In this document: positions 1 through 64,000 of the stretch, piece after piece
Layout: every line of letters starts with the position of its first letter
Position numbering within the stretch: position 1 is the first letter of the stretch
NCBI GenBank assembly: GCA_048937405.1
Contig: JBHLNF010000004.1
Coordinates: 229,125-293,124, forward strand
Source: Promethearchaeota archaeon
Lineage (GTDB): Archaea; Asgardarchaeota; Lokiarchaeia; Sigyniarchaeales; SOKP01
Length of the DNA stretch: 64,000 nucleotides
Direction of reading: 5' to 3'
Notes under the pieces: model-generated
What the model saw: only the letters and a program-made list of their open reading frames with translations
Database searches by the model: none
What the model was told of the DNA's origin: nothing
Position numbers and translations under genes: made by a program

Positions 1-734
1 GCATCTCCAATGGAATTTCCTGCTAGAATAGAATTAAAAAGCCCTTCTCCAAACATCGAAATATGAGGAGGGATTGGACTCCACCATGCACTATATCCAG
101 GTTCAGTTGAAGTCATAATTATTCTATCCGATTTACTTAAATCGTCTAACCAAGATCCAGAAGCACATGCTTCATAGATAACAATAATCCGATTACATCC
201 AGAAGCTGCCTCAAAATCATCTAAATATTGATCAAGTTCCCAGGCAGCTAATGAAGTAAAAGGGGCCATTGACATTGCATCGGTTCCTCCATGATCATGT
301 AAATAGACCGCTAAAACACCATTTGAACCAACCTTCTGTGGAGCCCATTCAGTAAATGCATATTCTAAATTATTACGAGAACTCGCCGCATATTCCCGTG
401 TAGTATATGTAACAGAATATAGTGGAACTAACATTAATATCTCATCTTGAGTATTGCCACATGCTAATGCTTGATCATAAACCCATTCACATGTCAGTAA
501 CACTAAATCCCATGCTTCATGATCTGATCTATCTCCGCCAACAATGATCCAAGCATCTATACACTCGTATTGAGCAGTACTAGCTTTAACCGAATTATTG
601 GAATTAGTTATAAATTGATTATCACTTAGATTTCCACTAGAATTATTTATAAGTATCATTTGTGTATTTGGTAGAAAAATTACGAGAATTGTTAAAATCA
701 TTAAAAACTTTATTTTTAAATTGAATTTCTTCAT
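1..734 (-). CDS. Secreted clan CD cysteine peptidase, C13 (legumain/GPI8-like) family; runs off the left edge of the window
   Basis: Not in the ORF track. Manual translation from ATG at 734 gives a signal peptide (MKKFNLKIKFLMILTILVIFLP), VYLHDHGG (His codon 291-293) and IYEACASGS (Cys codon 165-167), matching the legumain DHG/EAC dyad motifs. Confidence 0.8.
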   Translation of the reverse strand, partial: MKKFNLKIKFLMILTILVIFLPNTQMILINNSSGNLSDNQFITNSNNSVKASTAQYECIDAWIIVGGDRSDHEAWDLVLLTCEWVYDQALACGNTQDEILMLVPLYSVTYTTREYAASSRNNLEYAFTEWAPQKVGSNGVLAVYLHDHGGTDAMSMAPFTSLAAWELDQYLDDFEAASGCNRIIVIYEACASGSWLDDLSKSDRIIMTSTEPGYSAWWSPIPPHISMFGEGLFNSILAGNSIGD

Positions 735-1148
735 AATTACTCAATCTCTTATGAATAAATGGTGCATAGTAAATGATCACAATGTACTATTTAAATCTAT
801 GGTAGAGTGGTAGAATTCAATTTTATCCAGAATTGAATAGAATAACTAAAATTAATCGGAGAGTTCTTAAAATTAACCATTTTTACAGCCATAATTGTAT
901 AAAAACTAATTTTTTATCACTTGAATAATCATTTTTCACTAAATTTTCAGTGAAATCAGACAATGAATTTATATTTCCATAAAAATTTCAAAGGAGATTA
1001 TAATGAAATTTAATAAAATTTGAAATTAGCTCAAGAAATTCCTTCTACTCTCAAACCATTCATTAATTAATATAGTTTAAAAAAAGCGAAAAGGTTATTT
1101 ATCATTATAAAAGGATTTAAATTTTAATTCTACCATTTTACATTTGAG

Positions 1149-2360
1149 ATGGATGAATTTAGGTTTTTCTTTGCCTATGAATTAGAAGATACAGGGGAAG
1201 GGAAAGAATTATTTTTCTCAGATAAAGATTTAGCACAGTTTCTTAAGCCTGAACAAGTTTTGTTGCTAATTCGAGAAGATCTGAGAAGAATTTTCATTTG
1301 GAAAGGTGCAAAATCCTCTGTAAAAAAGAGATTCATTAGTTCGAAAGTCGCCCGAGAGCTACAACAGGAAATATTGAAAGATGCTCGTTATCATCTATGT
1401 AAAATTATATCTGTTGATCAAGGAGATGAAGTTCAAGAATTTCTTGATGCATTTAATCTGGAATCAATGGAAGTGAAAGAAAAATTAGCAGACATGAAAT
1501 ATTTTCGCAACAGAGACAAACCAAAAGTTATCGAAAAGAATTTTTATCCTGAAGAGAGAGAATTTGTGATAAATGAGTATATTACATTAAAACTTATCAA
1601 AGGAAAAACAGAAATCTATGTTGCAGGAGAACCATTCCATCAATGTAAGTATCTTCTCTTAAATTTAACCAAAAAAGATTTTACAAAGTTCGATAATATT
1701 GATTCAATTGATCAAGCTTTTGAGATTTATAATAATTTGGATAAAAATCATGAAAAAGATCATAGTCTAATTGATCCCGAATCTGAATTCATTGGACATT
1801 GTTCTAATCTCCAAGCGTGGTATGAGCATGACTATGATCTCAGGATTCTGCACAGTAGCTTATCTATCCCATTACTGAAAAAAATTGCATTCTTAGGAGA
1901 TAAAAAAGCAATAATACGATTGAAGGAAAGCATAGCAACTAGAATTGCTACAAGAAATTATAATACTATTATATTCTATCTAAATGAGCAATATCTTAGA
2001 CTCTTTTCCAACGAAGAATTAGAAGTGATGTTTGAAGACTGGCTTGATAAAAAAGTGATTTTCACCCTCATGGAAAAAAGAAGGATATGGTATCCTCTCC
2101 TTAAAGAAATGATTGAAAGAGGAATTTCAAGAGCTCAAGAAATTATCAAGAGAGAGATCATTTTATATTTAAAAGAGGATAATTTTGAAGCTTATCGATA
2201 TTTATTACAGAAAGATTTCTTCCGGCTTCTTACCCTGAAGGATCTTGAGGAGCTTTATGATCTCATTCCAAAGAAAGATAAGGTCGCCCTAAGACGTATT
2301 GAACAACTAATTCTCAAATTAAATCTTAAAAAGAGAAGAAACTTAAATGTAGAAAACTGA
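1149..2360 (+). CDS. Gelsolin-like domain fused to a Lokiarchaeia-type GHCSNLQAW domain
   Basis: N-terminal IFIWKGAKSS...VDQGDEVQEFLDAF is gelsolin-like; the central INEYITLKL...EFIGHCSNLQAWYE domain is followed by a helical tail. Confidence 0.7.
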   Translation: MDEFRFFFAYELEDTGEGKELFFSDKDLAQFLKPEQVLLLIREDLRRIFIWKGAKSSVKKRFISSKVARELQQEILKDARYHLCKIISVDQGDEVQEFLDAFNLESMEVKEKLADMKYFRNRDKPKVIEKNFYPEEREFVINEYITLKLIKGKTEIYVAGEPFHQCKYLLLNLTKKDFTKFDNIDSIDQAFEIYNNLDKNHEKDHSLIDPESEFIGHCSNLQAWYEHDYDLRILHSSLSIPLLKKIAFLGDKKAIIRLKESIATRIATRNYNTIIFYLNEQYLRLFSNEELEVMFEDWLDKKVIFTLMEKRRIWYPLLKEMIERGISRAQEIIKREIILYLKEDNFEAYRYLLQKDFFRLLTLKDLEELYDLIPKKDKVALRRIEQLILKLNLKKRRNLNVEN

Positions 2361-2519
2361 TTAATTGTAATAATGACCATGTTTTTTGTTTTATATAATA
2401 ATTAAACTAATCATGCTTTCAATTAATTTTTTCAAAGGATTTTTCATTGAAATCAGATTCTGAATTTACCTTTCCATACCAATATAAAATTCGTTAAACG
2501 TCCAGCATTGAAAAAAACA

Positions 2520-4667
2520 TTATTTTAATTCCAGTTTATTCTGGCAATAAGGACAATGAAGAGGTAATTCTTCATTACAAGTCTCTAATTCTTCACTACT
2601 TATAATATTTTTCCAGCATATTAATTTATCTCCTTTTTGAACCATATCTCTACCATGATGTTGTGGAATAATATCTTTTGTTTGACAATTCTCACATATA
2701 ATAAGTTTGGCTTTACTCTCTAACTTTTCAGTAGAAATTTCTTTATATAAAAACTTATATCGGAAAATAGTTAAACTATTCAGTAGAACTAACAATGAAA
2801 TTCCCATATCTCCCACACCTACTGCAATCCAGAGAGTCATAAAGCCAATGACAGTTAAAAAAGCGAATGAAACTTTTACGATTATGGAAGTCCATATATT
2901 TTGTTTTATTTTTTTGTTTGTCTTTTTCGATATGTCAACATAAGTAAGAATCTTTTTTAGATCTTCTCCAATCACAATGATGTCTGCTGTTTCTAATGTG
3001 ATGTCGGTGGCAGAAGCACCTATTGCGATTCCTAAATCTGCTAATGCTAAAGCGGGAGCGTCATTTATTCCATCACCAACCATTGCCACTCCTTTATATT
3101 GATTTTGTAATTTTTGTATTTCTTGAAGTTTTTGGTCAGGTAAGTGTTCACCGTAAGCTCTATCAATATCCAGACACGCTCCAATTGAATTGCATACTCT
3201 TTGATTATCCCCAGAAATTAATATAGTCTCATAACCACGTTCTTTTAAACCATTTATTAGAATTGGAGCAGAAACCCTTAAAACATCTCGAATTGAAATG
3301 ATGCCTAATAACTGTTTTTGATTTCCTAATAGAATTGGAATTGTTCCTAATGATTCAATGCTTTCAATGTCATTGATTGGAAGCTCATAATTTAATTCCA
3401 TTATAAATTTTGGACTCCCTACATAGAATATCTCTCCACCAATCTTACCTTTTATTCCTTTTCCTTTTATCACCTCAAAATCATCAATAGGTTGAAAATC
3501 TAACTTCATTTCTTTCGCTTGATTCACAATCGCTTTTCCAATTGGATGCTCTGAAAGAGACTCTAAACTTGCGGCAATACTAATTATGCTTTGTTTGGTA
3601 ACACTATTGTAAGAAAAAATTTCAAAGATTTTCAATCTTCCTTCAGTGAGAGTACCAGTTTTATCAAAAGCAAATGCTTCAATATCCTGCAATTTTTCAA
3701 TGAATTTATTTCCTTTAACTAATATTCCTTCTCTTGCTTGTTTCGTTAGTGATGCAATATTCGCTAAAGGAGTAGATAATGTTAAAGCACATGGACAAGA
3801 AACTACTAATAAAATTAAACCACGATAAAACCAATCAATAAAATTCAACCCAAATAGAGGTGGAATAACCATTACTAAAATCGAAGAACATAAGATAATA
3901 GGGGTGTAATACTTAGCAAATTTTTCAATAAATTTTTCATGATTACTCTTATTTTGTTGAGCAATTTTCACACTTTCAGCAATTTGAGCAACAATAGTGT
4001 TATTACTTTCTCTTTTAACTTCAATATCGATAAAACTATCAGAATTAAAACTAGCAGCAAATACCTCATCACCTTGGTTTTTAAAAACCGGAACCGATTC
4101 ACCGGTGATCGCACTTTCATCTAAATATGAATTTCCCTTTACAATTATGCCATCTAAAGGTACTTTCATTCCAGGTTTTATTCCAATAATATCCCCGATT
4201 TTAACTTCCCTCGATGCCACATTTTTATAACCATATTCAGTCTTTAAAAGAGCATCATCAGGAGCAAGTTCAAGTAATTCTTTAATAGCATTTCTAGACT
4301 TATCTGTTGTTATTTCTTCTAATCTTTCTGCTATAGCATATAATAATAATGCAGTTGCTCCCTCTTGTCCATGAAAAATGAAAAAAGAAGCAATACCTGC
4401 TATCAACATTAAAAGATTTGCTGTAATTTTTTTAGCTCTTATATCTTCTATAGCTTCTTTTACAATTCCAGGACTCGAAAGAAGAATTGAAGTCACAGCT
4501 AAAATCTGAGCAATTAATACATTTTCAATACCAAAATCAAAAAATATTGATATTCCGAGTAGAATCCCAGCCGGAATAATAAAATACCAAAATTTTTTTT
4601 CAAAAAAAGAATCTTCCTCAATCTCTTCGACTTCACATATAGATGATGAACATGCGATTGTAGTAAT
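2520..4667 (-). CDS. zntA: Heavy-metal P1B-type ATPase (ZntA/CadA-like, probably Zn/Cd) with a C-terminal Cys/His-rich domain
   Basis: TGES, SCPC, DKTGT, HP and GDGIND motifs, a membrane Lys and DMG. The frame is open upstream of the track's GTG (4496) and encodes two more TM helices; proposed start is ATT at 4667. Confidence 0.9.
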   Translation of the reverse strand: MTTIACSSSICEVEEIEEDSFFEKKFWYFIIPAGILLGISIFFDFGIENVLIAQILAVTSILLSSPGIVKEAIEDIRAKKITANLLMLIAGIASFFIFHGQEGATALLLYAIAERLEEITTDKSRNAIKELLELAPDDALLKTEYGYKNVASREVKIGDIIGIKPGMKVPLDGIIVKGNSYLDESAITGESVPVFKNQGDEVFAASFNSDSFIDIEVKRESNNTIVAQIAESVKIAQQNKSNHEKFIEKFAKYYTPIILCSSILVMVIPPLFGLNFIDWFYRGLILLVVSCPCALTLSTPLANIASLTKQAREGILVKGNKFIEKLQDIEAFAFDKTGTLTEGRLKIFEIFSYNSVTKQSIISIAASLESLSEHPIGKAIVNQAKEMKLDFQPIDDFEVIKGKGIKGKIGGEIFYVGSPKFIMELNYELPINDIESIESLGTIPILLGNQKQLLGIISIRDVLRVSAPILINGLKERGYETILISGDNQRVCNSIGACLDIDRAYGEHLPDQKLQEIQKLQNQYKGVAMVGDGINDAPALALADLGIAIGASATDITLETADIIVIGEDLKKILTYVDISKKTNKKIKQNIWTSIIVKVSFAFLTVIGFMTLWIAVGVGDMGISLLVLLNSLTIFRYKFLYKEISTEKLESKAKLIICENCQTKDIIPQHHGRDMVQKGDKLICWKNIISSEELETCNEELPLHCPYCQNKLELK

Positions 4668-4964
4668 ACTTTGTCACCTATGTTATTATTGGAGATATAT
4701 AATTAGTACTTACCATTTATAGAGTATAAAAGAATGAATCTATCTATAAACTCTAAAAATGTTTTTTTTTTAATATTTTTATTTTAAATAAATGATCTTC
4801 TCTAGACAGATAATAATGATTTAAGCTTCTATAAATTATGAACTTAAAACTCTACTTTCATTTATTGAGTATTGTTTCTTTTTTATTAATTATAAATATA
4901 TAATTTTCGAAAATAAGAGTCAAATTACTATATTTCATATAAAAAATAAAAAAAAAATAATAAT

Positions 4965-5771
4965 TTAAAGTGAAGTTTTTTTCTGAAAGATTTTAATACC
5001 TAAAATAATAAATATGGCAGTAAATGCTAATATCATCAAGAGTCCACCCCATATAGGAATGAAAGTAGCTTCAGAGAGGGGAGTAATTAAAGTACCACTA
5101 TACATCAAATCAGAAAATGAATCTCCTACTACTGTTAATTGGAGATAAACTTGTTTGACATAATACTGTGGGGTAAAAAATACTCCTACATTATCCAAGG
5201 GGAAAAATGATCCTGATACAAACATTAAGCACATATGACTTAACATAGCAATTCCATTCGCACCTTCAGGAGAATTAAGAAAACTCGCAATTATAAGACC
5301 TAATCCAATTGATGCAACACCATAAATCAATGCAATCAAGTATCCTATTGGTATCATTGCGAGTTCGAAATGAGCTCCTAAAATACCATATCCAAATAGG
5401 AATATTAAAATCAATTGGAGATTCATAAACACAGCCTCGGATAATACAGCTCCTAAAAATACATTTCCACGACTTACTGGCATTGTATCTATCCGCTCTA
5501 ATGTTCCATCCTTTTTACTCATTGAGAACATTACTGCACTTGTAACAGAGGATATACCAATTGTATATACAACTATTCCTGGAAACTCCACATCGAAAGT
5601 TGTTAATCCATTTATCATATAACTCCCATCATCACCACTAAAAGCTAATTTGTAGACGATTAGCATCATTATTGGAAATGCAATAGTCCAAAACATCGAG
5701 CCATAATTCTTAAGTTTTTCCTTTATATTCTTCTTAGCGATATACCATGCTTTTAAATCAATTGTATTCAT
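4965..5771 (-). CDS. ABC-2 type exporter permease
   Basis: About 6 TM helices and a GTLERIDTMPVSR motif; overlaps the ATPase gene by 1 nt. Confidence 0.85.
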   Translation of the reverse strand: MNTIDLKAWYIAKKNIKEKLKNYGSMFWTIAFPIMMLIVYKLAFSGDDGSYMINGLTTFDVEFPGIVVYTIGISSVTSAVMFSMSKKDGTLERIDTMPVSRGNVFLGAVLSEAVFMNLQLILIFLFGYGILGAHFELAMIPIGYLIALIYGVASIGLGLIIASFLNSPEGANGIAMLSHMCLMFVSGSFFPLDNVGVFFTPQYYVKQVYLQLTVVGDSFSDLMYSGTLITPLSEATFIPIWGGLLMILAFTAIFIILGIKIFQKKTSL

Positions 5772-6781
5772 CAGTCACGAAGCCCCCTTCCAGTTAATTT
5801 TAAAAATATATCTTCAAGAGAATCTTCTCTAAAGTTTATGGTTTTAAACGATTCTACCTTCACTAGAATTTCCTGCTTAAATGTCTTAACTCCTCCAGTA
5901 AATGAGATTATTAACTTATTATTTTCCATTTCTGTGATTTTTTTCACATTATTTATTTGCTCTAGTTTGTCTTTTGCTTGGATAAGCTCTTTTTTTGAAG
6001 AAAAACTAAATTCAAGAATATTCCCATTATGTGAACTCCTTTTTAGTTCTTCTACCGTTCCGAAAGCAATAATCTTGCCATGATCCATAATCGCAACATG
6101 ATCGCTTAAAACTTCAGCCTCTATCATATCATGGGTAGTGAGGATGATTGTCATTCCTGTCTTTTTAAGATCCTTGATAAAATCCCAAACAAGACGTCTT
6201 GCTTGGGGATCTAATCCTGCACTTGGTTCATCAAGAAAAAGAATCTGTGGTTGATGAATTAGACTCATTACGATATTTAACCGTCGTTTCATTCCCCCAG
6301 AAAAAGATTTTGTTGATTTCTTTCGTCCTGCGATATTCATTTTTTCCAATAAAGCTTTTGTACGTATTTTAATTTCAGCAGGATCCATTCCATGCATACG
6401 ACCAACAAATTCCACATTATCCTCTGCTGTTAAAGCTTCAAATACAACATTTTCTTGAGGACATACCCCAATAAGTGGTTTAATTTTATTCTTTTCTCTT
6501 ATTAGGCTATAATCTGTGATTTTTGCATCTCCAACAGAAGGTTTTAGTACCGTAGTGAGCATTCTAATTGTCGTAGACTTTCCTGCTCCATTAGGACCTA
6601 AAAGTGAGAAAAGTTCACCCTTTTGAACTTTAAAACTAATACCATCAACTGCTTTAATACCATTAAATGATTTTTCTAGATCTTGAACTATGATAATATC
6701 TTCAGTTGAGAGTTTATTCTCATTGATTTGATCATAATCTGAAGATAATCTTATTGTTTCTTTTTTTGTTGATACATTCAT
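5771..6781 (-). CDS. ABC-2 exporter ATP-binding protein (DrrA/NodI-like)
   Basis: GPNGAGKST, FSGGMKRR, LDEP, TTH, and a C-terminal SLEDIFLKLTG. Confidence 0.92.
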   Translation of the reverse strand: MNVSTKKETIRLSSDYDQINENKLSTEDIIIVQDLEKSFNGIKAVDGISFKVQKGELFSLLGPNGAGKSTTIRMLTTVLKPSVGDAKITDYSLIREKNKIKPLIGVCPQENVVFEALTAEDNVEFVGRMHGMDPAEIKIRTKALLEKMNIAGRKKSTKSFSGGMKRRLNIVMSLIHQPQILFLDEPSAGLDPQARRLVWDFIKDLKKTGMTIILTTHDMIEAEVLSDHVAIMDHGKIIAFGTVEELKRSSHNGNILEFSFSSKKELIQAKDKLEQINNVKKITEMENNKLIISFTGGVKTFKQEILVKVESFKTINFREDSLEDIFLKLTGRGLRD

Positions 6782-6817
6782 AATTTAAATTATAATTAAT
6801 TTGAATAAGTTTCTTCC

Positions 6818-6853
6818 GTAGACCAATTTTTAATGTGTAGACCAATTTTTAAT
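6818..6853. repeat. 17-bp exact direct repeat GTAGACCAATTTTTAAT x2 upstream of the ABC exporter
   Basis: Copies at 6818-6834 and 6837-6853. Confidence 0.85.
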
Positions 6854-7135
6854 ATAATTATAAGAAATTAAATTTTTAAAAACGGGAATATAATATATAC
6901 TAATTCTAATTTACTAGAATTAAAATCTTCAATTAGAAGATGTTGTTTTTAAATGAAAATAATAGATTTCTGGGAAATTAATATTTCTTTATTAAGGAAT
7001 TTTAGAGTTTTTTCATATATATAACATTTTTTGTATAGACAAAGTCTGCTGTGTAATTATCTTCCCGAAAAATTAATAATTGAGTACCCTTGAATACTTA
7101 AGATTTCTAACAAAAATCTAAAATAAAAAATAATT

Positions 7136-8029
7136 TCACTTTATAATGTAAACAAGTTTTTGCTCTTCTTGTTCTTCAAGGTTTAACTCTCGTCTAATTG
7201 CATTCCTGATTAAATATCCTCCAACATGCAATATAGAATCTTTGAGTATCAAATCTTGATCCATTGAAGCATTACAAGGATATGCATGATGTGCTTTGCT
7301 TATTCTTTCATTCAATGAAATATCACCACTTTTACCATTTTTGAAATATTTGGATTTTAATTGTTGGCAGATATAATAAGTGCTACCACAAGGAGCACTT
7401 TGAATTACACAAGTATCTTCAATCGAAAATCCATCCTTGCTTAATAGGAATGAAACAATAGGTTCTCCAATTTTAAAGTAGTCTATAAATTCATGAATAA
7501 AATTATGTTCTTTTGTTAAATTAAATCCAACTTTATTATATTCATTTTGCTCTTTACTTAGTGCGCAAAAAGGTTTTGGAAACGCTGCTTGAATACCACA
7601 TTTTTCAAATTCTTCTAAGATCATTGATTGCAATCCTGAAGGAACCCATTTAGGATCTTCAATCGGTACTATAACTGCTTTAATATCTTTATCCTTGAGA
7701 TAATTAGGAAGATCTAAAAGTAAATCTTGATGGATACCTACAACCAATAAAAAATCAACCGCTGGTAAATTTTTTGGTAGATATTCCGTTGTATCCTCAA
7801 CAAATTCAGGAATATTTTCGCCTAATTTCTCGAAAAAGTATAAAGAATTAGCAAAACTCTTTAGATGTTCCCTACATTTATCACATTTTACATTCTGGTC
7901 TAAATCTTCACAAGCTTTGCAGAATTCTTCATTATTTATGAGATTACCTGCAAATTTTTGTGCAAGCATCTCTATATCTGGACCAATCCCGTAAAATATC
8001 CCTAATTTATAATTGTTCTGTTTCAACAT
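7136..8029 (-). CDS. DUF166-family protein
   Basis: FPKPFCAL, SAPCGST and HHAYPCNASM motifs. Confidence 0.7.
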   Translation of the reverse strand: MLKQNNYKLGIFYGIGPDIEMLAQKFAGNLINNEEFCKACEDLDQNVKCDKCREHLKSFANSLYFFEKLGENIPEFVEDTTEYLPKNLPAVDFLLVVGIHQDLLLDLPNYLKDKDIKAVIVPIEDPKWVPSGLQSMILEEFEKCGIQAAFPKPFCALSKEQNEYNKVGFNLTKEHNFIHEFIDYFKIGEPIVSFLLSKDGFSIEDTCVIQSAPCGSTYYICQQLKSKYFKNGKSGDISLNERISKAHHAYPCNASMDQDLILKDSILHVGGYLIRNAIRRELNLEEQEEQKLVYIIK

Positions 8030-8154
8030 AAGAATGGAACAAATAGAGGTTTTTATTTGTATTTTTAATAATTTATAAAATATTTAATTATTTAGCTGAA
8101 CATGTTCAATTCTGAAAAATTATAGGTTAAAATCAAGTATCAATTAATTTTTTT

Positions 8155-8610
8155 CTATTCCTCAAATAGAGCTATTGTACTTTTGCTTTCTTCTACCTTT
8201 ACTGAAATTTTATTATTTCCATATATTTCTTTTAACTTTCCATGGATATATTTTGCTAGAAGCTCACTTGTTGTGGCTGGTAGTGGTAAAAAGAATACAT
8301 CTTCTCGAGGGAAAACATATCTTTTGTTAGATCCAATAATTTCTATAGAATTTTTCTCCTCCCGTATTTCTAATTCATCTGATTTTGTCGGTATTAAAAC
8401 ATAATGATCCATAGGTTTTATTACAGAGTTTAAATTTTCCTTTAAATCAATAAAATCTACTACAAAATTGCTTTCATTAAGTTTACCACTTATCTCGACA
8501 GAAACATAATAATTATGGCCATGTAATCTTGTACATTGAAGTGGTTTTTTTAAAAAATGACAAGCACTAAATTTAGCTTCTGATGATTCTACATATACTT
8601 TAAATCCCAT
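8155..8610 (-). CDS. queD: 6-carboxytetrahydropterin synthase (QueD/PTPS family)
   Basis: FSACH, CTRLHGHNY, VVDF and TTSELLA motifs. Confidence 0.88.
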   Translation of the reverse strand: MGFKVYVESSEAKFSACHFLKKPLQCTRLHGHNYYVSVEISGKLNESNFVVDFIDLKENLNSVIKPMDHYVLIPTKSDELEIREEKNSIEIIGSNKRYVFPREDVFFLPLPATTSELLAKYIHGKLKEIYGNNKISVKVEESKSTIALFEE

Positions 8611-8805
8611 AAAAAAATGCCCCTATCATATTTTTTTGATTTCACTATTTTTGTATTTTACAAGCGCTTTGGTATTTTTATATTTTATGTTTGGAAACAA
8701 TAAATATGAAAGAAGATTTCAAAAAAACAACTCATATTAAATCAATTATATAATATACAATAGTATATGAATCTTAGATTCAAATAGAGATGAGTTTTAG
8801 TTTTT

Positions 8806-10401
8806 ATGAAAAATAACAAAAATACTTTTATAATGGAAAACAAGAAACTAGCAATTACTGGTGCCAATGGATACTTAGGAAAACATACAATAAAGGTGGC
8901 AATTCAAAAAGGATGGGAAATTGTTGGAATTGTGAGACGAGATGATGCTGCCAAAGAAGTGGAAAACCTAGGTGCTAAACCAGTGATAATCAAAGATTTC
9001 GAAATAGAACCTTTAAAAAATGCGATAATAGGGTGTAAAGCAGTTTTACACTTTAGAGGAGTTGTGTGTGGTTCTGAAGAAACCTTTGAGAGAGTTAATA
9101 TTCAAGGAATGCGTGTTTTAGTTCAAGCAGCTTTAGAAGCAAAAGTATCTAGAATAATCTTTCCCTCCGGTTTAGGAGTTGATATGTATGGATCTAAGGA
9201 ATGGGCTAATAATTCTTATTTCCATTCTAAAAGTGTCGCTGAACAAATTCTCAAAAATGGAAACATACCTTATATTATTTTTAGACCTTCCTATATTTTA
9301 GGACCTGAAGACGAATTAATACCAGAAATTATAGAAAATCTTGGAAGTGGTATTGTTCAAATTGTTGGAAATGGACAAATACCAATGCAACCTATTTTTG
9401 TTAAAGATGCAGTCGAAGCATTTTTGGCTGCTGCTGATGGTAGAGGGGAAAAAAATCAAGTTTTCTATCTTGTTGGTTTACAAACTATAAATATGTTAGA
9501 ATTAGTCGAATTGGTTTTCAAAAATATGGTTAAGTTAGGATTTAATATCCCTCAACCACGTATCAATAATATTAAATTTGAAGATGCTCCAGATCAATTA
9601 GGAATTTGTAAAGAAATGATTGATGTAATGAGATGTGATATTATTTCAAATGGGAATATTACTGCAAACGCTTTAAATTTTAAATTATCAGAAATTGAAA
9701 AAGCAATAAAAGCAGCTATTATTGCAAAAATGACTCCAGAAGTAAAAGAAAATAAAAAAAGGGGAATTTTATTATTATCTGGAGGAATTGATTCTGTAGT
9801 TGCCCTTTATTGGGCACTTCATAACGGTTATGAAATAATTGCACTTTCATTCAATTATAATCTCCGACCAGAACAAGAGAAGAAAGCAGTTAAAAAGATA
9901 ACTGATAATCTAAATATAAAATTAATCGAAGTACCATTACAATATGTTAAGGAAGCAATAGACTTACGAATAGAAGGATTTCCCATCCCTTCAGCAATTC
10001 AAGCACCTGAAGGGTATATTCCATCACGTAATCTTGTCTATTATTCTATTGCTTCATATTTTGCTGAAATCTATGGCTCTAATTTTATAATCGGTGGACA
10101 CATATCAGTAGATCCAATTAAATTTCCTGATGCTGAGCCAAGCTTTTTTAGATCATTAGAAAAATTAGTCAATAAAGGAAAACATACCAAAGATAAAAGT
10201 GTTATAAAAATTTTATTACCTCTTTCAAAAATGACAAAAACGGATGTAATTAATTTAGGTAGGGATCTAAATGTTCCTTTTAATTGGACTTGGAGTTGTT
10301 ATAGTGATGGAGATCAACCATGTGGTAAATGTTCTTCCTGTCGAGCGCGAGATGAGGCTTTTACTAATATGAACTACTCTTTACCAAAATTTTCATTATA
10401 A
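8806..10401 (+). CDS. queC: Fusion of an NAD(P)-binding SDR/epimerase-like domain and 7-cyano-7-deazaguanine synthase QueC
   Basis: N-terminal TGANGYLG and YFHSK (YxxxK); C-terminal LSGGIDS, PSRN, FPD and WSCY...PCGKCSSC. Confidence 0.88.
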   Translation: MKNNKNTFIMENKKLAITGANGYLGKHTIKVAIQKGWEIVGIVRRDDAAKEVENLGAKPVIIKDFEIEPLKNAIIGCKAVLHFRGVVCGSEETFERVNIQGMRVLVQAALEAKVSRIIFPSGLGVDMYGSKEWANNSYFHSKSVAEQILKNGNIPYIIFRPSYILGPEDELIPEIIENLGSGIVQIVGNGQIPMQPIFVKDAVEAFLAAADGRGEKNQVFYLVGLQTINMLELVELVFKNMVKLGFNIPQPRINNIKFEDAPDQLGICKEMIDVMRCDIISNGNITANALNFKLSEIEKAIKAAIIAKMTPEVKENKKRGILLLSGGIDSVVALYWALHNGYEIIALSFNYNLRPEQEKKAVKKITDNLNIKLIEVPLQYVKEAIDLRIEGFPIPSAIQAPEGYIPSRNLVYYSIASYFAEIYGSNFIIGGHISVDPIKFPDAEPSFFRSLEKLVNKGKHTKDKSVIKILLPLSKMTKTDVINLGRDLNVPFNWTWSCYSDGDQPCGKCSSCRARDEAFTNMNYSLPKFSL

Positions 10402-10511
10402 AACTTATAGTACAATTATTAAGTTCTTTTTTTCAGTTTATGAAAGATATTAAAACCAAAATTAATATCTTATAAGTAAATGTCTAAAAAATTCAAAAAT
10501 ATTAAATCTAT

Positions 10512-11168
10512 ATGATTGGAACTGAAGATTTACCTACGGTTGGGGATTATCAAGATATCATTGTAATATGTCCAACATGCAAAACTAAAAAAGATTTAAA
10601 AATTCCTACCAAAATTATTAATCAAGCGAAACAATTAACGACTGTTTCTATCCCTTCAGGGGCTGTTTGTGAGCATAGTTTTCAATCCTTTGTAGACAAG
10701 AACTTCAAAGTTAGAGGATATCAGACTGTAGATTTTGAATTCTCTCATATGGAATTTTATGAAAGCAGTGAAGCAGAAGCAGCAGAACCAGACGATCCTA
10801 CAGTTAAACTCAGTTCACAACAATTATTCCAGGATATTATTAAACTACTAAGAAGTTATGTTGATGATAATGAAATCTTAGGATCTGGATTATTTAATGT
10901 TAATGGTCATGTTTTATATTCGTCACTTCCAAGTAATACACTCTTTTCAGTAATTAAAGAGTTTGAAGTTAGAAGTGAGAAGAAATTAAGTAATTTGAAG
11001 AAGATGTATCTTGAACTCGAAAATGATCAAAAAATCTGTTCTAATTATATTGATATTAATGAAAATAGATTTGCAATTGTCTTATTCTTTTCGCAATCTG
11101 TAAAACTTGGTATGGGAAATTTGTATCTCAATGATTTAGTCAAGAAGATTAGAACATTGGAAAATTAA
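10512..11168 (+). CDS. Zn-binding domain plus C-terminal roadblock/LC7-like domain protein
   Basis: CPTC...CEH N-domain; the C-domain has GLFNVNGHVLYSS and ends VKLGMGNLYL, typical of roadblock folds. Confidence 0.55.
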   Translation: MIGTEDLPTVGDYQDIIVICPTCKTKKDLKIPTKIINQAKQLTTVSIPSGAVCEHSFQSFVDKNFKVRGYQTVDFEFSHMEFYESSEAEAAEPDDPTVKLSSQQLFQDIIKLLRSYVDDNEILGSGLFNVNGHVLYSSLPSNTLFSVIKEFEVRSEKKLSNLKKMYLELENDQKICSNYIDINENRFAIVLFFSQSVKLGMGNLYLNDLVKKIRTLEN

Positions 11169-11295
11169 GGAAAAATATTAATCTCTTATTATTTTTTCCT
11201 ACATGAGTGTTATTAAACATTACATAAATAGTTATAAATATTGCTAATATTATGTGCTTTATAAGAGTATAAAGTTAAAGATTTTTTACATTAAA

Positions 11296-12132
11296 ATGGA
11301 TCTCCAAAAAATCAAAACTAAGATTATTCAAGATTTGAAAGAGCAAATTCCAGAAATAAATAATGACAATATCATAATTTCTGAATTGCCTAGTAAACAA
11401 AATTCAGTAATTCATCTCTTATTTAATACTAAACCATCTAAATTACCAAAAGAAGTAGTAATTAAAATTTTCTTCACAAAAAATATCGCTCATGAAATAA
11501 ATATCTTGACCAGATTAAAAAATCAAAATTTACACGTACCAAGTATTTTATTTTATCAATCTCCCTATTTAATTCTTGAAAAAGTTAGTGGTTCCAATTT
11601 ATGCGATCTTATCAATAAAAGTTTAAAAGGAACACAACAATTAGAAGATCTGACCGTCGAAGTAAGAAATCAACTTATTCATAGTGTAGAAAAGCTTGCA
11701 GAATTTCTTGCTCAATTACATGCAAAGAATTTTGTGAGAAAAGTATATGTATCAAAAAAGAAGTTTGTACTATGCAAAGGGAATACAAGATTGAGAGATT
11801 TTATTTATGATTCCATCAATGATGTCATATATGCCCTCGATTTTGAAGATTCATATGAAGGAAATCATATGGATGACTTAGCATGGATCTGCACTTCTTT
11901 ACTCGACACTGATCCAGGACTCTTTGAAATGGAAGAACCAAAACATAAAGTTGACCTCATTAATAGCTTTTTAAGAAAATACTACAGAACAAATCCAACT
12001 TTTCCATTTGATTTTAATTATTTAGCTGAAAAAATAATAGAATATTTAAATATAGTAATAGAAAGAAGAAATCTCCCCTATGGTGTTGTTAGCAAAGAAA
12101 AGCTTATTAGGGGTATTTCGAAAGAAATATAA
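11296..12132 (+). CDS. Atypical protein kinase-fold (APH/RIO/Bud32-like) protein
   Basis: VVIK, HEINIL and DFE are present; the catalytic loop is altered to KGNTRLRD. ATG at 11296 is the likely start. Confidence 0.65.
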   Translation: MDLQKIKTKIIQDLKEQIPEINNDNIIISELPSKQNSVIHLLFNTKPSKLPKEVVIKIFFTKNIAHEINILTRLKNQNLHVPSILFYQSPYLILEKVSGSNLCDLINKSLKGTQQLEDLTVEVRNQLIHSVEKLAEFLAQLHAKNFVRKVYVSKKKFVLCKGNTRLRDFIYDSINDVIYALDFEDSYEGNHMDDLAWICTSLLDTDPGLFEMEEPKHKVDLINSFLRKYYRTNPTFPFDFNYLAEKIIEYLNIVIERRNLPYGVVSKEKLIRGISKEI

Positions 12133-12227
12133 GCTTTTTTTCTAACTTTCTAAAAATCAATATTTAATAATACTAACACTATTATTTTATAAAAATTTGA
12201 TAAAACTATTTTTAAAAGTGAATTTGT

Positions 12228-12974
12228 ATGAGCATTACGGATACAAAAAACTCGCTAAAAAAGATAATCTCAATTATTGAAGAGTTAAATGGATTAAATT
12301 CAGATTCAATTCCCAAATTACAAACTCAACCAACCAATCTACTAGACGAAATTGGAAAATTTGAAGAAATTAAAGCAAATGATCTAAATACTATTGAATC
12401 TAATGATGATGAAATTAATAGTTTGAAAAATAAAATTTCTCAAAATCAAAGGGATATTACTTCTTTAGAAGAGAATAATGCAGAACTTACAAGTCAACGC
12501 CAAGTACTTCTTGATAAAATTCAAGATGCTCAAAATGAATTAAATGAAACTCAAACAAGAATAACGAACCGAAAGGAAGAATTAGCAGCTCGAAACAGTC
12601 GATTGGATGAATTAGAAAATAGACTTGTAGAGTTAAAAGATCTTCAAGAAAAATTTGACAATAAAATGAAAGAATTTGAAACTCAACTTCAAAACGAATT
12701 TTCTAAAAAAGAAGCGTTTAGTAATTCATATGCGATGCGAGCGGCTGCAATGAAGTCTTTAATTAAGGCAGGTTATATTCAATCACCACAACTAAAGGTG
12801 ATTAACTCATTAGTTCCTCAAACAACTTTAGAAATAAAGGGTTTGGTCTCAGCAAGTGGTTTAAGAGAAGATATATTTAGAAATATACTTGTGAAAATGG
12901 TTCAAAAGAATGGACCGATTGAATACGATGAGGGAAGTGGAACAGTGACATTAAAAAGTGAGGTGGATTTCTAA
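12228..12974 (+). CDS. Long coiled-coil protein with a C-terminal winged-helix domain (paralog A)
   Basis: Heptad-rich E/K/L/N region followed by a helical domain with wing IEYDEGSGTVTL. Confidence 0.7.
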   Translation: MSITDTKNSLKKIISIIEELNGLNSDSIPKLQTQPTNLLDEIGKFEEIKANDLNTIESNDDEINSLKNKISQNQRDITSLEENNAELTSQRQVLLDKIQDAQNELNETQTRITNRKEELAARNSRLDELENRLVELKDLQEKFDNKMKEFETQLQNEFSKKEAFSNSYAMRAAAMKSLIKAGYIQSPQLKVINSLVPQTTLEIKGLVSASGLREDIFRNILVKMVQKNGPIEYDEGSGTVTLKSEVDF

Positions 12975-13702
12975 TGGGATCGCAAGAGATATTAGCATTA
13001 ATAGAGCAATTTGAGACTGCTTATGATACCTATTGGCAAGTTCTACAAAAACATAATGAAGAAGTACTTTCTCAATTAAAAGAAGCATGGCGTTATATGC
13101 AAGCAGAACAAAAAGAAGAAGAGACAATCAAGGAAAAATTGTCAGTACAAAATTCGGAATTAACAGAATTAAGAACAAAATCAGAAGAATTAGATAAAAC
13201 TATTGAAGGATTAAAAGCCAAAAAGGATGAATTAAATTCAAAAATATCTGAATTAACTAATACCTTGGAAACTAGTGTAAATGATTTAAAAAAACCTTCC
13301 TTTGAACTTACTCAACTTGAGGAAAAGCTCGCATCTGTAAATGAAAAAATTACCACAAAAGAAGAAGAAAAAACTGCATTAGATCAAAAAACAGTGGAAA
13401 ATGAAAACCGAGAAGTAGAATTAAAAAACTCTTATCAGAAAAAGATGGATGAATTAGAAGCAAAAATTGATCAATTGAGACAAGAAAACTTCTTTACATC
13501 ATTTCTAATCGAAAATTCGGACGAGGAAATCCATGAAGTTGACATATTAGCTACAATTATGGATAAGGGGGAAGCTAGATTGGATGATTTAAAGAAACTT
13601 CTTGATGTTCCACCAATAATGGCTGTTCGCACTATAAAACAACTAGCAGTGAAAGGCATCCTTAACCTTGACGAGAGTAGTGGGAAGGTAACTCTACCTT
13701 AA
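12974..13702 (+). CDS. Long coiled-coil protein with a C-terminal winged-helix domain (paralog B)
   Basis: Coiled coil followed by VDILATIMDKG...VRTIKQLAVKGILNLDESSGKVTL; TAATG overlap with the upstream gene. Confidence 0.72.
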   Translation: MGSQEILALIEQFETAYDTYWQVLQKHNEEVLSQLKEAWRYMQAEQKEEETIKEKLSVQNSELTELRTKSEELDKTIEGLKAKKDELNSKISELTNTLETSVNDLKKPSFELTQLEEKLASVNEKITTKEEEKTALDQKTVENENREVELKNSYQKKMDELEAKIDQLRQENFFTSFLIENSDEEIHEVDILATIMDKGEARLDDLKKLLDVPPIMAVRTIKQLAVKGILNLDESSGKVTLP

Positions 13703-13844
13703 ACTGATTTTTTATTATTTTTTCTATTTTTATTTTTGAAATTTTTATTTTAACTTTTTTGCTTTTCCTTAGGTTTAAATAAAGATTCTTTTCTTACAGA
13801 TACAAGATATTATTTTTTTCTATTGTAATGTATAGGGATTTAAA

Positions 13845-14702
13845 TTGATTGCACAATTTATAAGTGGGGCGGGGTATAATCATAACCTTAATTTCGTACT
13901 TTTAGGTCCTTTATTAATAATTTTGATATATGGCGTTTTTTACTTTAGATATCGGAAGTATACTAATAAGATCTACTTGAAACTAGCTTTTAACATGACA
14001 ATTCTTATTATGAGTGTTGCATACATAATTTTACTTCATGTGGGCACTTTTAATAATTCCTGGATATCAAGTATGACAATGATGCCTTTAGGAGTTTTAT
14101 TAGTGTTATATATGATATATTATATTTTAAAGCTTGTTAAAAAAGCGCAAGAAGATCTAGAAAGGATTATTGCTTCAGCTTCAGATGTATCAATAAATGT
14201 TGCAAATATGGCATCTGAATTGGCAGCAAGTGCCAATCAAGTAAGTTCTAGTTCGGAAGAAATTGCTACTACAACACAAGATGTGAGCAGTCAAGCTCAA
14301 CAAATGATGGATTTTTCAGAAGAGATACGAAAAATAATGACACTCATAGTAAATATATCTGAGCAAACGAATCTACTAGCATTGAATGCAAGCATTGAGG
14401 CTGGCAGAGCTGGTCAACAGGGGAAAGGATTTGGTGTAGTAGCTGATGAGGTCAGAAAGCTTGCAGAAGAATCTAAAGGTATCGTCAAAGAATCAAATGA
14501 GAAGATAGGTTATATTATTAATATGATCCAGAATACTAGTTCATCAATGGAACAAATTAGTACGTCTTCCGAAGAACAAACCTCGTCTATGGAAGAAATA
14601 ACATCGACTGCTAATAAATTGAATAATTTATCTGAAGAACTAAAATCCACATTAATTTCGGTTGAAGAAAAACTAGTGATTCAAGAAAAAAAGCTTATTT
14701 AA
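13845..14702 (+). CDS. Methyl-accepting chemotaxis-like membrane protein with a short signalling domain
   Basis: About 3 TM helices followed by the [17 protein letters not shown]...[14 protein letters not shown] hairpin tip. Confidence 0.88.
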
Positions 14703-15239
14703 ACTAGCTATAGAATGATTTTTTCTTTTTCTTTTAATTTTTCTAATTCCTACTCCATAGTTATCCTTTTTATACAGAAATATAATAGTATTGCCTCGTG
14801 TTTAGCAAGGTCTTTGAATAATTATTATTTGATCTTCTACATAATTTTTAATTTTACTTATTTTTATTTTTAAAATTACATATTCTTATAGACACTTAAG
14901 ATTTTGAATAAGTTAAAGAAGGATATAGAGAGTTATGAATTCAAGGATTTATATGATGAGCGTCCGGTTATATTAAATAAACATTTCCATTTTTTTAATC
15001 TGAATAACAATTTAATTTGCTTCTAATTTTTATACTCATCTATTGAAATATAAAGTTTATTGGAGTATCCAGTATCTGCAAAAGTGTAATAGACAAATTT
15101 ATTAATTATTCCAATTTATGCTTTTACTTATCGTTTCAGAAGGCTTAAAGGAAAATATCAATTATTTACTTTAAATTTCACACTTTTTTAATAAATCTTT
15201 ATAGTTCACAACTAATTAAATAATAACCTATAATGGCTT

Positions 15240-16349
15240 ATGAAGAGATTTAAGAGCATTGATATCTTTCGGGGTTTAGGAATGATTTATATTATGGCTT
15301 CACATATGATAGATTGGTGGGCTATAGAAGATTGGTTATTTTATATACCTGTATCCCTGTTTTCAGCACTCGGTGCTGCAGGATTTGTATTTATATCAGG
15401 AGTTAGTACAATGATCTCTTATAGAAAAAGATTTGAGAGGGTTAAAACAGATGAAAATTATAATTATAATACACTCAGAAAAGAATATCTCATTCGAGGT
15501 TTGTTAATTTTGGGTCTTGGTATAGTTTATAATGGAGTTGTTGCTATTGAGTTTCTTGATCCTTTAATAATATGGAAATGGTTTATCATTTTAACAGTAG
15601 CAGCATCACTTCTATTAGCCTGGCCTTTTCTCAGAACCTCAAAAATGGTAAGAATTTTCACAGCAGTTATAATCTGGATTGTTAATCAAGTGGTATTAGC
15701 ATTTTTAATGAAATTCGAAGGAAAATTCGATTTTTTTGGGATAATTTTTTTTATCTTATATAATTCTCTTGACCAAAATCCTATCTTAGCTTTCTTTACT
15801 TTTTTTATCATAGGTACGGTTATAGGAGATATGATCTATGATTATTCAAATATAGAGATGGAGGCTGAAAGAAAAAAATTTTTTAAAATGAAAATTATTA
15901 TCCCTATTTTAGTATGTGGTATAATTCTGATTGCAGCAAGTTTTTGGTTTTTACTACCTAATTTATTTACAGAAAAAATACTCACAATTAATACCAATAT
16001 CTGGTGGTTAACTTATACTTTGGGGTTAGACCTAATTATAATTTTAATATTGTTAATCCTTGAAGAAAATAATTTTTTTGATACCAAGAAAAGCTATAAA
16101 ATCTTATTTTATTTTTCTTATTACTCTCTAACTTTGTTTCTGCTACAAAATATTAATTATTTCTTATTTTTAGGCATATTAAATAGATTCAATATCTGGA
16201 TTTTCATCATAATAACAATGATAGGCTACGGATTGTTTTTAAGACTAATGTATAAAAGATTTGAGGGGAAATTTTCATTGAAAGTACAAATTGGTAGATT
16301 AACTTTAGCAATAATGAGAAGATTGAATAATCAAAAACCATTAAAATAA
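15240..16349 (+). CDS. Polytopic membrane acyltransferase-like protein (HGSNAT/DUF1624-like)
   Basis: RFKSIDIFRG...SH and FVFISGVS motifs; many TM helices. Confidence 0.7.
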   Translation: MKRFKSIDIFRGLGMIYIMASHMIDWWAIEDWLFYIPVSLFSALGAAGFVFISGVSTMISYRKRFERVKTDENYNYNTLRKEYLIRGLLILGLGIVYNGVVAIEFLDPLIIWKWFIILTVAASLLLAWPFLRTSKMVRIFTAVIIWIVNQVVLAFLMKFEGKFDFFGIIFFILYNSLDQNPILAFFTFFIIGTVIGDMIYDYSNIEMEAERKKFFKMKIIIPILVCGIILIAASFWFLLPNLFTEKILTINTNIWWLTYTLGLDLIIILILLILEENNFFDTKKSYKILFYFSYYSLTLFLLQNINYFLFLGILNRFNIWIFIIITMIGYGLFLRLMYKRFEGKFSLKVQIGRLTLAIMRRLNNQKPLK

Positions 16350-16603
16350 ATTTTCTCTTCGAATTCTATACCTTTAAAGAATTTACTTCTTAAATATTCC
16401 TTATATTCTTTTTATTTGTGATTGTTTAATAATCAAGCTGATAATATGGTATTTTCTATAAATTTAAAATAATATCTGAATTTAATGAAGTAATAGAACT
16501 TTATATCAATCGTAGTAAATAATACTGAAAATACTATAAAAATTGAAAATATAAACGAATTTCTAAGAATGAGCTATGAAAAAAAGATTAGAGGTGGAAT
16601 AAA

Positions 16604-17530
16604 ATTTCCGATAAGAAAATGACTATGAAAGAAGCGATAAGGAAATTTGTTAATGATGGTGAATTGGTTTTTTTAGGTGGTTTTGGTCATGGTATTCCGT
16701 ATTCTGCGGCTCATGAAATGATAAGATTAAAAAAGCGGAAACTCAGACTTTGTAAAGCCAGTGGAGGGATCTTATTTGATCAATTAATTGGTGCAGGAGT
16801 TACAAATCATATAATTGCATCACATTGTTGGAATGGATTCGGTCCACAACCTACTTGGAATTATAAGCGAGCTATGGAAAAAGGAATCCCACAAAAAATA
16901 ATCTATAATGAACAATCATTATTCATGATTAATATGTCGTTTTTTGCGGGATATATGGGTATCCCATTTGTTCCAATTAGATCACTTATAGGTACAAGTA
17001 TCATTGATCACCCAAAAGAAGTTGGACTAAAAGCTGCTAAGGTAAAATGTCCTTTCACGGGAGAAGAAATTTGTGTTGTTCCTGCTATCAAACCCAATGT
17101 TGGAATAATACATGTACAAAGAGCCGATGTTGAAGGAAATGCTCAAATGTGGGGTTTTATTGGTGAAAATAAACATGGGATTAATGCTTGTAAAAAAGTT
17201 ATTGTATCTGCAGAAGAAATAGTAGATAAAAGGATTATTATGGAATCTCCAGAGCGAACAATAGTAAACTCATATAAAGTTGATGCTGTTGTTCATGAAC
17301 CTTGGGGGGGTCATCCCAATAGCATGCAAGGATATTATTATACCGACATAGAATATAACTTTGACTATACGAAAGAAACAAAAACTCTTGAAAAATGGGA
17401 AAATTGGCTTGAAAAATGGGTTACCGGAGTAAATGATAGAAAAGAATATTTAAAAGTGTTAGGTGATAAAAGGATTAAGAAATTGAAAGTTAAGAATATA
17501 ATACAAGGAGCTGTAAACTATGGGTTCTGA
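16604..17530 (+). CDS. Family I CoA-transferase subunit A (GctA-like)
   Basis: IIHVQRADVEGNA, VIVSAEEIV and PWGGHP motifs. Start is either ATT 16604 (after SD GAGGTG) or ATG 16619. Confidence 0.88.
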   Translation: MSDKKMTMKEAIRKFVNDGELVFLGGFGHGIPYSAAHEMIRLKKRKLRLCKASGGILFDQLIGAGVTNHIIASHCWNGFGPQPTWNYKRAMEKGIPQKIIYNEQSLFMINMSFFAGYMGIPFVPIRSLIGTSIIDHPKEVGLKAAKVKCPFTGEEICVVPAIKPNVGIIHVQRADVEGNAQMWGFIGENKHGINACKKVIVSAEEIVDKRIIMESPERTIVNSYKVDAVVHEPWGGHPNSMQGYYYTDIEYNFDYTKETKTLEKWENWLEKWVTGVNDRKEYLKVLGDKRIKKLKVKNIIQGAVNYGF

Positions 17531-18359
17531 AGTAGAGAAAAAGTATTGTACTGAGTATACTGGTTACGAAATGATGTTAATATCGGCTAGCAGACAAATT
17601 AAAGCAAATGATATAATATTTAATGCTTTTCATTGGCCATATCTAGTCGTTCATATAGCAAGATTATTACACTTTCCCAATCTCTATACTTTTATTGAAA
17701 TAGGAAATACACAAGATGAACTTATCAAACCAACAAAGATGCCTTATTCTATAAGTGATCCGGTTATAGTTCCAAACTCACTATTTTTAGGAGATTCAGT
17801 TGATGTTTTATCAGTTCTCCAGCGAGGAGAAATAACATTAGCCTTTCTAAGCACTTCAATGATAGATAAGTATGGTAATTGCAATACTACTGTAATAGGA
17901 CCATATGATAAACCAATTTATCGGCTACCTGGGGGTGGAGGTGCTACAGAGATTGCAGCATTATCAAAAAAATTGATCTGGCTTTTAGATGAACATACTA
18001 AACGCAGATTTCAAAATAAATTAGAATATATTACCGATCCAGGATATTTAGATGGATATGATAGTAGAGTCAAGGCGGGATATCCTCCTGATACCGGTCC
18101 AGAAGCTATTATTTCCCCTCTAGGTATTATGCGGTTTGATTCCAAAACTAAAGAAGCATATTTAGAAGCTTTACACCCAAATATATCCATTGAAGAAGTA
18201 AAAGAAAATACCGGATGGGATCTAAAGGTAACGAACAATTTAAAACAAATTGAACCCCCAACAATTAGAGAAATCGAAGTATGCAGGAAAACTATGAAAG
18301 ACGCCATTGAACAGCGCTATATATTAAAACCAGAGTGGATTACCTATTTAAAGAAGTAA
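17520..18359 (+). CDS. Family I CoA-transferase subunit B (GctB-like)
   Basis: FIEIG (putative catalytic Glu), IDKYGNCNTT, LPGGGGA and ENTGW motifs. Confidence 0.88.
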   Translation: MGSEVEKKYCTEYTGYEMMLISASRQIKANDIIFNAFHWPYLVVHIARLLHFPNLYTFIEIGNTQDELIKPTKMPYSISDPVIVPNSLFLGDSVDVLSVLQRGEITLAFLSTSMIDKYGNCNTTVIGPYDKPIYRLPGGGGATEIAALSKKLIWLLDEHTKRRFQNKLEYITDPGYLDGYDSRVKAGYPPDTGPEAIISPLGIMRFDSKTKEAYLEALHPNISIEEVKENTGWDLKVTNNLKQIEPPTIREIEVCRKTMKDAIEQRYILKPEWITYLKK

Positions 18360-18477
18360 TTTTAGTTCCTCTATATAACTTTCTAATCTGTTTTTTTTAA
18401 GTATATTTATAATTTTCTTTCAATTTTAATTCTTTAAGGTTTTAGAGAATAGAATTAATATTGTATTTATTCATTGA

Positions 18478-18551
18478 TGACTAATAGTCAATTAGTGACC
18501 AAAAGTTTAAATACTAAAAATATTATTAATATATTTAATGACCCTTGGTCA
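18478..18551 (+). promoter_or_regulatory. TetR-1 promoter: palindromic operators TGAC-N5-GTCA flanking BRE/TATA
   Basis: TGACTAATAGTCA at 18478-18490, CCAAAAGTTTAAATA at 18499-18513 and TGACCCTTGGTCA at 18539-18551. Confidence 0.75.
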
Positions 18552-18580
18552 GAAAGTTACCCACGTTCAATTTGATGCAA

Positions 18581-19270
18581 ATGAATAACGAGCGTAAAAA
18601 ACGTATCCAACAAAGAAAAGAAAGGGAAAAGGAACAAAGGCGTCATAAAATCCTAATGACAGCTATGGAGTTTTTTATTTCAAAAGGATTTGATGAAACT
18701 ACCATGGAAGATATTGCTCTTAAAGCTTCATTAAGTAAAGGAACGTTATATAATTACTTTAATTCCAAAGATGATCTTTACTTGGCTGTAGCAACTAGAG
18801 CGACCAGAAAACTAAATGATTCTTACGAAACTAATGACTTAACCTCCAAATCAGAAATAGAACGTCTTTTATCGAAAGGTTATGCTACATACGAATTTTC
18901 AAAAAAGCATCCAAACCTATACAAGATTGCAAGTGAGATCCGTAAAGATCCTGTTTATCTAAACATATATAAAAAAGTAATAGAGGGAGCGCCTTTAAAC
19001 CGAAACGAAACAGAAATGAACGTTGAGATACAGCGATATCAACAATTAATATTTAATCCAATAAAAGAAGCGATTGATAAAAAACTCATAAGAGATGACT
19101 TAACACCAAAGTTTTTAACATTTACATTAACATCTTTAACAGGGGGACTAATTGATCTTCTTAGAAATTTTCATCCTCTTTATGAATCTATGGGAATAAA
19201 TCCTGATGATATTATTGATTTGGTGTTAGATTGGGTAGCTGAAGGTTTAAAACCTAAGAACCAAGACTAA
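18581..19270 (+). CDS. TetR/AcrR family regulator
   Basis: GFDETTMEDIA...SKGTLYNYFNSKDDL. ATG at 18575 or 18581 is preferred over TTG 18545, which lies inside an operator. Confidence 0.92.
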   Translation: MNNERKKRIQQRKEREKEQRRHKILMTAMEFFISKGFDETTMEDIALKASLSKGTLYNYFNSKDDLYLAVATRATRKLNDSYETNDLTSKSEIERLLSKGYATYEFSKKHPNLYKIASEIRKDPVYLNIYKKVIEGAPLNRNETEMNVEIQRYQQLIFNPIKEAIDKKLIRDDLTPKFLTFTLTSLTGGLIDLLRNFHPLYESMGINPDDIIDLVLDWVAEGLKPKNQD

Positions 19271-19310
19271 GAAATAAAAAATTTAACAAATTTAAAAGGA
19301 GGTTGTAAAA

Positions 19311-20414
19311 ATGGCTGCAGAAGAATTTTTATTTACTTTAGCAATGATCTCTAGCATTGCATTCACATATGTTAGTATTAAAAGACAGGAGTTGAAAAAG
19401 TGGCTTCCCAGTCAATATAGCTTTACAGCAGCTCGTATGAGTTCTTTTTTAGCACTCAATATTAGTGAATTCATGATTGCCTCTGTAGTTTTTTCAGTTT
19501 TAGGTGGTATATTAATCTGTGCTGCTTCATTTTTGGAGTATTATAACACTTTTTTTAAAAATAAACCGAAATTGTCCAAAAATCGTAAATTTCAATTAAT
19601 GAGCTCGTTAATAATATTAAATCCAGGAATAATAGGTTTAGAAATATCTATGATTTTTATTATGCTTTTTGCTGCTTATTTATTAATTAAAGTATACAGA
19701 TTAAAAAAAACTCCAACTCACGCATTCTTGTGTTTTGGTGTATTTACAATAATCCAATATTTGGTAACTATATTGTTTGATCCTTATGATGTAACTGGAT
19801 TTCAAAACCTTATTAATTGTATTATTGAAGTAGTTTTTTTAGTAACTGCACTTGTAGCACTTGTAGAAAGGCGAATATTAAATATTAATAACATATTACA
19901 AAGAGTCTTGAATGCAGCATCAGATGTGAGTACAAATGTTGCTAATATTGCTACAGAATTAGCTGCTAATACAAATCAAATTAATGCATCTTCTGAAGAA
20001 ATTTCCTTCAGTACAAAAAAGGTAGCTAATGAAGGTGCTAAAATTATGAATGAATCTCATGATATTAAGCAAGTATTGGACATTATATCAAATATATCTG
20101 ATCAAACAAATCTATTGGCTTTAAACGCACGCATTGAAGCAGGAAGAGCTGGTGAATATGGACGAGGTTTTGCTGTTGTAGCTGATGAAGTAAGGAAATT
20201 AGCAGAGGAATCAAAAAATGCTGTTGATCATAGTAGTAGTAAAATAAAAGAGATTTTGGCTAATATTCATTCAACATCTACTTCACTAGAAGGAATTAGT
20301 GCTTCCACTGAACAACAATCAGCTTCAATGGAGGAGATATCACAAACTACAAATAAATTGGGTACTTTAGCAGAAAATTTGAAAGAGTTATTAACTGAAG
20401 TAAAAATTATATAA
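19311..20414 (+). CDS. Methyl-accepting chemotaxis-like multi-TM protein
   Basis: About 6 TM helices followed by [35 protein letters not shown]; SD AGGAGGT. Confidence 0.88.
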
Positions 20415-20458
20415 ATTTTTTTTTTTAAAAATTTCGAATCAAAAAATGGTGAAAATAT

Positions 20459-20854
20459 TTGATTAAAATATTTATAGTTGATGACGATGATTCAATTTTA
20501 AAATTGTATAAACAATTTTTCGAATATAAAGGATTTAATGTCATAGACTATGCTAAGGATGGAAATGAAGCAGTAAATAAATATTTAAGATTTAAAACTA
20601 AGCCAGATTTAGTTATTATGGACTATCAAATGCCTTTTAAAAATGGAATCGAAGCAACAAAAGAAATCTTAAAAATCGATGGTAACATAAAAATAATCTT
20701 AATTAGTGGAGATTGTAGTATAAAAAATGAAGCTTTGGCGGCAGGAGCGATAATTTTTAAGAAAAAACCATTTAATTTACAAGAGTTATATTTATCTGTA
20801 TCAACATTAATTTGCAACTCTAATATGATATGTTCTAAGATTCGTGCTTGTTAA
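20459..20854 (+). CDS. Stand-alone receiver domain (CheY-like response regulator)
   Basis: IVDDD, MDYQMP (phospho-Asp), ISG and KKPF motifs. Confidence 0.92.
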   Translation: MIKIFIVDDDDSILKLYKQFFEYKGFNVIDYAKDGNEAVNKYLRFKTKPDLVIMDYQMPFKNGIEATKEILKIDGNIKIILISGDCSIKNEALAAGAIIFKKKPFNLQELYLSVSTLICNSNMICSKIRAC

Positions 20855-20882
20855 AATCCCTTTAACCACAATTCATTTTTTG

Positions 20883-20927
20883 TATAATTAGGCTAGAATG
20901 AATCTATTTTCATTCTAGCTAATTATA
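20883..20927. other. Long inverted repeat (about 19-bp stem, one bulge); possible terminator or protein-binding site
   Basis: TATAATTAG-GCTAGAATGAA tctatt TTCATTCTAGC-TAATTATA. Confidence 0.55.
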
Positions 20928-20975
20928 TTTAATTCATTTTTACTTATAGGGCATTTTGGAGCTAAATAATGCATT

Positions 20976-21070
20976 CGACCAGTAGTCATTTTTTGAACCA
21001 AAAGTTTAAATAAGAAAATGAATTTTTTTATATTAATAACCCTTGGTATAAAAAATGACTCTCAGTCATT
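20976..21070 (+). promoter_or_regulatory. TetR-2 promoter: TGAC-N5-GTCA-type operators around the same BRE/TATA sequence as TetR-1
   Basis: CGACCAGTAGTCA at 20976-20988, CCAAAAGTTTAAATA at 20998-21012, TAACCCTTGGTAT at 21037-21049 and AATGACTCTCAGTCATT at 21054-21070. Confidence 0.75.
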
Positions 21071-21092
21071 ACACAGGATAAGGTGATTATTA

Positions 21093-21773
21093 ATGGAAAG
21101 TAAAAAAAAAGTTAAGGAAAAAATGACTAGGAAGGAAAGAGAAACACAATTACGAAAGCAGATTATACTTGAAGCTGCAGAAAAATTGTTTTTATCTAAA
21201 GGATATGAAGCCACGACAATGGATGAAATAGCTAATGAAGCAGAATTTAGTAAAGGAACAGTTTATAAATATTTTGTCTCTAAGGATGAATTATATATTG
21301 CGATAGGTATCAAAGCTTATGAATTGATCATTAAATACACAAGAGAATTTACGGAGAAAGAGGATCAGGGTATAAAACAGCTAATGGCGGTAGGATATGC
21401 TTATTATGAATTTACGAAAGATAATCCAAATTATGCTTCGATCTTTCATGATATAGGACTGAAATTTCCTGATATTGCATCCAAGTCTAAAACTGAACTC
21501 TCTAAGATTGAAAAAGAGTATCTTGATTTAAGTAATATATATCGAGACATCTTTGTTAAAGTGATGAATGAAGCTGTAAAAAACAAATCGATTCGTGCAG
21601 ATAAAACTCCTTTTATGATCGGTTATGTCCTCTCAACTCTCACAAGAGGTTTAGTTGAAGATTTAATTCATTCTAAGGAAATTGTTAAAAAAAGATTTAA
21701 TTTAGAACCTGATGATATCATAGATTTTGCTTTCGATATCATTGGAGAAGGCTTAAAACCAAGGGAAAAATAA
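21093..21773 (+). CDS. TetR/AcrR family regulator (paralog of 18581)
   Basis: GYEATTMDEIA...SKGTVYKYFVSKDEL; shares the C-terminal EGLKP with the first TetR. Confidence 0.93.
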   Translation: MESKKKVKEKMTRKERETQLRKQIILEAAEKLFLSKGYEATTMDEIANEAEFSKGTVYKYFVSKDELYIAIGIKAYELIIKYTREFTEKEDQGIKQLMAVGYAYYEFTKDNPNYASIFHDIGLKFPDIASKSKTELSKIEKEYLDLSNIYRDIFVKVMNEAVKNKSIRADKTPFMIGYVLSTLTRGLVEDLIHSKEIVKKRFNLEPDDIIDFAFDIIGEGLKPREK

Positions 21774-21794
21774 AAATAAGGAGGAATAAAAAAA

Positions 21795-22283
21795 ATGTCG
21801 AAAGTATTAATTGTATATTATTCTCTCACAGGAAATACCAAATTAATTGCAAAAGCAATAACAAAGTCATTAAATGCAGATATTCTTGAATTAAAACCTG
21901 TGAAGGAACTCAATGCTGAAAGTGGGATGAAATACTTTTTGGGTGGTTTTCAAGCAACAATGAAAAGAAAACCCAAATTAAAAGATTTTGATATCAATCC
22001 ACTAATCTATGATTTAATTTTTATTGGAACACCAGTATGGGCATGGACATACTCTCCACCAATTCGTTCTTTCTTGTTAAAATTTGACTTATCAGGAAAG
22101 AACATAGCACTCTGGACATGTAGTGATGGAGATGGTGTAAAAGCAATGAGAAGATTTAAAGAAACTTTAAGGGAAAGTAATATAATTGGTGAAATCCGTT
22201 TTATATCTCCAAAAGAGCATGGAGTAGATGAAGCCAAAGAAAAAGCAATAGCTTGGGCAAATGAGATTATTCAGAATATATAA
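21795..22283 (+). CDS. Flavodoxin-family protein
   Basis: YYSLTGNT and GTPVW motifs. Confidence 0.88.
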   Translation: MSKVLIVYYSLTGNTKLIAKAITKSLNADILELKPVKELNAESGMKYFLGGFQATMKRKPKLKDFDINPLIYDLIFIGTPVWAWTYSPPIRSFLLKFDLSGKNIALWTCSDGDGVKAMRRFKETLRESNIIGEIRFISPKEHGVDEAKEKAIAWANEIIQNI

Positions 22284-22302
22284 ATTATGAGAGTGTTATA
22301 GA

Positions 22303-23079
22303 ATGGGACAACACAAGAAATTGTTTAAATTCAGAAAACTTTTGATGTTCTTATGGGTAATTGCTTTACCGATCACATTTAATTGGATGTCACCTGTTCT
22401 TATTATTATGGGAGGTTTTGAAGGTTATATTACAATAAGTTTCATTGTCTTTGCTACTTGGTTCATTTCCTCTTTGTTTTTCGGTAGATCTTTTTGTGCT
22501 TATGGATGTCAATGGGGTGCAATTCAAGAAGTTCTGGGGGATACAATACCTAAGAAACTAGATCAAGCTAAAAAAAGGAAAAGAAGGAAGATTAAATACA
22601 TCGTTTTTATTGTGTGGATTATTTTTATTGCTTTGGGACCAATATTCAATTTAGGATACCAATATGGATTTAATCCATTTTATCCAACTCCCGAAGATCC
22701 CACAGGAATAATTTCATGGAATGAATTTGCAATTGGGATGTTGATTTTTTATTTCGGAATTATCGGATCTGTAGCTATTCTATTTACATTAGTAGGAGGA
22801 AAACGATCATTTTGTAATTATGCATGTCCTATGGGAGTATTAGGAGTTATAGGGACAAAAATTAAAAATACCCTTAAATACCCTTCACTGCACTTAGAAG
22901 TTAATACTGAGAGTTGTACTCAATGTAAGCAATGTTCAAAAGCATGTGAGATGGGGCTTGATGTTAATGAAATGGTACAATCAGGAGATATGTATGATCC
23001 TGATTGCATTTTATGTGGTAACTGTGTTTCTACTTGCCCACAGAATGTTATAAATTATGCATGGAAATGGAATAACTAA
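22303..23079 (+). CDS. Membrane 4Fe-4S protein (NapH/MauN-like polyferredoxin)
   Basis: GRSFCAYGC and RSFCNYACP motifs, two CxxCxxCxxxC motifs, and TM helices. Confidence 0.85.
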   Translation: MGQHKKLFKFRKLLMFLWVIALPITFNWMSPVLIIMGGFEGYITISFIVFATWFISSLFFGRSFCAYGCQWGAIQEVLGDTIPKKLDQAKKRKRRKIKYIVFIVWIIFIALGPIFNLGYQYGFNPFYPTPEDPTGIISWNEFAIGMLIFYFGIIGSVAILFTLVGGKRSFCNYACPMGVLGVIGTKIKNTLKYPSLHLEVNTESCTQCKQCSKACEMGLDVNEMVQSGDMYDPDCILCGNCVSTCPQNVINYAWKWNN

Positions 23080-23241
23080 AAATATTTGATAACTTTCTTT
23101 TATTTTTTTATAGCTTTTGCATATAAATATATTGAGGGTGAGAATATAGATTGTTTTATATTATATTATTTTCACATACAATAAAGAGATTACATTGATA
23201 AGTTGTTTTTAGCTTATTTTTATTAAAGATAAATAAAAAAT

Positions 23242-23448
23242 GTGATAATGCAATTACTAACCAAAAATATTCAAGTCACACAGGTACCTTGTTCTAAATG
23301 CAAAGGAGTTTTTAATGCAGGAATTTCAACTGACATAATTAGTAAAGTTGAGATATATCCTTTTCCTAATGTACTGTTGCATAGTTTACTTGAAAATAAT
23401 AGTAAAATTTGCAACTCCCATTATCATCCAAATTTTTATTTTAAATAG
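23242..23448 (+). pseudogene. Short, probably degenerate Zn-ribbon protein remnant
   Basis: VPCSKC...IYPFPNVLLH in a 68-aa ORF with a poor C-terminus. Confidence 0.3.
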
Positions 23449-23499
23449 ATTAGAAGTCTACTTCTTCATAACCTTTTTATAGGATTTTTAATTTTCTTT

Positions 23500-23527
23500 A
23501 TCGATATGTACGGTTATACATATCTAT
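23500..23527. promoter_or_regulatory. ModE-like operator upstream of tupA
   Basis: ATCGATATGTA-N6-TACATATCTAT resembles the ModE consensus ATCGNTATATA-N6-TATATANCGAT; TTTATAAA lies at 23537-23544. Confidence 0.65.
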
Positions 23528-23575
23528 AATCTTTAATTTATAAAATAGTATAAACAAAAAATAATAAACTATAAA

Positions 23576-24610
23576 ATGTCATCAAGAAAACCATTAAAAG
23601 AATTTGTAGGTGACCATAAAGCAGCTATTTTATTAGCAATAATAATCATTGCGGGAGGTTCTGTCGGAACATATTTTGTCATTGATTACTTAAATGCTCA
23701 AAATCCAGAAAAAATAACATTAGCAACAACGACTTCTACATATGATTCAGGCTTATTAGATTATTTACTTCCTGAATTTACCAAACTAACGGGAATTCAT
23801 ATTAAAGTGTTATCAGTGGGTACAGGAACTGCTATCACATATGGAAAAGATGGGAATGTAGATGTAATTCTGGTACATTCAAGATCGAGAGAAGATGATT
23901 TTGTTAATGCTAGTCTTGGTGTTGATGGCATCCCTTATGGAATTTATCGTGCATGTGTTATGTATAACGATTTTATTATAGTAGGACATGAATCTAATCC
24001 TGCTAATTTACAACCTGGTGATAATATAATAACAGTCATGACAAAATTAAGAGATGCTATAGATAATGGAAATATGACTTTTTATTCTAGAGGAGATGGT
24101 TCGGGGACTCATTCAAAAGAACTAGCCTTATGGAGCCTAGTTGGAGTGGACCCAGAAACAAGATGGGAAGAACAACCAGACAAGTATTCTGAAACCGGAG
24201 AAGGTATGGGAACCACATTATTAATAACATCTGAGGATACTGAAGCTGCACATGAAGGATATACAATAATTGATAGAGGTACATGGCTCTCCTTATTTGA
24301 ACAATATACCACCCTAAAAATCTTAGCAGAATCTATTATTGGTGAAAACTATTTACTCAATCCTTATGGGGTTATCCCTATTAATCCTGTATTATATCCC
24401 CACGTTAAATATGTTTCTGTATGCAGATTTATTGGTTTTTTAACATCTCCATATGGTCAGGATCTAATTGATGCGTATAGAAAAAATAATCAAGTTCTAT
24501 TTCACGCGGATTTTGGAACTTGTGATAATGATACTGCTTGTACTACTACTGCTGATGAAATAACAATATGGAAGCCATATCAAATAGAATTTGCAGATTT
24601 AACAGTCTAA
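23576..24610 (+). CDS. tupA: Tungstate ABC transporter substrate-binding protein
   Basis: N-terminal TM anchor; LATTTSTYDSGLL, VGTG, SRGDGSGTHSKE and DRGT motifs. Confidence 0.93.
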   Translation: MSSRKPLKEFVGDHKAAILLAIIIIAGGSVGTYFVIDYLNAQNPEKITLATTTSTYDSGLLDYLLPEFTKLTGIHIKVLSVGTGTAITYGKDGNVDVILVHSRSREDDFVNASLGVDGIPYGIYRACVMYNDFIIVGHESNPANLQPGDNIITVMTKLRDAIDNGNMTFYSRGDGSGTHSKELALWSLVGVDPETRWEEQPDKYSETGEGMGTTLLITSEDTEAAHEGYTIIDRGTWLSLFEQYTTLKILAESIIGENYLLNPYGVIPINPVLYPHVKYVSVCRFIGFLTSPYGQDLIDAYRKNNQVLFHADFGTCDNDTACTTTADEITIWKPYQIEFADLTV

Positions 24611-24639
24611 TGAATTTTAGTAAAATTCATTTTTTTTTT
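24609..24639 (+). terminator. Inverted repeat plus T-run between tupA and tupB
   Basis: AATGAATTTTA-G-TAAAATTCATT followed by a T-run. Confidence 0.5.
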
Positions 24640-24682
24640 ATTTTTTATCAATATAGTTAAATCAAAAAAAGAAGTTAGAATA

Positions 24683-25378
24683 ATGCCGAATGAAATTATA
24701 GAGGGAATATTAGAGGCAATACGTTTAATATTTACTTTTGATCCTGAAGTATGGGGTGTAATTGAAGTTTCGTTCCGAGTTTCCTTGACTTCAACATTTT
24801 TAGCAGCTTTAGTTGCTCTACCAATTGGTTCATTTATAGGATTGAGGAAATTTAAAGGGAAAAAGGAGATTACAAACTTAATTAATACTTTTATGGGATT
24901 TCCTCCAGTAGTTATGGGATTATTAGTATATTTGCTATTATCAAGAAATGGACCATTTGGGGAATTAGGATTATTATATTCAACATCAGCTATGATAATA
25001 GCCCAATTTCTTTTAGCAATCCCTATTATTATGGGTACAGCTAAAGCGGCAATAGAAAGTGTTGATCCAATTTTAAAAGAAACAGTTCTTTCTTTAGGGG
25101 CTAATGAACGCCAATTATGGTGGGAATTAATTAAACATTCGAAAAAATCTATTATTGCTGGATTTCTTGTTGCTTTTGGGCAAGCAATTTCTGAAGTAGG
25201 AGCAGTTATGATCGTTGGAGGTAATATTAGATGGGAAACTAGAACTTTTACGACTTCTATTGTTCTTCAAACTCGTATGGGTGAATTTGGGATGGCAATA
25301 GCTTTAGGGGTAATTCTCATCTCTATTGCCTTTATCGTCAATTACGGACTTACACGTTTACAAACTAGAGTTGATTAA
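24683..25378 (+). CDS. tupB: Tungstate ABC transporter permease
   Basis: FMGFPPVVMGL and FGQAISEVGAVMIVGGNI motifs. Confidence 0.93.
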   Translation: MPNEIIEGILEAIRLIFTFDPEVWGVIEVSFRVSLTSTFLAALVALPIGSFIGLRKFKGKKEITNLINTFMGFPPVVMGLLVYLLLSRNGPFGELGLLYSTSAMIIAQFLLAIPIIMGTAKAAIESVDPILKETVLSLGANERQLWWELIKHSKKSIIAGFLVAFGQAISEVGAVMIVGGNIRWETRTFTTSIVLQTRMGEFGMAIALGVILISIAFIVNYGLTRLQTRVD

Positions 25379-25379
25379 A

Positions 25380-26471
25380 ATGAAATTACTAGAGATTAGA
25401 AATATTCATAAAGAATATTATAAAGGAGATAAATCAGCAATTATTGTTCTTTCTAACATAAATTTCTCTGTTAAAAAAGGAGAATGCTTTATTATAATTG
25501 GCCCAAATGGAAGTGGTAAAACTACTTTATTAAAATTAATAGGATTACTTGAATTACCAACCTCTGGACAAATTCTTTATAATAATAAAGAATTAATTAA
25601 CATTTCGAGAAAGGAAAAAGTTAAATACAGGAGAAAATTCTCATTTGTCCGCCAAAAACCTATAGTACGGAATACATCGGTCTTTAATAACATAGCATAT
25701 GGTTTAAAAGTACGTGGAATGAGAAGTATTGATTATCAAGAGGAGGTTAATGAAATAATACAATTTACTGGGTTAAAGGGTATGGAGAAAAAAAATGCAA
25801 GATCTTTATCTGGAGGTGAAATGCAAAGAGTTGCAATAGCAATGAATTTCGTTATAAACCCTGATCTCTACTTATTGGATGAAGTATCAGCAAATTTAGA
25901 TTCGATGAATTTAAAGTTGTTAGACGATTTTATTATGAGAATAAAACAGGATAAGGAAAAGACGATAATTATGAGTACACATGATCCTCTTGAAGCAATA
26001 AAATATGCAGACCGTATTGCTGTACTTAATAATGGGCAAATAACTCAAATAGGAAGACCAAATGAAATATTCACAGCTCCGAAGGATGAATTTACTGCTC
26101 TTTTTGTAGGATATGAAAACATTTTTTATGGGTTAGCAGAATTAGATAAAGTAACAGGATTATCTCAAATCAAAATTAATGATTTAATTATTACAGCTTC
26201 AAGTCAACAAGAGGGGGAAGTTAAAGTTTGTATTCGACCAGAAAGTATTGGTATTGTTAAAGAACCTCCCAAGAACACAAGCTATAGAAATACCTTCAAA
26301 GGTATTATTGAAAATATCCGAGAACTTGGAAATATTTGTCATTTAATCGTAAGATGTCAATCAGAGAAATTTTTAATAACCATAACTGAGCTTTCTCGAA
26401 AGAATTTAAAGTTAGAAATAGAATCTGAGGCCTTTATCAATTTTAAAGCAACAGATGTTAAAATATTATAA
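25380..26471 (+). CDS. tupC: Tungstate ABC transporter ATPase with a TOBE domain
   Basis: GPNGSGKT, LSGGE and LLDE motifs with a C-terminal TOBE-like region; ATG at 25380. Confidence 0.9.
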   Translation: MKLLEIRNIHKEYYKGDKSAIIVLSNINFSVKKGECFIIIGPNGSGKTTLLKLIGLLELPTSGQILYNNKELINISRKEKVKYRRKFSFVRQKPIVRNTSVFNNIAYGLKVRGMRSIDYQEEVNEIIQFTGLKGMEKKNARSLSGGEMQRVAIAMNFVINPDLYLLDEVSANLDSMNLKLLDDFIMRIKQDKEKTIIMSTHDPLEAIKYADRIAVLNNGQITQIGRPNEIFTAPKDEFTALFVGYENIFYGLAELDKVTGLSQIKINDLIITASSQQEGEVKVCIRPESIGIVKEPPKNTSYRNTFKGIIENIRELGNICHLIVRCQSEKFLITITELSRKNLKLEIESEAFINFKATDVKIL

Positions 26472-26505
26472 ATAAATTTTTAAGAAATTTCAATTTAATT
26501 TAAAT

Positions 26506-26533
26506 AACGTTATGTTTACGAGAAAATATCGAA
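26506..26533. promoter_or_regulatory. Second ModE-like operator upstream of moaC
   Basis: AACGTTATGTT-N6-AAAATATCGAA, with the same spacing as the tupA box. Confidence 0.5.
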
Positions 26534-26555
26534 GATTTCAACACTTTTAACAAAA

Positions 26556-26981
26556 ATGATCGATATATCCGAAAAAAATACAATTACTAGGATTGCAATA
26601 GCGTCTGGCAAGATTAAATTAAAAAAAGAGACAATTGAACGGATTATTAAGAAGCAAGTTGAAAAAGGTGATGCCTTTACTATTGCGAAAGTCTCTGCTA
26701 TTAATGCGGTTAAAAAAGTCCCAGAATTAATTCCTTTCTGTCATCAAATCCCTATAACAAATGTGAAAGTAAATTTTGAAATCAATGGTCAAATAATTAA
26801 AGTAGTATGTAGAGTTAAAAGTATCGCAAAGACAGGAGTTGAAATGGAAGCATTAACGGGAGTTAGTATAGCTCTTTTGAATTTGTGGGATATTATCAAA
26901 ATGTATGAAAAGGATAAAAATGGACAATATCCATCTACTCAAATCTATGATCTAATGGTCGAAGAGAAGATAAAAAAATAG
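26556..26981 (+). CDS. moaC: Cyclic pyranopterin monophosphate synthase
   Basis: MIDISEK, LIPFCH and KTGVEMEAL motifs. Confidence 0.95.
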   Translation: MIDISEKNTITRIAIASGKIKLKKETIERIIKKQVEKGDAFTIAKVSAINAVKKVPELIPFCHQIPITNVKVNFEINGQIIKVVCRVKSIAKTGVEMEALTGVSIALLNLWDIIKMYEKDKNGQYPSTQIYDLMVEEKIKK

Positions 26982-26993
26982 TGATTTTAGAAT

Positions 26994-27914
26994 ATGAAAG
27001 ATAAAAGCAATAGAGAAATTAAACACATCAGATTTTCGATAACATCAAAGTGTAATTATAATTGCATTTATTGTGATCAAGAAGGATTTATTCCAAAAAC
27101 TTCAGAATTGACTGTAGAAGAGATAACTAAGTTATGCAAAATATTAGCTGAAATCCTAAATGTTACTAGAATAAAATTTACTGGTGGAGAACCTTTATGT
27201 CGAGAAGAGATTATACAGATAATTAAGAATGTAGCTGATTTGCATTTATATAAGGATATTTCTATTACTACCAATGGACTATTATTATATGATAAAGCAG
27301 AAGAATTATATAATGCAGGATTGAATCGAATAAATGTATCACTTGGTTCACTATTACCAGAAGTATATAAGGAAATTTACGGCTCGGATTCATTAAGGAA
27401 GGTGTTAAAGGGATTAAAAAAGGCAAAACAAGTTGGCTTTAATTTTATAAAATTAAATTTTGTTATAATGAAAGGATTAAATGATAATGAATTAGAATCT
27501 ATGTTAGAATTTTGTGGTAAATATGGATATATCTTACAATTAATTGAATTACACGAGGTTTCAGATGCAGTAGGGGGAAATAGTGATTTTTATAAGAAAT
27601 ATCACCTTGATATTAAACCCATTATTGAAGATTTTGAATTAAAAGCTAAAAAGATAAAAATAAGAGGTTCTATGCAAAACCGGAAAGTATTTACATTACC
27701 AAATTCAGCAATAGTTGAAACTATAGTTCCAAGTCATGAATTTTGTATGGGCTGTACTAAACTACGTGTGGGATGTGACGGAAATCTATTTGGTTGTTTG
27801 TATCGATCAGATTTAGGAAAAAATATTAAGGAAGCTATTCGAAATCATCATTCATTAGCTAAATATGAACAAATAGTTAAGCAAGTGGTAGATTCACGAG
27901 AGCCTTATTATTAG
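26994..27914 (+). CDS. moaA: GTP 3',8-cyclase (radical SAM)
   Basis: CNYNCIYC, TGGEP and FCMGCTKLR...GCL motifs. Confidence 0.95.
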   Translation: MKDKSNREIKHIRFSITSKCNYNCIYCDQEGFIPKTSELTVEEITKLCKILAEILNVTRIKFTGGEPLCREEIIQIIKNVADLHLYKDISITTNGLLLYDKAEELYNAGLNRINVSLGSLLPEVYKEIYGSDSLRKVLKGLKKAKQVGFNFIKLNFVIMKGLNDNELESMLEFCGKYGYILQLIELHEVSDAVGGNSDFYKKYHLDIKPIIEDFELKAKKIKIRGSMQNRKVFTLPNSAIVETIVPSHEFCMGCTKLRVGCDGNLFGCLYRSDLGKNIKEAIRNHHSLAKYEQIVKQVVDSREPYY

Positions 27915-27939
27915 GGATTATTAAAAACCAGTCAAAACT

Positions 27940-28218
27940 ATGATTATACAAATACTCTATTTTGCTGAACTTAAGGAAATTACTAAAAAAGAAAAAGAAA
28001 AATTTGAAATATCAGAGAATAATTTAAAGGCATTATTAAATATTTTATTTGAAAAATATGAATTAAAAAGTATAATTTGGGATGAAGAGAATCAAAAAAT
28101 ACATAACTTAATATCCGTCGTAATAAATAATCAAGTAATCCATAAGAAAGATCCACTAACAATTGATTTAAATGACGGAGATACAATTGCTTTCTTATTA
28201 CCTGTATCAGGAGGTTAA
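27940..28218 (+). CDS. moaD: Molybdopterin synthase sulfur carrier (ubiquitin-like)
   Basis: YFA motif and C-terminal PVSGG. Confidence 0.9.
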   Translation: MIIQILYFAELKEITKKEKEKFEISENNLKALLNILFEKYELKSIIWDEENQKIHNLISVVINNQVIHKKDPLTIDLNDGDTIAFLLPVSGG

Positions 28219-28224
28219 AACATT

Positions 28225-28674
28225 ATGAGTATTAATGATAAATATCAAATTAAATCAGGAATATACAACAAAGGAGAAATCAATTTAGAGAGAATTATTG
28301 ACTCAATAAAAAATAATCCTGAAGTAAAAAAAGCTGGTTCTATTCACACGTTTACCGGAATTGTAAGAGAGAGCTCTGTAAATGGAAAGCCTGTAATTAG
28401 CATGAAAATTGATGCTTATAATGAGTTAGCAAATATAAGTATCAATAAGATCTGTGAAAATTTGAAAAAAGAAAATGGTATAATTGATATTAAAATTATT
28501 CATTTAAAAGGAGCCTTTAACCTTTCTGAGGATTTAGTTTATGTAGTTGTAGCCTCAAGTCATAGAAAAGAAGGTTTTAAAGTAATTAGTAAAGCTGTTA
28601 ATATGTATAAAAAAGAACTTGCTGTATGGAAAAAAGAAAATTTTTCTGATGGAACTTCTAAGTGGATTCATTAA
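28225..28674 (+). CDS. moaE: Molybdopterin synthase catalytic subunit
   Basis: FTGIVR, SSHRKEGF and VWKKE motifs. Confidence 0.93.
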   Translation: MSINDKYQIKSGIYNKGEINLERIIDSIKNNPEVKKAGSIHTFTGIVRESSVNGKPVISMKIDAYNELANISINKICENLKKENGIIDIKIIHLKGAFNLSEDLVYVVVASSHRKEGFKVISKAVNMYKKELAVWKKENFSDGTSKWIH

Positions 28675-28727
28675 AAATGGTATATAGAAAATAAAATATT
28701 AATTTTTAAAGATATCAAAACTATAAA

Positions 28728-29969
28728 TTGAATGAATTTTTCATGAAATTTCTGAAAACTATTAGGGTAGATGAATTCAAAAACATATTAAATTCAATAG
28801 AGAAGTTAACTAAGGATGACGAGCTCATATTGTTAGAAAAAGCTTTCAATAGGATTACTTCTAAAGATATTACTAGTACTATAAATGTCCCTCATTTCAG
28901 AAAATCACGAATGGATGGATATGCTGTAATAGCAGAGGATACTTTTGGAGCGGAGGAAGATAATCTTATTGAACTTGAATTGATAGAAATAATTCAAGCT
29001 GGAGATATCCCTCAAAAAGAATTACATAAAGGACAATGTTCTTATGTAGCAACTGGAGCAGCCATCCCCGAAAATTCAGATGGTATTGTAATGGTTGAGT
29101 TCAGTGATAAAAAAGACTCTAAAATCTTAATTTCTACTGCAATAACTCCTGGAACACATATCATTGAAATTGGACATGATGTGAAAAAAGGAGACATTAT
29201 AGTTAAAAATAACACTTTAATTGATTTAAGTACAATAGGTATACTAGCATCGTGTGGTATCAAGGAATTATCTGTATATAAAAAGCCAATTGTAAGCCTT
29301 ATTAGTACTGGGAATGAATTAGTAAGTCATGAAATAAATAAATTAGACATTGGTAAGATATATGATATTAATTCTGTAGTACTGAAAAAAGCTATTGAAA
29401 ATACTGGGGTTCTAGTGAATTTTTTAGGCATTGTGAAAGATGATTATCAGAAATTGAAGAATGTGATGGATAAGGTTTTAGAAACTAGTGATATTATTAT
29501 CTTATCTGGTGGAACATCTAAAGGAGAAGGTGATTTAGGCCCAAAAGTTTTAGGAGATTTTGATGATATTGAAATTTTAATTCATGGAGTAAAAATAAAG
29601 CCAGGAAAACCTATAATCTTTGCTAAGTTAAAGAATAAAATACTATTTATATTACCCGGATATCCAACATCTGCTCTGAGTTGTTTCTATGTCTTTATTG
29701 ATAATTTTTTACGAAAAATGTCTGGTTATCCCTTAAGGGAAACATTTTCAAAAGAAATCGAAGTTGGTGAGCGGATTTATAGTACTGTTGGTCGACATGA
29801 ATTTAAACCTGTAAAAGTTCAAGAAATTGATGGGAAAATGATAATTTTTCCTATCAAAACTGGATCAGAGGCAATTAGTACAATGTTCTATGCAGATGGA
29901 TATATAGAAATTGATGAGTTAGAATCAATCATAGAAAGAGGAGACAAAAAAAAAGTCTATTTTTTCTAA
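28728..29969 (+). CDS. moeA: Molybdopterin molybdo/tungstotransferase MoeA (copy 1)
   Basis: SRMDGYAV, STGNEL, SGGTSKG, KPGKP and LPGYP motifs. Confidence 0.93.
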   Translation: MNEFFMKFLKTIRVDEFKNILNSIEKLTKDDELILLEKAFNRITSKDITSTINVPHFRKSRMDGYAVIAEDTFGAEEDNLIELELIEIIQAGDIPQKELHKGQCSYVATGAAIPENSDGIVMVEFSDKKDSKILISTAITPGTHIIEIGHDVKKGDIIVKNNTLIDLSTIGILASCGIKELSVYKKPIVSLISTGNELVSHEINKLDIGKIYDINSVVLKKAIENTGVLVNFLGIVKDDYQKLKNVMDKVLETSDIIILSGGTSKGEGDLGPKVLGDFDDIEILIHGVKIKPGKPIIFAKLKNKILFILPGYPTSALSCFYVFIDNFLRKMSGYPLRETFSKEIEVGERIYSTVGRHEFKPVKVQEIDGKMIIFPIKTGSEAISTMFYADGYIEIDELESIIERGDKKKVYFF

Positions 29970-29979
29970 AAATTAATAT

Positions 29980-30564
29980 TTGGTAAGAAAATGGGATATT
30001 AAAATGAAGGAAAAAAAACACGTCCATGATCAGCATAAGGAAAAAGCTCCTAAAGAAATTAATTTAGCCCTAATAATAGTAAGTACTAGTAGATTTCTTG
30101 AGATGAAAACTGGAAAAAAAACAACAGATGAAACAATTCCTAAAGTGAAAGAATTATTAAATAATAACCTTTCAATTTCATTAGTTTTTAGTAAGATTAT
30201 ACCAGATTCAGAAGAACATATAAATAAAATTTTAATAGAACTAATGAAAGATAATAAGATTCATTCAATAATTTTTAGCGGTGGTACTGGTTTATCACCA
30301 AAAGATATCACTTATGAAACTATAGAACCCCGATTAGAAAAAAAATTTGATGGTTTTGGAGAACTCTTTAGACACCTTTCCTACAATGAAATTGGTACAT
30401 CCTCTATTTTAACAAGAGCAACGGCAGGAATTCTAAAAAAAAATAAGCAAAAAAAAGCTATTTTTTTACTACCAGGGGCTCCTAATGCTGTAATATTAGC
30501 TTTACAACACATAATAATACCTGAATTAGGACATATCCTATACATAATAAATAAAAAAGAGTGA
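29980..30564 (+). CDS. moaB: Molybdopterin adenylyltransferase (MoaB/MogA family)
   Basis: SGGTGLSPKDIT, GFGELFR and LPGAP motifs; ATG 30004 is a possible alternative start. Confidence 0.92.
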   Translation: MVRKWDIKMKEKKHVHDQHKEKAPKEINLALIIVSTSRFLEMKTGKKTTDETIPKVKELLNNNLSISLVFSKIIPDSEEHINKILIELMKDNKIHSIIFSGGTGLSPKDITYETIEPRLEKKFDGFGELFRHLSYNEIGTSSILTRATAGILKKNKQKKAIFLLPGAPNAVILALQHIIIPELGHILYIINKKE

Positions 30565-30570
30565 ATCAAT

Positions 30571-31818
30571 TTGGAAAAACTCCGTAAAATTGGATTTTCA
30601 AAATTAACTCCCTTTGTAGATGCAATGGAGAAACTCCTTTCGAAAATTCAGTTAAATCCAATTGAAGATATCATAATAAATGAAGCTTTAAACCGAGTCT
30701 TAGCAGAAGATATCATTAGTAAGTTAGATATTCCACCCTTTAATAGATCAGCGATGGATGGTTATGCCATTAAAGCAGAAGATTCATTTGGGGCATCTCT
30801 TAAAAATCCAAAAAAGATTAGTCTTGTGGGAACTATTGAAATTGGTGAATTTTCTACTATTAAAGTAAATAAGGATGAAGCAGTAAGAATTTCCACAGGT
30901 GCCCCAATACCAGAAGGGTCTGATGCTGTTGTTAAAATTGAAGATACAGAAATTGAAGATAATCTCGTAAGTCTTTACACTTCTCTTGTGCCAGGGAAAA
31001 ATGTATCAAAAAGAGGGGAAGATGTCAAGAAAAACACGCTTATTTTAAGTAATGGCACAGAATTAAAAGCTGAACATATTGCAATTTTAGCTTCCTTAGG
31101 ATTTAATAAAGTAAAAGTACGATCCAAACCAAAAATAAGCATTTTTTCTTCTGGTGATGAATTACTTGCTCCTGGTACTTCCCTGCAACCCGGGAAAATT
31201 TATAATTCCAATACCCCAATGATATCTGCTTTAATAAATCTTTATGGCGGAACTGTTATTCGAGAAGAAACTGTAAAAGATGATAAAAAAGTTATCAAGA
31301 CCAAATTAATTGAATCTGCTGAAGATTCACAAATGATAATTTTTACGGGAGGTACTTCTGTTGGTACAAAGGATTATTTACCTGAGATTATTCATGAATC
31401 AGGGATTATATTGACACATGGTATTGCAATGCGACCTGGTTCTCCCGTTTTAATTGGGTTTTTAAATGAATCTTTTATTTTTTGCCTTCCTGGTACTCCC
31501 GTTGCAGCATATATTTCGTTTCTAAAAATTAGCGGACCTGCAATTAAAAAGATGTTAGGTTGTTCTGTGTTGGATCCAAGAATCGAAATACTAGCTACAA
31601 TTGGTAAAGATGTTCCTGTTACTAGTCTAGGCATTTTACATTATTTAAGGGTAAAAATAGAAAAACAAGAGAATGAATTTATAGCAATTCCAGTAAGGTT
31701 GAAAGGTTCTGGAATGATTAGTTCTCTTACAAGATCTGACGGTATAATTGAAATCCCACCTAACCAAGAAGGATTAAAAAGGGGAGAAAAAGTAAAAGTA
31801 AGATTATTTCCAAAATAA
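30571..31818 (+). CDS. moeA: Molybdopterin molybdo/tungstotransferase MoeA (copy 2)
   Basis: SAMDGYA, SSGDEL, TGGTSVG, RPGSP and LPGTP motifs. Confidence 0.93.
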   Translation: MEKLRKIGFSKLTPFVDAMEKLLSKIQLNPIEDIIINEALNRVLAEDIISKLDIPPFNRSAMDGYAIKAEDSFGASLKNPKKISLVGTIEIGEFSTIKVNKDEAVRISTGAPIPEGSDAVVKIEDTEIEDNLVSLYTSLVPGKNVSKRGEDVKKNTLILSNGTELKAEHIAILASLGFNKVKVRSKPKISIFSSGDELLAPGTSLQPGKIYNSNTPMISALINLYGGTVIREETVKDDKKVIKTKLIESAEDSQMIIFTGGTSVGTKDYLPEIIHESGIILTHGIAMRPGSPVLIGFLNESFIFCLPGTPVAAYISFLKISGPAIKKMLGCSVLDPRIEILATIGKDVPVTSLGILHYLRVKIEKQENEFIAIPVRLKGSGMISSLTRSDGIIEIPPNQEGLKRGEKVKVRLFPK

Positions 31819-31977
31819 TTTATATCTATAATTAAAAATACTTTTTAATATTCCAAATACACCAAAATATAAGATGATAAATTCAAATTATTGTTTGGTT
31901 ATATTTTAAACCCTTTTTTTTATATAACTTCATTTTAAAAGGCAAAATTATTTTAGATTTATTATATTCTGATATTT

Positions 31978-32850
31978 ATGGTTGATATAACCAAAATTGT
32001 AAAAGAAATACAAGAGAAATATAAAGTAATTGGCAGAACTGAGGAATTACGTCAAATTGTTTTAGCACATTCAGTAAGTAAAAATATTTTAATAGAAGGA
32101 GAAGTGGGTGTTGGAAAAACTAGATTAGCTAAAGCCATTGCAGAATATTATGATTCCAGTTTTTATCGAGTCGATTGTAGTGAAGAATTACTTCCTCATA
32201 ACCTTGTTGGATATTTTGAACCACCATTAGTAATTGCTAAAGGATATATTGAAGATTCCTACAAATATGGTCCACTAGCCTTAGCTATGATGAATGGAGG
32301 GTGTTTATTTATAAATGAAATAAACCGTATGCCAGAAAGCACTCAAAACTCATTATTAACCTCATTAGATGAAGGTATACTTAAAATTCCCAAATTAAAA
32401 ACAATTAAGGCTCATGAAAATTTCTTTGTTATTGCTACTCAAAATCCATCTGCGCATGTTGGAGTCACAGTATTAGGGGAAGCACTAAAAGATCGATTCA
32501 TATGGATAAATTTAAATTATCAAAAACCTGATGAGGAAATATTAATTATCAAACAAGAAGCTAATTTAAACAGTGGTAATACTGATAAAATTGCCTTACT
32601 TTCACAACAAATTATACAAATAACTAGAGAAAGTACTTCCATCAGAAGAGGGAGTTCAATAAGAGGTGCTATTGATTTAGCTACCTTAATTAATCAATAT
32701 GATAATAACAATAGTACTAAAAATTGGATTCAAGCAGCAGTAATGGCACTATATAACAAAATCGAACTTGAAGATGGATTAACTCAATCTAAAAAAGAAA
32801 TAATTACAAATATTGTTTTAACTGTACTGAATAAATCGGATTTTCAATAA
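31978..32850 (+). CDS. MoxR/CoxD-like AAA+ ATPase
   Basis: GEVGVGKT, Walker B variant FINEINR, ATQNP and EALKDRF motifs; ends KSDFQ*. Confidence 0.9.
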   Translation: MVDITKIVKEIQEKYKVIGRTEELRQIVLAHSVSKNILIEGEVGVGKTRLAKAIAEYYDSSFYRVDCSEELLPHNLVGYFEPPLVIAKGYIEDSYKYGPLALAMMNGGCLFINEINRMPESTQNSLLTSLDEGILKIPKLKTIKAHENFFVIATQNPSAHVGVTVLGEALKDRFIWINLNYQKPDEEILIIKQEANLNSGNTDKIALLSQQIIQITRESTSIRRGSSIRGAIDLATLINQYDNNNSTKNWIQAAVMALYNKIELEDGLTQSKKEIITNIVLTVLNKSDFQ

Positions 32851-33959
32851 TCGATGATTTCTCTGAAGAAGAATTTGAAGAGAATGAGAAAAGGCTGCAT
32901 GTTAGACTTACTGAAAGTCGCCCAGATAAAGAAATATTGGAGTATGAAATAATCCGAAAGAAAAGAAAAAAACCAGATTACTATAAACACCTTGCTAACA
33001 CATTAGATTATAAGCAAATAAAGGAGTTAACATATCTAGCAATACAACATAAAAATCTTGAAGCTTTAATGGGATTATTAAAGGCAAATGTGTATGCTTC
33101 AACAGATGCTTTAGACACTGAAGAAGGTGTAAAATTTTTCTCAGAAAAAGCTGCAGAATCTGGAGATTTCATGCCAGAAATTTATTTTTTTATTAGACGT
33201 CCCATCTCAGAGAAATATAAATCAATTTTCAGAAGATTAGCACGTCAAAGTATTCTAAAATTATCTTTAAAAATTACAAGTAGAGGAATAAGAGGTCATT
33301 TTAAAAAGACTGTTCCTTATTATCAAATGGGTAGGCCTGAATTTAGTATGGATGAAACTATTCAACATAATCCATTAAAAATTTATGAAAAAAGTTTAAA
33401 TTATCAAGACATATATGGAATTGAAAGAAAGCGACAAAAAAGAAAAGTAGTATTGGTATTGGATACAAGTGGCAGTATGTATGGACGTTTGTTGCTTAAT
33501 GCAGCACTTACAACATCAGTTTTAGCATATAACATGGAAAAAGAAGATTTTTCCATAGTTTTATTTAATTCAACTGCAATGGTCATGAAAAAAATTAATC
33601 AAAAAAAACCTATAATTTCTTTAATTGATGATATTTTAGATTCTGAAGCTGTTGGCTTTACAAATATCTATATAGGACTGGAAAAAGGTCTGAAAGAATT
33701 AAGAAAAATAAGAGAAAATAGAAAAAGTCGTTTTGGTATATTAATAACAGATGGTATTTACAACCGCGGTGAAGATCCCGTAATTCTAGCAAAAAAATAT
33801 CCAAAATTACATGTTATAGGAATGCCTGCTGATAATGATGCGGATCAAGGTATTGAGAAATGCAGAGAAATTGCAAAAGCAGGGAGAGGTAAGTTTTATG
33901 CCGTAAATGATTATAAAGAAATCCCACGAGCCTTAATAGAATTATTATCTCAAACTTAA
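32844..33959 (+). CDS. Acidic linker plus vWA-domain protein (CoxE/ChlD-like); possibly the -1 frame extension of the AAA+ gene
   Basis: MIDAS motifs DTSGS, GFTN and ITDG. The frame is open from 32835 (IIDDFSEEEFEENEKR), while the first canonical start is TTG 32937. Confidence 0.85.
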   Translation, partial: SIIDDFSEEEFEENEKRLHVRLTESRPDKEILEYEIIRKKRKKPDYYKHLANTLDYKQIKELTYLAIQHKNLEALMGLLKANVYASTDALDTEEGVKFFSEKAAESGDFMPEIYFFIRRPISEKYKSIFRRLARQSILKLSLKITSRGIRGHFKKTVPYYQMGRPEFSMDETIQHNPLKIYEKSLNYQDIYGIERKRQKRKVVLVLDTSGSMYGRLLLNAALTTSVLAYNMEKEDFSIVLFNSTAMVMKKINQKKPIISLIDDILDSEAVGFTNIYIGLEKGLKELRKIRENRKSRFGILITDGIYNRGEDPVILAKKYPKLHVIGMPADNDADQGIEKCREIAKAGRGKFYAVNDYKEIPRALIELLSQT

Positions 33960-34138
33960 ATTTTATTTATTATTGTGTTTTCAATTATGATATCAATTTC
34001 CACTTTTTTCAATTTTAAAATCTTAAAAAATAATAATTTATTAGCATTTGGATTTAAAATAAAATTTAATTAGTTAAGAATAAGTCACTATTGAAAAAAC
34101 TTAGATAAAAAATCAACATTTTATATGGTGAAAATCTC

Positions 34139-34720
34139 ATATTTGAAAAAGATAATGACTATAAATATATTTTTAAAGTGGTTTTAATCGGGGCTGGTGG
34201 TGTAGGAAAGACTTGTATTGTTCGGAGATTATGTTATGATACATTCACTTTAGATACTCAATTAACTGTTGGAATAGATTTTTATACATATAATTTACCA
34301 ATAATAGTTGATGGCGAACAATCTAATGTGAGACTATCAATATGGGATTTTGGAGGACAAGCTCACTTTAAAACTCTATTTGACTATTATATTAAAGGAG
34401 CTAGTGGAATATTTTTAGTATTTGATTTATTAAAAATGCAAAGTCTTCTTGATTTAGACTGGTGGTATGACAAGCTAATAGAAAATAATATGATCAACCA
34501 ACCTAAAATTCTTATTGGAACAAAGCTTGATTTGAAGGAAAAACTGGATAAATTAAATGCAATTGATGATTCATATATTGATGAATTTATTAAAAAACAT
34601 GGTGAGCTCGATTTCATTAAAACATCCTCTAAAGATAATATTAATATTCGAGCAATTTTTAAAGAATTGGTAAAAAAACTATTAAATTTTCAAGGATTTG
34701 ACTATGAAAGATTGCTTTAA
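34139..34720 (+). CDS. Rab-like small GTPase (copy 1)
   Basis: YIFKVVLIGAGGVGKT, TVGIDF, WDFGGQ, TKLD and TSSK motifs. The N-terminus extends upstream of GTG 34178; proposed start is ATA 34139. Confidence 0.9.
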   Translation: MFEKDNDYKYIFKVVLIGAGGVGKTCIVRRLCYDTFTLDTQLTVGIDFYTYNLPIIVDGEQSNVRLSIWDFGGQAHFKTLFDYYIKGASGIFLVFDLLKMQSLLDLDWWYDKLIENNMINQPKILIGTKLDLKEKLDKLNAIDDSYIDEFIKKHGELDFIKTSSKDNINIRAIFKELVKKLLNFQGFDYERLL

Positions 34721-34873
34721 TTAAATCTGTTTATAGTTCTTCAATTTGAATAAAATATCTTTATAAAATTATATTGTTATATTTTTTATAATACAATAAT
34801 ACTTAGAGATGAAAGTCTCAAAATATTTGCGATTAGTATAAAAGAGTTATAAAATTGAAAAGGTGTATGAAAT

Positions 34874-35446
34874 ATACTAGGAGAAAAAGAACCACGCTAT
34901 ATATTTAAAATATGTTTGATTGGTGATGGTGGAGTAGGAAAGACATGTATAGCAAGAAGATTATGTTTTAATACTTTTAATGCAAATACCCAATTAACCG
35001 TAGGAATTGATTTTTATACCTATGATATCCCGATTTCAATTAAAGGCGAAGATTCTTTTATTAGACTCTCGTTATGGGATTTTGGAGGTCAAGAACAATT
35101 CCGAACACTATTCAAATATTATATCAATGGTGCCAATGGCATTTTTTTAGTTTTTGATTTATTAAGAATGGAATCACTCGTAAAATTGGACTGGTGGTAT
35201 GATAAGATAATTCAGCATGGTCTTAATGATAGTCCAAAGATTCTTGTTGGCACAAAACTCGATTTAGCTCAAACTGAAAAGCAATACAAAGTAGATAGAA
35301 TTATTATTGAGCAGTTCCTTAAAAATCACAATGAAAAAGATTATGTAGAAACATCTTCTAAAGATAACGTGAACATTCGAGATAGCTTTATAAAAATTGT
35401 TAAAAAAATATTAGATTCTCATGAATTTGATTATGATAAGATATGA
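34874..35446 (+). CDS. Rab-like small GTPase (copy 2)
   Basis: YIFKICLIGDGGVGKT, TVGIDF, WDFGGQEQF, TKLD and TSSK motifs. The N-terminus extends upstream of TTG 34916; proposed start is ATA 34874. Confidence 0.9.
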   Translation: MLGEKEPRYIFKICLIGDGGVGKTCIARRLCFNTFNANTQLTVGIDFYTYDIPISIKGEDSFIRLSLWDFGGQEQFRTLFKYYINGANGIFLVFDLLRMESLVKLDWWYDKIIQHGLNDSPKILVGTKLDLAQTEKQYKVDRIIIEQFLKNHNEKDYVETSSKDNVNIRDSFIKIVKKILDSHEFDYDKI

Positions 35447-35735
35447 ATCGAATCTAATTATAAATATTTGTTGATTTAATTATCCCTTTATTATTTTTTT
35501 GGTTTTGAATTTTAATCATAATAATCAAAACTGAATGGTCAATCTTGTATTAAAATTTGATTTTTAAATTTAAATTAGAGTGTTATGAATTACTTATGTT
35601 TATATTATTACTATTTTTTGATAATTCATGGTAACAAAACAAAAACATAACCAAGATTTTCTTTCAACTAACATTAGTTCTTAAAATTTTTATCCTAATA
35701 GAAGTATTGGGATTAAATTATCGTTTATATCATTA

Positions 35736-36632
35736 ATGTTACTTGGAATATTACCTATTATTTCAAATAGTCGCCCTTCAACCTTAAATACGTTGAGCTT
35801 CGCTTTTTATCTTTCATTTTGGGAATTAATTTGTTCTTTGCCATTATTTTTTTATGAGCTACCTAAATCAAATATAGGAATATTTCAAAAATCAATAGAT
35901 TTGAATATTCAAAAAAAAACTCTCACAATAATGGTAATTACTGGTATTATCTTTTCTATAACCACATTTTTTTATATTTTTGCATTTGAAACTGCTGGTA
36001 CTGTCAACGCTGCTATAGCAATTCAAACTTACCCTTTATTCTCAATTTTAATGGAATTTATCCTATTTAAAAAGAAAAAACAATTAAGTGAGATTGTTTT
36101 TACATTAATTCTGATGGTAGGCATATATTATCTTGGCACGGGAGGTACATGGTTAATTAGTGGTTTTTCTCCTTGGCTTGCATTAGCATTGATTGTTCCT
36201 ATTTTGTGGAGTATTGCACATGTAATTATTAAACGCAACCTTGATACCTCTCCGATTACTCCAAATCAAGTTACGTTCTTTAGGGTGTTTATATCTTCCA
36301 TAATTCTTTTTGGAATATCTTCTTTTGTAAATGGTATCAATAACATTTTCAATGGACTAACTAGACTTGAGTTTCAAATTTTTGGATTCCTTATGGGAAT
36401 TGTATATTATCTAGAACTTGTTAATTGGTTTTATGCGGTTAAGCATGTAGATGTTTCTGTGGCAAGTAGTATTACAACACCTAATCCTGTTATTACTATG
36501 ATATTTGCCTTATTTATTTTAAAAGAATCTATTGAAATATATCAAATAGTTGCAATGATAATTATATTTGCAAGCTTATATGGTTTACTTTGGTCAGGAA
36601 GAATAAAAAATCATAATAAAAATACTTATTAA
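35736..36632 (+). CDS. DMT/EamA family transporter; N-terminus possibly disrupted
   Basis: About 10 TM helices in two EamA repeats. An in-frame ATG at 35628 is cut off by TAA at 35682-35684. Confidence 0.8.
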   Translation: MLLGILPIISNSRPSTLNTLSFAFYLSFWELICSLPLFFYELPKSNIGIFQKSIDLNIQKKTLTIMVITGIIFSITTFFYIFAFETAGTVNAAIAIQTYPLFSILMEFILFKKKKQLSEIVFTLILMVGIYYLGTGGTWLISGFSPWLALALIVPILWSIAHVIIKRNLDTSPITPNQVTFFRVFISSIILFGISSFVNGINNIFNGLTRLEFQIFGFLMGIVYYLELVNWFYAVKHVDVSVASSITTPNPVITMIFALFILKESIEIYQIVAMIIIFASLYGLLWSGRIKNHNKNTY

Positions 36633-36800
36633 GAGCAATATTCTTAAAAGAAGTCTAATTCTATATTTGTCTTATGAGAAAATTAAACCAAAATTAAATT
36701 TCAGGTAAATTAATTCAAGTTATTATCTAATTATAGATAATAAGAGATATATTTTTTTTTCAATTTTCAATTTATTAGACTATAGCAAGATAATCATATT

Positions 36801-37745
36801 ATGGATATTTTCACTCATTCTGTTTTTGGTGCACTATTGTATATCCTTTTTTTAAAGGAAGTAACCTTAGATTATCTCTCTATAGCAATTTTATTTTCAT
36901 TATTACCTGATTTGGATGTTTTTTTAACACCATTAAAAAGAATCCTTAAATCCAATTATCTTGAACATCGTGGAGGTTCTCATTCATACATAATAGGGAT
37001 AATAATATCTGCTATTTCAAGTATTTTTTTTTCTTTTTATAGAAATAGATCTTTTCTTATGTCTTGGATAATAGGATCAGCCTTTTATGGATTACACATA
37101 TCAATGGATCTCCTCACTACTACAAAGATTCCATACTTATATCCTCTTTCTAAAAAAGAATATAGTTTTTATGTAGAAAAAGCTGGTAGTTCATTTACTT
37201 TTATGAATTCATTGATTTTTCTAATAATACTTTTAGTATTGTTTCATAGCTCTGCAAAACTATCCCTATTTATGAATGTTATTAACTTTTACACATATTT
37301 TTTTCTATTTTATTATCTATATAGAATTTCTTCAAAAATTTGGATAAATTTACATCTTAATGATAATCAAAAATACTTTCCGGGGGTTTTTCCCTTTTAT
37401 TTCACTATTTTTGAAAAGCATGTTATTAGTAATGGATTATCATTAAGTATCGAAAAAAAATCACATTTTTTAACATCTAAGGTCATATACAAAAATGAAT
37501 CTGTTCTAGATTCGGTGGAAATGGAATTATTTAAAAATGCAATTGAATTGTGCAATAACCATTATTACTTTGCAAAATGGACAGTTTTGCCAATATTTTT
37601 TAGGGAGAATGGCTTATTTTCCGTGAGATTTTTCTTTTTAGAGACAATGGTGCGTAGGAGAACTCATTATATACAATATAATTTTGATACATTTACTCAG
37701 CAAATAATTAATTATAAGCAGGGTTATGGACATATCCAACATTAA
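36801..37745 (+). CDS. Membrane-bound metal-dependent hydrolase (YdjM-like)
   Basis: FTHS, LPDLD, HRGGSHS and HISMD motifs. Confidence 0.85.
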   Translation: MDIFTHSVFGALLYILFLKEVTLDYLSIAILFSLLPDLDVFLTPLKRILKSNYLEHRGGSHSYIIGIIISAISSIFFSFYRNRSFLMSWIIGSAFYGLHISMDLLTTTKIPYLYPLSKKEYSFYVEKAGSSFTFMNSLIFLIILLVLFHSSAKLSLFMNVINFYTYFFLFYYLYRISSKIWINLHLNDNQKYFPGVFPFYFTIFEKHVISNGLSLSIEKKSHFLTSKVIYKNESVLDSVEMELFKNAIELCNNHYYFAKWTVLPIFFRENGLFSVRFFFLETMVRRRTHYIQYNFDTFTQQIINYKQGYGHIQH

Positions 37746-37919
37746 TATTTCACAAAAATTAGCTTAAATTATAATTTTCTAATAATTCTTGTTTTATTGT
37801 TCTACAAATTTTATTAGTTCTATAATATAAATATTAAAAATTTATACTCTTTTACCTTTTTTATAATAGAAGAAACTCATTTATTTTATAAGAAAATCTG
37901 ATTTTAGAGAGAGAATTAA

Positions 37920-39251
37920 TTGGTAAGACCTCCGACAGAAAAGAATATTTGTCTTCGGTGTAAAGGTGCCCGACTATTATGTGGGAAAAAAACTTGCCCA
38001 ATTCTATTAAAGAAATCTGTAATGAAATCATTAGTACCCTTTGAATTAGATAAAACTAGAAGAGATATAGAAGTATTTGGAGCAAGTCCTCCTGGATTTT
38101 TTGTTGGGCGTTTTAATTATCCAAATGTATACTTAGGACCACTAGTACCATTTCAAGAATTTGAGATCGGACTTAATATTTCTGACTATCATATTCTAGA
38201 TGCTCCTGAACTGTGGTATGGAAAGAAAATGGTTGATGTTATTCGATATAGGAGTAGTTTAGTGAGGAGTAATTTTAAAACAAATGTGTTTATAGGTCGA
38301 AAGTCAAGAAAAAGTACACCTTCCTTAAAAACTCAAAAACTCCTAGAAACATCACAAGAATTATCGATGGCTGCGAGACCTGTCGATACAGAAACTAAAC
38401 TGGAAAGAGTGAATCTGAGAATGATGATGGATAATCATGCCTTACCAATGGGACCTTCTGGAATAACTGAAAGAATTGAAATTACTGAAAATACAAAAGT
38501 TCATCCTCAAGTGGAATACTGTGTTTCAGATACAGATTTAAAAGCCTCTAAAGCCGTTTCTGAAAATCTTTATTTTAAAGGACATGTTCCTGAATCAACA
38601 ATTAAAAGAGTATTTTCAGCTGGACTATTAGGTGAGAAAAATAAACGTAGAATTGTTCCTACAAGATGGACGATAACTGCGGTTGATGATATAATATCCA
38701 AAGCTTTAATTCAAGAAATTAAAAAATTTCCAGAAATAAATGATTACAGGATCTTTGAAGCAACTTATCTCGATAATCATTTTAAGATTCTATTATTTCC
38801 AGGAAAATTCATTTATGAGATGAATGAAGTCTGGGCTCCTAATACCTTATGGAATATTTCTTTAGATGGTAATAATCGTAATTTGAAACCACAGATAATG
38901 ACTGATTTCGAATTTTATAATGGAAGAAAATCCTATGCTAGCAATATAACTGGAGCTTATTATGCGGCGAGGAAGTCGGTTTGTGAGTATCTTTATAAAA
39001 TAAGAAGACAAGCGAGAGTTTTAATTTTTCGAGAGGTTTCTGGGGGTTATGTCGTCCCACTTGGTGTGTGGGTTATTAGATCGACTGTTGAGAATGCGAT
39101 GTTTACACAAGATCCTGTCATCTTAGATAATTTCAACGATTCGCTAAAAAATATGGCAGAGGGATTCATGGTTGATTATAAATATTGGAAAAAAAGTAGT
39201 AAAATAATTAATTTCATTAAAACTCAAAAAACTTTAGATAGGTTCTTATAG
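37920..39251 (+). CDS. nreA: Archaeal DNA repair protein, Nre family
   Basis: CLRCKG...CGKKTCP, VPTRWTITAVD and GAYYAAR motifs, with a C-terminal PIP box QKTLDRFL. Confidence 0.92.
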   Translation: MVRPPTEKNICLRCKGARLLCGKKTCPILLKKSVMKSLVPFELDKTRRDIEVFGASPPGFFVGRFNYPNVYLGPLVPFQEFEIGLNISDYHILDAPELWYGKKMVDVIRYRSSLVRSNFKTNVFIGRKSRKSTPSLKTQKLLETSQELSMAARPVDTETKLERVNLRMMMDNHALPMGPSGITERIEITENTKVHPQVEYCVSDTDLKASKAVSENLYFKGHVPESTIKRVFSAGLLGEKNKRRIVPTRWTITAVDDIISKALIQEIKKFPEINDYRIFEATYLDNHFKILLFPGKFIYEMNEVWAPNTLWNISLDGNNRNLKPQIMTDFEFYNGRKSYASNITGAYYAARKSVCEYLYKIRRQARVLIFREVSGGYVVPLGVWVIRSTVENAMFTQDPVILDNFNDSLKNMAEGFMVDYKYWKKSSKIINFIKTQKTLDRFL

Positions 39252-39561
39252 ATTTCTCATTCAAATTATGAAAATTATTTCATGATTATTGATATACATG
39301 CTTATCCTTTTTCTAAAGAAATTACTTGGAACGATATAAATAGGATATCAAATGCAATTCTATTTTTCTTACCCAAGAAGTTCCTAGTTTCAATAATTCT
39401 TTCTTTTAATTCTTCTATTTTATTCATCTTTTTCTTTTATTTTCAATAGTCGATTAGTTTAAAAATTATCTACACTATTTTAAATCAAACAATTTGATTT
39501 CAGAAATGTTCTCTCTTACATTTCTGTAAAATATCTTATTAAAGTAAATTAGAAAATAATT

Positions 39562-40764
39562 ATGTTATCTAAACCCATAGTATATTGGGCATCTCCAATT
39601 GAGGTAGCTGCTATGCCTAATACCTCAAAGAATATGGTTACTAATAATTTAGTGAAGACTAGGCTTATCTTAGATAAAATTTTAGACCATATTAAACCTG
39701 GTGATAAAGTAGGAGTAAAGGTTCATGTTGGGGAAGCACAAAATACACGTTATTTACGTCCTGACTATGTTCGTGAAGTAATAACTGCTATTAAAGCCAA
39801 AGAAGGAAAACCTACTCTTATTGAAACTCAAGGACTTGGAAATAATATTGAAAACATTGGAATATGTGAAGATTATTCTATATGCGTTGGTCATCGGAAA
39901 AATATTAAAGATCATAAAAAAATAGCAGAACTCCATGGATATTCAGAGACAGTAGCTGGTGCACCGCTCTTCTTCATCGATGGAGATGAAGGGATCGATA
40001 GAAAAGTTATTCAAATAGAAGGAATTCATTTTAAAGAGGTTTCTGTAGCAAAAAATTTATTTAAATTTGATAAATTAGTAATAATTTCTCATTTTAAGGG
40101 ACATCCTCAAGCGGGATTCGGAGGTGCTCTAAAAAATTTAGGAATTGGATGCGTTTCTAAGAGAAATAAGTATTTAGCTCATTTAGATGGACTATTAAAA
40201 GTAAATATAAAAAAATGTGATCTATCATTATGTCAGCAAGAGTGTGTTAACGCATGTCCAGTGAATGCTATTAAAGTTGACAATGAACATGCTATAATTG
40301 ATACATCTCTCTGTTATGGATGTTCCCGTTGTATGCGAAAATGTCCTGTTGAAGAAGCAATAAAAGGATCACAAATGAGAAATGTTCCTGATTTTGTCGA
40401 GAGGTTTATAGATAATGCCATGGCTGTTTTAAGCTTTGGACCTGAAAAAATTCGTTATATTAATTTTGCAATTGATATTCCAGCTATGTGTGATTGTGTT
40501 CCAAATGCTAGTGTACCAGTGGTACCAGATCTTGGGATTTATGGATCAACTGATCCTGTAGCCATTGATAAAGCTTGTATTGATGCTGAAACAGATGCTC
40601 CAGGACTTCCTTTCTTAAATAAGGATGGAGAATGGACTAAACCACTTGAAGTAGGGATTGAAAAATTCAAAACTTTAAACCCTATGGTAGATCCAGTATT
40701 TCAGTTCAATGCTGCTGTTAGGAATAAACTTGGGTCTATAGACTATGAACTTGTAAAAATATAA
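39562..40764 (+). CDS. DUF362 family Fe-S protein with an inserted ferredoxin domain
   Basis: VKVHVGE, SHFKGH, GGALKNLGIGC, CxxCxxC and DPVAIDKAC motifs. Confidence 0.88.
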   Translation: MLSKPIVYWASPIEVAAMPNTSKNMVTNNLVKTRLILDKILDHIKPGDKVGVKVHVGEAQNTRYLRPDYVREVITAIKAKEGKPTLIETQGLGNNIENIGICEDYSICVGHRKNIKDHKKIAELHGYSETVAGAPLFFIDGDEGIDRKVIQIEGIHFKEVSVAKNLFKFDKLVIISHFKGHPQAGFGGALKNLGIGCVSKRNKYLAHLDGLLKVNIKKCDLSLCQQECVNACPVNAIKVDNEHAIIDTSLCYGCSRCMRKCPVEEAIKGSQMRNVPDFVERFIDNAMAVLSFGPEKIRYINFAIDIPAMCDCVPNASVPVVPDLGIYGSTDPVAIDKACIDAETDAPGLPFLNKDGEWTKPLEVGIEKFKTLNPMVDPVFQFNAAVRNKLGSIDYELVKI

Positions 40765-40788
40765 AAATCAATTGTTTTTATTTTTGAT

Positions 40789-41568
40789 TTATTCATCTAT
40801 TGGATTATTGAATAAATTTCCAAAAAGATTAACTCTCCCACTAACAATTCCTCTTGAAAGATACATAAATGGAGTATCTATGATACCAAAAAACCATTTA
40901 GTTAAAAGCTGCCCCAAAATTAATGGCCAAAGAGGTAATAAGCCACCAAAAGCTATACTTACGAAAATAAAACTATCCAGTGCTAGTGTAGGTATATCAC
41001 TAAAGACATTTCTTATCCATAGATTTTTGTCTTTAGTTAATATTTTGAATTTAGCATATAAGAGTGCATCAAGATTTTCTGAAATTAAAAATGCAATCCA
41101 AGAAGCAGCAGTTATTCTTAAGGTTGATCCAAAAATGTTTAACCAAAACTGTTGAGCTTCTCCAGGGTCGCTACTCCATTCATATCCCCAGAAAGAGGCA
41201 GCTGATATTTCTATACTAAACCAAATAAAAATTAACATTAGGATTTGAGTAATAAATGCTATTAATATCATTCTATGGGTTTTTTTTTGGCCAAAATTTT
41301 CATTTACCATATCTGTTATTTGAAATGTAAAAGGGAATATCAAAACGGCTACTGGAGCTGTGATTTCAAAATTTCCGATACTAAAATCTCCAATCTTTGC
41401 TGCTAAAATTTGCGACATTGTAATAAATAAAATATACAAAGCAATAGCAACATCCTCTCTTTGATAAATTTTAACATATTGACTAATAAAAATTGTTGCA
41501 GCAAAAATAATAATAATCCATACAAGTAATATTAACCACATTCTTATCACATTTATTAATTTATACAA
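40789..41568 (-). CDS. Queuosine precursor (preQ0/preQ1) transporter, VUT/YhhQ family
   Basis: AAKI, FPFTFQITDMVNE, LWIRN, DSFIF and DTPF motifs. Confidence 0.88.
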   Translation of the reverse strand: MYKLINVIRMWLILLVWIIIIFAATIFISQYVKIYQREDVAIALYILFITMSQILAAKIGDFSIGNFEITAPVAVLIFPFTFQITDMVNENFGQKKTHRMILIAFITQILMLIFIWFSIEISAASFWGYEWSSDPGEAQQFWLNIFGSTLRITAASWIAFLISENLDALLYAKFKILTKDKNLWIRNVFSDIPTLALDSFIFVSIAFGGLLPLWPLILGQLLTKWFFGIIDTPFMYLSRGIVSGRVNLFGNLFNNPIDE

Positions 41569-41783
41569 TCCCTATCTGAACTGTTTTAAAATTAAATTAT
41601 AATATACTGTTGATTATTGGAAAAATTATAAAGTTTATTTCTCAAATTTCTGCTAAATAAGAGATCTAATTTTTGAGAGACTAATGCTACAGATTTTCTA
41701 CTATATTAGAATGTTTAATTTTAAAAGTCTAATCTCTCATTTATTACTCAATTAATTTTAAATAAAAAGAAAATGGAATAATA

Positions 41784-44700
41784 ATGAAAATTTGCAGATA
41801 TAAAACTCTCGTTACATCCTTTCTCATAATAGCATTTGCTTTACAATTTTATAATGTTTGTATTATCTACTCTAATATCACTGATTTGCAAAAAAAGTCT
41901 GTGGGAATTTATCCTCAATCAATTGATCGTACTGGAAAAGATTTTAGTAATTTAACTACCTTCATTGAAAATTGTTATATCAACAAAGATAATCCCGGAT
42001 TAAATTTTCAACCAAGTGTTTTCATACCAAATTATAATATCTCGTATGCTAAATTATATTTTGAAAACATTACTGCTTTAAATTATACAAGAAACATCGA
42101 AACTGAACCATCAGAATATATCCTAAGTTATTCTGAAACAGAACCAATCTATGTTTACCAAAAATTTTCAGTTGAAACAGATCAATATATAAATAATATT
42201 AGCATCTTTATTCAAGATATAATTGACGAAGATTATTATTCGGATGAGAATTCATGGGAAGTTTCTATAGTTAATTGTTCAAATGACTTTCTAGGTACAC
42301 CCAACTCAATCGGAATTTTAGGAACTCTACAAAAACCGCACCCAAATGATATGGCTGCTCATTGGGAAGTCTTTAATTTTAAGAATGCTGGTAATGGACC
42401 AATATTTTTAAATACCTCCAAAACAAATTCGACAATTGTAAAAGATATTACGAACTATTGGTTTGCAATAAAAATTAAAATACCCCCAAATGACTGGAGA
42501 ACTGGAGGAGGTACAAAATTTCTTTATATAAATCAAGATAGTAATGATCCAAATGACATAGGAGAGGGAGAAACTTTTGCTCAGTCTCCCCAATTTATCA
42601 ATCTAAGTTATAATATTGATGAAGTAAAAGAATATTTTATTGGAAATGGTACAATATTAAAAGAAGATCCCGATTCATTAAATACTTTTGATAATAATAG
42701 ACTTTTAATAAATAGTACATTTATTAGTGAAATTGGACCGCCCGTCAAAAACAACTCAATAATATGGTTTACTATAAGACTTGAAGTTGATAATTTAACA
42801 AATTCAGAATATACTTGGGATGATTTAAAGAATTTAAGGCATGATAAACCATACGAGTGGCGAAATATTTTAAACGGTATCATCTTTAGTATAAATTTTA
42901 GGCTTGTTATAAATGTTAGTGATTCTAATCTTATCTTCTTTGATTATTTGAGTTGGTTGAATCCAGATAAAGGAAATTATGATGGTATTTCTTCAAAGCA
43001 TTTAAATATTTCAAGTAAAGATGAATATTTACAAGATTATACTTTAATAAATCCTGAGGAAAAACTTGAAGCAATACAACACATGGATACTTCAGCTAAT
43101 GGAAATAATTCTATTGAATTTTTATTTATTTATGTTGGTGCTATGAATGATACTCATGATTATAAAGTCTCAATAAATTTGTTAAACATTGAAATTGGAG
43201 AAATTAAAACTATTCAAACAATACAAAAATACGATCCAATTGTTCATGATTTACATTATTGTAATAATGTAACTCTACTAAATAGTACTTTTAATCCTTC
43301 AAACAATGAAATTCTTGAATCAATTAAAGAAAATGATAATGAATTCTTAGAAGTGGAAGGGGATCCAGAATCAACTACGACGATTATCAATTTTAAATTT
43401 AATATATTAACAGACTTGGATAATTCCTTATGGGACGTGGACGATCCTATAGTGTGGATATTTAATTTACCTAATCCTAGAATATACCAGATAGACTTTC
43501 GAATTAGTTCCAATGTCAGCATTCAAGATCCCTTAAATTTAACGTACGCAGCTTTAGAAGTTTATAATGGTGGAGATTTTGCTCCATTTAATGAATTGGA
43601 ATGGATTTCGTTTTCAGATAATAAAACATTTGCCGATATCGGTGAAAATACCAAAATATTGCCTCTTGATTCTTTCTATTCATGGTATATAATGCATTTA
43701 ATTAATGAAAGTGATAATAATTCTTTAAAAGTACGGCTTCGATTTGTAGGAAATGGTAGTTTTCATACTATAAATGTATCGATTGATGAATTTACCCTTA
43801 ATTTTCATGTTCAGAATGCATTTTCATCAGATATTACCTCTAAAATTGGATTTGGAATTAATAATGATAATTTGAAACCATCTGACATTTTTATGAAAAA
43901 TTTTGGTACTAATATTTCAGATGATGTAGTTGGTAAAGGCATTTGGGAAGGAAATATCGATGACGCAGTCATTTCTCCTCAAGAACCTTTTGAATTCAAT
44001 GTGACTTCACGCTGGCCTATTATAAGATTTAATGTAAATATTACCTATCAGGTCTTTAAAATAATACCCTATATTGAATTCATTGATGAAATTCCTCCTT
44101 TTTATAAGACAGATAAGAATAGTAACTTTTATGTTAGAGTTACTGAAGCAAATGGTAAACCTCTAAATAAATTTGATATTATTTTTGAATTAGTAAATTC
44201 AAAGAATATTACCATTTTTGACACTACAGGAAGTTCTAATGAACAAGGGATTGCATTCGCTTCAATTAATTTTGAAAATACAGGGGAAGGATTTTTTATT
44301 CGCGCTAGGTATGCTGGAGAAAGTTTTTATACAAATGCTAAAGAATCCTCAGATTATTTCCGGGTTGTTAATGACTACATACTTTTCATGGAGGATTTTC
44401 TTAGATTTTTGCCTTACATGATAATTGGATTAGCTGTAATAGTTTCAGTTGTGACTGTAAGACAATATCGACACATACAATTACGCAAGAGTTGGGCCAA
44501 AGATGCTACGATTTTGGATGATTTACTAAAGACTTCATATATTATGATTATTCATAAGGAGGCAGGAGTTTCAATTTATGGTAAAAAAATCTCTTTAGAT
44601 CTTGATGTTGATTTAATTTCTGGTTTTTTACAAGCAATTTCTGCTTTCAGGAGTGAAATTAAAAAGGAGGAAGTTACTACAACAGAGCGAAGAGGATTTG

Positions 44701-45152
44701 AAATGGATTACTATGATTTTAAAATAGTAATAACTGATGGTGAGTTTGTTCGAGTAGCGTTAATATTAGATGGTATTCCTTCTGAAAAACTAAAAGAAAA
44801 TCAGTGGTTATTTACCGATGAATTTGAGAAGAGATATATCCCCATTCTAATGGATTTTGATGGTGATATAACACCATTTAGAGAAGCTGATGACTTGATC
44901 CAAAAACATTTCAATATCACCCTAGTTTATCCTCTTCAATTAGGAAAACAATATGAACTTATTAAAGTGAAAGGATTAGAAAAAGCTCTAATAGAAGTTG
45001 CCGAGCAAATTCAGAAAGAAAGAAAATTCTTCTTTACTTCGAGTCTACTGAATTACGCTTTAGCTGGGAGAAAAGCATCTAGAGACGAAATAATAAGTGT
45101 TATTATAGATCTAAAGAGAAAAGGATTGATAATTCCAGCAGATATTGAATAA
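41784..45152 (+). CDS. Large single-pass surface protein with cytoplasmic longin-like and winged-helix domains
   Basis: Signal/anchor peptide, about 850 aa Asn-rich beta ectodomain, TM helix at about 44406-44460, IMIIHKEAGVSIY...LISGFLQAISAFRSE, and a terminal wH-like segment. Confidence 0.7.
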   Translation: MKICRYKTLVTSFLIIAFALQFYNVCIIYSNITDLQKKSVGIYPQSIDRTGKDFSNLTTFIENCYINKDNPGLNFQPSVFIPNYNISYAKLYFENITALNYTRNIETEPSEYILSYSETEPIYVYQKFSVETDQYINNISIFIQDIIDEDYYSDENSWEVSIVNCSNDFLGTPNSIGILGTLQKPHPNDMAAHWEVFNFKNAGNGPIFLNTSKTNSTIVKDITNYWFAIKIKIPPNDWRTGGGTKFLYINQDSNDPNDIGEGETFAQSPQFINLSYNIDEVKEYFIGNGTILKEDPDSLNTFDNNRLLINSTFISEIGPPVKNNSIIWFTIRLEVDNLTNSEYTWDDLKNLRHDKPYEWRNILNGIIFSINFRLVINVSDSNLIFFDYLSWLNPDKGNYDGISSKHLNISSKDEYLQDYTLINPEEKLEAIQHMDTSANGNNSIEFLFIYVGAMNDTHDYKVSINLLNIEIGEIKTIQTIQKYDPIVHDLHYCNNVTLLNSTFNPSNNEILESIKENDNEFLEVEGDPESTTTIINFKFNILTDLDNSLWDVDDPIVWIFNLPNPRIYQIDFRISSNVSIQDPLNLTYAALEVYNGGDFAPFNELEWISFSDNKTFADIGENTKILPLDSFYSWYIMHLINESDNNSLKVRLRFVGNGSFHTINVSIDEFTLNFHVQNAFSSDITSKIGFGINNDNLKPSDIFMKNFGTNISDDVVGKGIWEGNIDDAVISPQEPFEFNVTSRWPIIRFNVNITYQVFKIIPYIEFIDEIPPFYKTDKNSNFYVRVTEANGKPLNKFDIIFELVNSKNITIFDTTGSSNEQGIAFASINFENTGEGFFIRARYAGESFYTNAKESSDYFRVVNDYILFMEDFLRFLPYMIIGLAVIVSVVTVRQYRHIQLRKSWAKDATILDDLLKTSYIMIIHKEAGVSIYGKKISLDLDVDLISGFLQAISAFRSEIKKEEVTTTERRGFEMDYYDFKIVITDGEFVRVALILDGIPSEKLKENQWLFTDEFEKRYIPILMDFDGDITPFREADDLIQKHFNITLVYPLQLGKQYELIKVKGLEKALIEVAEQIQKERKFFFTSSLLNYALAGRKASRDEIISVIIDLKRKGLIIPADIE

Positions 45153-45188
45153 ATTTTAAAACTAATTTTTTTTTTTTTGATTCATTAT

Positions 45189-45218
45189 ATATATCAATTT
45201 ATAATATATCAATTTATA
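45189..45218. repeat. 15-bp tandem duplication ATATATCAATTTATA x2
   Basis: Exact copies at 45189-45203 and 45204-45218. Confidence 0.75.
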
Positions 45219-45327
45219 AAATTAATTTTACTAAAGGGAATTTGGAATTAAAAAAATTGACATTGAGAATATCATAAAACTGATTTCACGTTTTATTAAT
45301 GGAGATATATACGCTTTACCTATAGAA

Positions 45328-46545
45328 ATGCGAAAGAACACTAAAATCGTCCATTACCATAATGAAATAGTTCGATATTGGAGTAAATTAAATTTTATTC
45401 TAAAGAGATGCCTCATTGATTCAGAATCTCCAGATGTTGATAAACTCTCTCAATATCTATATGTTACCTTCAGAATTATATGGGAACACTCCTCTGAAAA
45501 GAAAATTCTAAGTGAGATAAGAGATATAGATAAAGAGTTCTTAAAAAGAATCAAAACTTTTTCATGGGATAAAGCTCTTATTCATAAAACTGAAAAAGAA
45601 CAACTAAGTATTTTAACCGCAACACCAACTTTTATGATAAATCAACTCTTAAATGTAATGGATATCGATTTTCTTAAAGGTAATCTTGACTTTATGAACG
45701 GATTAGGAAAACACATTAAGATCACCATGAGAATTAACAAAATTCACGAAAATGTAAATTTTCAGAGCTTATTAACACAGATTCAAAAAAATCTTAAAAA
45801 TAATAAAGTAAATCATCATCAAGATCTTAATATTCCCGAATTACTATGGATACCAATCTCCCAGAAGAATAGAGTAATTAAAAATTCTTCATATCAAGAT
45901 GGGAATTTAATTTTTCAAGATAAAGCTTCCGCGGCTGTTGTTCAAGTCATATCACCAAAACAAGAAGATAAGATTTGCGATATGTGTGCTGCTCCAGGAA
46001 TAAAAACAAGTTTAATTGCTCAATATATGAAAAATAAAGGGTATGTTATAGCAGGAGAATTTCTTCCTAAACGAGCGGAAATTATGAGAATACTACTTAA
46101 GAAATTAAAAGTTTTAAATGTATACATTTTAAATACAGATAGCATAGTTTTTCCCATTCGATTTCAAGAATATTTTGATTACATTTTACTAGATGCTCCT
46201 TGTACAGGATCAGGAGCTTTTTTAGCTACTCCTGAGCTAAAATGGCGACAAAATAGAAGTTTCTTACAGCAAAATATAACCTTACAAAAGAAATTACTTG
46301 AAAGTGCAATTTCTATGTTAAAACCGAATGGTGTTTTAGTGTATTCTACTTGTAGTCTTTATCCAGAGGAGGGTGAATATCAAATCTTAGAATTTAAAGA
46401 TCAACTTGAGCCATTGGATTTACCAAAATGGTTTTCTCCTAGTTATAAAATTACTAATAATTGCATTCAAGGAACGGGAAGATTATTTCCTGCGGTTCAT
46501 CATACTCAAGGTTTTTTCATAGGAAAATTCAAAAAAAAAGGATGA
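45328..46545 (+). CDS. RsmB/NOP2-family RNA m5C methyltransferase
   Basis: QDKAS, DMCAAPGIKT, DAPCTG and YSTCS motifs; the frame is open back to 45235. Confidence 0.92.
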   Translation: MRKNTKIVHYHNEIVRYWSKLNFILKRCLIDSESPDVDKLSQYLYVTFRIIWEHSSEKKILSEIRDIDKEFLKRIKTFSWDKALIHKTEKEQLSILTATPTFMINQLLNVMDIDFLKGNLDFMNGLGKHIKITMRINKIHENVNFQSLLTQIQKNLKNNKVNHHQDLNIPELLWIPISQKNRVIKNSSYQDGNLIFQDKASAAVVQVISPKQEDKICDMCAAPGIKTSLIAQYMKNKGYVIAGEFLPKRAEIMRILLKKLKVLNVYILNTDSIVFPIRFQEYFDYILLDAPCTGSGAFLATPELKWRQNRSFLQQNITLQKKLLESAISMLKPNGVLVYSTCSLYPEEGEYQILEFKDQLEPLDLPKWFSPSYKITNNCIQGTGRLFPAVHHTQGFFIGKFKKKG

Positions 46546-47363
46546 TTAATCCCCTCATGTCAAAAAGAAAATTTTGGACCGTTGGTCAGATTGATGCCAC
46601 TGGTGTACGAGGTCCTCATGAAAAAGAGCTTGAAGATATAAGTAAGTCTAAATATCCACTTTTCATAGACTTAGATATTAACATTCTAAAAGATATAGTG
46701 AATAATGAATTAGGAGGTAAAATTGAGAATATTGGCTTTAGTGAGGATTGGACAATTACTATTGAAATGTTTCCAGAAGTTAATATTCATATGGCTTATT
46801 CATATTTGGGAGATGAGTTTGGGGATGATATTGAGGCTGAATTTAAGTATTATTTTTCTGGTGATCATGTAACTTGGGTTCCTGGTGAAGATAGTGCGAC
46901 TTTTATTGATATTATTATGGATTTTATAGAGCGGCAATTGAAAAATAAAGAAACTTTTGAAAAAGATTATGATAAAAAAACAGAATTGATGGAAAAAGTA
47001 TTAGAACAGAGAAATGAACCCTTCTCCCTTCTAAAAGAGGAAGATAAAAACGAATTAGCTGAATTTATAGGAGGAAAGGTGTGGAAAACCACAGAAGGAT
47101 GGCGAATGAAGCGAGAATTTTTTCCTCAAATGTTTATAGAACTTATTTGGGATAAAGAAATAGGTCTTGATATTTTCTTTTCAGGAGAAAAATTAACCAA
47201 AATTAGTAGTTATCATGCGGAATTTATTGGAATTTTCCTAATCAATCACATTCTTCGATTTATTACAAGTAAGAATGAAAATCAAAAACTTCCCGATATA
47301 TGCTATATCATGTTTTCAAGATTATACACAAAAGAAAAAGGATGGGAGCATAGAACAAGATAA
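46542..47363 (+). CDS. Hypothetical protein with two DUF3786-like repeats
   Basis: Repeated GGK...W...(M/F)FP pattern; ATGA overlap with the upstream stop. Confidence 0.45.
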   Translation: MINPLMSKRKFWTVGQIDATGVRGPHEKELEDISKSKYPLFIDLDINILKDIVNNELGGKIENIGFSEDWTITIEMFPEVNIHMAYSYLGDEFGDDIEAEFKYYFSGDHVTWVPGEDSATFIDIIMDFIERQLKNKETFEKDYDKKTELMEKVLEQRNEPFSLLKEEDKNELAEFIGGKVWKTTEGWRMKREFFPQMFIELIWDKEIGLDIFFSGEKLTKISSYHAEFIGIFLINHILRFITSKNENQKLPDICYIMFSRLYTKEKGWEHRTR

Positions 47364-47414
47364 ATATTCACTTTAAGATAAGATACCTATCCAAAATAGG
47401 GCAATATAAGATTT

Positions 47415-48515
47415 TTACTTGCTCTCTTTAAACTTTTTGATTTCACTATCAAGAATTTTTAAGAATTGTTCTAACATTGGAATTAGCTGTAAATAACCTT
47501 CAAGAAGTATTTTTATTCGTTCATATCCATTCAAATTCTGTAATTCTTCCTTATTTTCTTTAAATTCTTTAATAATATCTTCTAATTCAGGCTTCCATTT
47601 TTCAAAAAAATTGAACCATTTTCTAAATCTTTTCAAATAAAATAAAGGAATTGAATTTATTTGGTAATAAGGTTTTCGTATTCCTTTTATTTTCACTTTT
47701 TCTATTAAATTCATTTCAATTAGAAATTTTAATGCTTGAGAGATATAACCTGCTGACAGATCAGTTAATTTACGTAACTCTCCTTGTGTAAGTTTTTTCC
47801 GTAATGTAAGATATGATAATATTTTTGTATAATCTTCATTATAAATTATAAAACCAAAGGTTTCACATGGTATTCTTACAAGTTCTAACTCTATATCATT
47901 TACAGTCAAATTAGATAAACTCTCTTCGATCTCTTGATAAATATTTTTTTCTATTTTCTTTTCTTTTACATCAGGACTAAAATTTTTAAATAAGTTTAAA
48001 TAGTATTTCCAAAAATCTACTAATTCTTTCACTCTTAGCAAAAGTGTAGGGTAAATTTTAGATTTTGCTCTTTCTTGTCTGTTAAGATTTGTCAAATATG
48101 TTAATTTTTGACTAAAAAAATCGATCATTTGATGTATTACATTTATTCCTAAATCTGCTCCTTCAATCATAATATTAACAATAGACCCATCGAAAGAATA
48201 AACATATGTATATTGCTTATCAATTAAAACTCTCTCTCTTTTAAGAATTGGAAAATTATTACTTAAAAAATTTAAATAAGAAGAGATTTTACCACGTGAG
48301 ATCCCTCTCTTTGATCCCTTTATATAAAATTCGTGAGAAAGTTGATGTATTTGTGCTTGAGTTAATTTTTGATGCAGGAGTAAATATGCTAAAATATGAG
48401 ATTCAATTTCAGTTCGTTTAGTTTTACCTCCATCAACAACATAATTTATGAAGGTTTCTTCAATTTCTCTGATCCGACCTTCATATATTATATTTTCTAA
48501 TTCATTCTTTTCCAT
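47415..48515 (-). CDS. Tandem winged-helix (GbsR/MarR-like) transcription regulator
   Basis: Two repeats: ILAYLLLHQKLTQ...ISRGKIS and ILSYLTLRKKLTQ...LSAGYIS. Confidence 0.78.
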   Translation of the reverse strand: MEKNELENIIYEGRIREIEETFINYVVDGGKTKRTEIESHILAYLLLHQKLTQAQIHQLSHEFYIKGSKRGISRGKISSYLNFLSNNFPILKRERVLIDKQYTYVYSFDGSIVNIMIEGADLGINVIHQMIDFFSQKLTYLTNLNRQERAKSKIYPTLLLRVKELVDFWKYYLNLFKNFSPDVKEKKIEKNIYQEIEESLSNLTVNDIELELVRIPCETFGFIIYNEDYTKILSYLTLRKKLTQGELRKLTDLSAGYISQALKFLIEMNLIEKVKIKGIRKPYYQINSIPLFYLKRFRKWFNFFEKWKPELEDIIKEFKENKEELQNLNGYERIKILLEGYLQLIPMLEQFLKILDSEIKKFKESK

Positions 48516-48534
48516 TTTTTCATCTGTAGTAAAT

Positions 48535-48696
48535 TTTCAAAAAAATTGAAACACTTCTCAATAATAAAATGGCAAGTGTAATATTTAAGTTTTTTATGAG
48601 TCTTTATTGTTCAAGAATAATGAAGTTTCATGATTTGTGAAATATTTAAATACTAAGTCTTACTTACTATTATTAATCATTTCATTAATAATGAAA
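48535..48696. promoter_or_regulatory. Four TTCA-N7-TGAA palindromes in the divergent promoter
   Basis: Copies at 48535-48551, 48610-48624, 48626-48642 and 48680-48696; TATTTAAATA at 48643-48652. Confidence 0.7.
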
Positions 48697-48727
48697 CTTT
48701 ATAGATTTTGAAAAAAATTTTAAAGCG

Positions 48728-49471
48728 ATGTCAGCAATAACAAGAAAAAAAGAAAATTCTAAGGAAGATACCTTAGTTATTATCACTAAAAACGTTAAAA
48801 AAAGTTATTGGGTAGGAGATTTTGAAGTAACTGCTTTAGTCGATGTAACTTTTACTGTAAAAGAAGGAGATTTCAAGATGATCTTAGGTCCTTCGGGTAG
48901 TGGTAAATCAACATTATTGAATTTAATTGGAGGCATAGATTCTGCTGATAATGGTGAAATTTTGATAAATTTTGGTAATGACTTTAAAAACATAGTTAAA
49001 TTTTCTAAAGAGCAATTAGCCATCTTTAGAAGACAAAAACTTGGTATAATATTTCAATTTTACAACTTGGTTCCGATCCTTACCGCAATGGAAAACGTCG
49101 AGTTAGCAGCACGATTTTCACATATTCCAAAAGCAAAACAAAAATCATATCAGATGCTTGAAAAATTAGGACTTGATATGAAAAAGGCAAATAGATATCC
49201 AAATCAATTATCGGCTGGTGAGCAACAGAGGGTTGCAATAGCAAGAGCTTTAGTTAAAAATCCTGCATTAATTTTAGCGGATGAGCCTACAGGCAATTTA
49301 GATGGACCTAGAAGCAAAGAAATATATGAATTAATGAGAAATTTAGCAGAAGAATTTAACAAGACAGTATTAATCGTAACTCACGATGAACGTTTAGCAA
49401 ATGAATATGCAAAATCAAAGTTGTATTTGGATGAAGGAAAAATTGTCGATGATATTAGTAATCATCTATAG
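48728..49471 (+). CDS. ABC transporter ATP-binding protein (LolD/MacB-type)
   Basis: GPSGSGKST, LSAGEQQR and ADEPTGNLD motifs. Confidence 0.92.
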   Translation: MSAITRKKENSKEDTLVIITKNVKKSYWVGDFEVTALVDVTFTVKEGDFKMILGPSGSGKSTLLNLIGGIDSADNGEILINFGNDFKNIVKFSKEQLAIFRRQKLGIIFQFYNLVPILTAMENVELAARFSHIPKAKQKSYQMLEKLGLDMKKANRYPNQLSAGEQQRVAIARALVKNPALILADEPTGNLDGPRSKEIYELMRNLAEEFNKTVLIVTHDERLANEYAKSKLYLDEGKIVDDISNHL

Positions 49472-49482
49472 GAGGTTTTATT

Positions 49483-51870
49483 TTGGTACGTTTTTCAGCT
49501 TGGTTTGTCTGGAAAAAAGGTTATAAGACTTTAATTAAAAATAAGAATAAAACCATTTCAGTTCTCATTCTTCTTATCTTTGCTATAGCATTCGGTACAT
49601 TAATGTTTAATATGCAAGATTTTCGCTCTCGTGTGATGGAAGAAATTAAAGAATATACCAATGTTTCCGATGCAACTGCTTATTTTGATACTATTCCTGA
49701 GAGTATAGCTGAAAACCAATTAAAAAATATAACTGATGATCTAGATGATTATGAAATACGGATGATAATGCAAATAGATTTCAAAGTTTTTGGAGAATCT
49801 TATGATGGGATTTTAATTGGTGTAAATACCTCTCGAAAAATTCATATACATGCTTTAATTGATAAAAATAAAGAAGAATTGGATGATTATAAATTCGCAA
49901 TTAATTGGGGCTTTGCTGAAAGAGTGGATCTTAAAATAGGCGATGAGATCTCACTTTCCTATGGATCGATTGAAAAAGAAATTATTATTAATAACATCGG
50001 TTATAATGCAGAATTTCAATTTAGTCCATTATTTTCAAATATTGCATTTCCCACAATGAGACCTTATCCAATTATTTATGTTGATCTTAATTACTTAAAT
50101 GAAATGTTTTTAAACCAACCAGAAATAATGGTTAATCAATTTTTATATCAATTAAAGGACAATTCAAATGTAAGTAATGTAGAACAAGATATTCAAGAAG
50201 CATTAAAAGACTTCTCTATAGAGATTGTTCCTTTAGAAGATCAACCCTTCTTCAAAACTATGAGAGAAGATGAAGAATCAGATAGACAAATGCTAATGGG
50301 TCTTACAATTTTTCTACTCATTGGAGCTATTATCACATTGATACTTGTAACGAATAAATTAGTAGAAGAGGATCTCAAATCAATCTCAGTTTTTCAAGCT
50401 TTAGGTGCTAATAAGCGGGAAATAATTTATAGTTATTTAGTATTTAATGTATTAATTGTGAGTTTAGCATTAATTCTGGGGGTTATTTTAAGTAATATTT
50501 TAGCAATTCCTTTCACAAATTTTATGGCACAATTTTTTGGACTTGGATTTCTTCCTAAAATTCAATTTCAGATTACAAATGCTATCTGGATAGGTTTAAG
50601 CCTGTTCATAGTATCATTAATTTCGATGTTTCTTGTAGTTAAAAAGACATTCAAAATGGATGTTCAGCAAAGCCTAAAGTATGAAACCAAGTTCTTAGAA
50701 AAGACAAGTATCGTTGAAAAGGTTTATTTGAAAGCTAATAAAGATCCCCATCCATTTACTAAATATAATTTAAGACGAATATTTGGTAGAAAAATGCATT
50801 TAGTTTTCCTCTTAATAGCTCTTAGTGTTTCAGGTTCATTTTTAATTTTTCTCTTCGGTATCGACGATGGTATATCATACTCTTTAGATAGGAAATTTAA
50901 TGACGTGGAACGATGGGATTGTGTGGCAAACACTTGGCAATATGAAAATGAGTCTTCTATAAGTAATCTATTGGATTCTGTGTCTGAAGTTAATGAATAT
51001 GAGTTTGCTATATTTGATATTGCTCTGTTTTCAAAGAAAGACTCAGATTTTAATGATTACTTGAGTTTAATCGCATATAATAATGATTCGGTTATGCATT
51101 TACTTGAGGTAGAAAAAGGTGAGGAATTACAAAATCAAGATGAAGTATTAGTAACTAAAGATATATTAATTGAATTTAACTTAAACCTAGGGGACAATAT
51201 TTATGTGAAAAGTATCTCTGATGATAAAAGTAGAAAATTTAGGATTGTTGGTGTTGTGAATGAAATTGCATCAATGACGTTATATTTATCAATTAATGAT
51301 GCTCAAGAGATCCTAAATAAGAGTAATAGTATTAATACAATTTTCTTAACAGCAAAAGATGATGTGGAAGAATGTGCTAAAGAAGTGTTAGATTTAGATG
51401 AAATTGAAACTGTCAATACTTTAGAATCTTTACAAGATGAAATTGATTTTATTCTTGACTTTATGTCTGCGGCAATGATAGCTTTTGGAATAATATTGAT
51501 GATTTTTGGAATAATATTAATTTTTGTTGTATTCAAGACTATTGCCGATTATAGGATGGAAGATTACTCTAACATGAAGGCTTTAGGTGTTCTTAATAAA
51601 GAAATCAGAAAAAGTCTATTAATAGAGTTATTACTATACTTTTCTATTTCATTAATTCTTGGTTTAATTCTTGGAATTTTATTTTTAGATTGGATGTTTT
51701 TACAATGGGAAACTGAAGTACCCGGATTAATATTTTTTATCTATCCAATCAGTTATTTATATTATATTTTAATCTTTTCAGGAATCTTAATTTTTTCATT
51801 TTATATCAATTACCGGAGAATTAAAAATGTAGATATCGCAGAAATAATGAGAGCAAAAACATTTGGTTAA
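49483..51870 (+). CDS. FtsX-like ABC permease with a duplicated architecture
   Basis: Two FtsX repeats (FQALGA and MKALGV) with large extracytoplasmic loops; SD GGAGGT. Confidence 0.88.
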   Translation: MVRFSAWFVWKKGYKTLIKNKNKTISVLILLIFAIAFGTLMFNMQDFRSRVMEEIKEYTNVSDATAYFDTIPESIAENQLKNITDDLDDYEIRMIMQIDFKVFGESYDGILIGVNTSRKIHIHALIDKNKEELDDYKFAINWGFAERVDLKIGDEISLSYGSIEKEIIINNIGYNAEFQFSPLFSNIAFPTMRPYPIIYVDLNYLNEMFLNQPEIMVNQFLYQLKDNSNVSNVEQDIQEALKDFSIEIVPLEDQPFFKTMREDEESDRQMLMGLTIFLLIGAIITLILVTNKLVEEDLKSISVFQALGANKREIIYSYLVFNVLIVSLALILGVILSNILAIPFTNFMAQFFGLGFLPKIQFQITNAIWIGLSLFIVSLISMFLVVKKTFKMDVQQSLKYETKFLEKTSIVEKVYLKANKDPHPFTKYNLRRIFGRKMHLVFLLIALSVSGSFLIFLFGIDDGISYSLDRKFNDVERWDCVANTWQYENESSISNLLDSVSEVNEYEFAIFDIALFSKKDSDFNDYLSLIAYNNDSVMHLLEVEKGEELQNQDEVLVTKDILIEFNLNLGDNIYVKSISDDKSRKFRIVGVVNEIASMTLYLSINDAQEILNKSNSINTIFLTAKDDVEECAKEVLDLDEIETVNTLESLQDEIDFILDFMSAAMIAFGIILMIFGIILIFVVFKTIADYRMEDYSNMKALGVLNKEIRKSLLIELLLYFSISLILGLILGILFLDWMFLQWETEVPGLIFFIYPISYLYYILIFSGILIFSFYINYRRIKNVDIAEIMRAKTFG

Positions 51871-52308
51871 ATATTATGTATTTTTTCTACAAGCAATAAA
51901 ATTATTTTTAAGAAAATATCAAAATCGGGTCTATTGTTTTAGTCATTCATTAAATTCCAATAAATTTTTATAAAGTATTATAAAAAGTTAAGAAAACTGA
52001 ACATAGTCTCTTTTAAAATAAGAAGACTGTAGGTGTTATTTCAAGTAGCGTTTAAAAAATGCTATTCACACACTCATATCTGAATAAATAGTATCTCAAT
52101 TATATTTCAAAATCTTAGGTGTAGGCTTATTAAATAATCTAGAAAATTATTAGTATAATCTGTTGTTATTATACAATTCAATTAAATTCTTAGATTTATA
52201 AATATAAAAAATAATGAAAAAGATCTGTCTGATATCTGCCAAATAATGCTTTCACATTATTATACAAAAAACCTTTTTTAATTGAGATAATAAAAAAATA
52301 AAAATAAA

Positions 52309-53070
52309 CTAGTTATTAATAATTTTTCGTCTTTTTGACAGAATCCCTACTATAACAATTCCAATAATTGCTATTAATAGATAGGTATTACCAAATGGTA
52401 TTCCATTATCATCATTACCGTTTTCATCACCATTTTCATCACCGTTATCTCCACTATCATCAGGTAAATCACCTTCTATAACCATTTTATAAATTAGAAT
52501 ACCTAAAGACTCAACTTCAAAATTTATTTGAATTCCATTTTCATGAAATGTATATCGACATTCAAAAGACCCACCAATACCTACTAAAGTTAAATTTGTA
52601 TCTGATGTACTCATACCACTGAAAACTCCTGGATTACTGGATATAATGTGTTCACCAATCATAGTAAGATTTAATGGTGTAGGAATAATAAAAATCCAAC
52701 CATATATAGCAGCTTGTACTGTTGTATATTCTATTTCATCAAGAGTTTCGTTAAAAGTTAAATAGGTCCCATTAAAAACATTCGTCCAAGTATAATCTGT
52801 AATATTATAATAATCCAATGTCGCATTCATGGTTAAATATCCTCCTTCTCCATAAATATCTTGAACGGTTAAATTAACTTTATCTCCTGTCATAAGAGGT
52901 GCCCACCCTGTATTATTAGTCACTATCCAACTATATTGATCATTAATATCCACTGATACTGTTGAATCTTCTATGGTAGTAACTGCTCTAGTTTTGCTAA
53001 GTACCATCAATAATATCATAAAGATAAGAGTAATACTACTTATGCTTTTTTTATACTTCATATTAAACAT
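52309..53070 (-). CDS. Secreted/surface protein with an acidic linker and a Loki-CTERM-like C-terminal sorting signal
   Basis: Signal peptide, DNGDENGDENG repeat, then IPFG + TM helix + KRRK tail. Confidence 0.7.
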   Translation of the reverse strand: MFNMKYKKSISSITLIFMILLMVLSKTRAVTTIEDSTVSVDINDQYSWIVTNNTGWAPLMTGDKVNLTVQDIYGEGGYLTMNATLDYYNITDYTWTNVFNGTYLTFNETLDEIEYTTVQAAIYGWIFIIPTPLNLTMIGEHIISSNPGVFSGMSTSDTNLTLVGIGGSFECRYTFHENGIQINFEVESLGILIYKMVIEGDLPDDSGDNGDENGDENGNDDNGIPFGNTYLLIAIIGIVIVGILSKRRKIINN

Positions 53071-53156
53071 TGATATTTAGTTTATTAATATATGATAAAG
53101 ATTTCAGATTATAAAATAAATTGCATTTTATACATAAAAAATTAAAAATTTTTTGT

Positions 53157-53717
53157 TTAAGTTGCCGTCCAGAGTATAGACCTTCCCTTTTTTTCGGCTC
53201 GTTTAATTTTCTTTTCATTCTCTAAATCTGACATAATTTTCCAAATTTGAGAATTACTTAATTTAAAGTATTTTCTTAATTCAGGAGTCGTCATTTTAGC
53301 ATCATTTAATAAATTCGGGATTAATCTTTTGATTTCTTCAAAAGTATTCTCATCAGAGTCATCAATACTTTTATCATGTGGATCGTCAATTTCCATTTCT
53401 GTTATAATTCTGGATGCGATCTTATTTAATTGATTAATATTATTTTCTATTATATTCTTAGGTTTCATAAAAAGACAGCATAGTTCTAAATCCTTGGGAA
53501 AGGCTACAATATAGAACTTGTCATATAATATTGCCCTTGGTTTTTTTACTGATTCATTTCCACCTCGGAAAGCTAAATAAAAATTCATCGCAAAATCATC
53601 TATGCTTACATCATTATTCGATTGCGTGAATTCTTTTTTCCATTTAAGAAATGGACCATCAATCATATCAAAACCAATTAATGCTGCTCCAAACATTTCA
53701 TTTTCAGTAAAATTCAT
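53157..53717 (-). CDS. Longin/uDENN-like domain plus winged-helix protein
   Basis: LIGFDMIDGP beta-hairpin start and C-terminal wH (MTTPELR...RAEKKGRSILW); 4-nt overlap with the GTPase gene. Confidence 0.5.
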   Translation of the reverse strand: MNFTENEMFGAALIGFDMIDGPFLKWKKEFTQSNNDVSIDDFAMNFYLAFRGGNESVKKPRAILYDKFYIVAFPKDLELCCLFMKPKNIIENNINQLNKIASRIITEMEIDDPHDKSIDDSDENTFEEIKRLIPNLLNDAKMTTPELRKYFKLSNSQIWKIMSDLENEKKIKRAEKKGRSILWTAT

Positions 53718-54241
53718 TCTTTTCTCCTCCTCCTAATTACAATTTTATCTAATTCATTTTTAATAATATTCATCATTTTCAAACGTTCTGAAGGATTTAT
53801 AGCAGTCATTCCGTAGGTTTTAATGTGGAGTATATCTTCAACTCTTTTATAATCCATTCTTCCGTCTGTTTTCACCAAATCTTGCTTATTTGCGATTGCA
53901 ATGATAGGACAATCTTTTCCCACAAAATGACATGCATAATTAATGAGTTCTCTTGAATTTAAGACATTTTTAGGAGTTGAGTCAGTAACAACAAAGATAA
54001 TATCAGATCCTAAAAGATAATCTCTAGAATAAGTTTTTAGATAACTCTGTTGACCACCTAAATCCCATAATCTCAAGATATAATCATCCAGCTTAATAGT
54101 TTTCAAATCTAAACCATGAGTAGGAAAGTATAATCGATTTATTTCATTTTGTGCCAAAAGTTTTGCCAATGTTGTTTTTCCTGTAGCGGGATATCCAATT
54201 AAACTAACTTTTGCTAATTTATCAATCTCAGAACTCAGCAT
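53714..54241 (-). CDS. Arf-like small GTPase
   Basis: GYPATGKT, PTHG, WDLGGQ and ANKQD motifs. Confidence 0.88.
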   Translation of the reverse strand: MLSSEIDKLAKVSLIGYPATGKTTLAKLLAQNEINRLYFPTHGLDLKTIKLDDYILRLWDLGGQQSYLKTYSRDYLLGSDIIFVVTDSTPKNVLNSRELINYACHFVGKDCPIIAIANKQDLVKTDGRMDYKRVEDILHIKTYGMTAINPSERLKMMNIIKNELDKIVIRRRRKE

Positions 54242-54356
54242 TTTAATCTATAAAATTTGATGATTTTTTAAGAAAGAATGCCCTAAAAATAATATGAATC
54301 TAAATAATACGTCGATATTATCGAGATACTATTAGAAAAAATGATCTAAAGAATAA

Positions 54357-55082
54357 CTATTTAGATCGCAAAAGAAACTTTTTCATAACCTTAGGTAAAA
54401 GAAATCCCCCATACCAACAAATTGCACTTATTATTAAAATTAGTCTTGTTATAATAATTGTTATCTCATTAAGGGGAATAGCTAAATCCAATAGTGCTCC
54501 CACTGAAAATGTAATATACGCAACTATAAGTAGTTTTCCTTTGAGTTTCACCTCTGGATCTTTAGATTTTAGAGAAAGATTTGCAAAAAGAAAACCTGAT
54601 ATCACAACGATTGCTAAAAAAGATATAAGAAATATCATAATGAAAGAATCGTATCTAACATCAACAGGTGGATTTAACTCTCCTATTAAATCTGGTTTTA
54701 CAAAAAGAAAAGCAAAGAAAAGAATTTCAAAGATTGATCCATATAATGTAAAAATCAGGAGTATTAGCTTCCTTTTTTCAGTATATAAAAATTCTGTGAA
54801 AGCTAGCAACCAAAGTATAATAGCAAAAGGCACCAAAACATTTCCTATCATAAAATAAGCTTCTGGAGGTATTCCGACACTGTTGAATAAAGCTACTATA
54901 AATGAGACGCTTGAACTCCACCATGGACAACTAATTAATATCCAAGTGGCTCCAACCAATAAGTAAATCCTTTCTTTATATCTAAAGTATCTTGAAAAAA
55001 TAGTAACACCAACTAGGAGGGAGATGAACACAAATACAAGAGAACAGACACCATTAACTATATCTAAGGGATTTAATGACAT
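54357..55082 (-). CDS. Multi-pass (about 7 TM) membrane protein of unknown function
   Basis: Seven hydrophobic segments and no soluble domain. Confidence 0.65.
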   Translation of the reverse strand: MSLNPLDIVNGVCSLVFVFISLLVGVTIFSRYFRYKERIYLLVGATWILISCPWWSSSVSFIVALFNSVGIPPEAYFMIGNVLVPFAIILWLLAFTEFLYTEKRKLILLIFTLYGSIFEILFFAFLFVKPDLIGELNPPVDVRYDSFIMIFLISFLAIVVISGFLFANLSLKSKDPEVKLKGKLLIVAYITFSVGALLDLAIPLNEITIIITRLILIISAICWYGGFLLPKVMKKFLLRSK

Positions 55083-55186
55083 TTTCTGATTTTAAATTCA
55101 TTTTATTAATTATAAATAAGAATTAAGAGAATGGATTATATAAATATTAAAACTTTTTTAGATAATTCCAATCTAATTTTAAAGAT

Positions 55187-57082
55187 TCAAATATTGTATA
55201 AAAATATCAATAATATCAATGAAAAGAAGGTAGGGGCAATCAAACTTATTGATAATAAACTTTCAGATACTTTTAAACATTCTTTTAAAGTATCAATAAT
55301 TGTATTAAAGTATTGTGGATCCCCCCAAATTTTGACTTGTTCATAAGAGGTTTTATATAAAAACTCAACAGGCTCCAAATCTCTTTCTGCTTCTTTAATT
55401 AATTTATCTAATTTTGCAAGAATAAAATCGATATCAATTTTATCTCCTATTGGCGAATAACCTCTACTAGAAAATTGTCTTGCAACAGTATGAGAATCAG
55501 AAGTAGTAATTTCCCCCTTTTCTATACCACGGTTTTGAAGCATATTTAAAATAAAGGATCTAATTTCCAAGAAAGCGTTATTTCCATCGAAATGAATTAA
55601 GATCGTTTTTTGGTCATTTGATGTATTTTTAAATAAATGAACAACTATTCCACCAAAACCAATTCCGTCCTTTTCTGAAAATTCTTTGATAGGATCTTTA
55701 GCTACACCATACAAGATATTAACTTTTTCTGAGTTCTCTGGTTTATTATTTATAATAAACTTTTGAGCAACATCAATTAAATCATTTGCCTCTAAAGAAT
55801 CTTTTTCAATTAATATTTCATCACCAATAATTGAATTATGTGAATCAATTACTATTATATCATTAAAGCCTTCTTTTTGTGCAATACTGCTAATATTTTC
55901 TCCAATTTCAATTTGAATATCATCAGAAGGCAATGGATGTCTTGTTAAAAAAATAAGTGGTGTTTGATTCACAACCATTCCAATAAGTTTAGCTGAATTT
56001 GAGATTTTTCTTGAAAAATCAACAATTTTAGAATTCCATTCTAATAAACCATTCTCCATAATATCTCTTATATCTTCTTTAATATGAAGGAGAACATTAT
56101 CAACTTCTACGTGAGATGTTAGGTTTTGAGCATGAGTGTTAGTAGTATGATATACTGTAGTACCTTTTATATCTGAAAATGCTTTATATATATGTTCAGG
56201 TAAATCGGAAGATCCACATGTTTTAAATGGTCCAAAATGAATATTTGGAATTATAAATAAACCCTTTAACTTTTTTGTTTCTTTATTTCGAATTGCTAAA
56301 TATTGAATTTTCACATCAGAATTTATACCAACCCTATCAAAATAACTTTCTATCAAGTCATCATTTCCACTTGTTAACATTGAAAGAACAAATGCTCTGA
56401 TAAAAGGATATCCCCCCATCCCAGTTCCTTCCTGAAAGACATTACTTACTCTAAATAAACCTCTCCTATAAGGAATAGCAAATAATAAGGCACATACTAC
56501 AAAAAAAAGTAAAGCTTTGATAAAAAATAATATATTAAAAAATTGAAACATCAAGATACTATAAAGTATAATTGTAGTTACAGGTTGAACCAAGGCAAGA
56601 ATCAAATACCCTGGACGTCCAACAGTGGTAAATGAAAAATAAATAACAAAAGCCAAGATATATGAAAGGATAGTTCCCAAGATGAGAAAGACTTCTAGTA
56701 ATTGAATATCTTTCAAAGATATTACCACAATCTGACCAAAAATATATGTAACTTGAATTACAGCACTAAAGAAAGCATTCATTTGTATTGACCATCCAAT
56801 TGGTGGTGTTTTTAAAACAGGTGCTCTATGTGAATAAAGTAAAATCGCAAAAAGACTTCCAAAACAAGATGTAGTTAAAAAGAGAAAAATAAAACGGAAG
56901 AAATGAAAAAAGTCAAAAAATGTAGTCCCTGTAAAATAATTTAGTAGCAACGATATAAACCCGAAAATAATTGGAGTACCGAAAAACATGGAATACGCTA
57001 ATTTTTTTGATGAAAAGTATTCCATGTATGAAATTATTCCAGGTATTTGTCGTGATGTTTTTTTTCTTATGATCATAGACAA
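55187..57082 (-). CDS. DUF2070 family archaeal membrane protein
   Basis: TM region plus PNIHFGPF, IDSHNS, DGNN and TSDSH motifs. Confidence 0.85.
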   Translation of the reverse strand: MSMIIRKKTSRQIPGIISYMEYFSSKKLAYSMFFGTPIIFGFISLLLNYFTGTTFFDFFHFFRFIFLFLTTSCFGSLFAILLYSHRAPVLKTPPIGWSIQMNAFFSAVIQVTYIFGQIVVISLKDIQLLEVFLILGTILSYILAFVIYFSFTTVGRPGYLILALVQPVTTIILYSILMFQFFNILFFIKALLFFVVCALLFAIPYRRGLFRVSNVFQEGTGMGGYPFIRAFVLSMLTSGNDDLIESYFDRVGINSDVKIQYLAIRNKETKKLKGLFIIPNIHFGPFKTCGSSDLPEHIYKAFSDIKGTTVYHTTNTHAQNLTSHVEVDNVLLHIKEDIRDIMENGLLEWNSKIVDFSRKISNSAKLIGMVVNQTPLIFLTRHPLPSDDIQIEIGENISSIAQKEGFNDIIVIDSHNSIIGDEILIEKDSLEANDLIDVAQKFIINNKPENSEKVNILYGVAKDPIKEFSEKDGIGFGGIVVHLFKNTSNDQKTILIHFDGNNAFLEIRSFILNMLQNRGIEKGEITTSDSHTVARQFSSRGYSPIGDKIDIDFILAKLDKLIKEAERDLEPVEFLYKTSYEQVKIWGDPQYFNTIIDTLKECLKVSESLLSISLIAPTFFSLILLIFLYNI

Positions 57083-57218
57083 TTATTATGAATTTTTTAA
57101 AAATGATTATACTTATTTGAAATTATACCTTCTAGACTATCGAATAAATTCATATAATTATATCTTTATGTAAAAAATTATAATAAATTATAAAATAAAA
57201 TGTTTTTTTAAAAGGAAT

Positions 57219-58310
57219 ATGGAACGAAATTCACAAAATTTTAGTTATCTCGCAAATAAACCTTTTGGAGATATTCTTCGTGATGGGTTTAGATTATTTA
57301 CTAAATCTTATAAAACCTTAATTATCCCTCTAGCTCTTTTTCAAATTCTATTAATTATTTTGAATATATTTTTATTAACTGATCTGAATTGGTATATTGC
57401 TTCTCTAGACGTGGACCCCCAAGCAATAATAGCTGAACTTCTTAGTTCTGATGAGATAGATCCAGAAGCTATGAGAACTTTAATGACTTTTATGGGTTTA
57501 AACCTTCTTTCAAATTTTTTACAAAATTTGATAGGTGCGATAATTATTGCTATGGCGATGTGTTCTGTTAGTATGTATGCTTATAAGAAATACATTAATG
57601 AGGATGTTAGTTTTAAAGATTCTTTTAAATCAGCATTTAACAAAAAAATCTTACTAGTTATTTTAATACTCGGGATTTGTCTACCTGCAAGTTCTTTAAT
57701 GCTATACATTCCTGCAATATTTATTTTTACGTTCTTTATTTTTTCTGTATTCACATATAACATGGAAGTGGATAAAAATCCTCTCTCAGAAGCTCGCGCA
57801 ATAGCAAAGGGTAATTTTTGGAAAATTATTGGTGTTTTTCTTATTAATGTAATTATTATTTTTAGCATTCGATTTATATACAATTATATTTTAAATGTAT
57901 CCATAAGTTTAAATTCACCAGATTTTTTTGAAACTTATGATAGTTGGAAAGTTCCATCAACCAGAAATTATGGAGGATTAATTCTCATTGAGATCCTCTA
58001 TAATTTAATTGATATAATGCTTGCACCACTGTTCATATGTTTATTAACATCTCTATTTTCATCTGCAAGGGCTAAAAAAGAATTAAAATCTCAATATCCC
58101 TCAGAATATTACCCTACAAGAGATATGTATCAAGAATCATTTAGAATTCTAAGACATGATCCCTCTCAAATTATTGAAGCTGAGGAGACTATTAATCAAC
58201 CAGAGGGAGGAGGACAGAGCAGAATTTATTGTCCCTATTGTGGAACTCTTTTAGAAACTCCAAAAAGATTTTGTCCTAAATGCGGTGAAAATCTGGAAAA
58301 TCTTATATGA
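57219..58310 (+). CDS. Membrane protein with a C-terminal zinc ribbon
   Basis: About 6 TM helices and CPYCG...FCPKCG. Confidence 0.7.
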   Translation: MERNSQNFSYLANKPFGDILRDGFRLFTKSYKTLIIPLALFQILLIILNIFLLTDLNWYIASLDVDPQAIIAELLSSDEIDPEAMRTLMTFMGLNLLSNFLQNLIGAIIIAMAMCSVSMYAYKKYINEDVSFKDSFKSAFNKKILLVILILGICLPASSLMLYIPAIFIFTFFIFSVFTYNMEVDKNPLSEARAIAKGNFWKIIGVFLINVIIIFSIRFIYNYILNVSISLNSPDFFETYDSWKVPSTRNYGGLILIEILYNLIDIMLAPLFICLLTSLFSSARAKKELKSQYPSEYYPTRDMYQESFRILRHDPSQIIEAEETINQPEGGGQSRIYCPYCGTLLETPKRFCPKCGENLENLI

Positions 58311-58337
58311 AAATAAAAACTAGAAGCAAATATATAG

Positions 58338-59126
58338 ATGTATATCAATATTGAGAAAAAGTTTGATTTAAAAAAAGAGAATATTAAAAATCCAATTCTA
58401 TTGATAGGATGGCCAGGAATTGCATTAGTAGCTAAATTAGCGATAACTTCAATACAAGAATCGTTACAAGCTAAAGAGTTACTGGATATTAATTACTTTG
58501 ATTTTCCTGCTAAGGCTATTGTCGAAAAAGGGAGTCTAGAAATTCCTAATGCTACACTGTATTACAAAGCAACTGAAAAAGAAGATGGAAACGATTTTTT
58601 TATTCTAACAGGTTCTTACCAACCTCAAACACCTGAAGGTGTTTTTGAGTTTTCTAAAATATTTTGTGAGGAAATACATAAGATGACAGGAGGAATAAAG
58701 ATGTATGTTAGTACTGGAGCTATGATTTCCGATATCGTTCATGACAAACCTTCTGTATATGTCTGTGGAACAGACCAAGATCTTGTTCAAACATTCTTAA
58801 AATTAGAAAATACTAAACTTTATGAGGGGGGATATATTTCTGGTGCAAATGGAATTTTACCCGCATGGGCTGGAGCTAATGATTACGCTCCAGGTATTTG
58901 CTTACTGGCTGAAACTCTTCCATTACCAATGATGACATTGGATCCCCGAAGTTCTAAAGCATTAGTAACAATATTAATGGATTATTTTTCAATTGAAATG
59001 GATTTTAGTAAGTTAGATGAAAAAATTAAGGAGATGGAAGGTATTTTTGAATCATTTAAAAAACAAGCAGATCAGTTTATGAAATCACCTAGGGAGGATA
59101 GAGGTCCAGATTCTTACTTCCGTTAA
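58338..59126 (+). CDS. PAC2-family proteasome assembly chaperone-like protein
   Basis: GWPGIALVAK, ISGANG, LLAET and DPRSS motifs; ends SYFR. Confidence 0.85.
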   Translation: MYINIEKKFDLKKENIKNPILLIGWPGIALVAKLAITSIQESLQAKELLDINYFDFPAKAIVEKGSLEIPNATLYYKATEKEDGNDFFILTGSYQPQTPEGVFEFSKIFCEEIHKMTGGIKMYVSTGAMISDIVHDKPSVYVCGTDQDLVQTFLKLENTKLYEGGYISGANGILPAWAGANDYAPGICLLAETLPLPMMTLDPRSSKALVTILMDYFSIEMDFSKLDEKIKEMEGIFESFKKQADQFMKSPREDRGPDSYFR

Positions 59127-59218
59127 TAAAATTATGAAGCTTTTCAAATTTAAATAGAATTTATTAAAAAAGGAATATAATACATTATTTAATACTAAGC
59201 ATGCTTTAATGATTTGAT

Positions 59219-60208
59219 TTGCAAGATATTAGTATCATTGAATCTAATAAAAAAATCAAAGATAGAATTTCAAGCAAATTAAATGGTATTAATGAACAAT
59301 CTCGTAATTACATAAAAGACATTATTACTCTCGTTAATAAAGAGATTGGAGTCAACAAAATCTTATCAATATTACTTTTTGGTAGCCAAAGAGTTAAGAG
59401 CAAAGAAAAAGTATGTAAGGTATCTGATTGTGATTTACTTATAATCTTTAAAAATAGAGTCTCGAATCATCATATTAAGGAAATTGAGAAGTATTTTATT
59501 TCTTTGGAAATTAAACATGATTTTAGAGATTATAGTGACCACCTTTCAAGAAGAATATTAGGAGTAATTAATCAAACTACTGGCATATTCGTAAGTCATT
59601 TTCTCACAAAGAGAAGATATTGGGAAGAAATCATCTTTCATAAAATATTTAGAGTAAATAAAGTATTTTCTTCTGTTTTTGCTCCTCGAAAAATTGTATT
59701 AGGTAATATTATAACCAATAGTTCAGTTTTGTATGGAGATGATTTAAGAGAAATAATAAAACCAAAAATACAAATTACAATGCAAGAAATATTTAGAAGT
59801 ACAGTTATGAATCTTATGATTTCTCTTTTCTCAATTGCCATATCATTCCTTAAAAAATTAAATCCAACCAAATATCAATTAGAAGCAATAAAATGGTCTT
59901 TAAAAGCATCAAATTTTTATTGTTTTCGAGATTCAGAAAATTTACATAATATAACTAAGCGATTTATATCATTTGAAAAATCTAGATTACAATCAAAAGC
60001 CTCTAGATTTTTTTCTGAGTTTCTTCGTTTAAGAAATACACCACATAATAATATAGCATTTATGATTCGATGTCCAATACGAATTATAAAAATTCATACA
60101 AAAGCTATATCTTTCAAAAAATTAATTAAAAGAAAACTAAAATTGAGAATTCCAAGTAAACCTAGGGAACCAATTATCTCTGATCGCACTTTTCCACTGA
60201 AATTGTAA
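59219..60208 (+). CDS. Nucleotidyltransferase-domain protein (Pol-beta superfamily)
   Basis: LLFGS...SDCDLL motif. Confidence 0.7.
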   Translation: MQDISIIESNKKIKDRISSKLNGINEQSRNYIKDIITLVNKEIGVNKILSILLFGSQRVKSKEKVCKVSDCDLLIIFKNRVSNHHIKEIEKYFISLEIKHDFRDYSDHLSRRILGVINQTTGIFVSHFLTKRRYWEEIIFHKIFRVNKVFSSVFAPRKIVLGNIITNSSVLYGDDLREIIKPKIQITMQEIFRSTVMNLMISLFSIAISFLKKLNPTKYQLEAIKWSLKASNFYCFRDSENLHNITKRFISFEKSRLQSKASRFFSEFLRLRNTPHNNIAFMIRCPIRIIKIHTKAISFKKLIKRKLKLRIPSKPREPIISDRTFPLKL

Positions 60209-60875
60209 TGATTAAATTTTAAATTTAAGTTCTTATTTTATATATTTTGTTTAATTATATAGGAGTATTTTTCCCATTCTCTACATGAATTTCCCACTCA
60301 ATGTTCTATCAAAATAATTTCATAAAACAACGGTAGTGCTATATAAATGTAAATCCTTTAAATGAAGAATTAAAAAGGTTAAACTATTTGTCTGATATGG
60401 GGGTTATGTAGTCAGTAATTAGGAGGAAATTAACTGCTAAATAAGACTTGTCCTAAGACATATAACAAATAAAAAGAGACTCTCTTTTAAATGAGAGTTA
60501 AACAGTAAAACATTTGGTAATCAAATATATTTTAAAAAGTGAAAACTTTATGAGATAATTTTTATCCATAGATTTTATATATTATTCATAGAAAAAGAAA
60601 AATGAATTCTGAATCTTATGAAAATTTCTAAATAGTGTTTCAAATTCTTTTAATTCCATTTCCACTATTTTTTTCCAATATATAATGCCTTTCTTTCATT
60701 GAATTCTCTATTTATTATGAAAACGTGAATATTTTTTATCAAAATCATCTTTATCAATCTTAAAATCAAAATAAATTAGTATTTTAAAATATAGCTCGTA
60801 ATAATAATGATGAAATTCATTAAGAATTCATAAAAAATGAATTATTGAAGTAATAAATGAATTTTTATGACTATT

Positions 60876-62702
60876 TTATTTAAAATGTTTGTTTACTAAT
60901 AATTCGAGATCGATCCAATTATCACATGTAAAGCAAGTTTGCTCGATATTCTTTAAAAGAGGTTGGTATTTATTATCAAAGTCACTAATTAATTTATTTA
61001 ATTTATTTGAATAAATTGGTAAATCTTCTTTTACTATAAGTACAAATATAACCTCATTTGTTCTATTAGTCTCAAACATAAGTTTACGATCTCCGTGATC
61101 AATAGTTTTTATTTCTTTTTCCCCCTGAATAATTGTTTTTAAAATGGAAATTAAGCCAATTATACCTCCTGATATCAAAGACGCGTCTAAATGATCTTTA
61201 CTTTTAAGAAATGAATAATCATAAAGAGGAATTCCACTTCTACAAATAATATAAATATGTATTAGTGAAGTTCTCCAATTTTTTAAAGGTAAATTTATGA
61301 CAAATTCTACTTGTTTATTCTTTCGTTCAGAATTGATGATTAATTGACCTTTATTTAAATCAATTATTCTTTTAGATAATTTCAAATTTATTATAGATTT
61401 TAAATTCTTTATCTTAAAATTCTTTATTTTTATAGAGATTTCTCCCTTGGACTTGTATTTGTTTAGATAAATATTTATTGCATTTTTCAAGGGATTTTTG
61501 GACAAAATGCTGGATATTATATGGTTGATTACATATTTAACTCTTACTTTATCTATCTCAGAATATAGATCTTCTGAAAGTTTTGAATGAAGAATAATAT
61601 TTTTATTTTCTAATCTATCGTTTACTTCATCTATTATTTCATTAATTATTTGATTTAAATTTTCAAGTTTTAGATTCAATTCAAATTCACTAGACTCAAT
61701 TTTAGAGATGTTGAGAATTTTTCCAACCATATCGATAGATTTTTCTCCACCAGTTTTTATGATTTCTAATAATTTTATGATTTCTTGATCTAATTGGTCT
61801 TTATAAGAATTAAGGAGGATTTCTGTTATCTGATATATATTATTTAATGGTGATTTTAAATTTTCTGATATTTGACTCATTAATTGTTTTTTAATTTGGT
61901 CCAATTCTCTTAAACTCTTATTTTCTTCTTTTATCACATTTTCTACTAATTTTCTCTCTGTAATATCATGTAATATTACTTGGATATATCTTTTATTATC
62001 TAATTTTACCGGGGAAAAAATTAGTTCTACCCACGATTCCTGTCCACTATAATTTAAAAATTCAAAATCAACTACTTCGCTTAAATTAAAATCAATTACA
62101 TTATTAATTATTCCTTCTATTGAATCAGAAATATTTTTAGTTGTTAAAAACAAATCAATAAAAATTTTATTAATAAGATCCTTTTTAGGTCTGTTAAAAT
62201 ATAATTCAGCCACACTATTACAAACATAAATTTTTTTCTGAAGATCTAATAAAAAAATAATAAAAGGAAAATTTTCGTACATATCTTTAAATTTCTTTTC
62301 TGTAGTTTTTTCATTGGTCTTATCCACTGTAATATCTTTTCCAATCTCAATAATTTTGGTGATATCACCTTCATCATTTCTAATTGGATATGCTGATAAC
62401 TGTACATATCTTTTTTCGTTACCCTTTCGGTGATAATGGATACATTGATTAAATTTTTCACCATTTAAAACTTGTTTAACTGGACATATGTAATCCGGTG
62501 AGTTACAAACCGAGCTTTCACTATGTTTTACATTATAACAATATTTCCCTAAAATTTCGTCTTTAGATACATTATACCTAACACAAAAAGAATTATTTAC
62601 ATCTATTATTCTATAATTCGTATCTAAAATCATAATTTCATCGAAAATATTATCATAGATCGAGCTTAGATACTTTAAATCAAGATTAATAAGAGACTTC
62701 AA
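60876..62702 (-). CDS. PAS-PAS, degenerate histidine kinase and longin-like domain fusion
   Basis: Two PAS domains, H-box ISENLKSPL lacking His, eroded HATPase, and C-terminal IYIICRSGIPLY...LISGGIIGL domain; SD AAGGTGA. Confidence 0.75.
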   Translation of the reverse strand: MKSLINLDLKYLSSIYDNIFDEIMILDTNYRIIDVNNSFCVRYNVSKDEILGKYCYNVKHSESSVCNSPDYICPVKQVLNGEKFNQCIHYHRKGNEKRYVQLSAYPIRNDEGDITKIIEIGKDITVDKTNEKTTEKKFKDMYENFPFIIFLLDLQKKIYVCNSVAELYFNRPKKDLINKIFIDLFLTTKNISDSIEGIINNVIDFNLSEVVDFEFLNYSGQESWVELIFSPVKLDNKRYIQVILHDITERKLVENVIKEENKSLRELDQIKKQLMSQISENLKSPLNNIYQITEILLNSYKDQLDQEIIKLLEIIKTGGEKSIDMVGKILNISKIESSEFELNLKLENLNQIINEIIDEVNDRLENKNIILHSKLSEDLYSEIDKVRVKYVINHIISSILSKNPLKNAINIYLNKYKSKGEISIKIKNFKIKNLKSIINLKLSKRIIDLNKGQLIINSERKNKQVEFVINLPLKNWRTSLIHIYIICRSGIPLYDYSFLKSKDHLDASLISGGIIGLISILKTIIQGEKEIKTIDHGDRKLMFETNRTNEVIFVLIVKEDLPIYSNKLNKLISDFDNKYQPLLKNIEQTCFTCDNWIDLELLVNKHFK

Positions 62703-62928
62703 TAAACCATCACCTTCTATAAGAAAAAAAAAAATAATAATCTGCTTTTTGGATTATATCGATATTTCTATTAAAGAAAATAAATACAAGTATAAACCAA
62801 AAAGTCTTATTATATCTTATTTTATATGAAAAACCTCTTTTGAGAATTGTTTCAAAAGATTCTTTATTATGAATCCTTAATGTCTTTTTCATCCTTAACA
62901 TTTTAATCGTTTTTTAATATAATTACTT

Positions 62929-63612
62929 TTAGATGATTAATTCTCTTAAATCAAGCATTTTTTTATCACTTACAATATCTTTGTCTTTAACATAAAATTG
63001 GCAATTTTGCTTCTCTAAACCAGTTACATATATTTTCTTTTTTATACACCAATAAAGGCCTATAGGATTAGGATTATATGCAAATTTACAATCTGAAGAT
63101 ATAAAATCTTTTTTCTCCTCTCTCCAATTAAAATATTCAAACATTCGTTTACAATTTAATTCTGAATTATCATCAAAAGGATAACTCATTATACAATGTG
63201 AACCTTTGATTGTCTTTCTTAATTTAATAGGTATAAATCCTAATTTACTAAAGAATTTGAGTTTGATTTGCTCACATTTAGCAACTAATAAAAAAATATA
63301 GAAATGGTCATATTTTTTTTTTATATCATTAATTACATAATTTACCAGATTTGTTCCTAATTTTTGCTGCCTAAATCTCTCTTTTATTTCGATTGTATCC
63401 ATATAAAATAAGATAACTTTATTATAATTAATTAAATAAAGTATGTTTAAACAACCAATAATTCTATTTTGGGTATTTAGTATATAATGAGACTTATTTA
63501 AATATCCATAAAACCAATCTGTATCTATTGTGATATATTTAAAAAAATTTGTTGTTAGATTCTTCCTTTTTATTATTTTATGCTCAATCATTTTTAGAAT
63601 ATACCTTTTCAA
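62929..63612 (-). CDS. GNAT-family acetyltransferase with a Cys-containing C-terminal tail
   Basis: IEIKERFRQQKLGT motif A and FFSKLGF. Confidence 0.7.
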   Translation of the reverse strand: MKRYILKMIEHKIIKRKNLTTNFFKYITIDTDWFYGYLNKSHYILNTQNRIIGCLNILYLINYNKVILFYMDTIEIKERFRQQKLGTNLVNYVINDIKKKYDHFYIFLLVAKCEQIKLKFFSKLGFIPIKLRKTIKGSHCIMSYPFDDNSELNCKRMFEYFNWREEKKDFISSDCKFAYNPNPIGLYWCIKKKIYVTGLEKQNCQFYVKDKDIVSDKKMLDLRELII

Positions 63613-64000
63613 AGTTTTACTATGAAATTTTTAGATGTCATAATTTAGAATGGTAAATAAGCACCTTTAAATCATTTTTATAAATAATAACATTTTTCTT
63701 CGAATTTATTATATCTTTTTTAAAACATACACCTTTGGAGATTATAATTGTTTATAACCTAATGATAATGCCAGGATTTTTATTATGAGAATTTCTTCTA
63801 TATGATGATATCTTTAGATAGAATTTTTTAATATTTTAATATTATTAATTTGTTGACTTAACTCCTTCACGGGTTTTTTTCTTTTGGAAAATTGAAAAAT
63901 TTTTTTTCAGTTTTTCGATAGTTTGATTTAATTCAAACAATATTAATCCTAAATTTAAAAAGGTTGTAAACATAATTGATAATTTTATATCTTTATTTAT

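Follow-up and report, generated by a model that had tools for sequence, protein, structure and literature searches.

The closest described parallel to the locus analysed here is chlD. In frameshifted chlD genes, as is proposed below for the present locus, a mostly −1 shift is placed where the AAA+ module ends; ribosomes that terminate yield a short AAA+ subunit, and those that slip yield an AAA+ protein extended by an acidic linker and a vWA domain (Antonov et al. 2013, PMC3711429; PMC9227772). Efficiencies of 10–63% have been recorded for chlD frameshifting in reporters (PMC3711429; PMC9227772). Both systems also have in-frame fused relatives, occur in −1 and +1 variants, and are annotated as two adjacent genes. 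They differ in the slip motif, which is poly-A in chlD and of the type X_XXU_UUY with a U_UUU core here, in the AAA+ family, which here is AAA_3/AAA_5 (MoxR), and in the taxon, here Asgard archaea. The slip site of dnaX is A_AAA_AAG, accompanied by an upstream Shine–Dalgarno (SD) sequence and a hairpin. From this one gene, two AAA+ subunits (tau and gamma) of one complex are made at a ratio set by slippage (PMC3711429), but the frameshift product of dnaX is the short form, whereas here it would be the long one. In Archaea, a cellular −1 frameshift joins the two ORFs of fucA1 in Saccharolobus solfataricus (PMC8211752; PMC1616953), and a 2021 review gives this as the only case reported in the domain (PMC8211752). 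The fucA1 frameshift is restricted to certain strains, uses A_AAA_AAT and has full-length genes as relatives, whereas the present site is conserved across the phylum and would give two products. The domain families are those of NorQ-NorD, CbbQ-CbbO, RavA-ViaA and CoxD-CoxE, in which a MoxR AAA+ hexamer is combined with a vWA/MIDAS adaptor; in those systems each partner is encoded by a separate gene that has its own start, while here the adaptor lacks a start and would be reached by recoding. The literature on MoxR/vWA frameshifting, on frameshifting in Asgard archaea and on midasin in Asgard archaea yielded no description of the present case.

The locus lies within a window of 64,000 nt (the whole stretch of DNA that was analysed) from a Promethearchaeota archaeon (GCA_048937405.1, contig JBHLNF010000004.1, positions 229,125–293,124 of the forward strand). 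All features are on the + strand and are numbered from the first nucleotide of the window. An ORF for a MoxR-type AAA+ ATPase of 290 aa (31978–32850) ends AAA TCG GAT TTT CAA TAA, and its stop codon (32848–32850) is one codon downstream of the heptamer G_GAT_TTT (32838–32844). Relative to the ATPase, the vWA domain is read in the −1 frame. A TAA in this frame (32832–32834) stands just 5′ of the heptamer; from 32835 on, no further stop interrupts the frame until 33957–33959, and its translation begins I-G-F-S-I-I-D-D-F-S-E-E-E-F-E-E-N-E-K-R. It has no ATG, GTG or TTG until a TTG at 32937–32939. The coordinates, the phase of the heptamer and the missing start that a first-pass annotation had given from the sequence alone all hold on re-examination. 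The −1-frame part of the predicted long product (32844–33959, 371 aa plus stop) consists of an acidic linker that starts S-I-I-D-D-F-S-E-E-E (32844–32936), without a canonical start and with its beginning predicted to be disordered, followed by a helical domain and a vWA domain (33447–33926). Slippage at the heptamer would give a conceptual protein of 289 + 371 = 660 aa, with NKSDF directly followed by SIIDDF at the junction.

Judged by its sequence, the upstream ORF meets the criteria for a MoxR-type ATPase. It matches Pfam AAA_3 (74.7 bits, cutoff 27) and AAA_5 (72.8 bits, cutoff 22) and carries Walker A (GEVGVGKT, 32098–32121), sensor-1 (32434–32445) and LKDRF (32485–32499) motifs. Walker B (LFINE, 32305–32319) has N in place of D, and N-E rather than D-E is found throughout the family. 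The best single-domain PDB matches were MoxR (2r44, 62.6 bits), NorQ (52 bits) and CbbQ (45.6 bits). A chelatase medium subunit (ChlD/BchD) was considered and rejected, with scores far below cutoff for TIGR02031 (21.6 against 499.55 bits) and TIGR02442 (22.4 and 18.7 against 779.45 bits) and a Pfam Mg_chelatase match confined to residues 16–55; the AAA+ family is classed as MoxR/NorQ-like, not ChlD. The −1 ORF matches Pfam VWA (41.9 bits, cutoff 23.8) at residues 205–364. Its MIDAS motifs are D-x-S-x-S (33462–33476), the T of GFTN (33654–33665) and the D of ITDG (33744–33755), and none of the corresponding residues (D210, S212, S214, T276 and D306) varies among 19 homologues. An AF2 model of the −1 ORF (pLDDT 86) places a vWA fold at 194–374 that matches BatB, NorD and CMG2, the longest alignments being to NorD chains of NorQD complexes (249–265 columns, TMq 0.42–0.45). 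With both the VWA fold and the MIDAS residues present, the criteria for a vWA/MIDAS adaptor are met. Midasin (Rea1/Mdn1) has a similar order of parts, AAA_5 modules leading through a D/E-rich linker to a MIDAS domain, and the MIDAS domain of Rea1 was among the fold matches of the model (rank 21). As the closest relative of the ATPase it was rejected: the E-value of 5e-39 sums six AAA modules, and the best single module (39 bits) scores below MoxR, leaving no evidence for a specific midasin relationship.

If the two ORFs are joined by programmed frameshifting, then their relative phase and the slip site might be expected to be conserved. Across 24 Asgard families, 108 orthologous loci were compared. 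The vWA ORF lies in the −1 frame of the AAA+ ORF in 100 of them, representing 20 families, and this phase remained fixed while the length of the overlap ranged from 10 to 295 nt. Two single-contig genomes of family f2 (loci L037 and L038) share the arrangement, with a −1-frame linker of the form S-[LV]-x-A-E following the last F of the ATPase. All but one of these 100 loci have an X_XXU_UUY-type heptamer with the U_UUY core in the right phase, 0–2 codons (once 5) from the AAA+ stop. The remaining one has A_AAC_CCT directly followed by TGA. Variants of the heptamer include G_GAT_TTT, A_AAT_TTT, G_GGT_TTT, C_CCT_TTT, A_AAT_TTC and T_TTT_TTA/C, and the P-site codon of the orthologues always ends in T. 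The Phe codon at the site is TTT even in a lineage of 62% G+C, in which 12% of Phe codons are TTT. Multiplied over 19 families, such synonymous shares come to about 10^-6.8, a rough estimate in which kinship is not taken into account. This recurrence of phase and U-run places the arrangement beyond chance, and the criterion of a programmed frameshift, that site and phase be conserved beyond coding needs, is met. The first-pass annotation had singled out the complete heptamer. Its U_UUU core (32841–32844) is indeed invariant in the window's own family (48 loci), and the −1 phase is kept, but the first G is not essential, being replaced by A in seven of those loci and by T in two, and one further locus has G_AAT_TTT. 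Re-pairing of UUU on UUU in the A site is perfect at the window's heptamer, and P-site re-pairing is only near-canonical: the shift from GAU brings GGA into the P site or, for some relatives, AGA and even UGA. Among 31 loci of the same genus, the stretch 32839–32863 is near-invariant, synonymous positions included, and in metagenomes the depth of shared contig pieces spikes over it. In two families (f18 and f32) the vWA phase is +1, and in f18 the frame is opened by a TTG. About nine loci end the AAA+ ORF with TGA, and the overlapping −1 codon is then automatically TTG or ATG.

The coding signal changes frame at the same place. In the 31 same-genus loci, third-position variability upstream of the site follows the 0 frame (0.98 against 0.41 and 0.22), and from the site onward, the start-less linker included, it follows the −1 frame (0.67 against 0.22 and 0.14). 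The codon periodicity thus flips exactly at the slip site, and conservation of the −1 peptide sets in with the first post-slip codon, with purifying selection in −1 phase throughout the linker. The first ATG, GTG or TTG of the vWA frame lies 0–609 nt downstream (median +93 nt), and in one locus (L068) it falls 3′ of the MIDAS motif. Had the orthologous vWA genes shared a start of their own with an SD sequence, frameshifting would have been refuted; no such start or SD was found across the orthologous loci. The −1 ORF is therefore open across the site, coding, and without a conserved initiation signal.

These data bear directly on the strongest rival explanation, that there are two separate genes and no fusion, the vWA gene being started by reinitiation at ATA 32847 or ATC 32850, or at TTG 32937. 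An ATA does overlap the stop codon in most loci of the window's family, and at the TGA-stop loci the overlapping TTG or ATG, being automatic, means that start–stop coupling cannot be excluded in those approximately nine cases. A GGAG/GAGG-like word is also found within 27 nt 3′ of the site in 80% of loci, against a background of 22%. However, families differ in which codon overlaps the stop (ATA, TTA, CTA or GTA), so no start-like codon is conserved, and there is no SD upstream of this codon. Both starts that had been named as alternatives, ATA 32847 and TTG 32937, fail for lack of conservation: the former gives way to other codons in other families, and the latter is shared by only five of the first 30 same-genus loci, with the 31 codons preceding it already under −1-phase constraint. 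The purine-rich words 3′ of the site encode conserved acidic residues of the linker. Reinitiation would, moreover, leave the fixed −1 phase, the U-run and the synonymous T's unexplained. A true two-gene pair is available as a control, since the same genomes carry a paralogous MoxR-vWA pair (here on contig 7); it has GGAGG and starts the vWA gene at a conserved TTG, and the phase varies between 0, +1 and −1 among genomes of the same genus. Two independent genes are accordingly considered unlikely.

Slippage might instead occur during transcription, the RNA polymerase slipping on the T-run and producing some mRNAs with one U more or less. Runs of T6–T8 are present at the site in several families, and slippage on long homopolymers is known for Thermus dnaX and has been discussed for the poly-A sites of chlD (PMC3711429). 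The run is only T4 in the window's whole family, however, and T4–T5 in many others, while lengths of 8 or more are cited for transcriptional realignment (PMC3711429). A phase-specific X_XXU_UUY with a nearby 0-frame stop fits slippage by the ribosome, and transcriptional slippage appears very improbable.

Fused relatives of the two ORFs were sought, as the first-pass annotation had advised, and do exist: an exhaustive representative search located single-ORF AAA_5/AAA_3 + VWA homologues of 588–732 aa, whereas a word-indexed search with the vWA ORF had returned no longer, fused relatives. Residues 8–658 of the conceptual product align with residues 9–620 of one of them (P0027, 621 aa) in a single HSP (38% identity, E 4e-134). 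The alignment is colinear across the junction, where the F matches continuous sequence in the fused homologues. No inserted or deleted letters were found over 32500–33300 in independent contigs of four metagenome runs from two studies, which answers the suspicion of an assembly indel. That a once-fused gene was cut by a 1-nt indel or an assembly error, leaving no functional long product, could be argued from the fused relatives but is hardly credible when the same interruption occurs in 100 loci of 20 families, both halves and the linker are under purifying selection, and contigs from two studies contain no indel variants.

Dianthoviruses and umbraviruses use G_GAU_UUU, a heptamer identical to the window's. 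Those viral sites act on eukaryotic ribosomes and need strong downstream RNA structures, and the present site differs in that no structure of this kind was found and relatives can lack the first G. Neither the fold of the window, nor a consensus fold, nor folds across the loci revealed a strong downstream hairpin or pseudoknot, although a stimulatory structure would be expected 5–9 nt 3′ of a slip site. The downstream fold of the window has z = +1.4, and the across-locus folds show a weak excess of stable structures (mean z −0.45, against 0.02 in controls). The consensus fold (−7.9 kcal/mol) pairs the slip site itself with downstream AUUGAGAA, and is without covariation because these columns never vary.

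Taken together, the phase, the site, the coding signal, the fused relatives, the control pair and the assemblies make programmed −1 frameshifting the best explanation. It is quite likely that the MoxR-type AAA+ and vWA ORFs form one recoded gene giving a 290-aa ATPase and an AAA+-linker-vWA protein of about 660 aa, as first suggested from the window and borne out by each comparative check then put forward, although this is an inference from sequence comparison: no trans-frame protein has been seen, there is no ribosome-profiling evidence, and no RNA run is listed that contains the locus. Ribosomes translating the AAA+ ORF would reach GAU-UUU (32839–32844), where the majority would read CAA and stop at UAA, releasing the ATPase. 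A fraction may slip back one base on U_UUU, the Phe-tRNA re-pairing with UUU and the Asp-tRNA partly on GGA, and would then resume at UCA and continue through the linker and the helical domain to the MIDAS-bearing vWA domain. If NorQ-NorD, CbbQ-CbbO and ChlI-ChlD are taken as a guide, the short form might build an AAA+ hexamer to which the long form adds a covalently attached vWA adaptor, with the frequency of slippage setting the ratio. The ribosome as the shifting agent, the slip efficiency, the mixed assembly and its client are all inferred.

A broader proposal is that an ancient, Asgard-wide slip builds asymmetric AAA+ rings, with a MIDAS adaptor covalently tethered to a few of the subunits in each hexamer. 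Their ratio would be adjustable rather than fixed, for example through the speed of decoding at UUU-CAA-stop or through the 3′ purine-rich element, and where a different ratio was favoured, lineages would have turned the site into a +1 site (a T-run and then CGN) or fused the two ORFs in frame. This proposal is rather unlikely. Were it true, no cellular frameshift in Archaea would be more widely conserved, and the site would serve as a model for stimulator-poor slippage on archaeal, eukaryote-like ribosomes. Frameshifting alone, in a housekeeping-type chaperone gene of most Asgard families, would add a second archaeal case, much wider in distribution than the first and set in the closest archaeal relatives of eukaryotes. 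It would extend to the MoxR branch the principle of chlD, one gene encoding a short AAA+ and a long AAA+-vWA protein, and would point to recoding that tethers an adaptor as a recurring means of setting subunit ratios. In hundreds of Asgard genomes the vWA half is annotated as a truncated protein with an arbitrary internal start codon, which in some loci is called beyond the MIDAS motif.

Directly upstream of the ATPase in the window are genes for MoeA, a MoCF_biosynth protein and a second MoeA, which had led to the idea of a chaperone for W/Mo enzymes. This idea depends on a neighbourhood that is not conserved: MoeA or MogA homologues lie upstream in five of the 31 same-genus loci, and within about 9 kb in none of ten loci from other families. 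A conserved genomic association with Mo/W-cofactor maturation is thus lacking. No ChlH/CobN-type partner was present among the neighbours examined, others of which are HypF, or a TPR protein and an MTHFR-C-like protein. Cofactor genes do recur beside the fused homologue P0027, which is adjoined by MoaA, MoCF_biosynth and MoaC.

The AAA+ ATPase ORF (31978–32850, + strand), which encodes the 290-aa short product, ends TCG GAT TTT CAA TAA. The -1 frame of the same strand has a stop at 32832–32834 and stays open from there to 33959; in it no ATG, GTG or TTG precedes the TTG at 32937. The overlap contains the sequence GGATTTT (32838–32844) in the phase G_GAT_TTT. Re-reading of the window sequence confirmed the ATPase ORF end and stop, the heptamer position and phase, and the first start described in the first-pass annotation, which had proposed a programmed -1 frameshift at the heptamer. 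The proposal is supported by the phase, a U_UUY core, a switch of coding signal, a wandering start and fused relatives, and on this comparative sequence evidence programmed -1 ribosomal frameshifting is the best explanation, and a probable one, of the ATPase-vWA junction. By conceptual translation, the predicted slip product is 660 aa long and reads ...NKSDF|SIIDDF... across the junction.

By six-frame search, 57 of 61 related genomes contain the vWA ORF, as do 255 of the phylum's 399 genomes. Measured stop to stop, the orthologous vWA frames span 360–397 aa, and in close relatives similarity in this frame begins at residue 1–2. One database homologue carries the label Promethearchaeota, the Asgard phylum. 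Both halves were placed by tblastn in 108 excised loci belonging to 24 Asgard families. In 100 of these loci (20 families) the vWA half is read in the -1 frame of the ATPase, although the length of the overlap ranges between 10 and 295 nt. The vWA phase is +1, not -1, in families f18 (L106–L108) and f32 (L093), where a T6 or T8 run is followed by CGG or CGA; in f18, the open vWA frame begins with TTG. These junctions may represent +1 frameshift sites or the gain of genuine own starts.

A U_UUY core occurs in the correct phase in 99 of the 100 loci with -1 phase, 0–2 codons (once 5) ahead of the ATPase stop; the remaining locus reads A_AAC_CCT, with TGA directly after. The other constant feature of the site is the closeness of the 0-frame stop. 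Of the 48 loci in the window's family, 38 have G_GAT_TTT, 7 have A_GAT_TTT, 2 have T_GAT_TTT and 1 has G_AAT_TTT, and other families carry the canonical heptamers A_AAT_TTT, G_GGT_TTT, C_CCT_TTT, A_AAT_TTC and T_TTT_TTA/C. Given these variants, the heptamer noted initially is one form of a site whose invariant core is U_UUU: conservation of GGATTTT holds for that core and fails at the first letter, which is G, A or T in the window's family. Synonymous positions at the site are fixed even against codon usage; in a lineage with 62% G+C, the site is GAT TTT TTC although TTT accounts for 12% of Phe codons. Multiplied over 19 families, the synonymous shares come to ~10^-6.8, an approximate value that takes no account of kinship. 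In two loci of the window's family (L116 and L117, genus g22), T_GAT_TTT places TGA under the P site in the -1 frame, which opens only at TTT. T_GAT_TTT is compatible with slipping, but it shows that the first three letters count for little.

Upstream of the site, positional entropy over 31 same-genus loci is highest at third codon positions of the 0 frame (0.41, 0.22, 0.98); from the site onward the highest values shift to third codon positions of the -1 frame. Over the 29 codons of the linker that were measured (32851–32936), all before the window's TTG, the values are 0.22, 0.14 and 0.67 in the -1 frame, and the -1 peptide is conserved starting with the first post-slip codon. In the same loci 32839–32863 is almost invariant, synonymous sites included, and GAT GAT TTC TC (within 32851–32890) is invariant at synonymous sites throughout the window's family.

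Independent initiation of the vWA ORF, for which the first-pass annotation had offered ATA 32847 or TTG 32937, is improbable. The codon overlapping the stop is ATA in the window's family and TTA, CTA or GTA elsewhere; NTG arises there only with a TGA stop, and at these roughly nine loci ordinary coupling cannot be excluded. The TTG fares no better, as the codons before it show the -1-phase coding signal and the first canonical start wanders, sometimes preceding the site and sometimes following it by as much as 609 nt (median +93 nt), in L068 falling beyond the MIDAS motif. A paralogous MoxR (313 aa) and vWA (829 aa) pair, on contig 7 of the same genome (L051:82–3516) and in L124–L138, served as a control. 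There, GGAGG lies at the 3′ end of the ATPase gene, the TTG start is conserved (ATG in 2 of 15 loci), and the intergene phase is 0, +1 or -1 among genomes of one genus. The control pair is an ordinary two-gene operon junction at this divergence, and the locus under study behaves differently. An assembly indel is excluded by conservation together with metagenome contigs from four runs in two studies, which have no inserted or deleted letters over 32500–33300. Summed contig depth from four sediment or metagenome runs climbs from ~45 to >1000 at 32824–32904 only, a ~20-fold spike at the near-invariant stretch that arises because many co-occurring relatives share its letters.

Frameshifting at this junction also accords with the in-frame fused homologues suggested earlier as a check, which are present. 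An exhaustive search found 805 relatives, many of 563–711 aa, and 9 of 10 scanned were AAA_5/AAA_3 plus VWA single ORFs. In-frame AAA+-linker-vWA versions (588–732 aa) include L094 and L095 of family f24 (724–732 aa), L096 of f21, and the metagenomic P0027 and P0037. In several of them the linker that follows the junction F is much longer and rich in inserts; in a multiple alignment this F aligns with continuous sequence of the fused forms. A single HSP (38% identity, E 4e-134) covers the conceptual slip product and the 621-aa P0027 end to end.

No convincing RNA stimulator was found by window, consensus or across-locus folding. For the window's own site the predicted fold is less stable than those of shuffled sequences (z = +1.4), the consensus fold (-7.9 kcal/mol) lacks covariation, and in 96 distinct loci the 60 nt 3′ of the site show a small gain in stability over controls (mean z -0.45 vs 0.02). 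In 80% of loci, compared with a background of 22%, the first 27 nt 3′ of the heptamer contain GGAG, GAGG, GGTG or GGGG. This purine-rich word (32851–32890 and equivalents) doubles as coding for conserved acidic residues, and may reflect either that coding or a signal. Precedent comes from frameshifted chlD, with 23 genes and 10–63% shifting in E. coli reporters (PMC3711429; PMC9227772); the chlD sites are poly-A, whereas the Asgard MoxR-vWA site has a U_UUU core. Literature searches turned up no description of MoxR/vWA or Asgard frameshifting.

The ATPase encoded by the upstream ORF is of the MoxR type (AAA_3 74.7 bits, AAA_5 72.8 bits) and closest to MoxR (2r44, 62.6 bits), NorQ and CbbQ. Its Walker B (32305–32319) reads h-h-h-N-E (I/L)-N-R, with Asn for the usual Asp, in the whole family including the fused f24. 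A ChlD identity was rejected, as was midasin as closest relative, its 5e-39 being a sum over six modules (best module 39 bits). A VWA domain with an intact MIDAS motif occupies residues 205–364 of the -1 ORF. In the AF2 model of this ORF (pLDDT 86) the first 25 residues are disordered, residues 31–148 form a helical domain and residues 194–374 a vWA fold, and NorD chains of NorQ-NorD complexes give the longest fold matches. Based on the MoxR/NorQ/CbbQ and NorD matches, our working model is a MoxR-type remodelling ring in which recoding would join a vWA adaptor to some subunits.

Two MoeA genes and one MoCF_biosynth gene lie upstream of the pair in the window, and the link to W/Mo-cofactor enzymes inferred previously did not generalise: Moco genes adjoin 5 of 31 same-genus loci and none of the 10 examined loci of other families. 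MoaA, MoCF_biosynth and MoaC lie beside the fused P0027 (L055:3863–5740), HypF (hydrogenase maturation) adjoins the pair in two lineages (L061:10624–12996, L062:11206–13695), and a TPR protein and an MTHFR-C-like protein do so in two further lineages. Genes for metal-cofactor maturation therefore turn up repeatedly next to the pair or its fused form, but not as a conserved neighbourhood, a hint to the client rather than a finding. Ras-family GTPase genes were not found within ~9 kb in loci of other families; one or two follow the vWA ORF in most same-genus loci (L002–L030), and two are present in the window (34178–35446).
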